Shown here: positions 1 through 43,235 of the stretch, one piece after another | Position numbering within the stretch: position 1 is the first letter of the stretch | Layout of the letters: every line of letters starts with the position of its first letter | IMG/VR virus record: IMGVR_UViG_3300048670_000918 | Span: 1-43,235 of that record | Length of the DNA stretch: 43,235 bases | Strand: one strand, 5' to 3' | Source of the DNA: a virus | Taxonomy: Duplodnaviria; Caudoviricetes | Notes under the pieces: model-generated | Told to the model about the DNA's origin: nothing | Seen by the model: the letters and a program-made list of their open reading frames with translations, nothing else | Database searches by the model: none | Program-made: the position numbers and the translations under genes

Positions 1-3000
1 AACTAACTGCTTTGCTAGCTCTAGGGCGCTAAGCTGAGCCGTATTATTCATCAACTGTGCATTGACAATTTGCATTTCAATAACAGACAATTCTTTTGTC
101 TTTTCCAGTGCCAAAGTTAATTGCGGAATTTGGCTTTCGCGTGCTTTATCAGGCTTGCTGCCAGCGTCGCCGCCAGCGCCGCCGCCGCCGCCACTCACAG
201 TCGCAGAAGTGGTTACGCGCTGCTGTTCTGCTGCTGTTCGGAATTTCCGTGGATTCAAATTAACGACTTCTTCTGCATCTTTAATGCGCAACTTGGTTTC
301 AGTAATTTTGGCATTAATATTTTCACGACTTAAGCCACCAAGCACATTTCCTAAGTTACCCAAAGCTGTTTGAGATAGCGCACTTCCTGCCTTGGTCTGA
401 GTGGCCTGAAGCTTGGTCAGTTCACCTCGCAATTGCGCTAAATATTCAACTTGCTTTTGCTGGTCTGATGTAACTCTTTCCCTCGTGGCACCCGTATAAC
501 GCCTTTCGGCGGTCATGATAGGCACAGGACCAGAGGGGCCGACTGGATCTCTTGCGCCTCGTAAGCGATTAATTCGATCCTGCGCGTCTTTAAGTTCCGT
601 CAGTCCGTTGACGACTATGGTCACAGCAATGGCGATGGTTCCTATTGCGGCCATTCTTGCCAGGGAACCCAGCAATGTGTTTACAGGTGCGAGTGCCGCT
701 CCAGCGTTCCGTTGAAGGAGCATCATTTGCAACTGAGTGCCAGCAAGCGCCGTATTCGCTCCTGTTGTTTGAATTCCTACGGCATTAATTGCATATCCAA
801 ATGCAACAAAGCGAATAATAGCTGCGTTGATATTAGCAATTAGTCCCAAAAGAATCCTGCCACCCAATAAAGTAAATGCAGTATTTACCAAAAGTACGTT
901 TGCATATACCTTTAAGAGGAAGCCTGTAATAGGATTTCCAGCGACTGACGCCAAGAGTTGTGCAACGCTAAGTAGCAATTTTCCGAAGGTCTGAAGCGAT
1001 GGAATTAAGGCCGCTAAATTTGTGCGTATTCCTTCAAAAGAAGGTCTAAGGTTGTTTAATTGTTCAGCAAACGCACTGCCGGCTGCTGTTTGCGCGGCTT
1101 GTCCTGTGAAGAAGGCGTTGAAGCCATCGGTAAGAGTTTGCAACCCGGCACTTATTGGTTTGACGACGGCATCTAAGAAGCCAACAGCGACAGGCTCAAA
1201 TGCTTCGTAAAACAAAGTCAATGACGTTTGCATATTATTGATCGCCCCCTGGAAAGTCTTAGCCGCCCCTTCTGCGCCCTTCCCGAAGCGTTTTTCTAGA
1301 ACAATAGGCACATTGCTCATTACCGCTTCAAACTCTTTGCCTACAAAGACGCCATCTTCCATGGCCTTCTTAAAGGTTTTTATATCCATATTTGCGGCTT
1401 CTGCCATGATTGACAAAGCCCCAGGAATAACATCACCTAGCTGTCCACTCACCTCTTCCGACATTAACTGCCCTTTGCTCGCCATTTGAGAGAAGGCATA
1501 AGTCACTCGATCAACTTTGTCGCTGCTTAGGCCAAGAGTGGCTGACGCTTTGCTAATACCGAGGAACAAATCACCAATTTGATTTCCACTGAATCCCGCC
1601 GGCTTCATGGACGCATAGAGCTTGGTGAAACCATCACGGGCCGATTGAATTGGAATGTTGTATTTATCTACAGTGTCAATAATTAGCTGATTCGACGCGG
1701 CGGCATCAGCGGCGGTAGGTGAAATTGCATTTAGCGTATTTCTGAAGCTTTGCAGTGCGCCAACGGCTGCTCCTACTTGAGTAGGAAAGCTTTGCAAGAA
1801 TGCCAATGCCTTATATGCACTACCAAATAACAACACTTGCTTGGTCGCAAAGCCAAATTCTTGGCCGATTTCACGTACGAGTCCCGCGCCTGGCAGCTTC
1901 GGCATATTGAAATCACCACCGGGGCCGCCACCTCTTCGTGCAAAGTTACCAGGCCCGCCATAAGCACCGCCTCTAGGTGGCATACCGCCGCCGCCGGGGC
2001 CGCTATAAACCATTGCACCTCCCCTCTCATAAGGAACAATGGCACTCTGAGGGCGTGCTCCTCTGTAAGCGTAGGAATAGGGAGACGCACCTCTCCCTGC
2101 CATCCCACCTTCGCCCATAGCGTCAACACCTCGCAAGGCAGAGCGCATACGAGCTTCCCTCTCTCTTCTAGCAAAAAGCTCTGCCCTTGTCTCCCCCTCT
2201 CGCCCTAGTCGTCCAGTTCCATAGGGGTTGCTTGGTCTGCCCACTCCAGCAGGAAGGAACCCTGCAGTGCGAACGCCTCCAAGCATCGGCGCACCCATGC
2301 GTCCCAGGTCACGCACATTGACTTCTCTAATGGCATTGTTAAGACTTCCACGAAGATTGTCAACAAATTCGTTGGCTGCGTCTCTAATGGCAGCTTTCAT
2401 CGAAGGCGTCAGTAAGTCGCCTGACAGTAATTTTTGAGATGCAAAAGATGTTCCTGGAAGGCCAAGACGGTCAGCGCCAGAAGGAAGAGCCCTTCCCGTA
2501 GAAGACGGACCGATGGCAAAAGAAGTTCGTGGTGTGGTAGCCCCAAAGTTCAACGAGGGCAATGCCCTCGCTTGGGCAATTTGTCTGCCTATTTCAGGGC
2601 CACTCATGCCGCCCATCATTAGCGCCATCCGCGCCAGGCGGTCCAACATTCGCTGCATCTTGCGCGTAGCAGACTGCTCGGCAATTTCTATAGACTTCAG
2701 CAAACCTTGCTCAAAGCCCTGTCCAGCCGCTTCGCCCAGCTTCTTGAATTCCTTTGACGGACTAGCAATACCAAGAACAGTCTTGAACGAAGTTATTAAA
2801 TTGCTACCTAGTGCTTGAGCTGCTGCCTGTATATCCGCATCTCCACTTTTTAATCCATTGAGCAAACCAGCAATAGAGTCCTTTCCAATACTTCCAAGCG
2901 CTGCCACCATTTGAGCCCTAGTGGCGGCTAGCGTTTTGTCATCTACAAGTCCCCCTTGTACTGCAGCCCCGAAAAGCGCCTTAATTTCAGCGGCAGCAAA

Positions 3001-3327
3001 TCCCCCCTTTGTCTTCGTGCGACTTAATACCTGTGTTCCAATTGGCAGTCCGCCTTTTGCGCCGCCAGCGGCTTGCTGCACTTTACCAAGCGCCTTGATT
3101 AGTCTGTCGGCATTCTTGATTTCTGCTTCTAAATTTGTATTAATTACGACGTTAAATTTCTTGCCGCCGATATAGCGATTTAACAGTCGAAATTCGCTGA
3201 CAATAGCCTGCCTATCAAACTTAGGACGAATGGAAACATTCGCTCCGGCAAACTCCAACGGAAGGCGCGAAATCTGGCCTTTCAGGTAGCTTGTGTCTAG
3301 AGATACCCTAAGCTTTAGCTCAGCCAT
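1..3327 (-). CDS. Tail tape measure protein (3' end beyond window)
   Basis: Absent from the ORF track because it runs off the edge. Starts ATG 3327 (MAELKLRVSLD...). Contains the tape-measure segment LSSDKVDRVTYAFSQMASKGQLMSEEVSGQLGDVIPGAL, is Ala/Gly rich, and lies directly after the tail chaperones. Confidence 0.92.
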   Translation of the reverse strand, partial: MAELKLRVSLDTSYLKGQISRLPLEFAGANVSIRPKFDRQAIVSEFRLLNRYIGGKKFNVVINTNLEAEIKNADRLIKALGKVQQAAGGAKGGLPIGTQVLSRTKTKGGFAAAEIKALFGAAVQGGLVDDKTLAATRAQMVAALGSIGKDSIAGLLNGLKSGDADIQAAAQALGSNLITSFKTVLGIASPSKEFKKLGEAAGQGFEQGLLKSIEIAEQSATRKMQRMLDRLARMALMMGGMSGPEIGRQIAQARALPSLNFGATTPRTSFAIGPSSTGRALPSGADRLGLPGTSFASQKLLSGDLLTPSMKAAIRDAANEFVDNLRGSLNNAIREVNVRDLGRMGAPMLGGVRTAGFLPAGVGRPSNPYGTGRLGREGETRAELFARREREARMRSALRGVDAMGEGGMAGRGASPYSYAYRGARPQSAIVPYERGGAMVYSGPGGGGMPPRGGAYGGPGNFARRGGGPGGDFNMPKLPGAGLVREIGQEFGFATKQVLLFGSAYKALAFLQSFPTQVGAAVGALQSFRNTLNAISPTAADAAASNQLIIDTVDKYNIPIQSARDGFTKLYASMKPAGFSGNQIGDLFLGISKASATLGLSSDKVDRVTYAFSQMASKGQLMSEEVSGQLGDVIPGALSIMAEAANMDIKTFKKAMEDGVFVGKEFEAVMSNVPIVLEKRFGKGAEGAAKTFQGAINNMQTSLTLFYEAFEPVAVGFLDAVVKPISAGLQTLTDGFNAFFTGQAAQTAAGSAFAEQLNNLRPSFEGIRTNLAALIPSLQTFGKLLLSVAQLLASVAGNPITGFLLKVYANVLLVNTAFTLLGGRILLGLIANINAAIIRFVAFGYAINAVGIQTTGANTALAGTQLQMMLLQRNAGAALAPVNTLLGSLARMAAIGTIAIAVTIVVNGLTELKDAQDRINRLRGARDPVGPSGPVPIMTAERRYTGATRERVTSDQQKQVEYLAQLRGELTKLQATQTKAGSALSQTALGNLGNVLGGLSRENINAKITETKLRIKDAEEVVNLNPRKFRTAAEQQRVTTSATVSGGGGGAGGDAGSKPDKARESQIPQLTLALEKTKELSVIEMQIVNAQLMNNTAQLSALELAKQLV

Positions 3328-3360
3328 ATTCGCACAATATTCCTATTGTTCGTAGTGTAG

Positions 3361-3837
3361 CTACTCACTAGATTGTTCACGCGAGGAAGCAGTCTTTAAT
3401 TCATCAACAAGCAAAGCAATAACTCGTCCATCCATCTTTCTGGAGCGCATTAAACGCTTCAATACTGCCAAGCTTTCATCAGAAAGACCATTCTCTTTCT
3501 TGATTTTTTTAGTATCAAACGGCAGGAAATCATCAACGGAAACCCTGGCTTTCTTTCCGCCAAGTGCTCCTACTACTACAGTTCCAAGCTTTGCAGTGGA
3601 AATGCTATGGATATTGTATTTTGTAATGTCATGCTTTTCTAGCCACTTCAACGCAGTCACCACGTCCTGTACGCGCTGCTTGCCGAAATTATTCCCCTCC
3701 CATCGTCTATCCCTGAAGTCTGAGGCATTGAGACGAAAATAAATTTCGTCCCATTTTGTCAAGCTTTTAAGAAATTGCCGGGCTTGTTTCTCTAGTCGTT
3801 CGGCAACACTTCCTTCGTCCGGCGGGGTGCTTTTTTT
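3361..3837 (-). CDS. Tail assembly chaperone, frameshift (gpGT-like) C-terminal part
   Basis: The -1 frame is open from the A7 run at 3831-3837 (KKSTPPDEGSVAERLEKQARQFLKSLTKWDEIYFRL...) to the stop at 3361; position before the tape measure. Confidence 0.8.
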   Translation of the reverse strand, partial: KKSTPPDEGSVAERLEKQARQFLKSLTKWDEIYFRLNASDFRDRRWEGNNFGKQRVQDVVTALKWLEKHDITKYNIHSISTAKLGTVVVGALGGKKARVSVDDFLPFDTKKIKKENGLSDESLAVLKRLMRSRKMDGRVIALLVDELKTASSREQSSE

Positions 3838-4337
3838 GCTTGCCCCGCTTCCTTCGCCTCAGCTTCCTGCTCGCTCATGATGAATTCCATGCCCTTGGCA
3901 ATTACTCGCCGCCCCATGGTCTTAGTGTCTTCAATGGACCAGTCATCAAGGGGCAGCCATTCTTCGCCAATAAGCCCTTCGCCACGGCAACGAATGAATA
4001 CAGTGACCATGCGTGCATTGCCAGTTTCAACGCTACCACCACTGTTGATCATGCCAAGTGTTTCTTCAGTGAAATCACTGAGAAGCTCCATCTCGCTCAT
4101 GTCAGCGCCACCTTGCAGCAAGGCGAATGCTTCATCAAGGGGAATGTCTTTAGCCGTAGCAATACGCTTAGCTAGTTGCACTGCACGAATAGTGGCCTGA
4201 CTTTGCGCCTTGCTTAGTTCTTCTTGTTCAATGCCTTCTGCAACAAGCCAGCCGCCATGCTTACGCAAACGCACTTTAGGCGTGAGTTCAAAGAACTCTG
4301 GCTCTTCGCTTTGAAGGAGGAAACTATACTTGCTCAT
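3792..4337 (-). CDS. Tail assembly chaperone (gpG-like)
   Basis: 181 aa acidic ORF between tail genes and tape measure, with a slippery A AAA AAA near its end. Confidence 0.75.
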   Translation of the reverse strand: MSKYSFLLQSEEPEFFELTPKVRLRKHGGWLVAEGIEQEELSKAQSQATIRAVQLAKRIATAKDIPLDEAFALLQGGADMSEMELLSDFTEETLGMINSGGSVETGNARMVTVFIRCRGEGLIGEEWLPLDDWSIEDTKTMGRRVIAKGMEFIMSEQEAEAKEAGQAKKAPRRTKEVLPND

Positions 4338-4563
4338 GATCGAGGACGTTCAAGATGGCGTTGAATACCTTCACCCTTTCGCTTTGTGAACGAAATTCCT
4401 TCGGCACTTCAACGAGAAAAGAGTGATCTTCGTTTGCAATTCTAATAGTCTCTTCTGGGAATGCCATAAGGCAGAGGATGCCGGTTTCGATGCTGGCGCC
4501 TTCGTAGTGACAGTTAATGGCATGGCATCGTCCGTCTTTGCTCCATAGATAATCAATTTGCAT
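4324..4563 (-). CDS. Hypothetical protein, tail module
   Basis: 79 aa ORF overlapping both neighbours in the operon. Confidence 0.65.
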   Translation of the reverse strand: MQIDYLWSKDGRCHAINCHYEGASIETGILCLMAFPEETIRIANEDHSFLVEVPKEFRSQSERVKVFNAILNVLDHEQV

Positions 4564-5023
4564 TGAGAGCCGTTAATCTTGCTTGCACTCTATCCAGTAA
4601 ATTCAAGCCAATGTCGCTCATGAAGGAAAACTTTGCATCAGACACTTGGTCTGTAAACTTGCGTGCTCTAATATTACTTCCCCTGCCTTCGTGAACATAC
4701 CATGCGTATTCTTCTGGAGTTTTTGCGTTGTTCTTAGCATCCCAATGCCAATGCGCTTCGGCTCCGCCTGTCCCCGCCGTAAAATTGTAGCTTTTAATAC
4801 CACTTTCATAAAGCTTGCCCAAGTCATAAATGTCACGAAGTTCCGGTCCCACTGTTTCCCTATTCTTCCTAAAAGTCACAGCCTCGTATTCCCATTTTTT
4901 ATCTCCAAATTGCGAGTCCCAATGTTTTCCATTGATCTCTTCTTTAGTCCAGTCTTCAAAAGCCTGGAGAATAGCTTGCTCAATGCGCTTTATACCAATA
5001 ATTTTTGCGTTAACAACTGCCAT
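4553..5023 (-). CDS. Putative neck/tail-completion protein (HK97 gp10-like)
   Basis: RDIYDLGKLYES...YAWYVHEG...ARKFT pattern typical of gp10-like proteins; synteny. Confidence 0.6.
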   Translation of the reverse strand: MAVVNAKIIGIKRIEQAILQAFEDWTKEEINGKHWDSQFGDKKWEYEAVTFRKNRETVGPELRDIYDLGKLYESGIKSYNFTAGTGGAEAHWHWDAKNNAKTPEEYAWYVHEGRGSNIRARKFTDQVSDAKFSFMSDIGLNLLDRVQARLTALNAN

Positions 5024-5025
5024 GG

Positions 5026-5436
5026 TTAGGGGCCAGGGTAAAGGCGACGAATGGTCATATCAGGAATAATAAATCTGCAGCGTTCGTAAGCAATGTCATC
5101 ACCAGGAGTGAATCGTAAGGCAGCATCAGGAAAGCGCCTTACCATTCTGTCCATTGCTTCTGAAATTTCCTTTCCATCAGGGTTGTATTGAACAATCATC
5201 ACTTCCCATTGTTGGAGCACTTTGGCAACGCCCACGCCAGCCCCTGTCACCAACTCGGGATACTGCCGCATTGTCACCTCCAAGCCCGTCGCCTTCCACT
5301 CTGTTGGCACGCTTTTCTGGCCCACTACATACACGGCAGGAATGCTCGTGCCATTTGGAAACGTATAAGAACCTATTAAATCAGGCGACGCCGAAAGTAG
5401 TTCAACGATGGTTTCCCGAAGCTGAGTAATGTTCAC
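5026..5436 (-). CDS. Putative tail terminator protein
   Basis: About 136 aa; likely GTG start at 5436 just after the terminator; size and synteny. Confidence 0.5.
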   Translation of the reverse strand: MNITQLRETIVELLSASPDLIGSYTFPNGTSIPAVYVVGQKSVPTEWKATGLEVTMRQYPELVTGAGVGVAKVLQQWEVMIVQYNPDGKEISEAMDRMVRRFPDAALRFTPGDDIAYERCRFIIPDMTIRRLYPGP

Positions 5437-5438
5437 AA

Positions 5439-5467
5439 TAAAAAAGCCTCCCCGTAAGGAGAGGCTA
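5439..5467 (-). terminator. Intrinsic terminator after major tail gene
   Basis: Minus strand AGCCTCTCC-TTAC-GGGGAGGCT followed by a T run. Confidence 0.8.
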
Positions 5468-5490
5468 ACAGAAAACAACGAAACGAAGGC

Positions 5491-6066
5491 TCAGTTAGGA
5501 GCAGTCGGGATGATGCTGCCAGTGTTGGTAGCATTCTGATGGATGCCAATGCGACCACGGCTCATGAGGTCGAAGCTGCATTCAACGAGGTTATCAGCAG
5601 GATAGCTTTCGTTATAGTTCATAACGCAAGCCACATAAGCCACGCGGTCATAGTAGAACGTAGTACCGCTCACGCCAAGTTGCTTGTTAATTTCAACGTA
5701 GATTTCAGCGTTCTTGTTGTAACGGGCCTCAGCAATTACTTGGAAAGCTTCGTCAAAACTATTAGGAACAAACACCGTGCCGTCAACATCCTTTTGGAAG
5801 TAGGAAGTAACGGAAGCAGTGGCTGCACTGGTGACGATCACGCTGTCAGAGAAGCCACCGCCGCCAAGCAGGTAGAATTCTGTGTTGCCATCATTGAAGG
5901 CAACGGAAGCCGTGGTGGCTGCTTGCAGCGTATAAAGAGTAGGAGCGCCGCTCACCGTAAAGGTGGCGCCACTTTGAGAAATAACTGGACGGGCCAAACC
6001 AGCAACAGAACCAACACGTACAATTACGTCTTGGCTCTTAACCAGTTCTGTGGGGTGGTAGAGCAT
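5491..6066 (-). CDS. Major tail tube protein
   Basis: 191 aa, Ser/Thr/Gly-rich beta-type sequence ending YPADNLVECSFDLMSRG; followed by a terminator; synteny. Confidence 0.75.
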   Translation of the reverse strand: MLYHPTELVKSQDVIVRVGSVAGLARPVISQSGATFTVSGAPTLYTLQAATTASVAFNDGNTEFYLLGGGGFSDSVIVTSAATASVTSYFQKDVDGTVFVPNSFDEAFQVIAEARYNKNAEIYVEINKQLGVSGTTFYYDRVAYVACVMNYNESYPADNLVECSFDLMSRGRIGIHQNATNTGSIIPTAPN

Positions 6067-6107
6067 GAGATTGCCTCAGCAATGGGAAAAGAGAAAGTGG
6101 TTAAGCG

Positions 6108-6497
6108 TCAAACGTTTTGTACGCTTCCTTTGCCAACCAGTCTAAAGATGCCTCTGACTGGTGCGCCTAAGAACTGCCAATAGTGTTCAGCAATTTGTTC
6201 ATTAGGCAATAGCTCAAACCGTCCTTCTCTCCCATTGATGGTGGCAGTAGCAGAACTACCAGGAGTGACGCCAGAGAGGGCTAGAGGCCCCGTTAAGCGT
6301 CCTTCCATATACACAGCCGTATTATCAGCGCCAAGCAAATAATCGTACTGTGGATTGCGCTTTTGCCGCAAGCTGGCATAGTAAGTGATGCCTGATGAAA
6401 GGCCCACATAATTGCCAGTTTCAGAATCAAGGGCATAGCCAGAAGCTACGGACCACACAAGGGTGGCATTAGCTAATGGTGAGAGGCCGTTGATCAT
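6108..6497 (-). CDS. Putative head-closure protein
   Basis: 129 aa ORF after the adaptor gene; synteny. Confidence 0.5.
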   Translation of the reverse strand: MINGLSPLANATLVWSVASGYALDSETGNYVGLSSGITYYASLRQKRNPQYDYLLGADNTAVYMEGRLTGPLALSGVTPGSSATATINGREGRFELLPNEQIAEHYWQFLGAPVRGIFRLVGKGSVQNV

Positions 6498-6814
6498 GCG
6501 ACAAAACCAATGGAGAAAGAACCAGCGACGGTTTCAGTCATTCGTTTGAACTCTTGGCCATATTGTGTGGCCTCCAGTCCTTTGCCATATACCTTACCCT
6601 CTGTGGCACCAATTTGAATGCCCATTTGTGCAAGTTGAATGGCAATGATATGTGCAGCAAGATGCTTTACGGCACGATCAGTTTGATCTCCAAAAACATC
6701 TTCACTGGCATCTGCTGTGGCTTCAGTGATGGCCCCGTTTACAATTCCCGATGGATGGGGCGTAAATTCAGGGAAACGATCAAGAAACGTTGCATAAGTA
6801 ACAGTCATGGTCAA
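6494..6814 (-). CDS. Head-tail adaptor (DUF4054-like)
   Basis: FLDRFPEF...LAAH...TQYGQEF motifs characteristic of DUF4054. Confidence 0.8.
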   Translation of the reverse strand: MTMTVTYATFLDRFPEFTPHPSGIVNGAITEATADASEDVFGDQTDRAVKHLAAHIIAIQLAQMGIQIGATEGKVYGKGLEATQYGQEFKRMTETVAGSFSIGFVA

Positions 6815-7197
6815 GCCCTTCCTGCCTTAATTGCTTCTTGACGTTTTGCAATGGCATTACGAACCCTCACGCGGCCTTCGATTTTTTTCCATGACGCTAG
6901 TTGATCTAGGTCATGAATTATTTCAATGGTCCGAGAGGCTTCAATAATGGGGAGATTAGCAAGAGTTTGCACATCATGAGGAATGGTTTCCACAGTCGGC
7001 TGTTCCCTTACTTCTTCAATGGCGCCAATGGTCATCAATCGCTTAACGGTTGAATTGTCACGGGCTTTCTTCCATTCATCTTCTGGCACTTCTTGGTTGA
7101 GACCAGGCGCCAGTTGAATCATCCCTCCATCGGTGATAATGCCGAAGCCACCTTCACGAGGCGGATTTTCAAGTTCAGGGCGATAAGCAATTAACAT
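6811..7197 (-). CDS. Hypothetical head-associated protein
   Basis: ORF directly downstream of the capsid gene; likely start ATG 7197. Confidence 0.65.
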   Translation of the reverse strand: MLIAYRPELENPPREGGFGIITDGGMIQLAPGLNQEVPEDEWKKARDNSTVKRLMTIGAIEEVREQPTVETIPHDVQTLANLPIIEASRTIEIIHDLDQLASWKKIEGRVRVRNAIAKRQEAIKAGRA

Positions 7198-7250
7198 TTG
7201 ATTGTTCTTTAGAACTGTCAATTAGCTTAACGCCCCTTCCTTGTCTAGGC

Positions 7251-8165
7251 TCAAGACGAAGCTTGAACGTAGATGACGCTCTTGGGGTAGTACAGTGCCA
7301 CGCCACCCACGCGAGCGTGAGCAGGAACAATGAACTCAAGACCGCGCTGCTGGGGCGGGAATAGCTCCAACGGTTGGGGAATGTGCAGTTGCACTTTCTC
7401 AGGGTCGCGCTTGTACACAACCATGCGGTTAGTGAACAGTCGGCCAGAGTTTTTGCCCTTGGTCAGTTGGTTGATTGGCTCAACATTACGGATGTAGGGG
7501 CTGGTGCGGAGGAAATACTCAAGCACAGTCACGTCTGAAGAATCAGAGTTGCGAGTGGTGCTGATCTTGTTGTAGTCCTCGTAAGGCAACAGGATAGTGT
7601 CGGGCTGCTCCTTCATGTTGGAAGCGTTGATGATGGCGCTAACGCCATAGTTCAACAGTTCCAGCATTTCCTGAGCAGTGGTGCTAGCACCCGTGAACCA
7701 TTTGTCAGCAGCAATGATATCAACAGTGGAGTTGTTGAAGAAACCAGCCAGTCCAACGGTGGATAGACCGAACATGGCAACATCTTCAACTTTCTCTTCG
7801 TAAGCGCGACGAACGGCAGAAGCGCGACGTTGCTCAAGAGCAATGTTTGCCATTTGAGCGGCACGCAGTTCCTGCACGGTGTAGCCAAAGCTACCGCCGA
7901 ACGAACGAATGTTGATGCTCTTCTCCACTTGGCTGATGTCGGCACGGGGCAGATCATCAGCAGCATCCGCAATCAGCTCAAAGTCTCCAGTGGAGTCCAT
8001 GATGCGGTAGGTGAAGGTTTGTGCGCCAGGACCAGCTTCGCTGGTTACAGGCAGCAGAGTGGGGTATTTGATATCTGCATAAGTGATATCAAATACTTGA
8101 GGGCGGATGAACTCAAGCTGACGCTGGAGAAACAGACCCGCATCGTCCATGCGAAAATCAGACAT
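7251..8165 (-). CDS. Major capsid protein (DUF2184 / HK97-fold family)
   Basis: FLQRQLEFI, DDLPRAD, GYTVQELRAA, GFFNN and GGVALYYP motifs; likely start ATG 8165. Confidence 0.92.
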   Translation of the reverse strand: MSDFRMDDAGLFLQRQLEFIRPQVFDITYADIKYPTLLPVTSEAGPGAQTFTYRIMDSTGDFELIADAADDLPRADISQVEKSINIRSFGGSFGYTVQELRAAQMANIALEQRRASAVRRAYEEKVEDVAMFGLSTVGLAGFFNNSTVDIIAADKWFTGASTTAQEMLELLNYGVSAIINASNMKEQPDTILLPYEDYNKISTTRNSDSSDVTVLEYFLRTSPYIRNVEPINQLTKGKNSGRLFTNRMVVYKRDPEKVQLHIPQPLELFPPQQRGLEFIVPAHARVGGVALYYPKSVIYVQASS

Positions 8166-8179
8166 AATAGGGCCTCCTA

Positions 8180-8740
8180 TCAAGAATCAGCGGAGAGAGT
8201 GAAGCTTGGGCCATTCAGTTCCAGGATTGCCAGTCCGCTACCAGTGGTGGAGGACAGATAGCGAGCGTTGGAAAGGCGAACGGTTCTGCCAGAAGCAAAG
8301 GCATGGCTGAATTGACCAGCCTTGCCAGTGCCGCTTGCTGTATGCAGCACGCGAACGATGGAAGAAGGGTTGACAGCGCCAGTCACATAGACAGCCACTG
8401 CGCCTTCGTTGGCAACGTTCAGCACTTGATCAATCTTTACGCCTGGGCGAAGATCGCTATTAAGCGCAGTCTCGTCAACGTAGGTGAGCACGTTTACGCC
8501 CAAGACGGTGCCAGTGGCGCCAGAGATGGTGGTAGCAGAGTTGGCAACAGTGCCTGCAAGGTTATAAACCTGCAAGTCTCCGAAAGGCAGTACAACTGCA
8601 GTTTCGTTGATAAAGGTGCCAATGGTGTTGTCGCGAATGTCAGCGAGTTGGCCTTCCAGAAGCGCAGCGTGAACGAGAGCATAGCTCTGTTGCACACCAC
8701 CAGCGGAAGCGGTCCCTGACGTGGTAAAAGTTACGGCCAT
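8180..8740 (-). CDS. Capsid decoration/cement protein
   Basis: 186 aa Ala/Thr/Gly-rich ORF between scaffold and capsid genes, with a PFG...G.V.V pattern. Confidence 0.7.
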   Translation of the reverse strand: MAVTFTTSGTASAGGVQQSYALVHAALLEGQLADIRDNTIGTFINETAVVLPFGDLQVYNLAGTVANSATTISGATGTVLGVNVLTYVDETALNSDLRPGVKIDQVLNVANEGAVAVYVTGAVNPSSIVRVLHTASGTGKAGQFSHAFASGRTVRLSNARYLSSTTGSGLAILELNGPSFTLSADS

Positions 8741-8743
8741 GGG

Positions 8744-9937
8744 TCAGCGCTCCTTAGAGACGGAGAGAGGGGATTTCCAAGCATTCTGCAGCTTGTCCAT
8801 ATAGGACAAAGGAGCAGACATTGGGGAAGCGATGGAAGCAACGGCTTTACGCAGTTCTTCCGTAGCAGCAGAATCGCCACGGGGGGCAGATTCAGCCAAG
8901 GTGTCGAACATCGCAGTCACATAATCATCGGAACGCTCCGACAGATCAGCATCACCACGAACAGCCTTAATGGAAGCTTCCATGATTTCACGGGCAGATT
9001 TGCCAGCGAAGTCAAAAGCGGAGTCAAGGGAAGTACGAGCTTTGTCAATCAGCGCAATGCGCTCTTCAACAAGGCTGTCAACATTCACTTGCTTAGCAGC
9101 GTCAAGGTCAGTCTTGAGGCTTTCCACTTCTTCGGCAAGAGCATCGGCCCGCCCTTCGGCAGAGTCGCACTTACCTTTCATTTCCTTTTGCATGGCATCC
9201 ATTTCTTCCTTCATTTCGGAAGCTTTGGACATCATGCCATCGTACATTTTCTTCATGTCCTCGTAGGACTTTTTGGCGTCTTCCCGTTCTTTAGTGACAG
9301 CCAGAGCTACGCTCTCGGTCACCTCAAACTCAGCGCCATCGAAGTTGACTTTTGCAGTCATAGATGGTTCCTCAATGGGAGTAAATAGAGAAGGATCGGC
9401 AGCATCCAGACGGTCTAGATGAAGCTTCACTTGCGGGCCAGCGCGGCCCCTACGAACAACAGCAATGTGATTTCCGCTGATTTCCTTTTGGATGCCATCG
9501 TAATTTTCACCACTGTCAGTAACGCCTGGAGTCGCTTCATAATTGACGCGATAACCAGCGCTGACCTCCTTCGCATCACCGCGCATAATGCGCTCAATGG
9601 CTTCCTGATCAGTGATGGTCATAACAGCACGAACGAATCCGTCGTCATATACCACTTCAGTGCCACTAAAGCCAATTTGATAGTCCTTTGTATTGGCGCT
9701 ATCTAATAGAACTGGAGGATGCTCAAGAGTAATCGCTTTGCCCGCAAATGAGGCCAAGCTTTCAGGAGACGCCACTTCACCTTCGGGACGATATTCACGG
9801 CGAATGGAACCATCTGCATCGGTGTACATTTGTACACCAGTGCGTGCGATGGTTGCCCAAGCACGGAGATAACCTTCGGGGGTTAGCTCGTACTTGTCAA
9901 TCGGCGCTACGTCGTAACGAAAGCATGTGTCGCTCAT
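8744..9937 (-). CDS. Prohead protease/scaffold (DUF2213)
   Basis: TPEGYL, IARTGVQ.Y, TLEHP, EVSAGY, NHIAVV..GRAG motifs; coiled-coil C-terminal scaffold region. Confidence 0.9.
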   Translation of the reverse strand: MSDTCFRYDVAPIDKYELTPEGYLRAWATIARTGVQMYTDADGSIRREYRPEGEVASPESLASFAGKAITLEHPPVLLDSANTKDYQIGFSGTEVVYDDGFVRAVMTITDQEAIERIMRGDAKEVSAGYRVNYEATPGVTDSGENYDGIQKEISGNHIAVVRRGRAGPQVKLHLDRLDAADPSLFTPIEEPSMTAKVNFDGAEFEVTESVALAVTKEREDAKKSYEDMKKMYDGMMSKASEMKEEMDAMQKEMKGKCDSAEGRADALAEEVESLKTDLDAAKQVNVDSLVEERIALIDKARTSLDSAFDFAGKSAREIMEASIKAVRGDADLSERSDDYVTAMFDTLAESAPRGDSAATEELRKAVASIASPMSAPLSYMDKLQNAWKSPLSVSKER

Positions 9938-9998
9938 GAGCATACTCTATCAAATAAGAATATGCGTGATAGACTAACTTAGGCTATCTTGCCTAGAA

Positions 9999-10295
9999 AT
10001 GCAGCACATTCAACATCGTCGCCTTACCACTCGACTTAAAGCGCCAATTGTCACCATTCAAGAAAGCAGGCAAGTAATTGGAGAAAGGATGAGAGAGGCT
10101 CGTCTAAACTGTGGTTTGTCACAAGAAAGCATTGCAGAAATGCTGCACTGTGATCAAACTACCATCTCACGAATGGAACGTGGACAAATCTCCCCTGACT
10201 GCGCTCAAATTCGTATTCTTAGCTCTATTTTTCAGCTTTCTATTTTGTACCTCCTCGGTTATCCTACGTTTGTGGTTTCCGCAGTAGATAATTAG
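9999..10295 (+). CDS. XRE-family HTH regulator
   Basis: IGERMREARLNCGLSQESIAEMLHCDQTTISRMERG is a canonical HTH_3 pattern. Confidence 0.88.
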   Translation: MQHIQHRRLTTRLKAPIVTIQESRQVIGERMREARLNCGLSQESIAEMLHCDQTTISRMERGQISPDCAQIRILSSIFQLSILYLLGYPTFVVSAVDN

Positions 10296-10600
10296 TCGTC
10301 ATCGCATTCACTACGAATTTCAGCAAGTTGATCCTCAAGATTATCCATAATATATGCCTTTGCCATTGCTTCAATTTCAAAGGTTAGAAATTTAGTGGGC
10401 TCAAAATATTCATGAGGCTTGTCGTAATGACTTACGACAAAGATGTGTGTTTCGTCGAGGCGGCCATTCTTGAAGTGCTGCTCTTCAACTAAGCGCCACT
10501 GTGAAGTATCGCGATGCTCATTCGCGGAAAGGATAGCCAGCGCTTTCATCACGCCAATGCCTTCCTCTTCTTCTTCAATTACGCGGACGTATTCACTCAT
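10292..10600 (-). CDS. Hypothetical acidic protein
   Basis: 102 aa ORF with natural protein composition. Confidence 0.7.
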   Translation of the reverse strand: MSEYVRVIEEEEEGIGVMKALAILSANEHRDTSQWRLVEEQHFKNGRLDETHIFVVSHYDKPHEYFEPTKFLTFEIEAMAKAYIMDNLEDQLAEIRSECDDD

Positions 10601-10657
10601 CAGTCTTTAGCGCTTTCGATTATTTTAGCCGTGCCACTCGTCCGTGACACGCCCGTA

Positions 10658-11236
10658 TTACCTCGTCACCGCAAACACTAAGTCATCGTAACGACCCTTC
10701 ACGCCACGCAAATCAATGGTTTCAAAGGTGAAGTCTTCTGGGACTTGCTGCTCTAGGGCGCCAAACCAATCAGTGCTTTGCACGTCTTCAATTACTGCCA
10801 TGCCGCCTTCGGCAAGCAATGGGAGGTACAAGGAAAGGAATTTGCATTGACTTTCCAGGGTGTGAGGGCCATCGTCAACAATAAAATCAATACCTTTAGG
10901 GGCTAGCTTTTGTACTTTTGCGGCAGCCTCTTCGGTGTAAGCATCTTCAAAAATAAGCTGGGAACGCTTCAAGTCAAGATGCTCGCGAATCTTGGGGTGG
11001 ATGGCGTCAACGTTATCCAAGTAGATAAAGCTTGCTCTGGGCAGATAATCTTGCCATAGCAGCATTGAGCCACCGTATTGAATGCCAACTTCTGCAATGA
11101 TTGCAGGCTTGTCAATCAATGGCGAAAGAAATTGTTCATACATTTCAATGTACGAATGGAAAGTGTCCTTGTCCGTGCCACCATCCTTTTCGTGACCATT
11201 GATGTCGTAATGGGCAATAATTTCTCGGAGATTCAT
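10658..11236 (-). CDS. Class I SAM-dependent (sugar O-)methyltransferase
   Basis: GTDK...HSY, EVGIQYGGS, DFIVDDGPH, GG..VIED motifs; start ATG 11236 overlaps the upstream stop. Confidence 0.85.
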   Translation of the reverse strand: MNLREIIAHYDINGHEKDGGTDKDTFHSYIEMYEQFLSPLIDKPAIIAEVGIQYGGSMLLWQDYLPRASFIYLDNVDAIHPKIREHLDLKRSQLIFEDAYTEEAAAKVQKLAPKGIDFIVDDGPHTLESQCKFLSLYLPLLAEGGMAVIEDVQSTDWFGALEQQVPEDFTFETIDLRGVKGRYDDLVFAVTR

Positions 11237-11853
11237 GACTTGAAATAAGAAGGACAGTAACTGGAGGAGGGGCAGGCTTGATTGTAATGGTCTAAATTCG
11301 TTTCGTACATGTTGGCGACTGTGCTTGGTATCGAACCAATCCAAAACTCTTGACTCATTCGATCATGGTCATTAAGGAAACCAGGGTCCAGTTTCTGTAA
11401 AAATGAAGCATTAGCCCACCAATAATTACCAGATGAATGAGGCACTGGATAGGTTCTCCAGTTCACTCCCACCACGTCATGAGTATCAAGAAGTGCCACT
11501 GCTTCTCGCCACTTCACCAAAATGAAGTGTTGCATCATCATGCGCCAATCATCTTGATTTTTCGTGGGATGCGAAATGCCTTTGCTATGGAAATAAAGAA
11601 TTTGCGAATCAGGAAATTCTTCCGCGTATTGCTTGGCTAGCAACAAGGACGGCTTCTCAGAAAAGCCCTCTGCTCTGTAAATTGTTTCATGGCCAATTAC
11701 TGGCACTGGAGATTGCCCATTAACTGAAATAGTTAAGCGAGCGTTGTCCATCAATCCACTCATGAAGAGCAGTCCCATTTGCTCGCTAAACAATTGCTCC
11801 CAGTCATGAGCCTGGTACAAATGATAGACAATAATTAGCTTCTCATTTGTCAT
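11233..11853 (-). CDS. Putative glycosyltransferase-like protein
   Basis: LYFHSKG...W...HSSGNYWWA...EFWI pattern seen in viral glycosylation clusters; context. Confidence 0.55.
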   Translation of the reverse strand: MTNEKLIIVYHLYQAHDWEQLFSEQMGLLFMSGLMDNARLTISVNGQSPVPVIGHETIYRAEGFSEKPSLLLAKQYAEEFPDSQILYFHSKGISHPTKNQDDWRMMMQHFILVKWREAVALLDTHDVVGVNWRTYPVPHSSGNYWWANASFLQKLDPGFLNDHDRMSQEFWIGSIPSTVANMYETNLDHYNQACPSSSYCPSYFKS

Positions 11854-13007
11854 TCGTGAATAGGCAACAATGTCATAATACGACCATTGAACTCTTTGCG
11901 CAAAGAGGCTTCAATGTGACTTGCAAAGTTATGAGCAAGAATAATCACTGTATCGTAATTTTTCAATGCGCTTCTATCAACCACTTGAAAGCCAGTTCCT
12001 GGAACATAAAGCCCTTGCTTCTCAACGGTGTCATCAATTACCACTGTTTCTCCCATCGTATTAACATTTAAGCCAAGGGCATTAAGGAAGACGCATCCTT
12101 TTGCGGCGGCGCCAAAAAAACAAATTTTTCCCAGTTCACCAGTAGAGAGGATATTGTCAAAGTCACTGCGCAATTTCGCTATTGTTTGATCAAAATTACA
12201 CGAATCAACAGCTTTTTGCTCTTTTTCTTTAATGGAAGATAAGTCCAATGCTGGCGCACCAGTTTCTTTGTTTGTCATCCAAAGTCGCATGGTGCCACCA
12301 TGAATAGACTGAGGAAGAAGTGCAATAATCCTTAGCCCATACTGCTTAAACAATTCTTCCAATGGAGCAAGAAGCCAATAGTAATAATGCTCGTGGTAAA
12401 ACTGATCAAATTGTCCCGTAGTAATAGTTTCTAATGTATAGGGAAATTCCAGCACCCACACTCCATCCAAGAATTTAACGATGCCTCGCATGAAGGCATG
12501 AACGTCTTTGGTGTGTTGAAACACATTAGTTGAAACAATTAGATTAGCCTTTGGCAAATCCATAGTCTCATTAAATTGACCACATACAAATTCATTCCCA
12601 GCCAACTCATTTACCTCTCGCAAGTTATGCCCCATATCCACGTTGATAAAACGACTGGGCTTGGTCCCGCTCCACCACTCATGCTCTATTGATGCACTGC
12701 GAAAGGCATTTAGCAATGTTCCGTCATTGCCGCCAACGTCAATAACAGTAGACAAATTGAGATGAGAAAGACTTTTGTATAGCTGTTTGCAATGGTCAAT
12801 ATATGGCTGGCTTACTCCGCTTCGGTAAAGATAGTGCTTGTAAAGAATTTCTGGATCAACCGCATAATCCAGGTGAATCGTCAAGTTTTCTTCAACAATA
12901 GCTTTTAGTGGAAACTGTTCTGCCTCCATCGCTTCCTGCCTACTATTGCACAAATTGTTCACTAGCGGCTGAGTGCCCAAATCAAGGATAGTTTTGATCA
13001 TTGTCAA
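11850..13007 (-). CDS. NDP-sugar C-methyltransferase
   Basis: LDLGTQPLVN, YLYRSG, DVGGNDGTLL, FDQFYHEH, IHGGTMR, GAAAKG, KQGLYVPGT, ILAHNF motifs. Confidence 0.9.
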   Translation of the reverse strand: MTMIKTILDLGTQPLVNNLCNSRQEAMEAEQFPLKAIVEENLTIHLDYAVDPEILYKHYLYRSGVSQPYIDHCKQLYKSLSHLNLSTVIDVGGNDGTLLNAFRSASIEHEWWSGTKPSRFINVDMGHNLREVNELAGNEFVCGQFNETMDLPKANLIVSTNVFQHTKDVHAFMRGIVKFLDGVWVLEFPYTLETITTGQFDQFYHEHYYYWLLAPLEELFKQYGLRIIALLPQSIHGGTMRLWMTNKETGAPALDLSSIKEKEQKAVDSCNFDQTIAKLRSDFDNILSTGELGKICFFGAAAKGCVFLNALGLNVNTMGETVVIDDTVEKQGLYVPGTGFQVVDRSALKNYDTVIILAHNFASHIEASLRKEFNGRIMTLLPIHE

Positions 13008-13717
13008 TTAATAAAGCCCAAGTGGGCACAGCTCATTGGCATGTTACCAAAGAATTTGTCCTTGTACAGAACAATGCCAGAAAGCAAGCGCTCACTGAGA
13101 AAGGCCATGGCGCGTTGGTCGTACCCTTCTAGAGCCATAATCTGCTCCTTATAGGCGTCCCACACGGGCCACAGGCAGTCGAACAAGACCTTCATAACTC
13201 GTTCGTAGGAGGCTCTAGGACCAAACAGCATCGGGCCTCCCTGGAATTGGTTCTGATTCCAAATGGCAGCCATCTCTGATGCAGTAAACGGCAGTTTTCC
13301 TTTTACTGCCAGTTCCATTGTCATTTCGATGCCAGGAAATGAATGGCCCCCTCTAAACTGCTGAGCAAGAGAGCAGCCAAAGATGCAAGGCTCAGAAGTG
13401 TACAGCACTGAACTGTCTGCTTTCGCAATGGCATCTTCGTCCCAGTAGCGCCTGTATTGACAGTTGCCAATCAATGGAGATGCAGTGTTCCTTAGCAGCC
13501 AATAAACAGCCGTTAGTTCTCCCCACCATGGATTCAAGGCGGAAATGTTGTCGCCAGAATCATCTAAAAGTTTTTGGTCGCCAATGCAAATAGCTTTTTC
13601 ATCCTCTGTAAGTTGACAAGCATTTGCAACAATAATTTGCAAATTAGTATCAGATGAAAAACGTGGCGGTGTGTTGTGCATGCACACCGCAAACATCGAC
13701 AAGTCAGACGGCTGCAT
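13004..13717 (-). CDS. DUF4422-like glycosyltransferase
   Basis: GDNISALNPWWGELTAVYW...IGNCQYRRY...R..AFLSERL motifs. Confidence 0.75.
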   Translation of the reverse strand: MQPSDLSMFAVCMHNTPPRFSSDTNLQIIVANACQLTEDEKAICIGDQKLLDDSGDNISALNPWWGELTAVYWLLRNTASPLIGNCQYRRYWDEDAIAKADSSVLYTSEPCIFGCSLAQQFRGGHSFPGIEMTMELAVKGKLPFTASEMAAIWNQNQFQGGPMLFGPRASYERVMKVLFDCLWPVWDAYKEQIMALEGYDQRAMAFLSERLLSGIVLYKDKFFGNMPMSCAHLGFIN

Positions 13718-14420
13718 AAATCCTTCTTTGAGCCCAAAGCTCGTTGTAGTTGTTCACTCCCTTAGCGCCCACCCCAGTAAGATCACCACCACCTGACGGC
13801 TTACTCCATGCCATGATCGTGCCATCGGGCAGGACAAAAGCTCGGTTCTTCTGCTCATGGGTGGGTGTCAGTTCTAGATAGTCGCCGTAGACAAAATTGG
13901 CATTGCCACCATTTGCAGCAAGAGCTGCCCCTAGTAATGTTGGGCCAGTGGGGCACAATGGAGTGATTCCGTAGTATTGTTCGTGACAGTTGTTGACAAT
14001 CATTTCAATGGCAGTAGTCAGTGCTATGTTGTCGGGCTTTGAATAAAGAACAGTGGTTGCGCAGGCCCAAGTGGTGTAACTAAATCGTTGAATATCGCGG
14101 AAAGCCAAAAATTCAATACGATCTCCCACTTCCACTGGATTTACCATTCTCACGGCAATGTCCAGATACCAGCCGCCTAGTTTATTTAAGAGGCAAAAGC
14201 GGCCAAGATCAGCTTTGTAGGAATAAGGGCATAAAGAGTCATAAGTCCAAAGGACATCAGGCTCATAATTGTCTGCAATAAATTGGCGCAAACTTTCCTT
14301 GTTGTAAATAGTGTGATTGTCGTTAGGAAAGGCATTCTTAACAGTGCCTGTTGCGTAATCAAGGAATGGAGATAGACCTTGGTCCTTACTGTCAGAAAGA
14401 TAGATTTGAGAGATGTTCAT
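13704..14420 (-). CDS. Glycosyltransferase, GT32-like (DxD-type)
   Basis: YKADLGRFCLLNKLGGWYLDI and TGP.LLG motifs. Confidence 0.85.
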   Translation of the reverse strand: MNISQIYLSDSKDQGLSPFLDYATGTVKNAFPNDNHTIYNKESLRQFIADNYEPDVLWTYDSLCPYSYKADLGRFCLLNKLGGWYLDIAVRMVNPVEVGDRIEFLAFRDIQRFSYTTWACATTVLYSKPDNIALTTAIEMIVNNCHEQYYGITPLCPTGPTLLGAALAANGGNANFVYGDYLELTPTHEQKNRAFVLPDGTIMAWSKPSGGGDLTGVGAKGVNNYNELWAQRRIYAAV

Positions 14421-14422
14421 GA

Positions 14423-15643
14423 TTAGTTAATGCGGGCGGGGGTTCCAAAGCCTTTGAAATTGTCCTGAGGGCTACTATTTAGAGTCTCTTCAATAATTTT
14501 GACCATTTGTTTTTGCACATAAGGCCAAGTGAATTGCTCTTCATGCACACGGGAATAACACCAGTCCCCTGCCTCTTGCAGGCCCTTCCGGTCTTTGTAA
14601 TAGCCATCCAAAATGGAAGCAAGATCACTAGGCGAAGGCTGTCCTCTTTCCAGTCCATAGTTCCTATCTGTTTCCCAGCTCTCAATCAGAATACGACGAG
14701 TGCCATTGAAAATTTCTTTCAGGCTTGTATGGTCTGGCACCACTTGTGCCACGCCTGCGGCGGCGTGCTCTGTATTAACAAGGCCCCAACCCTCGCCCAA
14801 GCAAGTGTTAACGCCTACGTCAACAGCGTTATAAACTTGATTAAGCTGTTCAATGGAAAGGCAATTCTGGGTGCCAAAATCTGGGCTACTAAGAATCAAC
14901 TTGCCAGTGGCGTCATAGTCATAGTCTCGTGCCACCCTTTTAAAAAGTGGAACGATGTCCCAGCCCATATCTTTTTGACCCATGTTGAGCCAAAGGCGAG
15001 CATCAGGCTTATCTAGGGCAAATTCAATAAAGCCTTTAATCGTTAGGTCAATTCGCTTGCGCGGTTGATTTCTGTTGCCATTGAACACAATGAAAAGGTC
15101 TTGTGGGACGCCAAGCAAATCTCGCGCCTGAGCTTTGTCCATTGGGAAAAACTTAGAAAAGTCCGTTCCATGTCCCACCACATGAACAGGCTTGTCGTAG
15201 TCAATCTTTTGAATCTCTTCCTTCGCAAATTGCGTATAAGTGATTAGGGCATCCCACTCATTGATAGCATTGATAAGTTCAGGGAATAGTCCGTAGGAAT
15301 CAATGGGAGTGTAAGTGATCCACTTGAACCCTGTGCTTTGCTTCAACTCCTTGATCGTGTCAAAAAGGTTGATAGCCACCCAAATGTCATTAATTGCAAA
15401 AACAAGGTCGGGCTGGATTTGCCCAATTAGATCCCTCAGTCGATGAGAACCGAAGGGATCGCCGCCATAAGCCATGGCAGGATACATTCTGCAGTATTGT
15501 TGCATTTCACTGGGATCACCGTGCCAGTTGGTACACATGGCATGCACTTCATGCTCTTTTGCCAGTGCAGGAATGAGATATTCGGCCACTCGGCCAAAGC
15601 CGGTTTGAACGCCTACGTCTCCGCAGTAAAGAATTTTTGCCAC
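14423..15643 (-). CDS. Glycosyltransferase family 4 (GT-B)
   Basis: TGFGRV, NRNQPRKRID and YNAVDVGVNTCLGEGWGLVNTEHAA motifs. Confidence 0.9.
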   Translation of the reverse strand: MAKILYCGDVGVQTGFGRVAEYLIPALAKEHEVHAMCTNWHGDPSEMQQYCRMYPAMAYGGDPFGSHRLRDLIGQIQPDLVFAINDIWVAINLFDTIKELKQSTGFKWITYTPIDSYGLFPELINAINEWDALITYTQFAKEEIQKIDYDKPVHVVGHGTDFSKFFPMDKAQARDLLGVPQDLFIVFNGNRNQPRKRIDLTIKGFIEFALDKPDARLWLNMGQKDMGWDIVPLFKRVARDYDYDATGKLILSSPDFGTQNCLSIEQLNQVYNAVDVGVNTCLGEGWGLVNTEHAAAGVAQVVPDHTSLKEIFNGTRRILIESWETDRNYGLERGQPSPSDLASILDGYYKDRKGLQEAGDWCYSRVHEEQFTWPYVQKQMVKIIEETLNSSPQDNFKGFGTPARIN

Positions 15644-15679
15644 AAGAAGAATGAATCTTGTTTGATAATAGTGGCAAAA

Positions 15680-16357
15680 TTACACAGGGACAGTCGGCGC
15701 TTGCTGTCTAAAATATTTAACGGTGCATTTGCATCGTGCGCCACATGCACAGCGCACACCAGGCATAGGAACGCTGCCAATAGGCACCATTCCACGCGCT
15801 GCATAGCCGATGCAATCTTGGCAATGCACTGCTTGAGCATCCAAGATGCGGCGCATCAACGAAAATCCGCGTTGTTGTTCGCGCATTTCCGTGCCTTGCC
15901 AATAAGAACCCCGCACGCTCTGAGCATAGAGGCCAATACGAGCAGTAGCCATAGGGGCAGAAATACGGCCATCCAAAAGGTCACGTACAAAACCTTGTAG
16001 ATAAGTGTATTCCGAACGGAGACGTTGGCCGATACGACCATATTCCGCGCTTCCCATCTCGGTCCTTCCGCCGTAGCCAATGGTCGCTGCTTGAATGTGC
16101 GCTGCTTTAATTGCTTCACGAATGCTTCCTTGCCATTGATCAAGCGTGATAGAACCATCTCCTAACATCCGCGTGAAACGCTTTAGCTGCGTTTCCAGCT
16201 TGTCAATGCGACCATCAACAAGCTTACCCACTGATGCTTTACTTAGGAAGCGGCCTTTCTCGTCACGATAACGTCCACTGCGACGGTCATAAGACCATTC
16301 AGCGTCCATCCTGATGGACATAATGGCGCTGCTGAACGAAGATAAGTCATTCAGCAT
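15680..16357 (-). CDS. Minor head morphogenesis protein (Mu gpF-like)
   Basis: C-terminal HCQDC...PG..C.C..RCKC motif; follows the portal gene. Confidence 0.75.
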   Translation of the reverse strand: MLNDLSSFSSAIMSIRMDAEWSYDRRSGRYRDEKGRFLSKASVGKLVDGRIDKLETQLKRFTRMLGDGSITLDQWQGSIREAIKAAHIQAATIGYGGRTEMGSAEYGRIGQRLRSEYTYLQGFVRDLLDGRISAPMATARIGLYAQSVRGSYWQGTEMREQQRGFSLMRRILDAQAVHCQDCIGYAARGMVPIGSVPMPGVRCACGARCKCTVKYFRQQAPTVPV

Positions 16358-18188
16358 TGTCAGCCTCTAGCAGCTCTTTGAACTGTGCTGGAGCCTCTTC
16401 CTTCCATTGCTTCATGGCATTGTCAATGTCCTCATCTGAAATAAATGCAGCTTCGTCAATGCCTGCAAGCATTAGCCCTTCCACTTTCATAGGCTCAATG
16501 GCGTCTTCCTTCTTGAAATATTCTGCAGTTGTTTTCTTGCCCTTAAATGCTCCTTCCATTGAACCGTGCTTGCTCTTGTACAACTGCTTGTATTTTTGCG
16601 TGACATAGGCTCCAGCGACGGCACTTGGCCACACCTTGAATTTGCTTTTGGCAGCGGCAATGGCTTGCTGATGAAGAGCTTTGTCTTTAAATTCCGCGTC
16701 TTCCTTTTCTTCCCCTTGTTTGTGCTCCAAGTCGCCTGGCAGATAAAGCGAAGCCGAGTCTGCCACTTCCCTAGTGCCATCCATGGGCAAAGTGCCATTC
16801 TCTTCATTCATTGGGTCGCGTCCACCAGGAGGCACTTCTTTCTGGCCAGGCGCCTGCGGTAGCTCACGAGGGAGCGATGGGTCAAGAGTGAGTTCCATTG
16901 ACCATTCAGAGCCGCCGTAACGCGCATCCGCCACTTCCTGCGGGTGCAGCACGCCAAGTTGGATGTAACGACCATCTACGGCTGCTACGCGGGCGCGTAC
17001 GTCTGCTTTCTCTCTTTCGTTTAGTTCAAACAAATCGTTGAATTTAATGCGCCACGACTCAGGAAGCCTTCCTTCAGTGGGACCATCTTTGCTAAGCATG
17101 ATCATCTTCATGAGCTGCTGCAGTGGACGCTTGTAATGGGAAGCCTGGTAGTCGCCTAGGTGTTTTGCAAAGTCACGCTCTTCACTGCGACCAGTGGAAC
17201 CAAGCCCTCCAGGGCTTTCGCCAAACAGAATGGTATGAGGAATTTGTGAAGCGCCAATAATATCAATGCGAAGCTTCTCCAGGATTTCACCTATACCTCC
17301 AAAGTTGCGACTAATAAACTCAAGCTCTTCTTTTTCAGCATCAATGGCATAGCCGCGATAAATGCTCTTGCTCATATCATTTAGCACCAAACGATCACGC
17401 ACGTCCTTCTCTTTGCCAGCAGCAAGCATGGAAGAAAGACCACGCAGCTTATGCACAAAGATGTCAAACTCCGTCAACAACGTCGCTGCAGAACTAATGC
17501 CAGTTGAATAGAAACGGAAACTGTCATAAGCACTTTGTAAAGTGCTCATTCCCCAGCCATAGTTCCTCTGCCTAATGCGATATGGGAGCCATTCGCCGTC
17601 AAACCTGAGGATTCTATCTTTATGGATGTACGTTAGTTGTGGTTGGCGAATGAGATCGCCAGAGATGATTTGATAATGCGTCGCCTTGGAATAATCGTAA
17701 AGTGAATCTTCGCTAATTACTGGGGCAATTTGCCAACGGTCCAACACTTCCATTCCTTCAACAGAACGAATGTTCCTGTAGTCCACTGGTTGATTAGCAG
17801 AACGACCATCGTCGATGTAAAGCAGAATCACAGCCCCGCCAAATAGTCGCGCATTCTTAGAAGCCAGGCCAAGGTTTTCAAGGATGTACAAATCCTCAAT
17901 AACTTGCTCCACACCACTCACTTCTTCTGCCGCTGCTCCTTCGCCACCAAACAGTACTTTGAATCCCTTTCGCGTGGACTGTTCGGCAACAATGTCTACG
18001 ATGCGCTTAGGAATCCACTCGCTATAAAGGTTTTCAAGTTCTTCTTGAGTGAGGAAGACGATGGGGGTGGCATTAGTGTATTGACTCTTGTCACGACGAG
18101 TGCCCATCCCCGTCAAGGCATTTACCAGCCCGTCCGCCCGCAAGCTTTCGTTGCCATTGTGTCCTAGATCCACCAGTTCTTCCGACAT
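16347..18188 (-). CDS. Portal protein (DUF1073-type) with C-terminal extension
   Basis: DGLVNALTGMG, ARLFGG, IHKDRILRF, IPHTILFGESPGGL motifs. Confidence 0.9.
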   Translation of the reverse strand: MSEELVDLGHNGNESLRADGLVNALTGMGTRRDKSQYTNATPIVFLTQEELENLYSEWIPKRIVDIVAEQSTRKGFKVLFGGEGAAAEEVSGVEQVIEDLYILENLGLASKNARLFGGAVILLYIDDGRSANQPVDYRNIRSVEGMEVLDRWQIAPVISEDSLYDYSKATHYQIISGDLIRQPQLTYIHKDRILRFDGEWLPYRIRQRNYGWGMSTLQSAYDSFRFYSTGISSAATLLTEFDIFVHKLRGLSSMLAAGKEKDVRDRLVLNDMSKSIYRGYAIDAEKEELEFISRNFGGIGEILEKLRIDIIGASQIPHTILFGESPGGLGSTGRSEERDFAKHLGDYQASHYKRPLQQLMKMIMLSKDGPTEGRLPESWRIKFNDLFELNEREKADVRARVAAVDGRYIQLGVLHPQEVADARYGGSEWSMELTLDPSLPRELPQAPGQKEVPPGGRDPMNEENGTLPMDGTREVADSASLYLPGDLEHKQGEEKEDAEFKDKALHQQAIAAAKSKFKVWPSAVAGAYVTQKYKQLYKSKHGSMEGAFKGKKTTAEYFKKEDAIEPMKVEGLMLAGIDEAAFISDEDIDNAMKQWKEEAPAQFKELLEADNAE

Positions 18189-18255
18189 TTTTTAGCTTAG
18201 TGTGCGTTGCATCTATGCTAGCAATGGCTAAGATGGGCTTGAACTTCTTTCCCTT

Positions 18256-18747
18256 ATGCCCACGCCTATTTCGTTTGTCTTTTCTGAGGAAGAAAAAAGC
18301 ATTGCAATGGCGGAAGGCATAAGACGACAGGGCGTAAATGAAGCCCAAGGTTTGCGTGGGCGTAATGGTGGTGCATGGAAGGGAAGCAAAGCTCTTGATA
18401 TTCACTTGCTTGGCGCTGCGGGTGAGATGGCCGTTGCCTCGCATCTAGGCATGAAAGATTTTCTGTACAAAGAGACGCAAGCCAAGAAAGGCTCTGATGA
18501 TCTGCCAGGAATAGATATCAAAACCAGAAGTAAACACTCTTACGATTTGATAGTGCAGCGCAACGAAAGTCCTGATAAAAAGTTTGTTCTTGTTACCATT
18601 CAAGATAAAACTACTCTCATCCATGGCTGGTGCCATGGAAGGGATGCAATGAAGGAAGAATTCTGGGCTGACCCTGCTCGTGGTCGCCCTGCGTATTTTT
18701 TCCCCAAAGAGAGGCTAAGATGTATGGACACTTTTGTTTGTACATGA
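18256..18747 (+). CDS. Hypothetical protein, possibly PD-(D/E)XK nuclease-like
   Basis: GAAGEMAV...DDL..IDIKT pattern. Confidence 0.6.
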   Translation: MPTPISFVFSEEEKSIAMAEGIRRQGVNEAQGLRGRNGGAWKGSKALDIHLLGAAGEMAVASHLGMKDFLYKETQAKKGSDDLPGIDIKTRSKHSYDLIVQRNESPDKKFVLVTIQDKTTLIHGWCHGRDAMKEEFWADPARGRPAYFFPKERLRCMDTFVCT

Positions 18748-19433
18748 AGAAAGATCCTCGCCGCTTTTACGTTTACGCCTACTTAAGGAGCAGCGAGTCA
18801 CAGCACGGCAAGAGAAATACTCCTTACTACATAGGAAAGGGATGCCGTGACAGGGCCACCTCCAAATGTCGGACCATTCCCAAACCGTCTGACGCCGCCT
18901 ACATTGTTTACGTGCAAGAGGGCCTAACAGAAAAAGAAGCATTCTCCTTGGAGAAATACTGTATTGCTCTTTACGGTCGCATTGACAACGAAACTGGCAT
19001 TTTGCGAAATCTAAGCGATGGAGGCGACGGGCCATCTGGCGCCATTCATTCGGAAGAAACCAGGCGGAAAAGAGCAGAAGCAGGTCGTGGTCGCAAGCAC
19101 AGCAAGGAATCTGCGTTAAAAATTTCAGAAGCTCAGTTGGGAGACAAAAATCATATGTGGGGAAAAATAGTGTCCGAAGAAACTCGGAGAAAGATGTCAA
19201 AGGCAAACAAAGGTCTTAAGAGATCTCAAGAAACCCGTGAAAGAATAGCAGCGGGAAAATGCCGTTATTCATGCGAATTAATTGACCCCGCAGGAGTAGT
19301 TCACACGGTCCAAAATTTATATCAATTTTCCTTGGAGCATGGGCTTCATCGGAAACTAATGCGTGATTTGGTCAATGGCAAGAGAAGCTCTTACAAGGGG
19401 TGGACTGTTCAAAAAGTTGAGTTTTTGCGGTAA
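18744..19433 (+). CDS. GIY-YIG/NUMOD3 free-standing homing endonuclease
   Basis: FYVYAY...YYIGKG..R, LRNLSDGG and repeated HSEETRRK (NUMOD3) motifs; ATGA overlap upstream and TAATG overlap with terL. Confidence 0.88.
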   Translation: MKKDPRRFYVYAYLRSSESQHGKRNTPYYIGKGCRDRATSKCRTIPKPSDAAYIVYVQEGLTEKEAFSLEKYCIALYGRIDNETGILRNLSDGGDGPSGAIHSEETRRKRAEAGRGRKHSKESALKISEAQLGDKNHMWGKIVSEETRRKMSKANKGLKRSQETRERIAAGKCRYSCELIDPAGVVHTVQNLYQFSLEHGLHRKLMRDLVNGKRSSYKGWTVQKVEFLR

Positions 19434-20812
19434 TGGCACGACTATCTTGCGGCGACTTTGCAAAACATGTCTTGAATACCGAGCTGTGGCCCAGGCAACA
19501 AGTGATTTTGAATGAATTTTTTGCGGGCCAGAAAACACACGCATGTTGGGCACTCGGTCGTCGATCTGGAAAGACATTAATGGCGTCCATTTCTGCGGTG
19601 TACGCCTGCTTCGTCCTGGAGTCGTATTACAAAAGAAAAGTTAGGAACAATGAAAAGTGGTATATAGTTACAGTCGCTAACGATCAACAACAGGCAAAGA
19701 TTGCCCTTAACAATATTCGTCAATTGATTGTAGACAGCCCCCTTGGCACGGAGATTACTAGGGAAACTGCAACCGAAATTGAAATTAGCAACGGATGCGT
19801 CTTTCAGGCCATACCTGCTTCTGCGCGTGCGTCACGAGGCAAGGCCGTCGGAATGTGCATCTTTGATGAACTTGCATTCCAGCTAGAAGGAGACGCCAAT
19901 AGAGGTGCAAAAGCAATATACGACGCGCTGTCACCTTCCATCGCTCAATTTGGCAATCAAGGTCGAATACTTGAACTGTCTTCACCTTGGTTGACCGATG
20001 GATTATTTTATTCTCACTTCAAAGAGGCAGAGAGTGGAGAATTCCCTTTCATGCAAGCGGCTAATATTCCAACGTGGGAGATCAATCCTAATCTTCCATG
20101 GGGGTGTCCATTCCTGGCTGCAGAGCAGAAACGAGATGAAGATAAATTCTGGACAGAATATGGTGCTCGGTTTAGGGGCAACAAGTCCTCGCTGCTTGCG
20201 TCTGAAATCGTAGATGCTGCCATCAATAAGGAAAGGGGCATACTTCTTCCTGATAGGCAAATCATGGGCAAGTACGTGCTCGCACTAGACCCTGCTCGCG
20301 GTGGCGTGGGGCGTGACGAATACGTGGCTTGCATTGTGCATTTCGACAAGGAAACTTTAGTCGTAGACAAATTCCATGTGTTTATGGCAGACTTTGAGAT
20401 CAATGGCAAAAAAGAAGTCAGTATTCAGGCAGTAGAAGACTGGATACGAGAGCACCATAAGATTTATCAATTTGACAGCATTGTTCTTGACCAGTTCAAC
20501 AGCTCAGCCACCATTCAGAGTCTGTCTAGTGACTTTCCCATAAGAGAACTTACTTGGTCGGTAAGCACAAAGATGAAAGCATTTAGCAAGATGAAAGAAC
20601 TCTTTAACGCTGGTCTTGTAGACATTTACCCGCATGAACGCGCCATTCGTCAGCTCAAGAACTTAAACGTTCTATATCGACAAAGTGGACAATGGTCAGT
20701 AACTGGTGGCAAGGAGGTAGGCGTGGATGACTTCTGCTTTGCGCTTGCTGCTGCAATCTTAGAAGCATCAAAAGAGGATGATTTGCATTGGCTAGAAAGC
20801 TTAGTGCGTTAA
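19433..20812 (+). CDS. terL: Terminase large subunit
   Basis: Walker A GRRSGKT, Walker B IFDE, LSSP motif III, nuclease ALDPA...DQF...DD. Confidence 0.93.
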   Translation: MARLSCGDFAKHVLNTELWPRQQVILNEFFAGQKTHACWALGRRSGKTLMASISAVYACFVLESYYKRKVRNNEKWYIVTVANDQQQAKIALNNIRQLIVDSPLGTEITRETATEIEISNGCVFQAIPASARASRGKAVGMCIFDELAFQLEGDANRGAKAIYDALSPSIAQFGNQGRILELSSPWLTDGLFYSHFKEAESGEFPFMQAANIPTWEINPNLPWGCPFLAAEQKRDEDKFWTEYGARFRGNKSSLLASEIVDAAINKERGILLPDRQIMGKYVLALDPARGGVGRDEYVACIVHFDKETLVVDKFHVFMADFEINGKKEVSIQAVEDWIREHHKIYQFDSIVLDQFNSSATIQSLSSDFPIRELTWSVSTKMKAFSKMKELFNAGLVDIYPHERAIRQLKNLNVLYRQSGQWSVTGGKEVGVDDFCFALAAAILEASKEDDLHWLESLVR

Positions 20813-20859
20813 TGCCACTAGAATTTTCAACAATTGACAAATTCTGCATTCTGTGAAAA

Positions 20860-21042
20860 ATGTCTCCGTTTGAACTATCGTCTAAAGATGCTGCATATTT
20901 AATTGCCTTGTTAGAAGGCAATAAGCAAACTGCATTACAACTGTTAGCTGCTGATCATTTTTACCAGCCATCGCTTCTTCCTCGTCTCAAGAAATTTCAG
21001 CAAACGTTGAAAAGGGAGCGAGAGATGAAAGAGGAACAATAG
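20860..21042 (+). CDS. Hypothetical protein
   Basis: 60 aa ORF downstream of terL. Confidence 0.55.
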   Translation: MSPFELSSKDAAYLIALLEGNKQTALQLLAADHFYQPSLLPRLKKFQQTLKREREMKEEQ

Positions 21043-21067
21043 ACTATGAACACTTCTCTTCCATGCC

Positions 21068-21241
21068 ATGAACTTGTCTCGTGCCAGAGAAGAAGCCTGG
21101 GAGCAAGCTCTGGAAGCCTCTAGCGCTGTCGAAGAGAGCAGCAGGACATATGGACAGAACAGCGAAGAAGCTCGCCTTGCAAAGGCTGCCTTTGAACAAT
21201 GGAAAGAGGAATATTTGGAACTGACCGCACGGCGGAAGTGA
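21068..21241 (+). CDS. Hypothetical helical protein (57 aa)
   Basis: Translated by eye: MNLSRAREEAWEQALEAS...ELTARRK*; below the ORF-track cutoff. Confidence 0.6.
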   Translation: MNLSRAREEAWEQALEASSAVEESSRTYGQNSEEARLAKAAFEQWKEEYLELTARRK

Positions 21242-21259
21242 ATGGTGCTAAGCTTCTGG

Positions 21260-21410
21260 AGCTTCTGCAGAAGCCCAGTGGCCACTGGTTACCAGTATCC
21301 TCGTCAATGCTGATTTTCGGGATTCCGTTGAGAATTGAAGACTTTCTTCGGAAATAAGCAGGGTACTGGCCGCACCAGTTAATCGTCTATTGCGACGTAA
21401 CCCTGCTTCA
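21260..21410 (+). ncRNA. Candidate structured ncRNA
   Basis: Follows extended -10 TGCTAAGCT (21246-21254); long hairpin ACTGGT/ACCAGT plus CCAGTATCCT/AGGGTACTGG; no substantial ORF. Confidence 0.45.
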
Positions 21411-21416
21411 CACCCA

Positions 21417-21590
21417 TTAATCGTGCCAGTGGCGCAAGACGCCTGCCACGATAAAGAAATTTGTCGTTAAGTATGAAATAAAAACAAGAGTTCGCACGCA
21501 AGCGATAATGTCCGCTTCTTTTTCATTCATTCCCTCCTTGGGGCCTAGTGCCATGGCCCAGAGACGGAACCATCTTTTCCTCTTCTTCAC
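21417..21590 (-). CDS. Small membrane protein of a type common in cyanophages
   Basis: WFRLWAMALG...EADIIACVRTLVFISYLTTNFFIVAGVLRHW; one hydrophobic helix. Confidence 0.65.
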   Translation of the reverse strand: MKKRKRWFRLWAMALGPKEGMNEKEADIIACVRTLVFISYLTTNFFIVAGVLRHWHD

Positions 21591-21768
21591 GAATCCAGTC
21601 TTTTAAGCTTCTAACATAATGCCTTAGCAGCTCAGATTGCTCTAGGTGCCAAACGTTGCCAGTGAGAAAATACTGTTCATTGTGACAGTCCACTGCTCGT
21701 AAGCATTGATAGACAATGGGGTTCCACGGCTCTCTAAGGGGAGTGTTGAACGTCCTGCGTTCCGTCAT
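21523..21768 (-). CDS. Hypothetical protein
   Basis: 81 aa ORF (FNTPLREPWN...) overlapping its neighbours. Confidence 0.65.
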   Translation of the reverse strand: MTERRTFNTPLREPWNPIVYQCLRAVDCHNEQYFLTGNVWHLEQSELLRHYVRSLKDWIREEEEKMVPSLGHGTRPQGGNE

Positions 21769-22306
21769 GGCCCTTAAAGAAGGCTTTTATGTCTTCTAAT
21801 GCTACAGGGGAAAAGTTATGTCTTTCGACGCAGGCGTTATAGTACCGTCTGTCTACTTTGCCATCGTCAATGATTTGGTGGCAATGTAAATGACCATGCA
21901 CGTTGCCCCAGTAGTGCCCAGAAAGGCATGATGGATGCACTGGCACATGCGTGAAGATAAGACCTCCTCTCATGGTGGAATCACCAGGATGAAAGAACGC
22001 TCCCCTTACGTCTTCAAAATACTTGGCCCATTCTGAAAGCTTTACGTGCTGGTCGTGATTGCCTTTAATGAGAATCTTCCTACCATTGAGCCTTTCAAGA
22101 ATAGGAAGACTTTTGCGGGGAATGATTACATCACCCAAGTGGTAAATGGTGTCTTTCTTCCCTACTGTCGCGTTCCATCGTTCCACCATTGTCTCGTCCA
22201 TCTCTTCAACGGAAGAGAAAGGACGCAATGGCGAACCATCGGGCTGCATAAAGGACAAGCTTTTGGCGTGACCCCAGTGTGTGTCTGCCGTGACGAAGGC
22301 GCTCAT
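21734..22306 (-). CDS. Calcineurin-like metallophosphoesterase
   Basis: DTHWGH, HLGD, GNHD, TH.P and HGHLH motifs. Confidence 0.9.
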   Translation of the reverse strand: MSAFVTADTHWGHAKSLSFMQPDGSPLRPFSSVEEMDETMVERWNATVGKKDTIYHLGDVIIPRKSLPILERLNGRKILIKGNHDQHVKLSEWAKYFEDVRGAFFHPGDSTMRGGLIFTHVPVHPSCLSGHYWGNVHGHLHCHQIIDDGKVDRRYYNACVERHNFSPVALEDIKAFFKGHDGTQDVQHSP

Positions 22307-22323
22307 GAAAGGGCTATGGGAAA

Positions 22324-22391
22324 GGGCGCTGCTGGGAATCGAACCCAGGATTCCAAGCTATGAGCTTGGCGTGTGCCAACACTTCAGGACC
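22324..22391 (-). tRNA. Atypical tRNA with CAT anticodon (Met or Ile2), possibly degenerate
   Basis: Anticodon arm CCAAG-CTCATAG-CTTGG; T arm CTGGG-TTCGATT-CCCAG; D arm GTGT-TGGC-ACAC; acceptor GGTCCTG/CAGCGCC has a C-C mismatch; no encoded CCA. Confidence 0.7.
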
Positions 22392-22451
22392 AGTAACCTC
22401 CTTGTTTGAGCATTGCTAAGAGGCTTAGGAGGTATTGTTGTCAATATAGCA

Positions 22452-22490
22452 TTATGCAGCGCCGTAAGCAGGCAGGTTTAGCGCATTTGA
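22452..22490 (-). pseudogene. Orphaned original 3' end of nrdB
   Basis: Reads SNALNLPAYGAA* versus the present NrdB end CNSLNLPSYG*. Confidence 0.75.
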
Positions 22491-23152
22491 ACTTTTCTCT
22501 TTTGCTTGTCTCTGCCGACAAGCTCGCCAGACAGTCGTTGAGCCATGTCCCAAAGTGGCTCAGTGGATAATTCGTCCCAGCCTTTACCTCCATTCTTGGC
22601 GCTGGTGACACTGGAGGGCTTGACTCCCCATGCGTCGGCTAGCTCAGTCCTAATCCCCCTAAGATGGCGCATGTCAGGGAGCCGTCGCAATACTCTTACT
22701 TGTGCTTCGTTCATCAACGGCTCTCCAAGCGGCTTGCGGGGGCGAGACGAGCGTCCATCAATGTAAGAAGGCCAGTACCCCAAGTTGCGCCTCATGTCTG
22801 CAGCATTTTCCTTTAGCGTTCCCCATCTTAAATTTTCGGGCACATTGTTCATGCCATCGTCGTTGTAGTGCAAAACATTAGTCTTGTCCTCTGGTGGCAA
22901 TCCATGAAAAGCGAGGCAAACAAGTCGTGCAACAAGAATGCGCTTTGTTTCTCCCTGTACAGACAGCATCACAGAGGGGCGACTGTGCTTGGCTGCAGTA
23001 TTTGGGGAAAGAATGCGTGGCTTGAAAACCCGTTTGCGCTTTTGGCCGTCCTTGACGTCAAATACTACGCGCTCTTTTGATCGAACGCGCCCGCAGTTTG
23101 ATGCTTCGTAATGAGTTTCGTAACCTGGAATGGCCTTCCAAATTTCTTCCAT
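22478..23152 (-). CDS. NUMOD4-HNH homing endonuclease
   Basis: EIWKAIPGYE..YEASNCGRVRS (NUMOD4); VARLVCLAF...VLH.ND...NN...NLRWGT..EN (HNH); likely start ATG 23152. Confidence 0.9.
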   Translation of the reverse strand: MEEIWKAIPGYETHYEASNCGRVRSKERVVFDVKDGQKRKRVFKPRILSPNTAAKHSRPSVMLSVQGETKRILVARLVCLAFHGLPPEDKTNVLHYNDDGMNNVPENLRWGTLKENAADMRRNLGYWPSYIDGRSSRPRKPLGEPLMNEAQVRVLRRLPDMRHLRGIRTELADAWGVKPSSVTSAKNGGKGWDELSTEPLWDMAQRLSGELVGRDKQKRKVQMR

Positions 23153-23208
23153 AAATAAAGGGGCGCAATGCCCCTCTATTGTAACACGGATAAGTCGGGA
23201 AAGACTAC

Positions 23209-23937
23209 TCAACCATAGGACGGCAAATTTAGCGAATTACATTCAAAGAAACTTGGCATGACGCTAGCTGTGGTGCCATTAAGCTCAGGAGCCTTGCCAC
23301 TAAAGAACAAGCTGTCGCTTTGACGCAGCCAAAAGTCCTTGTCCAAGTACTTATTGGACGACTTTCCAAGCTTGTCATAAATCCATAGCGCCGTCATCTT
23401 GCGAAGCTTGTTCAAGCTTTCTCCATACTTCTCTCCCACTTCTTCGCAGATTTGCGTATGGCAATATGCGTGGCAGATTTCATCGCGACTAATGTCGCTC
23501 GCTACCGTCCGCAGTCCTTTGTCGCCATTGAAGCGAAAGAACGGAAGAATGGTAAAGAACAGGCTCCGCTCTAGGACAGCCACCTTGGCCATGGGGAAAG
23601 CAGGGTGATCAATCCATGCCTGACGAATGCGCAATGCCTCCTTCTCGGCCTTCTCGTCGGTGCCATGAGCTTCTGCCACATAGTTAAGAGCCAGGTCATG
23701 GCGCTCTTCGTCCAGGATGTTGCTTTCAATGGAAGCAATCAGACCAGGAGTATTTGGCAGATCCCCTTTGAGCCCCTCTAGGAGCATGTCCTTTACGGGC
23801 AATTCAAGGTGACGAATGGCGAGAGCACGGAAAATCGTTTCTTCTGCGCCATCGACAAATTGTCCACTGGTAACAGGGACTGCCTGCCAAGGACGCTTCT
23901 TGGCAACAGCGGAAAAGTAATCAAGTTTTGTGGACAT
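23209..23937 (-). CDS. nrdB: Ribonucleotide reductase beta subunit (short cyanophage class I type)
   Basis: Ferritin-like DEERH and SRDEICH iron motifs; 242 aa; adjacent to nrdA. Confidence 0.85.
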   Translation of the reverse strand: MSTKLDYFSAVAKKRPWQAVPVTSGQFVDGAEETIFRALAIRHLELPVKDMLLEGLKGDLPNTPGLIASIESNILDEERHDLALNYVAEAHGTDEKAEKEALRIRQAWIDHPAFPMAKVAVLERSLFFTILPFFRFNGDKGLRTVASDISRDEICHAYCHTQICEEVGEKYGESLNKLRKMTALWIYDKLGKSSNKYLDKDFWLRQSDSLFFSGKAPELNGTTASVMPSFFECNSLNLPSYG

Positions 23938-24005
23938 TTTTTACAAGCAATGGAAACAATACAGACAAGAAGAGACAGCAAAGCTGCCCCTCCTTTTTTC
24001 AAGGT

Positions 24006-25439
24006 TTATTCAGCACAACTACTGCAAAAGCCAGCATCTAAAGGGCAAGCTTCAGTGTCGTCCTCTAAGTTGAAAAAGTCATTCAGACTCTCTCCTAATT
24101 CTACACCAACGCTATCCTTCGCTTGTGTGCCACTCTGCACTTGAAGAGCGTAATACATAGAAGTTTGAGGACTGTCCAGCCACTCCTGCAGAAAATCCCT
24201 ATCGCAAATTACTAGATCGGACCAAAAATTCATCGAGTATCCATGGAACAAGCCAGTTTCTTGATACAAGGAAACAATGCCGTCTGCTACTCTGCGGAAT
24301 GATTTCCAGCCCACTTCCTCAGCGATTTCCACCGCGCCATATTCAAAACGCTCTACACCCATGGTTTCGCTGTCACGGTCAACAATGCGATCAATGGGGG
24401 GCGCAATTTCGGGCGTTGTAGTAAAGCCTTTCTTATCGAGATAGCGATAGGAGCATGAGGCTGTAGGAGCAATGCAGAAAGCACGGTCCATGCGATAGCC
24501 ACGAGCTACTGCTGCAGCATCTTCAATGGCATTGTCAAGCTTCCACACGATTTGACCTGCAATGGTATTAAACCATTTAGTTTCCCAAGCGCGAAGATCA
24601 TCGCTTAGGTAAGCCTCAAGGGCTTTGCCAAAATCTTCATACGATACGCCTTCATTAGCTAAGAAATTAGCTAAGCCAAGCATTCCCAAGCCCACTTGCT
24701 TATCAATGGCAGGGGCAAGGTATTCGCCAGTGTCGCCCACGCCCGTAGAAGGATGAAGTTTGCAAAGCTGTTCCATGCCCTCAACAAACGCTGCTGACAA
24801 GTCATCAATGCCACAAGCGCCCATATTTACATGCTGCAGAAGACAAGTGCCACGATGGGGCAAATACACTTCCAGGCAAACATTGGCACGAAGACGATTG
24901 CCATTGTCGTCATAGCGAATCTTATTCAGCCAAATATCGCCAGAGCTAATGCCTTGCAACAAAGTATCAATCAGCTCAGGAGAAGAATTCTTCAGGAAGT
25001 TGTCATCTACGTTCAAGCAACGCTTAGTCCATGGCAGCTCCTTCCTGGAAGCTTTAATAAAATCCAAAGCGTCAGGGTGCGTATAGTCAAGATGCAAAAC
25101 TACAGCGCCATTTTTATACTTACCTCCGCGACGAAGGATTTCATTAAGCGTTGAATAAATCTTGCCGAAGCTAACAGGACCACTTGCAACTAATCCTTTA
25201 CCATTCTCATCTCCCTTCCCACGCAAGTTAGAAAGATGAATGGCAACGCCTGCACCATTCCGTAGCCCATGGGATACAAAGCGCCAAGAGTCTTCAATGC
25301 CGCTGTCGCCTTCCATTGAGTCCTCGACTACGAAGACTGTACAACTAACGGGCAAGCGACCGTCAGCATCATCCATCCAGCTTTCAACCCTGCCAGTGCG
25401 TGCAATCTTGTCGCACCTTGCGTTTTCCTTGAGATTCAT
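24006..25439 (-). CDS. nrdA: Ribonucleotide reductase alpha subunit (short cyanophage type)
   Basis: IARTGRV, RLPVSCTV, NVCLE catalytic loop, IAPTASCS, C-terminal CxxC; likely start ATG 25439. Confidence 0.92.
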   Translation of the reverse strand: MNLKENARCDKIARTGRVESWMDDADGRLPVSCTVFVVEDSMEGDSGIEDSWRFVSHGLRNGAGVAIHLSNLRGKGDENGKGLVASGPVSFGKIYSTLNEILRRGGKYKNGAVVLHLDYTHPDALDFIKASRKELPWTKRCLNVDDNFLKNSSPELIDTLLQGISSGDIWLNKIRYDDNGNRLRANVCLEVYLPHRGTCLLQHVNMGACGIDDLSAAFVEGMEQLCKLHPSTGVGDTGEYLAPAIDKQVGLGMLGLANFLANEGVSYEDFGKALEAYLSDDLRAWETKWFNTIAGQIVWKLDNAIEDAAAVARGYRMDRAFCIAPTASCSYRYLDKKGFTTTPEIAPPIDRIVDRDSETMGVERFEYGAVEIAEEVGWKSFRRVADGIVSLYQETGLFHGYSMNFWSDLVICDRDFLQEWLDSPQTSMYYALQVQSGTQAKDSVGVELGESLNDFFNLEDDTEACPLDAGFCSSCAE

Positions 25440-25521
25440 GAGACAACAAAAGGGGGCCACAGCCCCCTCAGAACGAACACTTCCTACTGTAGCCCAAGCC
25501 TAGCCCTCCTTCATGATTGCT

Positions 25522-25878
25522 TTACGAAACCATGTAAATGTCAAAGGCTTCGTGCAGTATCGTGCGAACGCCGCCATCCGCTAAATAACCATCTTCATCC
25601 AGTTTCTTGTCAAACCATTTATAAATAGCAGCAAAAATTGCTTCAGTGCGAACGCAACCGTCTTCGCCATCGTTTTCCACTTGCTCAAGTACAACATCAT
25701 AAATATTCCGACTTTCTTTCTCCTCCATTGCAATTAAATAACCAAGAGCAGCAGCTCCTGCTTTGCTCGTTGCATGTTCGCACATTTCCATGCGCTCCTT
25801 TAGCTCATTGAAACGCTCCTGAGAGCCAAGTACATACTTTGTAACTACTTTGCTGAATTCGTTGAAAGAAGGTTCCAT
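25522..25878 (-). CDS. Hypothetical protein
   Basis: ORF upstream of nrdA; likely ATG start (MEPSFNEF). Confidence 0.6.
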   Translation of the reverse strand: MEPSFNEFSKVVTKYVLGSQERFNELKERMEMCEHATSKAGAAALGYLIAMEEKESRNIYDVVLEQVENDGEDGCVRTEAIFAAIYKWFDKKLDEDGYLADGGVRTILHEAFDIYMVS

Positions 25879-25892
25879 GGGAAAAACGCTGG

Positions 25893-26135
25893 TCACCAAT
25901 CAGGATAGGAGCCGGCAAGGGCAGAGTCAAGGGCAGAGTCAATGGTAAAAGAAGCTAGGTCTGCTTGGTAGCCATTGAACTTAGTGCCAGAAGCCTTCCA
26001 GAGGCATGTGTGCTCTGGCTGGAGCCTTCCTTTTAGCTCTGCTATCGCCTGGTTGAAATAACGCCTTGCTGCTACGCGCACATGCCAATACTGTGTGACA
26101 GTAACAAGCGCTTCTTGAGAATCGTAATAACCCAT
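25893..26135 (-). CDS. Hypothetical protein
   Basis: Likely start ATG 26135 (MGYYDSQE), overlapping the upstream stop. Confidence 0.55.
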   Translation of the reverse strand: MGYYDSQEALVTVTQYWHVRVAARRYFNQAIAELKGRLQPEHTCLWKASGTKFNGYQADLASFTIDSALDSALAGSYPDW

Positions 26136-26881
26136 TAGACCATGCCCCTGCCAAGACGAGTGGAAAAAGCACTTTTTCGCTTGGGGCGATTGTTCTCGTA
26201 TTCCTCTTCTGCATCCAGCAACACTTGCTCGCCCAGCTCCGTCAGACGATAGCACTTGCCAGTGCTCTTAATAGCTAAACCTTCTTCAACAATGGCTGTC
26301 AAACAGTTGTAAATAGTTTTCGCTTCATACAGTCCCTTATTCGATGGATGATTGATGATGCCATTAGACGTAGAGAAGAAGCCACCGCCGTCAATGTCAT
26401 TAAGCGCCCAAATCACATAAATACGAGCATTGGAAATGAAGCCAGGAATTCGATGGGTATCCTGCGCAGCCTCTAGCAGTTCCCTTTTGGTTGCTGCCAT
26501 TGGGTGCCACTTCACTGATTCTTTCATCCAACTACCAATATTGGTTTGCGCTTCTTTTGTGTGACAAGGCATGTCTTGTTGAATAAAACGCTGCAAGCCT
26601 GGCGTAAGCACAAACCATTCCCTGTTGTCCCTGCATCCATCGAAACGCTCGTGCAGAAGCTTCTCCTGCTCTATGTCGGCTTTGAAAGCTTTGAGCACTA
26701 CCAGTCGATGGCGGCAAGCAGTGAGGAACGTTGAGAACCGCGCCTTCAAATCAGTGGTGAAACCAATTTTGACGGCATAAGGATCATTTTCCCACTGGAC
26801 GACGTACACCCACCCTTCGTTTTGCCTTTTAGCCACTTTCTTAATTGGCACAGTGCCCATGTTTTTACTCCCTAAAATCAA
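26135..26881 (-). CDS. T5orf172-type GIY-YIG domain protein with possible C-terminal winged helix
   Basis: GWVYVV...VKIGFT..L..R...E..LH..F...EWF; C-terminal L..IVEEGLA.....YRLTELG. Confidence 0.75.
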   Translation of the reverse strand: MILGSKNMGTVPIKKVAKRQNEGWVYVVQWENDPYAVKIGFTTDLKARFSTFLTACRHRLVVLKAFKADIEQEKLLHERFDGCRDNREWFVLTPGLQRFIQQDMPCHTKEAQTNIGSWMKESVKWHPMAATKRELLEAAQDTHRIPGFISNARIYVIWALNDIDGGGFFSTSNGIINHPSNKGLYEAKTIYNCLTAIVEEGLAIKSTGKCYRLTELGEQVLLDAEEEYENNRPKRKSAFSTRLGRGMV

Positions 26882-26954
26882 GAACGCCCATCAATACTAG
26901 CGTAGATTTCCTGTCGGGAGTAAAAAGCTCCTTTCACCATTTGTTATGCTAGGC

Positions 26955-27075
26955 ATTGGAGAAGCACCGTCCACATTCCTGTTCGACCAGGAGCCTCGTA
27001 CACGGTGCCACGTAACCTCCGCTAGGAGCCCTACGCGCAGAGCCCCAAGCGCCTACGACAATAAGGGCTCCTTCC
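26955..27075 (+). ncRNA. Candidate structured ncRNA
   Basis: Extended -10 TGTTATGCT (26942-26950); stems GCACCGT/ACGGTGC, TCCTG/CAGGA, AGGAGCCCT/AGGGCTCCT. Confidence 0.45.
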
Positions 27076-27097
27076 TAACCATCCTTTCAATATTTCT

Positions 27098-27315
27098 TTA
27101 GCGAGAGCTGACGACGCCGCTGAAATTGTGATCGCACACGGCCAGGTAGAAGAAATTAACTAATACGATATGAAGAAGAAGAAAGGACGCAATGATTGAC
27201 GCTCTTGGGGAGCTACCCGCTCGATGCGTCCTAAGAACGATGGTAAAGAAAGTGCGAGGATCACACCGTAGTGACCTCACTACAGTTCGTAACTGTGCAA
27301 TCGTTCGGTCAGTCG
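27098..27315 (+). ncRNA. Candidate multi-stem structured element
   Basis: Nested stems CTGAC/GTCAG, GTGATC/GATCAC, AGGACGCA/TGCGTCCT plus local hairpins; overlapping ORFs look spurious. Confidence 0.35.
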
Positions 27316-27493
27316 CCATTGCTCTACTTGCAAAACAGGCGTTTAAACAATGTATATACATGCGCATAAATGGCTAGTCGTATTATCAATAAATGACAAT
27401 TATTAGGGATACAAGTAAGTAATATTTAGTGTTGAAAACTCGATGTAAAAATGGCGTCGATTCTGGAGGGGGTACCCCCACGCCACCCGCGCT

Positions 27494-27567
27494 AGTACGT
27501 CCGTACTACTGCTCCCTGTTAAGTTTTGTAACTGATCAGCATTCCTTATCGTATCACCGGGATTGAT
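27494..27567. promoter_or_regulatory. Mini cluster: LexA-like box, HLR1-like repeat, paired LysR-type boxes
   Basis: AGTACGTCCGTACT (27494-27507); minus-strand GTTACAAA-AC-TTAACAGG (27515-27532); ATCAGCATTCCTTAT (27535-27549); ATCACCGGGATTGAT (27553-27567). Confidence 0.6.
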
Positions 27568-27661
27568 TGATCAGAATTCGCATCAATCGGGCTTAATTTA
27601 CCCTTACCTGGCAAGAATGCTAGGCCTAGACTGTAACGCCTAGGCCTAGTTTATTCTCAGC

Positions 27662-28549
27662 CTAAGCTATGCAGAATGCCATTTTTTCGGCTTGAGTGTA
27701 CTTTATCCCATGGGGGAGTTTAAACCTTAGCCCGATTATGGTGTAACCCTTAGGATCACTGGGTCGATAATCTGTCAGGTCACCATCAACCACCTTAAAA
27801 GAACGTCCCAACGCGCTATTAGTGGGAGGCAAGGCTTGACCCTTTCTAAGGTTAAATGCGGCCGCTACATTAACGCCGTTAGCTATAGCTTGCGCCGCCA
27901 TCTTGACGTTTTTTCTATTGCTGGCACCATCGTAGCTAAAGGTTAGGTGATACCCGATAGAGTTACACTCAGCCCAATCATGCTTGTTTTTTGTATAGTC
28001 ATAGAGTCTAATCCTAAGCTCAGGATAATGGCTGAACATATGCGGAATGCTTTTATATACTGTCGGCACAATATAAACGCCGAACTTAACCTGCCAAACT
28101 CTAGATAATTCTGGGCTAACGGTGAATTCTAGAGTCTCCCAGAGTATATCCGACGTTCCGTTTAACCTAATAGCTAGCAACTCGTCTGGTGACAATAGGC
28201 TCCGATTGTATAAAATAGCAGTAGCAGTTAACTCTAGGAACAATTGCTGATCATCAAAAAATGCTAGGGTCTTCCTAACTCTGCAGGTTTTTTTGCCTCC
28301 CATTAAGTAAGGTATGCCAGCAAAGTGTAAACATATTTTGGCACAATTGCCAGCGTTAGGGCAAACATTTTGGCCTGAGATAATACTAGGAGCAAAGTGT
28401 AGAATTCTAGTCTCTTCTATGCTCTTCTCAGTTTTTGGGTTAATAGAAAGAGTGGTGCGGTGACTTAGGTTATGTTTTTTGCAGAATGCAGCAAGCCGAG
28501 GGGTTAACTTAGCGCGTGAATTTAGCGCGGTTTTTTGTAGGGTTGGCAT
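27662..28549 (-). CDS. GP88-like phage protein (Cys-rich, radical-SAM-like)
   Basis: CPNAGNCAKIC, IRLNGTSDI, YDYTK, YHLTFS, DGDLTDYR, IIGL.FK motifs. Confidence 0.8.
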   Translation of the reverse strand: MPTLQKTALNSRAKLTPRLAAFCKKHNLSHRTTLSINPKTEKSIEETRILHFAPSIISGQNVCPNAGNCAKICLHFAGIPYLMGGKKTCRVRKTLAFFDDQQLFLELTATAILYNRSLLSPDELLAIRLNGTSDILWETLEFTVSPELSRVWQVKFGVYIVPTVYKSIPHMFSHYPELRIRLYDYTKNKHDWAECNSIGYHLTFSYDGASNRKNVKMAAQAIANGVNVAAAFNLRKGQALPPTNSALGRSFKVVDGDLTDYRPSDPKGYTIIGLRFKLPHGIKYTQAEKMAFCIA

Positions 28550-28590
28550 CGTAGGATAAAGAATAAAGAACGGAAGGTAAAGAATAAAGC

Positions 28591-28896
28591 TTAAAAGTTT
28601 TCGCCGGGCTCATCCCATGCGACTACAGAACCGCTAACAGTTTGCCGATAAAATGTTTTTGTCGGCAATTGTGGTAGAATGGGAGAATTTGCAACCCGCG
28701 CTAGTTTTTGCAAAATTTGCTCTTTATCACCTCTGCAGATTAGAGTCCGGTGGAGTGTATGAAATGGCATAGGGTCGCAACGGTAAACAAAATAAAACCT
28801 TTTACCGTGCAAAATTTCATACTTAGCCTCCCATGTTTTTTTTGTTTTAAGCGTGAGAAAATCGCAGGCTTTATTAACTGTGGAAAATTCAATCAT
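28591..28896 (-). CDS. Hypothetical protein
   Basis: ORF upstream of the GP88-like gene; likely start ATG 28896. Confidence 0.55.
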   Translation of the reverse strand: MIEFSTVNKACDFLTLKTKKTWEAKYEILHGKRFYFVYRCDPMPFHTLHRTLICRGDKEQILQKLARVANSPILPQLPTKTFYRQTVSGSVVAWDEPGENF

Positions 28897-28932
28897 GGCG
28901 AGAAAAAAATAAAGAACGTTTTCCCGCATCGC

Positions 28933-28996
28933 TGCGGGCCTGGTGCGGGCCTGGTGGCCTTAAGCGGGCCTGGTGCGGGCCTGGTGGCCTGGTGCG
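28933..28996. repeat. GC-rich tandem repeat (GGCCTGGTG x5; 27-bp block duplicated at 30-bp spacing)
   Basis: GCGGGCCTGGTGCGGGCCTGGTGGCCT at 28934 and 28964. Confidence 0.9.
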
Positions 28997-29546
28997 CTGG
29001 TTTTCTAGGTGCGGGTCAGACCTTCGGCCCGACCTGCCAATAATGCGGCCAAAAACCGCCAACGATGCGGCCCGGTGGACGGTTATTAAGTGTCCACCGA
29101 TCGCCGCCGTTGCATTGACATATGGCAGGCCCATAGAGTACCGGCAGACAAAAACCCTCAAAATGGCGCCGATTAATAAAAAAACCGATCGCGCTCGCGC
29201 GTACCGCAGATCGGCCATTTTGTCAAGAAAACAGTTTTTTGTAGCGCGGCAAGCATCTAGACGCCTAGACGCTAGCTATAGCTTGAAACCTGCCAAAATA
29301 CTTTCTAGGTGTCCCCATACCCGGCAAGGATTAAAAGCGCTCCTAGGCGCTCCTAGGCGCCTCTCACAATTAATCAGCGCTGCTTATAATTGGCAACCAC
29401 AAAAACCGGCAAAATGCAACCACTATAAAGAATTTTTTTACAATTGCCCGCCTAGCACGTTTTTGTTGAGACTCGCGAGTCTCGTCACAATTGTTCACAG
29501 TCGATCGCCCCTAGATTCTCCCATTCTCCGATCGACAAACCGGGGG

Positions 29547-29708
29547 ATGAGAATCGCTTATATGATAAGGAATGCTGATCCACCGGACGGGATTGATCAC
29601 CATTGCTTATATGATAAGGAATGCTAATGGTTTCGGCTGGAATGATCAGAATCGCTTATATGATAAGGAATGCTGATCTAACTGCCAGGAATCATAAGGA
29701 ATGCTAAT
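29547..29708. promoter_or_regulatory. Seven LysR-type T-N11-A boxes (ATNAG-N5-CTNAT), 49-bp period
   Basis: Sites start at 29547, 29565, 29596, 29614, 29645, 29663 and 29694. Confidence 0.65.
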
Positions 29709-29766
29709 GTTACGAATTGTTACGAAATGTGAAGAAATGTTACAAAATGTTAAGAAATGTAACAAT
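29709..29766 (+). promoter_or_regulatory. Six HLR1-like (RpaB/OmpR-type) half-sites at exact 10-bp period
   Basis: GTTACGAA, GTTACGAA, GTGAAGAA, GTTACAAA, GTTAAGAA, GTAACAAT, each separated by 2 bp. Confidence 0.65.
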
Positions 29767-29800
29767 AGTACAAATGTACTACTATTAGTACAAATGTACC
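29767..29800. promoter_or_regulatory. Two cyanobacterial-type LexA boxes
   Basis: AGTACAAATGTACT (29767-29780) and AGTACAAATGTACC (29787-29800) both fit RGTACNNNDGTWCB. Confidence 0.75.
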
Positions 29801-29803
29801 ATT

Positions 29804-29822
29804 GGGAATGAAAATCATTCTT
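29804..29822. promoter_or_regulatory. Fur-family box
   Basis: GGGAATGAAAATCATTCTT matches GATAATGATAATCATTATC at 14/19, with palindromic core GAATGA-AAA-TCATTC. Confidence 0.55.
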
Positions 29823-29824
29823 AC

Positions 29825-29933
29825 TATACGCCTCCAGCCGGACCCTATACGCCTCTAGCCGGGTCTTATAGGCTTCTGGCCGGGTCCAAGATAGGCCGCT
29901 AGCCGGACCCAAGATAGGCTTCTGGCCGGATCT
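29825..29933. repeat. Five imperfect 21-23 bp tandem repeats (iteron-like)
   Basis: Units TATACGCCTCCAGCCGGACCC and variants start at 29825, 29846, 29867, 29890 and 29913. Confidence 0.9.
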
Positions 29934-30088
29934 CACCATCCTTTTCCATTGTTCGCCGCTTGAGCGGCTTTTTCTGCGTCTTCATACGGGCCTCCCACAT
30001 TATCGCCATCGTCTTCATACCAGTACCAGCCTTCTACTAGTTCAGTGCCCTTGCAGCAGGCTTCAGTGAAGAAATCAATGAGGATCAT
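29933..30088 (-). CDS. Hypothetical protein (51 aa)
   Basis: MILIDFFTEACCKGTELVEGWYWYEDDG...GGPYE; ATGA overlap with the upstream gene. Confidence 0.65.
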   Translation of the reverse strand: MILIDFFTEACCKGTELVEGWYWYEDDGDNVGGPYEDAEKAAQAANNGKGW

Positions 30089-30447
30089 GCTGCCCTCTGC
30101 AACCGTGCCACTGCCATTGCGAAAGTCTTAGGAGAACGCCCTCCTGGTCGCTTTAGCTCATAGCCATCATGGTCAACAATGGTGTCACCAGCACTGTCTA
30201 CGTGCCCTTCCAGCTCTCGCTCCCACAAGCCCCTGCAGGAGCCTTCTGCATCGAAGATGGCAATGGTGTCTTCACGGTCTTCCATGGCCAGCCTCACGTG
30301 GCGCAGAATATCGCTGACGCTCGTCGCCTGGTAGCTCATGGTCGTGGCCCCAAAATAAGGGCCATTATCTTGATAAGTGCGAACGGTAGTCATAAAAGAA
30401 GAAGCAATGGCGAGGGAATGGTCTTTAATGAACGAAGAAGTCATCAA
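30085..30447 (-). CDS. Hypothetical protein
   Basis: ORF in the early-type minus-strand cluster; start may be the internal ATG (MTTVRTY). Confidence 0.65.
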   Translation of the reverse strand: MMTSSFIKDHSLAIASSFMTTVRTYQDNGPYFGATTMSYQATSVSDILRHVRLAMEDREDTIAIFDAEGSCRGLWERELEGHVDSAGDTIVDHDGYELKRPGGRSPKTFAMAVARLQRAA

Positions 30448-30632
30448 TCGTCTCCAATAATACGAAAATCAGGATCATTGTCCTTTTTAATCCATCGACA
30501 CTGATTAGTGCCAGGAATTACGATAAACATCTTGTCATGGTGGTTTTGTTCTACTATTGCCATTGTTAGCTTTTTACCAATGCGGCTTTTGCCTTTGTCG
30601 CTGATAGCGATGATGTTGATAGCGTCTTGCAT
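30444..30632 (-). CDS. Hypothetical protein
   Basis: MQDAINIIAISDKGKSRIG...WIKKDNDPDF; likely start ATG 30632. Confidence 0.65.
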   Translation of the reverse strand: MQDAINIIAISDKGKSRIGKKLTMAIVEQNHHDKMFIVIPGTNQCRWIKKDNDPDFRIIGDD

Positions 30633-30698
30633 GGTTTTGAAGGCAACGAAGGAAGAATAAAGGAAGGAGGGGCCTTGGGGGCCTCTTGGTGACAATGC

Positions 30699-31079
30699 TT
30701 AACAGAAAGCAGTGCGACCATTGGAATAGGCAAACCATTCTTGCTTGCCTTTGCTGGCTTCCCTGGTCAGAGCCTCCCACTTTTCTGGCAGCTCTTCAGT
30801 CTCAATAATGGTGCCTGCTGGCACTTGGATGGGGCCGTTCAGGGTGGAAATGGTCCACTGGTCTGCCACGGGGCCATTGAGGTACCAAGTTTTGCAGACG
30901 TGCAGCAAGCCATTCATTTCAAGCTTGCGGGGATTGGCAGCGCCCATGCGCACCTGGATGGGGAAAGGCTCGTGCCAAGCAGGCACGGTGACAGTGAGGC
31001 TAATGGTGTTGAGCCCGTTGAATGCCGTGTAGGTGTCAGCGGTGGTGAGCTGCTCGACTGTGTGATTGATGCGGGTCAT
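30699..31079 (-). CDS. Hypothetical protein
   Basis: Start ATG 31079 downstream of a promoter and 5' hairpin. Confidence 0.7.
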   Translation of the reverse strand: MTRINHTVEQLTTADTYTAFNGLNTISLTVTVPAWHEPFPIQVRMGAANPRKLEMNGLLHVCKTWYLNGPVADQWTISTLNGPIQVPAGTIIETEELPEKWEALTREASKGKQEWFAYSNGRTAFC

Positions 31080-31097
31080 GGTTTTGAAGCTGGTGGA

Positions 31098-31149
31098 GAG
31101 CCTCTCGGCCCGTTGAAAGAACAATAAGCTCAAGCGAGACAGAAGTCAA
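31098..31149 (-). promoter_or_regulatory. Sigma70-type promoter with 5' GAGA-tetraloop hairpin
   Basis: TTGACT-N17-TATTGT followed by GGGCC-GAGA-GGCTC. Confidence 0.75.
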
Positions 31150-31691
31150 GCTTTCCAGGCAAATTCGGTCATAGAAGCAGGGGCCAGGCCAGTGAAGCGT
31201 TGAAAAGCAGCAAGGGCAGCTTCAGAGTGGCCGCCAATGTGCCACTGGTATTCGCCTTTGGGGGTGGAGGCTTGCTTCCAATCGTAGACAGTGAAGGATT
31301 CGCCGTTTTCCAGCTTCCAGCACCACTGCACAGTGATTTTGTCACATTCATATTCATGGGGCTTGCCCATGGTGGCGACAAGTGCTGCGAAGGTGGTTTT
31401 GACGTAGCCCTGAAGGCTGGTTCCCCATGGTTCGCCTTCGGAAGCAACAGCAATGGGGAGAAGCTTGGCGGCAGGGGCGGGAACAGGGGGCAGGCGGTAG
31501 GCCCCTCGCACATAGGCGCGGATCGTGGCCAGATTTGAGTCAATAATCGTGCCGCCTCCGCTCAAGGCTTCAGTAGTCCAGCCAAATGCGAGATGGCAGC
31601 ACCAACCATCGGGGCAGCGCTCCAATGATTCAACGCCGGGCATGGCCAGGATGGCGGCGGCGGCTTTGGGCAGCAGTTTGAAAACGGTCAT
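31146..31691 (-). CDS. Hypothetical protein (two domains, Pro/Ala linker)
   Basis: GTSLQGYV...G.P...DK...W...FTVYDWK...WHIGG; start ATG 31691. Confidence 0.7.
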   Translation of the reverse strand: MTVFKLLPKAAAAILAMPGVESLERCPDGWCCHLAFGWTTEALSGGGTIIDSNLATIRAYVRGAYRLPPVPAPAAKLLPIAVASEGEPWGTSLQGYVKTTFAALVATMGKPHEYECDKITVQWCWKLENGESFTVYDWKQASTPKGEYQWHIGGHSEAALAAFQRFTGLAPASMTEFAWKA

Positions 31692-31708
31692 GGTCTGAAG
31701 GGGGTGGT

Positions 31709-31766
31709 GAGGCTCTCGCCTCGTTGAAATAACAATAAGCCAGAAAGGGGCCGTTACCGGCCCCTC
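31709..31766 (-). promoter_or_regulatory. Terminator-like hairpin, then -10 and 5' GAGA hairpin
   Basis: AGGGGCC-GGTAAC-GGCCCCT-TT, then TATTGT (31732-31737), then GAGGC-GAGA-GCCTC (31709-31722). Confidence 0.7.
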
Positions 31767-31789
31767 CATTGATGATCTTTGCTTATGGC

Positions 31790-32791
31790 TCAGACTAATG
31801 CCAGAGAGTGAGCCTTGGCGATGGTGGTGGCTCCAGTGCCCCAGTAAAGGCTCTCCAGCCTCTGGCGGGCAGCATCAGTGGAATCAATGGCACGGCCAGC
31901 ATCATGGGAGAAATACTCTGTGATGGCCTGGTAGGCACCCCACATGGTTCCCTGCACGCCAGGAATGTCAAAGCCAATTCCTTCGCCATGGAACTTATTT
32001 GCCACGCTGTCCCAAGCAGTGAGGTCTTCCAGCTTTTTAGGACGAGCGGAAGCCTTGTCGCCTCGCTTGTCGTTGGTGGTGCCAACTAGCTGATCAGCAA
32101 ACACGCCTTCGCAATACTGACGGAACAAAGCAGCAGTACAGGGCTTTGCAGCCATTGCTTCTAACTCTTCAATGCCAGCAGTGAATTGCTGACGCTGCAT
32201 GTCAATGATTGAAGGGAGATGATCAATCAAAGAGTTGGCATTTTTGGTGTGACGAATGCGCATCTTTTTAGTGGATGCACCAGCAGCAGCACGGCCTAGA
32301 GCATACGAAAGCGTGTTTTGACACACCACACGGATGGGACTAAACATCACTTGGAAGGCGATTGTGCCATCGTGAGAAGTGCATCCAACAAGGTATTGGT
32401 GAATGGTGTCACCAGGCAGCACGTCAGCTTCGGAGTTGTTCACTTTTGCAGTGAATGCAACCTTGCGGCCTTCGTTAAGCACTACCACGGCATCCATCGT
32501 TGCATCTTCATGCAGGGCTTCTGCCACCCTGATTAGCTGCTCGTTTTGAACAATGGAATAGCTTTCGCTTTGAATGGAAAGCACGTTGCCAGTGTCGCCG
32601 CGAGTGATGGCTTGGTAGCCAGGAATGGGGAGGCCAGCAGGATCAAACACGGGGGTGCTGATGGTGCTCCAGTCGGCGTTGGCAGTAGCGAAAGCTTCGC
32701 GAGCGGGCTGGGTGCCATCGAGAACAGTGCCAAGCTTGTGCCAGGCGGGCTCGTTGTTGAAGAAAACGCCGGAGGTGAATTGGTGGCTCAT
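31790..32791 (-). CDS. DUF932 family phage/plasmid protein
   Basis: PAWHKLG, Y.IVQN, SHDGT, PIRVVCQNTL, IRHT, GTMWGAYQAITEY..H motifs; start ATG 32791. Confidence 0.9.
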   Translation of the reverse strand: MSHQFTSGVFFNNEPAWHKLGTVLDGTQPAREAFATANADWSTISTPVFDPAGLPIPGYQAITRGDTGNVLSIQSESYSIVQNEQLIRVAEALHEDATMDAVVVLNEGRKVAFTAKVNNSEADVLPGDTIHQYLVGCTSHDGTIAFQVMFSPIRVVCQNTLSYALGRAAAGASTKKMRIRHTKNANSLIDHLPSIIDMQRQQFTAGIEELEAMAAKPCTAALFRQYCEGVFADQLVGTTNDKRGDKASARPKKLEDLTAWDSVANKFHGEGIGFDIPGVQGTMWGAYQAITEYFSHDAGRAIDSTDAARQRLESLYWGTGATTIAKAHSLALV

Positions 32792-32822
32792 GACTTTGAA
32801 GGAAAGTTGGCTGACAAAAAGA

Positions 32823-32851
32823 AAATTAGCTGGTTTCGGGCCTAAAGTCAA
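32823..32851 (-). promoter_or_regulatory. Sigma70-type promoter
   Basis: TTGACT-N17-TAATTT upstream of the DUF932 gene. Confidence 0.6.
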
Positions 32852-32873
32852 GCCCGTTTGCAAAACTTCACGA

Positions 32874-33134
32874 TCAGCGCTGCTGCTCGCAGATGCCAAA
32901 GAGCATCTCGCCCACGTACTCATGAGCAGCGCGAAGCTTGCTGAATGCAGCATCACGTTCTGCACGAGCCTGTGAGTAGGCAGCAGGCCCTTGCACGTAG
33001 AAATCCCGACCATTTAGCTCAGCTTTTGCCAGAGCATCCATAGCCTTGTCGATGGCATGGTAAGCATCGGCATAGCCGTCGCGCAGATCATTGAAGCTGG
33101 TGCCGTTGAGATGGACGGTGGGAACGGTTGCCAT
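32874..33134 (-). CDS. Hypothetical protein
   Basis: PTVHLNGTS...NGRDFYVQG; start ATG 33134 after the repeated promoter hairpin. Confidence 0.75.
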   Translation of the reverse strand: MATVPTVHLNGTSFNDLRDGYADAYHAIDKAMDALAKAELNGRDFYVQGPAAYSQARAERDAAFSKLRAAHEYVGEMLFGICEQQR

Positions 33135-33152
33135 GGAAAGGAAGCAAGTGGT

Positions 33153-33180
33153 GAGGCTCTCGCCTCGTGAGCCAATAATA
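33153..33180 (-). promoter_or_regulatory. -10 element plus 5' GAGA hairpin
   Basis: TATTAT (33175-33180), then GAGGC-GAGA-GCCTC (33153-33166). Confidence 0.7.
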
Positions 33181-33235
33181 CGTGCAAAGGCGCCCATTTT
33201 TAGGCGCCAGCGGGAATCTTCACACTCTGTAACAA

Positions 33236-33424
33236 TTAATCGAGAGGCATGGAAGCGCCTCCCACCACGCGAAACCTTCTATTGGTGAAGATCCTGCGCA
33301 AGCTTTCAGCCTTGAGCCTGATGGCAGCTTCGTCGTCGCTGGTGTCCATGTGGTGGTATTTACCATCCACCCAGCTCCAAAGGCTCCAGACGTTTTGATT
33401 AGGGCGATCAAGAAGAGCAGGCAT
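33236..33424 (-). CDS. Hypothetical protein
   Basis: 62 aa ORF in operon position. Confidence 0.55.
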   Translation of the reverse strand: MPALLDRPNQNVWSLWSWVDGKYHHMDTSDDEAAIRLKAESLRRIFTNRRFRVVGGASMPLD

Positions 33425-33426
33425 GA

Positions 33427-34017
33427 TTAGGCTCTTACCATTACGGGCAGCAGTAGGAACTGAAGAGCAAGATCGTCCATGCTGGTGGTCAGAAGCATGG
33501 CAGAAGTTGCAGAATCAGCTAAATGCATTTTCATTAGTCCATTGTTTGAAAACTTAGCCACGGTATCACAAATGATGCGCATGTAGTCAGCGTTCATTGT
33601 TACGGGAGCTGCCGGAGCATTATCCATACTGGCTGGATCTGGCCAAAGACTATCAAAATGACCAGGGAATGACCATTCGCTTTCATGGCAAGGACGAGTT
33701 TCAAGCATTTCCATTGCATTTTTTTTGCCGCCAATAAACCTTGCTTCTTCATCGCCAATAATTACTTTTTGAGCATAATTTACTTTCTTCTTGAAGGTGA
33801 TGGCAGGAAGCAATAACTCGTCGTCGCCCATGAAGCATGATTCCCCGTAGGGTACTAAACAACGAAATGCAAAATGCCCATTAGTGCTAGCCACTCTGAT
33901 ACCATTGTCTCTTTGTTGCAAATGAATGCAAGTAATACCTTCTTTGAAGGAATCGTAATGAACAAATTGTGCAGCCATGTGCATGACAATGGCGGGAAGC
34001 TTGGTGAGGGTGGTCAT
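33427..34017 (-). CDS. Hypothetical protein, possibly beta-clamp-like fold
   Basis: VASTNGH...FP...W.P...MNADY resembles the DnaN middle domain (VATDGHRL...FP...FN..Y). Confidence 0.45.
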   Translation of the reverse strand: MTTLTKLPAIVMHMAAQFVHYDSFKEGITCIHLQQRDNGIRVASTNGHFAFRCLVPYGESCFMGDDELLLPAITFKKKVNYAQKVIIGDEEARFIGGKKNAMEMLETRPCHESEWSFPGHFDSLWPDPASMDNAPAAPVTMNADYMRIICDTVAKFSNNGLMKMHLADSATSAMLLTTSMDDLALQFLLLPVMVRA

Positions 34018-34285
34018 GGTATTAACAGTGGAAGACTAAGAAGAGCAGGTATGACGGAAAATAGTTGGGGACTTACAAGAAAAATGTACTTACTACGGGC
34101 CTATCGCGCTATGTCCACGCTGTAACCACCCGTAGTCTTCAATGAGACCCTGTACAAAATAGAGGCTAAGATAGCAATTAGTGGAACAACTGCTAGTAAT
34201 CCACCACTTGGCACGAGTAGTGGTAAGCATATTTAGGGAGCACACAGTTAGGAGGGTGCTTGGCCCTCCCTCTCTGCCCCATTGA

Positions 34286-34582
34286 TTAACAGTAAACAGT
34301 GGTGCCGTTTGCTTTGATGCTTACCACGCGCTCGCAGTCAAAGGAGCGCCAGGCGCCTTGACCTTCCTTGCGAGCAATGGAGAAATCACGGCAACGGACG
34401 ATGGAGGGATTCTTGCTGGGAGTGCCAGTGCCTTTCACCTCCTTGGTATCCCTAGGGTTGAATTGCAGGGAGCGGATGGTGCCATCAAGCTTTCGGAACT
34501 CCACAGAGACGATGCTGCTGCCAGCGTTGAAGATGAAGCGCTTGATGAAGGAAGTCTTGTCGGAAGTGATGAGGGTGCTCAT
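34286..34582 (-). CDS. Small SH3/WYL-like beta-barrel protein
   Basis: SVEFRKLDGTIR...WRSFD pattern. Confidence 0.65.
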   Translation of the reverse strand: MSTLITSDKTSFIKRFIFNAGSSIVSVEFRKLDGTIRSLQFNPRDTKEVKGTGTPSKNPSIVRCRDFSIARKEGQGAWRSFDCERVVSIKANGTTVYC

Positions 34583-34598
34583 AAGAAGAAGAAGAGGA

Positions 34599-34627
34599 GA
34601 GGCTCTCGCCTCGTTGAAGGAACAATA
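34599..34627 (-). promoter_or_regulatory. -10 element plus 5' GAGA hairpin
   Basis: TATTGT (34622-34627), then GAGGC-GAGA-GCCTC (34599-34612). Confidence 0.7.
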
Positions 34628-34635
34628 GTTTGGAC

Positions 34636-34812
34636 TCAGCCCTCGTCAGGGGCTTGTTCATACTCTGTAACAATGTCCTGGAGGGTGTCGGCCAGCCCTT
34701 CCAAGCCGCGAGCGCCATCGTCGATGGAATTCAACACGCCTTCCAGCGCCCATCTGGCATCTTCAACGGTTTCAATGTCTAGCTCTTGGTCGCCGTGGAC
34801 AACAGTGATCAT
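34636..34812 (-). CDS. Hypothetical acidic protein (58 aa)
   Basis: MITVVHGDQELDIETVEDARWALEGVLNSID...; translated by eye. Confidence 0.6.
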   Translation of the reverse strand: MITVVHGDQELDIETVEDARWALEGVLNSIDDGARGLEGLADTLQDIVTEYEQAPDEG

Positions 34813-34861
34813 GGTGGTCTTGTAAGGGACATGCCATTATTGCCTGTACCATCGCCCCCTG

Positions 34862-35065
34862 TCAACCCTGGAGCCCCTTTACGAAGAATTGTGACAGACG
34901 ACTTAGGCGAAGCCTGTCAGGAGCTACAAATTGTTGTGATTTTGTGCCGAGGTTCTGAATCTTAATCAGCTCAAAGTTACTTTTCTGTGCCACCACTTTG
35001 TATTGCCCACGCCAGCCGAATAAGCCGTCGTTGAAGTCAACAATGGTGCCAACGGGAAAAGTCAA
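34862..35065 (-). CDS. Hypothetical protein
   Basis: 67 aa, SH3-like pattern FPVGTIV...WRG.Y.V. Confidence 0.6.
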   Translation of the reverse strand: MTFPVGTIVDFNDGLFGWRGQYKVVAQKSNFELIKIQNLGTKSQQFVAPDRLRLSRLSQFFVKGLQG

Positions 35066-35262
35066 TTAGCACCTAAATATGTGATGGCGCAATATCTTTG
35101 CGGATGTAGCTGTATGCACTTGTCGTAGGCTAATGCGTCTTTTGCGGGAGCTGGAGTGCTGATAATGCTGGCGCCAATAATTAGAGAGAAGCCTGCCGCA
35201 ATTGAGAAAAATGCAGTAGCTGAAGAAATGTCGCGCATGGGAGGGGTGGAAGTTAAGAGCAC
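35062..35262 (-). CDS. Small membrane/secreted protein
   Basis: Hydrophobic N-terminal stretch and C-terminal C...HP.RYC. Confidence 0.6.
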   Translation of the reverse strand: MLLTSTPPMRDISSATAFFSIAAGFSLIIGASIISTPAPAKDALAYDKCIQLHPQRYCAITYLGAN

Positions 35263-35383
35263 ATTACAACATGAACCGGACCCTGCGACATGCTCGTTAC
35301 TTTTTGCAATAATACGCTGGCCGGTTCCCAGAAAAAAGCGCCCCCTCCAGCCGAAAGGGACGCCACAGATATTTCACTACGAA

Positions 35384-35743
35384 TCATACCTTGGCAAAGC
35401 ACACCTTGGCAACTCCCTGTCCAGGACTGGCGATGCGAGAGAAGGCGCCGTAACTGAGGTCAAGCGACCTGCCTGCAATAAACGGCCCACGGTCAGTGAC
35501 AGTGACGGTCACGCTCCTGTTGTTGGCGGGATTCGTCACTCGCAGGCGTGTGCCGAAAGGGAGCGTCTTATGGGCGGTTGTAAGGCCATGAGCATCAAAG
35601 CGACTGCCGTCTGCAGCGCGTAAACCGTGGAAGCCGTCTCCAAGCCCATAGAAGCTTGCGTGAGCGCATGAAGAAGCAGCCTCCACAGCAGTAGGCGCGA
35701 AGCCAAAAGCAAGGGAGGAAAGAAGAAGAATAGTTTTGAGCAC
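35384..35743 (-). CDS. rlpA: RlpA-like lytic transglycosylase (double-psi beta barrel) with signal peptide
   Basis: ASFYG, TAAH-like TTAHKTLPFGT, V.VTDRGPF...R.LDLS..AF motifs. Confidence 0.9.
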   Translation of the reverse strand: MLKTILLLSSLAFGFAPTAVEAASSCAHASFYGLGDGFHGLRAADGSRFDAHGLTTAHKTLPFGTRLRVTNPANNRSVTVTVTDRGPFIAGRSLDLSYGAFSRIASPGQGVAKVCFAKV

Positions 35744-35851
35744 TTGTTTGGAGAAATAGTTCGCAAGGGCTGGGAGTCTCCTGCCAGCAATGTGCAGCTT
35801 ATCACAATTCCTCTTGCCATTGCTCCCCCCTTTTCATGCTATGCTTTCCAA

Positions 35852-36053
35852 GCAAGTCGGTCCTGGAGCTTCGGCTCTGCTCTCGTAAGGGAGTCCGTGA
35901 GGGTGGACGGTGCTGAATGGATGGACTCTTCCGTAAGGATTAGTCGGGCGCTCATGGTTTGCCTGTAAGGCATCCATTCCCTTTGAGCGAAGCTCAGGAG
36001 CCGCATCATCGGAGGCTTGTAAAGAGAGGAGGGCCGTAAGGCCCTTTTCTTTT
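35852..36053 (+). ncRNA. Highly structured ~200-nt ncRNA with own promoter and terminator
   Basis: Extended -10 TGCTATGCT (35837-35845); UUCG and several GUAA/GUGA tetraloop hairpins; closing stems; terminator AGGGCC-GTAA-GGCCCT-TTTCTTTT. Confidence 0.7.
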
Positions 36054-36143
36054 GTCATGGTATAGTGACAATGGTATGGAAGGCAAGTTCTCTTCAAGCT
36101 TGTGAAGCAATCAGCTTCTCGGCAGCCAGGATTCTCGTCACAG

Positions 36144-36171
36144 AAAAGGGGCCTCACGGCCCCTCTTTTTT
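36144..36171. terminator. Bidirectional intrinsic terminator
   Basis: AAAAGGGGCC-TCAC-GGCCCCTCTTTTTT. Confidence 0.75.
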
Positions 36172-36212
36172 AATAATCAACGGCTTGTCGATACAGAATG
36201 TAAATGCGCCAT

Positions 36213-36443
36213 TCATAGAGTTCTTTCCATTCCTCCATTGTCAGGGGCTTTTGTTTGCGCCCATGTGGTGTCGTAAGGGATGGGTTCAGTGGCGTATTCG
36301 TAGGAGTCATAATCTGGGTCGTTGCGTGGGTCATAAGCCAATGCACTTTGAATTTCAGCTAGTACGGTCCAATAGTCTTTGCCGTTAGTCCATCGGTCCA
36401 TTAACTTGGCGCATAGTGCGCGAAAATCAGGCTCTTTTGTCAT
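36213..36443 (-). CDS. Hypothetical protein
   Basis: MTKEPDFRALCAKL...; N-terminus resembles that of the adjacent ORF (MTDFHSLCIRL). Confidence 0.6.
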   Translation of the reverse strand: MTKEPDFRALCAKLMDRWTNGKDYWTVLAEIQSALAYDPRNDPDYDSYEYATEPIPYDTTWAQTKAPDNGGMERTL

Positions 36444-36453
36444 GGTAGGAAAG

Positions 36454-36636
36454 TTAATACGGAGCAATGCGTGCATCTTGCGTGGCAAGTTCCTGCTTTT
36501 CTGTTTCGTTCATGAAGCCACCATATTCTTTATGTAAAGCAAGACGAATTTGGCTGATAATGTAATTTTGAGCTTTTGCATTGTCAGCGTCGGTGGCAAT
36601 GATGAGACGAATGCAAAGGCTATGAAAGTCAGTCAT
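36454..36636 (-). CDS. Hypothetical protein
   Basis: 60 aa ORF in operon position. Confidence 0.6.
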   Translation of the reverse strand: MTDFHSLCIRLIIATDADNAKAQNYIISQIRLALHKEYGGFMNETEKQELATQDARIAPY

Positions 36637-36946
36637 TGGCTCCTACGGCAGCAGCATAAGCTGCAAGATACTCTTGGAAATCAGCAGCAGTAGGCTCTTC
36701 TGTCATCTCAGCGTGCTCTAGCTGAAGCTTTTGATGAGCGGCCTTTAAGGAAAAATAAAGCGTTTCCAAGGAATAACGATGGCAAGGGGGAACAATGCTC
36801 ATAACTTCTTCCAGCGTGGTCAAGCTATCTTCTAGCTTTTCTAAGCTGAAGCCCCAGTTTACCATTGGACGACTATCAAGCATCACAAGCTTGTCTTCGC
36901 CATTGAAAGCAGTAATGCCAAATTCAGTCTTGTAAACGGTTGCCAT
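36629..36946 (-). CDS. Hypothetical protein
   Basis: 105 aa ORF in operon position. Confidence 0.65.
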   Translation of the reverse strand: MATVYKTEFGITAFNGEDKLVMLDSRPMVNWGFSLEKLEDSLTTLEEVMSIVPPCHRYSLETLYFSLKAAHQKLQLEHAEMTEEPTAADFQEYLAAYAAAVGAND

Positions 36947-37013
36947 GGGAGTCCTGTAGGGGGAACTCCGTTATTGTTGCAGGGACGATGGCAGGCGTCA
37001 ATGCTTTTGGCTA

Positions 37014-37358
37014 TCAGCGCTGCTTATGCTTCCAGCCAGTGGCAATGAAGTGGCATGGTCCTAAAGGCGCTAAATGCACATGCCTACCAGCGCGTTCCAC
37101 CATGGTCTGGAATGCCTGTCTGCGGGTCTTGTCGAGGCGTCCGTCAGGCTCCACTAGCCAGCTCCTAGCCCAGTCTGCCACCTCTTCAATGTCGCTAATG
37201 TCATTAGTGCGCACCAGGAAGTGCCTGCCACGCTGCTCTAGCTTGCGCCACACGGGATGCACCATAGGCTCCTGAGCGGCAATAGCTTGTGCATCAGCCT
37301 TTAACGCAGGCGGAATGCAAAGGCTTATCAATGGGGGGAGAATGGTAGTGTCAATCAT
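37014..37358 (-). CDS. Hypothetical protein
   Basis: ORF in operon position; likely start ATG 37358. Confidence 0.6.
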   Translation of the reverse strand: MIDTTILPPLISLCIPPALKADAQAIAAQEPMVHPVWRKLEQRGRHFLVRTNDISDIEEVADWARSWLVEPDGRLDKTRRQAFQTMVERAGRHVHLAPLGPCHFIATGWKHKQR

Positions 37359-37506
37359 TGTTTTCGTCCCATTCATCAACTTTATGCACAGAGATAATAG
37401 CGTGGTCAGGTATTAGTTCTTGAGCAGTGAGACGAGCCATGGTGATGTCACGGGCCAAAAGGGCAAATTTGTCTCCATTAGCGAAAACCACTGTGTACAC
37501 ATCCAT
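37351..37506 (-). CDS. Hypothetical protein (51 aa)
   Basis: MDVYTVVFANGDKFALLARD...; translated by eye; fills the gap between genes. Confidence 0.55.
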   Translation of the reverse strand: MDVYTVVFANGDKFALLARDITMARLTAQELIPDHAIISVHKVDEWDENND

Positions 37507-37520
37507 TGCGTTTCCTTTAA

Positions 37521-37976
37521 TCATCGGTCTGGATTAAAGATGGAATCGAAGGAAATGCCTTTCTCTTCAATGGTTTCCAGGACTGATTGGCCAACGATAG
37601 TGCGTAGCATTTTGCGCCAGTCATCATCACCACCAAAGCTTCCCACTTGCTCCATGATCATGAGCACAGTAGAAAGCTTGCTGATGTCGCTCATCACCAT
37701 AAGCATTTCACTTGTGCCATCGTTTTCAATGTGCTGCTGCAACACTTCACAATGTATCTGGTGCCATTTGCCGAGACAGAACAAGGCGATTTGCCTGTAG
37801 GTTTCGTCTCCATGAGCTTCCAGGAGAGTTTCAATGGAAGTGGCTATGGCTGGGGGAATACCTACGGTGCCTGGGTCTTCCATGAAGGGCACTAGCTGGT
37901 CGTCAATGGCTTGACGCTTATCCTGCTTAGCAGTGGCTGCCTGGCGCAGGAAATCACCAACAGAAGAAAAATCCAT
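37521..37976 (-). CDS. Hypothetical protein
   Basis: Start ATG (MDFSSVGDF) downstream of TTGACA-N17-CATACT. Confidence 0.7.
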   Translation of the reverse strand: MDFSSVGDFLRQAATAKQDKRQAIDDQLVPFMEDPGTVGIPPAIATSIETLLEAHGDETYRQIALFCLGKWHQIHCEVLQQHIENDGTSEMLMVMSDISKLSTVLMIMEQVGSFGGDDDWRKMLRTIVGQSVLETIEEKGISFDSIFNPDR

Positions 37977-38022
37977 AGAGACAATGGCTACGGAACCAGT
38001 ATGACGAAAATCGGTGCTGCTG

Positions 38023-38949
38023 TCAATCGCTTGTAACAAACGGCCAGTGATGAACGCACTGCTCTAGTTCGTTAATGGTTTGCACTTCTAGGAAATCGGT
38101 GCGCCAATTTTCTTGGGTGCCATCAATAATCTTCCCCTGCTCCTTAAGCCATCTTTTAATTGCGTTCTCCCTATCTAAAGCTTCTTGCCCAGAGACGGGT
38201 CCTATTACTTGCAGTACTGTCCATCCTCTCTGCTGATGCTTCTTGAGCCTCCTTTCAGGATCATTAGTGATACCAATTTTCTGCTCGCTGCTTTTGTACA
38301 GCAAATATAGAAAGCCAGGCTTTGTAACTTTGTAGCCACTGGCGGCGCATTTCGGACAGCCATTACCCTGATGAGTGCGATTGTTCACATAGGCACTCCA
38401 GCGATGGTCACAGGCGGGGCACTTCCAATCTCTTTTTACAGATGCTTTACATGAAACTGTTGCGGGGTCCCAGCCGTCAGCGTCTTTTGCAATATCAGGA
38501 AATCTAGTGAGCAAATCATTGATTCCTGGCGAAAGGATGTTACCAGCACAAGTGGGACATCCAGTATTTTCGCAAGTACGATGGCCGGGGCACGTAACCC
38601 ATCGGTGACCATGCTGACATATCCATGGAAGATTTCGGTTGGAGGCTTTGGTAACTGTTGCAGGGTCCCATCCATCTGCCTCGGCAGCAATCAAAGGGAA
38701 GCATGACAGCAAGTCATTGATGCCAGGTTTTACTCTGTTCCGACCACACTTCGGGCAGTTGCTTTTCTTGCTAGTTCTGCCGCAAACCTGAGTGGACCAA
38801 ATGTGACCTTCAGCACACTGCCACCTATGCACCTCTGAGCTGCCATAAGAGATGGTGGAAGGATCAGCATCTAGCAGTTGGGCTGCAACTTCAGGGAATT
38901 TCGTTAAAAGGTCATTCTGTCCCGCTATCACCTTGCGCATCGTCATCAT
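38023..38949 (-). CDS. Zinc-ribbon repeat (DUF4379-like) protein with C-terminal GIY-YIG-like domain; putative homing endonuclease
   Basis: Three NDLL..FP..A...W.C..(G)H.W...RT....CP.C repeats, then GFLYLL...KIGITN..ERRL..H...GW. Confidence 0.8.
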   Translation of the reverse strand: MMTMRKVIAGQNDLLTKFPEVAAQLLDADPSTISYGSSEVHRWQCAEGHIWSTQVCGRTSKKSNCPKCGRNRVKPGINDLLSCFPLIAAEADGWDPATVTKASNRNLPWICQHGHRWVTCPGHRTCENTGCPTCAGNILSPGINDLLTRFPDIAKDADGWDPATVSCKASVKRDWKCPACDHRWSAYVNNRTHQGNGCPKCAASGYKVTKPGFLYLLYKSSEQKIGITNDPERRLKKHQQRGWTVLQVIGPVSGQEALDRENAIKRWLKEQGKIIDGTQENWRTDFLEVQTINELEQCVHHWPFVTSD

Positions 38950-39679
38950 CCTCAGTTATGCATAATATAGCGCGACTACTCCCCGAAGGGTTGCCATCTT
39001 CGTCAAATTCAGGCTCTACTGGCTCCGATTCTGTGTCTATGGCCGCAAGGCGATCTCCAGCGTTCTTTTCGGCGTCTTTTACCTTGGTGATTTGCGAAGC
39101 CAAGTTATCCAAAAAGTGCTTATAAGTGTCTTTCTCTTCTTTTACCTTTTGTTTTTCAAAATCATAGAGGCCAAGTAACTTTGCTTGTTGCTCAATACAT
39201 CCTTTTGCAACAGTAAGAAAGCTGCTTTCCCCTGCGCTCTCCGTGATACTAATAGTTTCTCCTCTGTCAGAAATAGTCGTAATTGTTTTCTTCTTACTTG
39301 TTTCAAAGTTTTTCATAGCCTCTTCTTTTAGCGCCATCGACTCTTGAAGAAGCCTAGCTTTTTGACAATCATGACTTTTAATAATACTTTCCGTCCACAA
39401 ATTCCTATTTTGATGTCTATCTCCATTTACGGTTTCCTTACTCAACTTCATGACACGAGATATTTGCGAATTACTAAGATTGGCAGCAAGAAGCTCTTGC
39501 ACCATAAACCTACGCAAGCCAGTGGTTTCTTTGTTATATGGAATCTTGCCAGGTCCATTGCCCACTTTCTCTCGCATCTTATCAATTTGCTCTGGCGTGA
39601 GGCCAGCTTCAACTAACACTTTCAGCCCGTAACGAAGCTCAGCCTTTTCGTCAGGGAAGTTGATTTGCGGGGAAGGCAT
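38912..39679 (-). CDS. Putative terminase small subunit (HTH)
   Basis: N-terminal HTH (LSNSQISRVMKLSKETVNGD), GESSFL...IEQQAKLLGLY and acidic tail. Confidence 0.55.
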   Translation of the reverse strand: MPSPQINFPDEKAELRYGLKVLVEAGLTPEQIDKMREKVGNGPGKIPYNKETTGLRRFMVQELLAANLSNSQISRVMKLSKETVNGDRHQNRNLWTESIIKSHDCQKARLLQESMALKEEAMKNFETSKKKTITTISDRGETISITESAGESSFLTVAKGCIEQQAKLLGLYDFEKQKVKEEKDTYKHFLDNLASQITKVKDAEKNAGDRLAAIDTESEPVEPEFDEDGNPSGSSRAILCITEDDDDAQGDSGTE

Positions 39680-39705
39680 TGCAGCAACTAGCGTTTCTTT
39701 ACAGC

Positions 39706-39867
39706 CTATGCTAATGGCAAATCTCCCTTGCCTATTAAGCTCCGTGTAAACAATGCACTAAAGCGTTCCTGTTGCTCTGGCACCACACTTGCAGGGTTCT
39801 GCGAGATGGCTTTGCGCAAAGCATTAAGTTCATGCCACTCTCGCGAAGAAAGTAGAGGCGATGGCAA
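39706..39867 (-). CDS. Small hypothetical protein of a type common in cyanophages
   Basis: LSSREWHELNALRKAISQNPASVVPEQQERFSALFTRSLIGKGD; translated by eye; start uncertain. Confidence 0.6.
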   Translation of the reverse strand: MPSPLLSSREWHELNALRKAISQNPASVVPEQQERFSALFTRSLIGKGDLPLA

Positions 39868-39912
39868 AGAAGCAAGCAGGCTCAAAATGTTAGGGAAAGC
39901 TCATAACATCTT

Positions 39913-39939
39913 AAAAGAAAGGCCGCCCAGTGGCGGCCC
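39913..39939 (-). terminator. Intrinsic terminator
   Basis: Minus strand GGCCGCC-ACTG-GGCGGCC-TTTCTTTT. Confidence 0.7.
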
Positions 39940-39954
39940 TCGTAGCAGTTCTAA

Positions 39955-40266
39955 TCAGAATAAATCCTTAGGAGCCGTGTAAACAAGACTTTCCTTAAAG
40001 CCCAGTGTTTGATAATCGCCCATGTCGTCAGCCAGTTTCTTGGCTTCTTTCAAAGCAATCTCCATGCCCCTAATTTCCCCGCCATAGTCCTTTTCTGCTC
40101 TGCGCTGAATGCGCACACTGCCATAGGGGCTATCTTCTTTTTCAAGGTCATTTTCCTTTAGCAGCTCCATTAGTCTCTCTTTGTAGCGAGATTCCTTTTC
40201 GGCTAATGCTTTTTGACCTGCCTTGACAATTTCTAATGCTTTGAGTAAATCCTGGAAGTCTTCCAT
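39955..40266 (-). CDS. Hypothetical coiled-coil protein (Gam/gp157-like size and pattern)
   Basis: Helical N-terminus followed by SPYGSVRI. Confidence 0.6.
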   Translation of the reverse strand: MEDFQDLLKALEIVKAGQKALAEKESRYKERLMELLKENDLEKEDSPYGSVRIQRRAEKDYGGEIRGMEIALKEAKKLADDMGDYQTLGFKESLVYTAPKDLF

Positions 40267-40268
40267 AG

Positions 40269-40508
40269 TTAAACTCCAGAAGCGAGAGGAGCAGTCTTAA
40301 AGCCCCTATCAATGAGCTGCACAATCTCTTCAAAGCTTCCACGCCAGTGACGTTCTTCTTTTGCATCACGAGCACCATACAGAATACGGCTTTTAGGAGG
40401 ATGGCCACGATCAGGCGTTGAATAGCCGTGGTGGTTAAGCACAGTAACTGCGATGCCGTTGTGCTCTAGCGACGGAAGTACGTCAGGAGCTTGTGGTGAA
40501 GAGGGCAT
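40269..40508 (-). CDS. Hypothetical protein
   Basis: 79 aa ORF in operon position. Confidence 0.6.
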   Translation of the reverse strand: MPSSPQAPDVLPSLEHNGIAVTVLNHHGYSTPDRGHPPKSRILYGARDAKEERHWRGSFEEIVQLIDRGFKTAPLASGV

Positions 40509-40579
40509 AAAAAGCCTTAAAGCATCACAAGCTTACCATACGTTGCTTGATAACAACAATAAAAAGCGAGAGAAGTATT

Positions 40580-40760
40580 AAAGAGCACCTATGAATGACG
40601 ACCTTGGGGGTCTACCCTCTCGTACGGTGCTCAGCGAAAGGAGCTTAATAGCCCTTTGTCTTCCCCATCGTTCCTCTCTGTCGGTAGCGCCGCAGGGCAG
40701 GAGGTTCCAGGTTTCCCCAGGCGCGTAGATGCACGCGGAAAACCTTCGGGACGATTGTAA
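40580..40760 (+). ncRNA. Candidate structured ncRNA
   Basis: Stems GAGCACC/GGTGCTC, ATCGTTCC/GGGACGAT and CGCGT/ACGCG in an intergenic gap. Confidence 0.4.
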
Positions 40761-40821
40761 TACTTGCCGCAAATCCAAATGTGCCAATTTTTTGATTGGC
40801 TGCGCTTGACTTCGTGATACC

Positions 40822-41010
40822 ATGAGCGAGCCCTTCCGAACAACCATGCCTGAACCTCGTATTGTCAAGCTCCCTCGTAATGGCCCTAAGCCTGGTCAGA
40901 GCACGTCTGCATGGCTCTATGGCAAAGACAGAAATTGTCAGGCCGAGCGCGATGCAGCGCAGTGGCAGGCCATTAAAAAGGCCCCTGAAGGGGCCAGTGA
41001 ACAGTTCTAA
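40822..41010 (+). CDS. Hypothetical protein
   Basis: 62 aa (PRNGPKPGQSTSAWLYGK); start may be the second ATG. Confidence 0.5.
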   Translation: MSEPFRTTMPEPRIVKLPRNGPKPGQSTSAWLYGKDRNCQAERDAAQWQAIKKAPEGASEQF

Positions 41011-41180
41011 TTGCCGAAGCCTTTGTACGCAGGATTGATCATTGCAGTTTTTACTTCCTCGATCAGTCCTTCATCAGCATCAAGGGAAAGCTCCTCTACG
41101 GGCTCTTCAATGGGCTCAAGAGCGTCAACACAGAGAATAAGATTGTTGCTGTCTCGTTGCTTGTCCCAGATGATGACCAT
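41007..41180 (-). CDS. Small acidic protein ending KGFGN
   Basis: Translated by eye (57 aa); followed by terminator GGCCCC-TTCA-GGGGCC-TTTTT. Confidence 0.6.
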   Translation of the reverse strand: MVIIWDKQRDSNNLILCVDALEPIEEPVEELSLDADEGLIEEVKTAMINPAYKGFGN

Positions 41181-41229
41181 GACACTATAAAGAGAAGGCT
41201 GGTCTAATTATAGGCCAGCCCTGCCTCAA

Positions 41230-43235
41230 TTAAAACCATTCTTCTGCAGGAACGTTGTCGTCTACAGCGGCAAGCTTAGGCTCTTTCTTGTCGCCTGAGG
41301 CGGTAACAAACGGCTCGTCGCGAGAGTCATCACTCTCCTCTGTACTCACGATGGGGGAGTTATCACTCACGATGGGGGTGAAAGAAGCAATGCTCCAATC
41401 CTGCTCCTTGTAATCAAACGAGTGGTAAAGCCTCACCTTTTCATCATTAGGACCATCCTGGAATGTGCTCTTAATGAAGCCTTGACGCCTCGCCACTTCC
41501 AGCATCTTACCAGTGGAAGCAATGTCCCATGAGCCTATAAGACTGGCCACTTGCTGCCTAGAGAAGCGTTCGTTAGGGCGATTGACAATGGCATTGATGC
41601 AGCCATCAAGTTCCTGAATAGAGCCCCCTGCAGGCCCCTGATACTCCCAGCCATAGTTCAATGCACTGCGCTGTAAATTATGCTTACCCGTCAGGCCGCT
41701 CCTACTCTTCAACCATTCAAAGGTGAATTGATTAGGGTCGGGGTTGTTCTCTGGGCGAGTAAGCTTTACCACTTCGCTTACGTTATCAACGAAGCTAGTG
41801 GAATCTCGCAAGCCTCCGCTCTTGTTTAAGTGGTGAAGAATGACGATGCTGCAATTATATTTATTGGCAATGTCTCGCAGGCCATAAAGAACGTCACCAG
41901 CATTGCTCCTCACTAGGTCTACGTCCATGCCCGCAAGGCAAGCAGTAAGAGAGTCAATGGCAATAAACGAAGGGCGATTCTTGCGCACATAGTCTTCTAA
42001 CTGCGTCATGTGGGCAAAGCGCCAAGTCTCCCAAAACTCAATGTCGCCTGGCTCAAGACCAGCTTCTGCATAGCCAATCACGCCAAGCTTCTCGCTGGTA
42101 TCTACCAAGGGTTCATCACTTTGAATGATCAGGCTCCTTCCTTTTCTGCAACGCCTTTTGCTCCATGGTTGCCCTAAAGCAATGTTCAGCGACCAGTTGT
42201 AGATGAGAGTGGATTTGCCCGTGCCCCCTGATGCAGCTAGAAGCATCACGCTTCCTAGAGGCAGGATGCCAGCAATGAGCCATTCTCTGCATTTATCGTC
42301 TTTGGCAATCTCCAAAGCATCAATGGTGTCAAGTTCTTGGCGGCCATACACACGTTCCTTACCTTCATGGATGAGCTTATCAATGTTGGCCTGACTCATC
42401 TTTACGCCACGAGCTTCTAGCCAGCTAACAGTTTCGTAAGCAATGCGAACGTCGCTAACGTATAGCCCAACGAAATGTTCAATGCTGGAGATAATCTCTT
42501 CGTATGAGGGCTTGCCATCTTGTCCCTTATGCTTACTCTGGGAAATGATGGAAGCCAGTAGGTCATTCTGCGTGGCACCATCTTCAATGTAATCAGCGAG
42601 GTCTAAGCCATTGCCACTTGGTAGATTTTGCCATTCCCAAGATTTAGGGTCGGCATAAAGCCATTGCGCACCAGGATTGTCGGCTTCAATCTCCTTCATG
42701 AAGGCCACCCCTTGCTCGTCCCTGTCAGGGGCCAGGACAAGCTTTAGCCCCCTGAAGAGCTGTGTGTAGTCACCGTTGGTTCGGTACTGCTTGCTGCCTC
42801 CCAGGAAGGTGATGGAGGGCAAACCAATGCTCCACACTGCTTCGCAAGTGAGTTCCCCTTCCACGACAATGATGGGCAAGCCCGTCTCATTGCTCTTGGC
42901 AACGGCTTCGTCGTATTTATATGGAAGGATGCGCCCCTTGATTTCCTGAAGCTGGTTCTTATGGTCAGAGGAAGTTTTGTCGATGGTGGGGAAGTCCTGC
43001 CAGATGCGTTTGGTACCGTTGGCATCATCACGATTCACCACTACTACTTCCGCTCCCCCATTGTCCTTATAAGTAAAGGTGTAACGACCAGGATCACGCA
43101 TTGGTTTCTCCCAGCGGACCATGGGCGCAAGCACGTTACGAATTTCAGAACGATGACTTGCTGACGAATCATGCCAGCAGGTGTAGGCACCGTTGTCCTT
43201 ATTAACGCTGAAGTCGTTGCCGCCACATGCTGGAC
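41230..43235 (-). CDS. Primase-helicase (Zn finger, TOPRIM, RecA-like AAA); 5' end beyond window
   Basis: Frame is open to the edge (PACGGNDF...YTCW); VVEGE and APDRDEQG (TOPRIM); ASGGTGKS Walker A; IAIDSL Walker B; ILHHLNK. Confidence 0.92.
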   Translation of the reverse strand, partial: PACGGNDFSVNKDNGAYTCWHDSSASHRSEIRNVLAPMVRWEKPMRDPGRYTFTYKDNGGAEVVVVNRDDANGTKRIWQDFPTIDKTSSDHKNQLQEIKGRILPYKYDEAVAKSNETGLPIIVVEGELTCEAVWSIGLPSITFLGGSKQYRTNGDYTQLFRGLKLVLAPDRDEQGVAFMKEIEADNPGAQWLYADPKSWEWQNLPSGNGLDLADYIEDGATQNDLLASIISQSKHKGQDGKPSYEEIISSIEHFVGLYVSDVRIAYETVSWLEARGVKMSQANIDKLIHEGKERVYGRQELDTIDALEIAKDDKCREWLIAGILPLGSVMLLAASGGTGKSTLIYNWSLNIALGQPWSKRRCRKGRSLIIQSDEPLVDTSEKLGVIGYAEAGLEPGDIEFWETWRFAHMTQLEDYVRKNRPSFIAIDSLTACLAGMDVDLVRSNAGDVLYGLRDIANKYNCSIVILHHLNKSGGLRDSTSFVDNVSEVVKLTRPENNPDPNQFTFEWLKSRSGLTGKHNLQRSALNYGWEYQGPAGGSIQELDGCINAIVNRPNERFSRQQVASLIGSWDIASTGKMLEVARRQGFIKSTFQDGPNDEKVRLYHSFDYKEQDWSIASFTPIVSDNSPIVSTEESDDSRDEPFVTASGDKKEPKLAAVDDNVPAEEWF

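Follow-up and report, generated by a model that had tools for sequence, protein, structure and literature searches.

A hypervariable non-coding slot of tandem operator-like motifs, resembling host regulator sites, in S-CBS4-like cyanophages

The genes which cyanophages carry are regarded as their means of redirecting photosynthesis and nutrient use in the host. The chromosomal locus datA titrates DnaA, and in plasmid iterons, as in lambda cosB with IHF, direct repeats lie beside host-factor sites. Cyanophage promoters which work with host regulators carry host-type Pho, NtcA and HLR1 motifs (PMC10976474, PMC3037559, PMC6525291), and host PhoB is reported to read promoters of S-PM2d and P-SSM2 genes (PMC10976474). 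Synthetic PhoB decoys in E. coli, as described, consist of consensus-like sites in tandem, which become more numerous as their replicon does (PMC8599769). The injection-stop region of phage T5 is a large, untranslated and repeat-rich region with host-protein sites, proposed to gate DNA entry; its description gives one host motif (paired DnaA boxes), a fixed layout and a mapped terminal repeat (10.1101/866236). LysR operators of the RS/AS1/AS2 kind, including those of Synechocystis RbcR, are built from paired 15-bp T-N11-A palindromes (PMC11495319, PMC13249358).

The DNA analysed here, called the window, is the whole stretch of 43,235 nucleotides in virus record IMGVR_UViG_3300048670_000918, a 43-kb linear record which is about 60% complete. 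It contains an array of repeated motifs at 29547..29822. Judged from its sequence, this stretch is real, conserved and unusual, and it is one four-class filling of a hypervariable slot of tandem operators of apparent host type. Host-type motifs are shared with the cyanophage promoters, but the known promoters have one or two sites each, while the slot can contain as many as 28 half-sites, or 7-8 boxes, in a stack, with regulators mixed, sets swapped between relatives and no fixed distance to a promoter. The slot resembles the T5 region in its repeats and its putative host-protein sites, yet the latter are interchangeable transcription-factor sites, and the slot is known from contigs in which the molecule ends are not seen. 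Compared with decoy arrays such as the PhoB decoys and datA, it would be natural, virus-borne, multi-target and aimed at the regulators of another organism. Its LysR-type palindromes are paired as in LysR operators, but both sites are strong, a third site was not found, the pairs stand in tandem and their core is not that of the RbcR consensus. Iteron origins and lambda cosB likewise have three to six direct repeats of about two helical turns beside host-protein sites; unlike them, the slot and its bordering G block (see below) gave no fixed geometry, and an initiator or small-terminase partner was not identified. Searches of open-access full texts brought up no account of phage operator arrays that serve several regulators or are interchangeable, in agreement with the initial annotation of this DNA, which knew of no such cassette. 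We found no described family for the element, and we infer its function from sequence comparison.

The window's capsid protein showed 82.6% identity to Synechococcus phage S-CBS4 and less than 60% to every other match; terminase, portal, ribonucleotide reductase and primase/helicase matched S-CBS4 as well, with gene order kept. By sequence the array-bearing virus is thus classed as an S-CBS4-like cyanosiphovirus, and since the S-CBS4-like proteins stand in shared order, its host is probably a picocyanobacterium. The array is flanked on one side by small early-type minus-strand genes, the last of which, before the slot, is a conserved acidic ORF of 51 aa (29933..30088, minus strand) that served as an unbiased anchor. 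On the other side lies a GP88-family gene (PF17338; 27662..28549, minus strand), which follows the slot in many relatives. The deposited S-CBS4 record, HQ698895.1 (L050, L051), ends within the homolog of window ORF 30085-30447 and resumes approximately 315 bp before rnr; it has no counterpart of window ~25.8-30.2 kb, i.e., just the slot stretch. With both S-CBS4 and its host in culture, the slot is open to direct testing. Two ORFs across the array (28992-29627, plus strand; 29646-29939, minus strand) were taken as spurious, as they had no PHROG family. A search of window 26800-31500 against Rfam for structured RNA gave no matches at E up to 0.1. In one sample, possibly that of origin, contig mean depth just left of the array was 28.3 (X1) and 27.8 and 31.7 (X2), with ~14-25 on most other contigs and 27.3 on one 778-bp contig; these are contig means, and no terminus claim is based on them.

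All four blocks claimed for the array, and their coordinates, held with corrections (motif blocks are given here without strand). The first, 29547..29708, comprises seven 15-bp ATNAG-N5-CTNAT palindromes of LysR type, six of them exact (29547, 29565, 29614, 29645, 29663 and 29694), while the seventh, at 29596, has one mismatch. The claimed 49-bp period is exact, but the grouping into three pairs plus one is better redrawn: boxes 31 bp apart form pairs (29565/29596, 29614/29645 and 29663/29694), one box stays unpaired, and the pair units abut at 18 bp, which gives the period. Six exact boxes were reached by none of 2000 dinucleotide shuffles (mean 0.01). The second block, 29708..29767, is HLR1/RpaB-like and consists of six TGTTAC-like direct-repeat units of 10 bp; it had been read as six GTTAC(A/G)AA-like half-sites, and number and period are right, but only three of the six units fit that motif. 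Exact HLR1 is absent from the block, the best pair being one mismatch off (29746, minus strand). Two boxes of cyanobacterial LexA type occupy 29767..29800, with 0 and 1 mismatch from AGTACWNWTGTACT. They start at 29767 and 29787, 20 bp apart as first noted, and are the window's only matches to RGTACNNNDGTWCB; two such matches were reached by 0 of 2000 shuffles. The single Fur-like box, at 29804..29822, is present where claimed, but its 14/19 match to the 19-bp GATAATGATAATCATTATC-like site was equalled by 7 of 200 shuffles and is weak alone; better copies occur in relatives. NtcA and CRP sites, as well as Pho boxes, were not found in the window's array. The pattern statistics for the window were fitted post hoc to seen sequence, and the independent support comes from the relatives.

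Several neighbouring parts were absent from the first reading. Next to the array, the G block (29824..29932) consists of five direct repeats of 21-23 bp with the minus-strand consensus GG(A/G)(T/C)CCGGCT-N6-GTAT. It forms the constant border of the slot, occurring in 28 of 48 relative types and in 1 of 40 upstream controls, and 144 units from relatives gave a tight consensus, the core positions of which were fixed by the search pattern, with spacing mostly 21 or 23. Its binder is presumably a phage protein. On the other side of the array, element B (29449..29501, minus strand) combines an HLR1-like repeat pair, a 16-bp palindrome and a -10-like hexamer, and is a candidate leftward promoter. 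A second conserved promoter-like element, P (29030..29118, left limit approximate, minus strand), precedes the GP88 block and may be a promoter as well. Of 47 types, 21 gave a profile match to B, with the last named box 43-395 bp away, and 16 gave one to P, at 214-658 bp from that box; these distances are taken from profiles, a first promoter-distance test having yielded too few elements. The initial annotation saw no gene start adjacent to the array. The upstream gene does end at 29933 and the nearest next ORF start is ~620-650 bp off, but a conserved promoter-like element lies 50-100 bp away, and given element B the idea that nothing adjacent is there to regulate is too strong.

Solitary LysR-type boxes with the same 15-mer were found at 29373..29387 and, between early-region ORFs, at 37013..37027. 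A second small cassette, in inverted order and 2 kb from the array, spans 27468..27549 and contains GGGGGTACCCCC, a LexA-like box at 27494 (2 mismatches), TTTGTAAC at 27525 and a LysR-type box at 27535; the GP88 block lies between this cassette and a further GGGGGTACCCCC motif. A short ORF of no family (28591..28929, minus strand) shows 56% identity to same-place ORFs in L030 and L042. Among minor features, the GP88 block has short tandem repeats rich in GC, and CTAG repeats in clusters, on its flanks (28934-28990, 29257-29360, 27620-27650). A GC hairpin with a T tail at 29955-29968 (plus strand), within the 3' part of the 51-aa ORF, points away from the array and may stop transcription from the slot; comparable hairpins exist in relatives. 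A 45-bp promoter-like repeat is present in two copies in the early block (31085-31129 and 31696-31740), one of them with a weak LysR-type box (31772) just upstream. In seven relatives (L508, L522, L536, L562, L577, L583, L586) an ORF of ~200 codons, HNH-like by eye, is situated between the 51-aa gene and the G block.

Pattern scans returned 49 and 87 viral stretches, many beside homologs of window genes. Against circularity, proteins were then used as anchors, ORF 30444 giving 61 loci and the 51-aa ORF 78. In the first count, 65 of the 78 loci had 1200 bp downstream and were sorted into 48 types, with 40 upstream controls; an exact LysR-type box was found in 20 types, LexA in 25 and the G pattern in 28, compared with 1, 0 and 1 of the controls. 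The second count comprised 232 loci with the 51-aa gene, from which 146 with a G cluster and a further 550 bp beyond it were kept and 86 dropped. The 146 loci fell into 58 types, 48 of which contain a protein-anchored locus. Within these 48, LysR-type boxes were present in 26 types, LexA in 24 and Fur-like boxes in 18, at least two HLR1-like pairs in 7, at least two Pho pairs in 5 and at least two NtcA boxes in 2. In 51 upstream controls LysR-type, LexA, Fur, Pho and NtcA motifs were absent and HLR1 occurred once. Pho boxes, described as PyTTAAPyPyT/A repeats with an 11-bp period (PMC10976474), were found in relatives only, with 28 half-sites at a dominant 11-bp period in L469, 20 each in L502 and L517, 9 in L486 and a weaker run in L506; Pho-box prediction in phages is termed unreliable in the same source. 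NtcA boxes, GTA-N8-TAC (PMC3037559), were likewise confined to relatives, six in L540 and two in L525. Since the slot was located without the Pho or the NtcA motif, these arrays are the strongest evidence of an independent kind.

The content of the slot is exchanged fast between close relatives. The anchor-gene tree (156 bp, 57 rows) is short and leaves many forks open, but it supports a near-identical group of L536, L539, L547 and L548, which have four different motif sets, and it places L502, a Pho type, as sister to LysR/LexA/Fur types. Near-identical anchor genes with differing sets imply that the slot can do without any one regulator. The order of the blocks and their distance from the G block also vary among relatives. 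That the four-regulator cassette of the initial annotation is a fixed one is not supported, as the slot of relatives takes other motif sets, including Pho and NtcA runs. The spacers inside the LysR-type pairs are partly conserved. At least one named motif class is present in 37/48 types, and 11/48 have unnamed repeats or none. The unnamed tandem motifs are TTAGCA-N5-TGCTAA (L468, L548, L569), ATCAACAATTAAT and AAAGAAT runs (L461, L466, L568), GTAGAATATAC (L457, L541), GATACG-type repeats (L474, L486), TTTGCAGAATTTGC (L475), GCTGCACTCT (L472) and ATATGGGC (L567), and these are candidate sites of further host regulators. Arrays of GCATATGC were not above shuffles with the pattern used.

LexA is the firmest of the regulator assignments. 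The cyanobacterial LexA box is a 14-bp palindrome, given as the consensus matched in the window (PMC3091678), and among 39 LexA boxes in protein-anchored relatives 16 had no mismatch, 10 had one, 12 had two and one had three. LexA-like pairs were also seen in other viral lineages. The HLR1 motif of RpaB is described as a (G/T)TTACA(T/A)(T/A)-N2 direct repeat (PMC6525291), and the assignment to RpaB is less firm, as similar runs exist in non-cyanobacterial phages. Indeed, TGTTA runs at 10-11 bp were found also in a Salmonella phage and in Helicobacter phages; S-CREM1 and Helicobacter matches were short or of low complexity. Loose HLR1 searches over 1200 bp gave no separation (slot 19/48, control 10/40), nor did a loose Fur pattern with 6/19 mismatches (slot 22/48, control 14/40). 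A Fur-like 15-mer derived from relatives, which may stand for Fur or Zur, was found in 18/48 types and in 0/51 controls.

The ATNAG-N5-CTNAT boxes have the make-up of a LysR-type operator, T-N11-A dyads paired on a tetramer-sized spacing. In relatives reached through neighbouring proteins and scored with a matrix built from pattern-found loci, the first gap was 31 bp in 17/25 and 22 bp in 4/25 of the types with at least two boxes, spacings which we take to match uninduced and induced LysR tetramers, respectively. The T-N11-A rule, paired sites and bending are described for LysR sites in general (PMC11495319). No box-like score for a weaker alternative (sliding-dimer) site was obtained at +20 to +23 in 44 pair units, where very degenerate sites might escape. 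The initial annotation related the boxes to RbcR. The Synechocystis consensus ATTA(G/A)-N5-(C/T)TAAT (PMC13249358) is missed: strict ATTAR-N5-YTAAT had 0 exact matches in the window and in 0/48 relative types, two window boxes being one mismatch away. RbcR is the leading candidate binder since it is the one LysR regulator listed for Prochlorococcus MED4 (PMC6778093), and it is less firmly assigned than LexA. The proteobacterial CbbR operator was rejected as an identity for the box, as 0/82 proteobacterial cbbL upstream regions scored >10 bits; L341, with one exact LysR-type box, is outside that 82-region count. A GTDB pattern scan for the strict LysR pair gave 50 matches, none titled cyanobacterial, and among 18 matches in a plasmid collection there was no picocyanobacterial record with psbA. 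A RuBisCO-based metagenome scan gave 80 loci, and 0 of the 79 readable ones had the upstream shell gene which marks the cyanobacterial operon; a viral scan with a RuBisCO alignment confirmed nothing, and no photosystem gene was found in 31 genomes from a phylum search started on one genome. In 14 stretches from cultured phages a LysR-type box >10 bits was found in three and a dense array in none.

The boxes are not confined to the S-CBS4-like family. LysR-type pairs and LexA boxes were found after the terminase gene in the T7-like contigs L164 (terL with 83% identity to Prochlorococcus phage P-SSP10) and L129, and in the psbA-bearing contig L142. In T4-like contigs LysR-type boxes lie near baseplate genes (the best cultured matches of L180 are Synechococcus phages), and in L040, L159 and L181 they stand beside a GP88-family gene, Pfam-confirmed in L040 and L159, as in the window's second cassette. 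LysR-type and LexA boxes in T7-like phages and LysR-type boxes in T4-like phages point to host proteins as the likely binders. In five near-complete relatives no LysR helix-turn-helix, OmpR-type domain or hli was found, and a psbA match was found neither in five joined relatives nor in S-CBS4 or the window. We consider it very probable that host proteins bind the slot motifs in general; confidence is lower for each named binder (LexA, a LysR protein such as RbcR, Fur, an OmpR-family protein such as RpaB, PhoB/SphR or NtcA). The reading as host-regulator sites thus survives in its general form, with the boxes kept in relatives and recurring across families and no LysR or OmpR-type domain found in the five relatives, but with RbcR and RpaB less firm. 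On any host-binding reading, the slot would show which regulators selection leads phages of picocyanobacteria to engage, and would offer candidate sites for regulators with undescribed motifs.

As to function, we tentatively prefer a decoy that titrates host regulators, which we rate somewhat short of an even chance. The swappable non-coding slot would bind host regulators by its tandem operator-like motifs and draw them off host promoters, increasingly as the phage genome multiplies. The replicated genome could supply hundreds of sites. Two strong LysR boxes 31 bp apart with none between would hold a tetramer in one state, without switching. With no phage protein needed, titration would set free the genes for iron uptake and high light as well as recA, and transcription for carbon fixation would fall. 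This is suggested by copy numbers far above the need of one promoter, by the variable distance to the promoter-like elements, by Pho and NtcA motifs of right geometry that were unused in slot finding, by strong symmetric LysR sites without a switch site, by differing sets in near-identical phages, by the return of the boxes in T7- and T4-like contigs, and by near-complete relatives that gave no match to hli or psbA. A decoy is numerically plausible, given that some 96 decoy sites on plasmids suffice to slow the PhoB response of E. coli (PMC8599769). The decoy explains the window's four classes well but the Pho and NtcA arrays poorly, as titration of the activators PhoB and NtcA has no obvious phage benefit. 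Also against it are the few sites on one incoming genome, the types with unnamed repeats or none, the cultured-phage stretches without a dense array, the LysR box with its 0/82 cbbL regions and no GTDB match titled cyanobacterial, the reported unreliability of Pho-box prediction in phages, the partly conserved spacers within pairs, and the last LysR box in the window, ~110 bp from a candidate start site and so near the reported -90 activating position of RbcR.

In a bolder version, which we think possible and distinctly doubtful, the slot would be an island for host control that is hypervariable and needs no protein. Stocked with tandem operators chosen as from a menu (LexA, RbcR, Fur, RpaB, PhoB, NtcA and several unnamed), it would soak up the regulators relevant to the niche of each phage and take the place of auxiliary metabolic genes. 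If so, the unnamed arrays would give sites of uncharacterised picocyanobacterial regulators, and carbon fixation, DNA repair and nutrient responses would be retuned by DNA alone. A non-coding interchangeable operator array would be a second route to host control beside carried genes, invisible to gene-based surveys, in phages where hli and psbA were not found.

Somewhat unlikely, in our estimate, is that the host proteins form a coat or gate beside the G block, at a start of packaging or entry or at a replication origin, so that a phage DNA transaction depends on the state of the host or on any DNA-binding host protein that is abundant. The slot always has its place next to the lineage-specific 21/23-bp repeats, and that activator and repressor sites are interchangeable speaks more for a coat than for a targeted effect; the blocks, however, vary in order and in distance from the G block. 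In T7-like phages the boxes lie within the end leader, the GP88 block is bracketed by cassette and motif, the S-CBS4 record lacks exactly the slot, and the DnaA-box region of T5 provides a precedent, itself a hypothesis in its source (10.1101/866236). In the window and most near-complete relatives, cumulative GC skew reaches a local minimum at the slot or just past it, but this may reflect early-gene composition. A terminus or origin at this place is putative, and the terminase comparison had no informative characterised relative.

The possibility that the array is an extended control region, by which host regulators switch the adjacent early promoters (B, P and the GP88 block) according to host state, we regard as unlikely. 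It would account for the conserved promoter-like elements after the slot, with a candidate promoter ~100 bp from the last box, for the 22-bp LysR spacing in some relatives and for the HLR1-like pair of element B, which by its presumed position is near a reported -51 activating position. Host PhoB was bound to cyanophage promoters in gel shift (PMC10976474), and NtcA sites have been predicted (PMC3037559). There is no fixed distance to B or P, however, and most sites are >100 bp upstream and far more than promoter control needs. An integrase-like gene in 2/5 near-complete relatives also speaks for it, but 3/5 and S-CBS4 showed no match. The decoy, gate and promoter readings are not exclusive, as bound proteins imply some titration in any case. 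Least probable, in our view, is that the motifs are phage-protein sites, or slippage-amplified repeats with incidental likeness to host sites. This would agree with the missed RbcR consensus, with AGTAC-N4-GTACT pairs in viral contigs showing no cyanophage sign, with the unnamed arrays and with the XRE regulator of the family (the sole regulator family in a Pfam scan of 79/125 ORFs of G342), but published host patterns, periods included, are matched by six motif classes, five T7-/T4-like records bearing the same boxes gave no match to the window's XRE regulator in a search without positive control, and reversed-pattern controls gave 0-1 matches per genome.

Some further observations were made in relatives and cultured phages. 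A tyrosine-recombinase gene was present in two of the five near-complete relatives, G342 (L440:12653-13504) and G337. Clusters of DnaA-box-like TTTTCCACA/TGTGGAAAA lie near the boxes in T4-like L040 and L189:5700-5742, and after GP88 in G342. A solitary LysR-type box stands just before portal, between the divergent terminase and portal genes, in S-CBS4 (L050:7283), G339 and G342; the window has no exact copy there. The cultured CB0101 podoviruses S-CBP3 (L420:2211-2247) and S-CBP4 (L427:172) have a LysR-type box in the leader that precedes the first early genes, together with Fur-like sequence, and in S-CBP3 the LysR-type pair has the 22-bp spacing. Salmonella phage Si3 (L192:780-2700) contains a 1.8-kb non-coding region with TTAACA runs, a TGTTAAGAAAA run of 11-bp period and GTTAC/GTAAC repeats, which may be the counterpart of the slot in an enterobacterial phage.

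Follow-up and report, generated by a model that had tools for sequence, protein, structure and literature searches.

The window, i.e., the whole stretch of DNA analysed here, is a complete virus record of 43,235 bases and represents a genome that is approximately 60% complete. By its major capsid protein, the closest relative is Synechococcus phage S-CBS4 (82.6% identity; next capsid matches at or below 35%), and the ribonucleotide reductase shares 69.9% identity with that of the same phage. Judged by these protein similarities, the window is a fragment of an S-CBS4-like cyanosiphovirus, which points to a picocyanobacterium as the probable host. The RNA element described below sits between an rlpA-like DPBB_1 gene and a converging run of minus-strand genes, and the flanking genes in the window all lie on the minus strand, as previously noted. 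The features of the region are the following:

35384..35743, minus strand: RlpA-like (DPBB_1) lytic transglycosylase gene (Pfam PF03330, E 6e-23), the divergent neighbour that adjoins the RNA in 59/59 loci reaching rlpA
35769..35804, minus strand: extended -10-like box of the divergent rlpA-like gene (35796-35804), together with the hairpin in its leader, read from the sequence
35837..35845, plus strand: extended -10 promoter-like box (TG-n-TATGCT), TGCTATGCT, with a probable transcription start at about 35851-35853
35852..36020, plus strand: predicted RNA core, with P1 (35852-35858 with 36014-36020) as closing helix and the predicted 5' end paired within it
35859..35908, plus strand: invariant J1/2 G and P2 (35860-35863 with 35905-35908; 3/4 pairs compensatory), enclosing the optional hairpins and P2c
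35865..35893, plus strand: P2a and P2b, optional hairpin insertions with a UUCG and a GUAA loop, respectively, missing in the six-member L004/L007 group
35895..35902, plus strand: P2c, a CC-GYRA-GG hairpin with six positions invariant in 79/79 homologs
35909..36007, plus strand: P3 (35909-35913 with 36003-36007)
35915..35979, plus strand: P4 (9 bp, 35915-35923 with 35971-35979)
Inside P4, plus strand: P5 (35924-35945), P6 (35946-35964, loop mostly CAUGG) and J6/4 (35965-35970, mostly GNRAGG)
35980..35998, plus strand: P7, an arm of variable length, placed by anchor parse and covariation
36008..36013, plus strand: J3/1, AUCGGA, a junction strand invariant in 79/79 homologs
36030..36053, plus strand: intrinsic terminator-like hairpin (36030-36045) and U tract, likely bidirectional (minus-strand match)
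36058..36171, plus strand: second small RNA unit, accessory, comprising a separate -10 box, two hairpins and a terminator

The leader hairpin of the rlpA-like gene (35769-35788, minus) has a GAGA/GCGA-type loop; similar hairpins can be read by eye in 15 printed homolog leaders, and it may correspond to DNAVirus_786, tabulated in PMC10690425 as 74 nt long and upstream of DPBB_1. Contigs L008-L023 carry a different conserved, structured-looking leader approximately 60-130 nt upstream of their rlpA-like genes, with no Rfam match at that place in L008. A short acidic ORF lies beside the RNA in either orientation across genomes (36213-36488, minus, in the window; also L343, L344, L347 and L480:8246-8455). 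Elsewhere in the window, an abiF RNA motif directly abuts tRNA-Met (22324-22432, minus), and abiF likewise stands immediately ahead of a tRNA in L008. The gene-poor stretch at 29706-29766 holds dense, overlapping direct and inverted GTTACA-type repeats, which could be an origin, a terminus or an array of regulator-binding sites. The gene at 38912-39679 (minus) bears the label 'RNase E' in PHROGs and in S-CBS4, a label with no Pfam backing; its product looks like an HTH protein, possibly a small terminase (a weak lead), and it lies far from the large terminase gene. A 121-aa gene has an Atlas match to DDE transposases with few features in common, and this is a lead only.

Homologs of the RNA were collected by several routes. 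Loci fetched via the rlpA-like protein contained 8 homologs among 80 loci, and pattern scans of viral and metagenome contigs gave 27 distinct sequences, on which the model R1 was built. This model identified an unannotated copy in S-CBS4 (NC_016766.1 64534-64731, minus; 61.6 bits), which occupies the gap ahead of the rlpA-like gp093 in the same divergent layout as in the window; blastn with the window RNA missed this copy, returning short chance matches only from isolate phages and none from plasmids. A looser pattern scan gave 59 model matches in 74 loci. Candidates from the pattern scans were discarded when they did not pass the profile or model (4/16, 3/21 and 15/74), as was L195 (24.6 bits), which reads as coding DNA without stems; the truncated copies L542/L607 and four 11.6-bit matches were left out of the final set. 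The latter comprises 79 distinct sequences, all from viral or metagenome contigs, with a mean identity of 51%, a minimum of 29% and an effective number of 41.5; the matches span 144-227 nt. The metagenome scan covered 14/64 parts. In the 37/64 parts of the GTDB genomes that were scanned, 120 pattern matches were obtained, none of which passed the profile, and no homolog came from a cellular genome.

The distribution was also assessed in a pattern-free manner, with 80 loci fetched by a clade-specific 172-aa protein, 61 of which hold the RNA. All of the loci that reach the rlpA-like gene (59/59) carry it, divergent and 81-203 nt upstream of rlpA. Among the 19 loci without the RNA, 18 break off no more than 3.1 kb from the anchor, and the remaining one (L628) is without rlpA too and has its RNA elsewhere on its contig (L504). 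The spacer on the non-rlpA side of the RNA varies from 1 to 4 kb. Given its presence in every rlpA-reaching locus together with this variable spacer, the RNA behaves as a core gene. The AUCGGA motif was part of every scan pattern, and the protein-anchored homologs carry it as well.

The predicted fold consists of seven helices arranged around three three-way junctions, P1/P2/P3, P3/P4/P7 and P4/P5/P6. The linkers of the P1/P2/P3 junction are G, none and AUCGGA, and the closing linker of the P4/P5/P6 junction is mostly GNRAGG. P2a and P2b are optional or variable, the P7 arm is variable too, and both predicted ends of the RNA lie within stems. The single window sequence folds better than its shuffles on both strands (z of -3.15 for plus and -3.47 for minus), and therefore folding energy does not choose the strand. 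For the first 27 sequences, aligned with plain MAFFT, RNAalifold recovers P1-P4, the tip of P5 and P7, with 24/33 pairs compensatory. Across the 79 homologs, in an alignment fitted to the model, 96.6% of 3187 cells pair and 37/41 pairs change on both sides; this combination of pairing and compensation is matched by 0/500 shuffles, and slid controls pair at 35-47%. Compensatory double changes occupy 834 cells, many G-U pairs included. In the 52 held-out homologs, which did not enter training, pairing is found in 303/303 cells of P1, 100% of P2, 253/258 cells (98%) of P3, 465/467 cells of P4, 95% of P6 and 98% of P7. Furthermore, a model-free anchor parse finds the 9-bp P4 in 78/79 sequences, and model pairs occupy all of the top 18 MI-APC ranks. 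The helices vary freely in sequence but keep their pairing and length.

This comparison also corrects the structure proposed in the first-pass annotation. One of its two outer stems, GCAAGTC/GGCTTGT, corresponds to the fully paired P1, whereas the other falls away: its UCCUG/CAGGA part pairs in 250/340 cells (74%) of the 79 homologs, compared with 95-100% for the model helices in the 52 held-out sequences, and its CGG/CCG part in 135/232 cells (58%). In the model, GUCC pairs with GGAC to form P2, not with CAGGA. The suggested UGCC/GGCA stem likewise gives way, with 188/262 cells (72%) paired across the 79 homologs.

Among the top MI pairs, no non-nested covarying helix is found, and no pseudoknot survived testing. 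A pairing of the P6 loop with J7/3 looks good in some subgroups, but 918/3000 shuffles equal it (3/49 rows mis-parsed). The P2c CCG/CGG positions can pair with J3/1 in 237/237 cells, but these are invariant and hence uninformative. In one subgroup (L483, L546, L517, L585, L586, L591, L596, L599, L609, L612 and L622), the P6 loop, the P7 base and J7/3 are remodelled together, hinting at contact between these parts.

The gene signals are conserved together with the structure. Upon re-reading of the sequence, the motifs reported earlier were located at their positions: the -10 box at 35837-35845, the P1 strands, the hairpins (UUCG at 35865-35878, GUAA at 35880-35893 and UCC-GUAA-GGA at 35930-35939), the terminator and the second -10 box at 36058-36066. 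A TAnnnT box lies 12-16 nt ahead of the J1/2 G in 71/79 homologs, 68 of them with TG; two of the eight misses read by eye as TG-n-TAGTAT (L005) and TG-n-TACTAT (S-CBS4). The probable start at about 35852 coincides with P1. On the 3' side of the core, a hairpin of -8 kcal/mol or better with a U run is present in 76/79 homologs. The predicted transcript thus extends over about 35852-36053 of the plus strand (approximately 200 nt), in agreement with the self-contained plus-strand gene initially suggested. The plus strand is assigned because of the G-U pairs, the GNRA loops and the promoter and terminator conserved in homologs. No HLR1-like repeats were found at the promoter of the RNA.

Conservation could alternatively stem from the 107-aa minus-strand ORF, or from DNA-level signals, rather than from an RNA. 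In 13/27 homologs the reading frame is intact and in register, which would fit such a reading; in contrast, a stop or frameshift interrupts it across the RNA body in the other 14/27, so that the conserved protein named beforehand as grounds for refutation did not materialize. The ORF has no PHROG or Pfam match. Together with the compensatory double changes and their many G-U pairs, the broken frames largely refute this explanation, which is left with a vanishingly small probability. On the basis of the covarying structure, its own promoter-like and terminator-like sites and the lack of a conserved ORF, the element is a free-standing ncRNA gene at the level of sequence, and it is almost certainly a real ncRNA.

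Behind this gene, the second unit comprises a -10 box (36061-36066), hairpins at 36083-36103 and 36104-36118, and a terminator hairpin (36147-36164) with the terminator extending to 36171. It occurs in 23 of the 139 loci searched (an overlapping set), which correspond to 15 distinct sequences, and 6/11 pairs are compensatory in 13 aligned sequences. In L001, it is displaced by an insertion. A scan of 35600-36400 at E up to 10 gave no meaningful Rfam match for it. The -10 box, covarying hairpins and terminator of the 15 distinct copies bear out the expectation of another small unit after the first RNA; from its sequence and distribution, this unit is a separate, patchy, accessory small RNA that does not belong to the core RNA. 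Its -10 box is straddled by an inverted repeat (TTGTCA, 8 nt, TGACAA; 36051-36072), a possible repressor site of which altered versions persist in L557, L559 and L005.

Fifteen positions are invariant in 79/79 homologs, and all of them lie around the P1/P2/P3 junction and the CC-GYRA-GG hairpin (G35859, G35860-C35908, CC-G-A-GG and AUCGGA). Such clustering in one junction is as expected of a putative tertiary core, not of a pairing seed. Loop position 35899 has the P1 pair 35855-36017 as its strongest covariation partner: counted by row, a GYGA loop is accompanied by A-U in P1 in 45/47 cases and a GYAA loop by G-C in 23/32. A loop-receptor correlation of this form (GYGA-AR/YU, GYAA-RG/CY) is reported in PMC3494683, and the GYRA/helix receptor geometry in PMC7913685. 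The P2c loop and P1 obey the same sequence rule as this module of group I/II introns and RNase P, which occurs in many RNAs and assigns no family to the phage RNA. The P2c loop likely docks on P1 pairs 35855-36017 and 35856-36016. In a tree built without these columns, the receptor changes approximately six times, never against the rule; the tree-corrected sign test is not significant, with too few independent events (median p 0.25-0.5) and none in the opposite direction.

Eight sequencing runs contain part of the stretch, and six are recorded as RNA. They were selected because they contain this stretch and are available as assembled contigs only, which give no strand, transcript ends or expression level; in addition, reads from several strains can collapse onto a conserved core, and some of the signal may come from contaminating DNA. 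X5 and X7 are left out of the expression evidence, as both may be DNA runs. The X2 assembly includes a contig that covers just 35863-36012 at a depth of 2272, compared with 101-304 for the neighbouring contigs, and in X3 a contig over 35900-36299 has a depth of 120 versus 11-26. X6 contributes a single contig in 2 kb, at 35868-36011; in X8, depth sums to 87-107 over both RNA units and to at most 50 elsewhere; X4 contains one contig that is flat across 35723-36549. The X1 and X2 contigs begin at the same place behind adapter, with the insert starting at about 35865. These metatranscriptome contigs hint that the core RNA is expressed.

With respect to catalogued RNAs, an Rfam scan of the window at gathering thresholds returned abiF and a tRNA elsewhere and nothing at the RNA, and in 14 homolog loci scanned at E up to 0.5 no family reaches threshold. 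No known self-cleaving ribozyme or riboswitch of Rfam matched in the window region or in these 14 loci. ryfA (RF00126) was rejected as a chance match: it scored 30.2 bits in 1/14 homolog loci against a gathering threshold of 80 bits, and the alignment covers just a 5' piece and the terminator. The first-pass annotation had considered kinship with manA (RF01745) or wcaG (RF01761), which PMC2864571 describes as 5' UTR motifs of T4-like phages and marine metagenomes. The likeness is limited to their being structured RNAs found in cyanophages (PMC2864571), since neither model matches in the window at E 10 or better or in the 14 homolog loci. Unlike these motifs, the phage RNA is free-standing and belongs to a siphovirus clade; in contrast to manA in particular, it does not lie in a same-strand 5' UTR, having a terminator in 76/79 homologs and a divergent gene as its constant neighbour.

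Larger ornate RNAs offer another comparison. According to PMC12286853, phages and prophages encode GOLLD and ROOL, and both, like OLE, are multi-junction RNAs of unknown function. The phage RNA is likewise multi-junction, but with approximately 170-230 nt it is much shorter than a ROOL example of 659 nt or the many GOLLD RNAs above 800 nt (PMC12286853); it has no Rfam match and no supported pseudoknot or kissing covariation, and lies 13 kb from the tRNA of the window. The viral candidate RNAs of Fremin 2023 derive from IMG/VR intergenic regions (PMC10690425) and were compared through their tables; a fragment of the phage RNA may be among them. The candidates are at most 151 nt long, and DNAVirus_786 and DNAVirus_8392, which lie within 25 bp of DPBB_1 genes, are of an rlpA-leader type unlike the phage RNA. 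No description of the phage RNA was found in the literature, as judged by titles and abstract openings. By its predicted structure, it is a new RNA class without a catalogued relative.

Concerning its function, the favoured reading is that the phage RNA is a shape-based protein ligand, a decoy or scaffold acting in trans, to which we assign a probability of roughly 0.45. The host polymerase would transcribe the RNA early in infection, as the host-type promoter-like box suggests. The RNA would then act in trans through its shape, binding a protein, more likely one of the host, for which it would serve as decoy or scaffold. Free helix drift at fixed geometry, the junction invariants, the paired ends and the lack of a seed argue for action by shape; the core distribution suggests that every infection requires what the RNA does. 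Taken together, shape, core distribution and presumed early synthesis favour a protein-binding decoy or scaffold. The best phage partner candidate is a stand-alone WYL/Sm-like (WYL_2) protein (34286-34582, minus), 1.2 kb from the RNA, which is present in 49/61 loci and is the most conserved neighbour (median identity 74%). Against the PDB, its model gave weak WYL-domain matches (best E 0.06), with good matches among viral models. A WYL_2/Sm-like protein also occurs in unrelated cyanophages and Acinetobacter phages. As an obligatory partner it was rejected, having no match in S-CBS4, which has the RNA, and being present in S-CRES2 and B23, which are without it. Since it does not track the RNA, the odds shift to a host protein or another core protein.

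A compact invariant core would suit a ribozyme or an aptamer equally well, and complex orphan RNAs of similar type have proved to be ribozymes, sensors or nanocages. A ribozyme of an undescribed class, self-cleaving or trans-acting, with the P1/P2/P3 junction as its active site, is unlikely on balance. The fifteen invariant bases in one junction with a likely docking loop would fit it, as would the shared start of the X1 and X2 contigs; this start, however, sits at the border of an optional insertion and may reflect a reverse-transcription stop or a library artefact. Moreover, none of the ribozyme families in Rfam matches, and for a free-standing RNA that already has ends of its own, cleavage would yield no clear product. 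Similarly improbable is a metabolite- or ion-binding aptamer, working as a trans-acting sponge or, in some genomes, as an attenuator for the following gene. Its junction-centred invariants are riboswitch-like, and a same-strand ORF lies 3' of the terminator in S-CBS4, L343, L344 and L347; on the other hand, the terminator (76/79) is separate from the core, the ORF behind it runs on the opposite strand in the window as in several relatives, and the linked rlpA gene is upstream and divergent. The first-pass term 'antisense' holds for orientation, but no recurring complementary target appeared in the phages' own flanks. A base-pairing small RNA directed at host or phage mRNA would fit the exposed, conserved P6 loop (CAUGG), but the RNA has no long conserved single strand, and exact matches in its own flanks are at most 14 nt, none recurring at one gene (63 loci, flanks only), leaving this explanation with a low probability.

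Two further explanations invoke assemblies of the RNA. The phi29 packaging RNA is a core gene of similar length with its own host-type promoter and a three-way junction. A virion or packaging RNA working in the same way would be compatible with the similar size, the promoter-like site, the three-way junctions and the core-gene distribution of the phage RNA; it is nevertheless quite improbable, given a conventional large terminase (PHROG 2), the likely small-terminase-like HTH gene at 38912-39679 (a weak lead) and the lack of covarying loop-loop pairing, with P6-loop pairing at shuffle level. The chances are also small for an RNA-only dimer or ring like OLE, ROOL and GOLLD, formed via the P6 loop or an intermolecular GYRA/P1 contact. 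A Watson-Crick palindrome of at least 4 is found in 30/36 distinct P6 loops, compared with 11 in shuffles, a count that ignores descent, and these palindromes resemble the mark of intermolecular kissing loops that PMC12286853 describes for OLE and GOLLD; nanocages are formed by ornate RNAs in the same source. Against this, the CAAG, CACG and AUUG variants break the palindrome, the phage RNA is far smaller than those RNAs, and no compensatory switch is seen: in the L483 group, CUAG lines up with a 5' CUAG present in L520 next to CAUG, so that the L483 group has lost CAUG.

Dense covariation, a likely tertiary contact and a core-gene distribution are seldom found together in phage RNAs. The cultured pair S-CBS4 / Synechococcus sp. 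CB0101 carries a copy, so that expression, essentiality and partners are directly testable. It is conceivable, and put forward tentatively, that this is an essential core RNA of one cyanophage lineage with a mechanism undescribed in phages, either a new ribozyme class or a tertiary-folded decoy. If true, the decoy version would disarm a host defence or take over a host enzyme.
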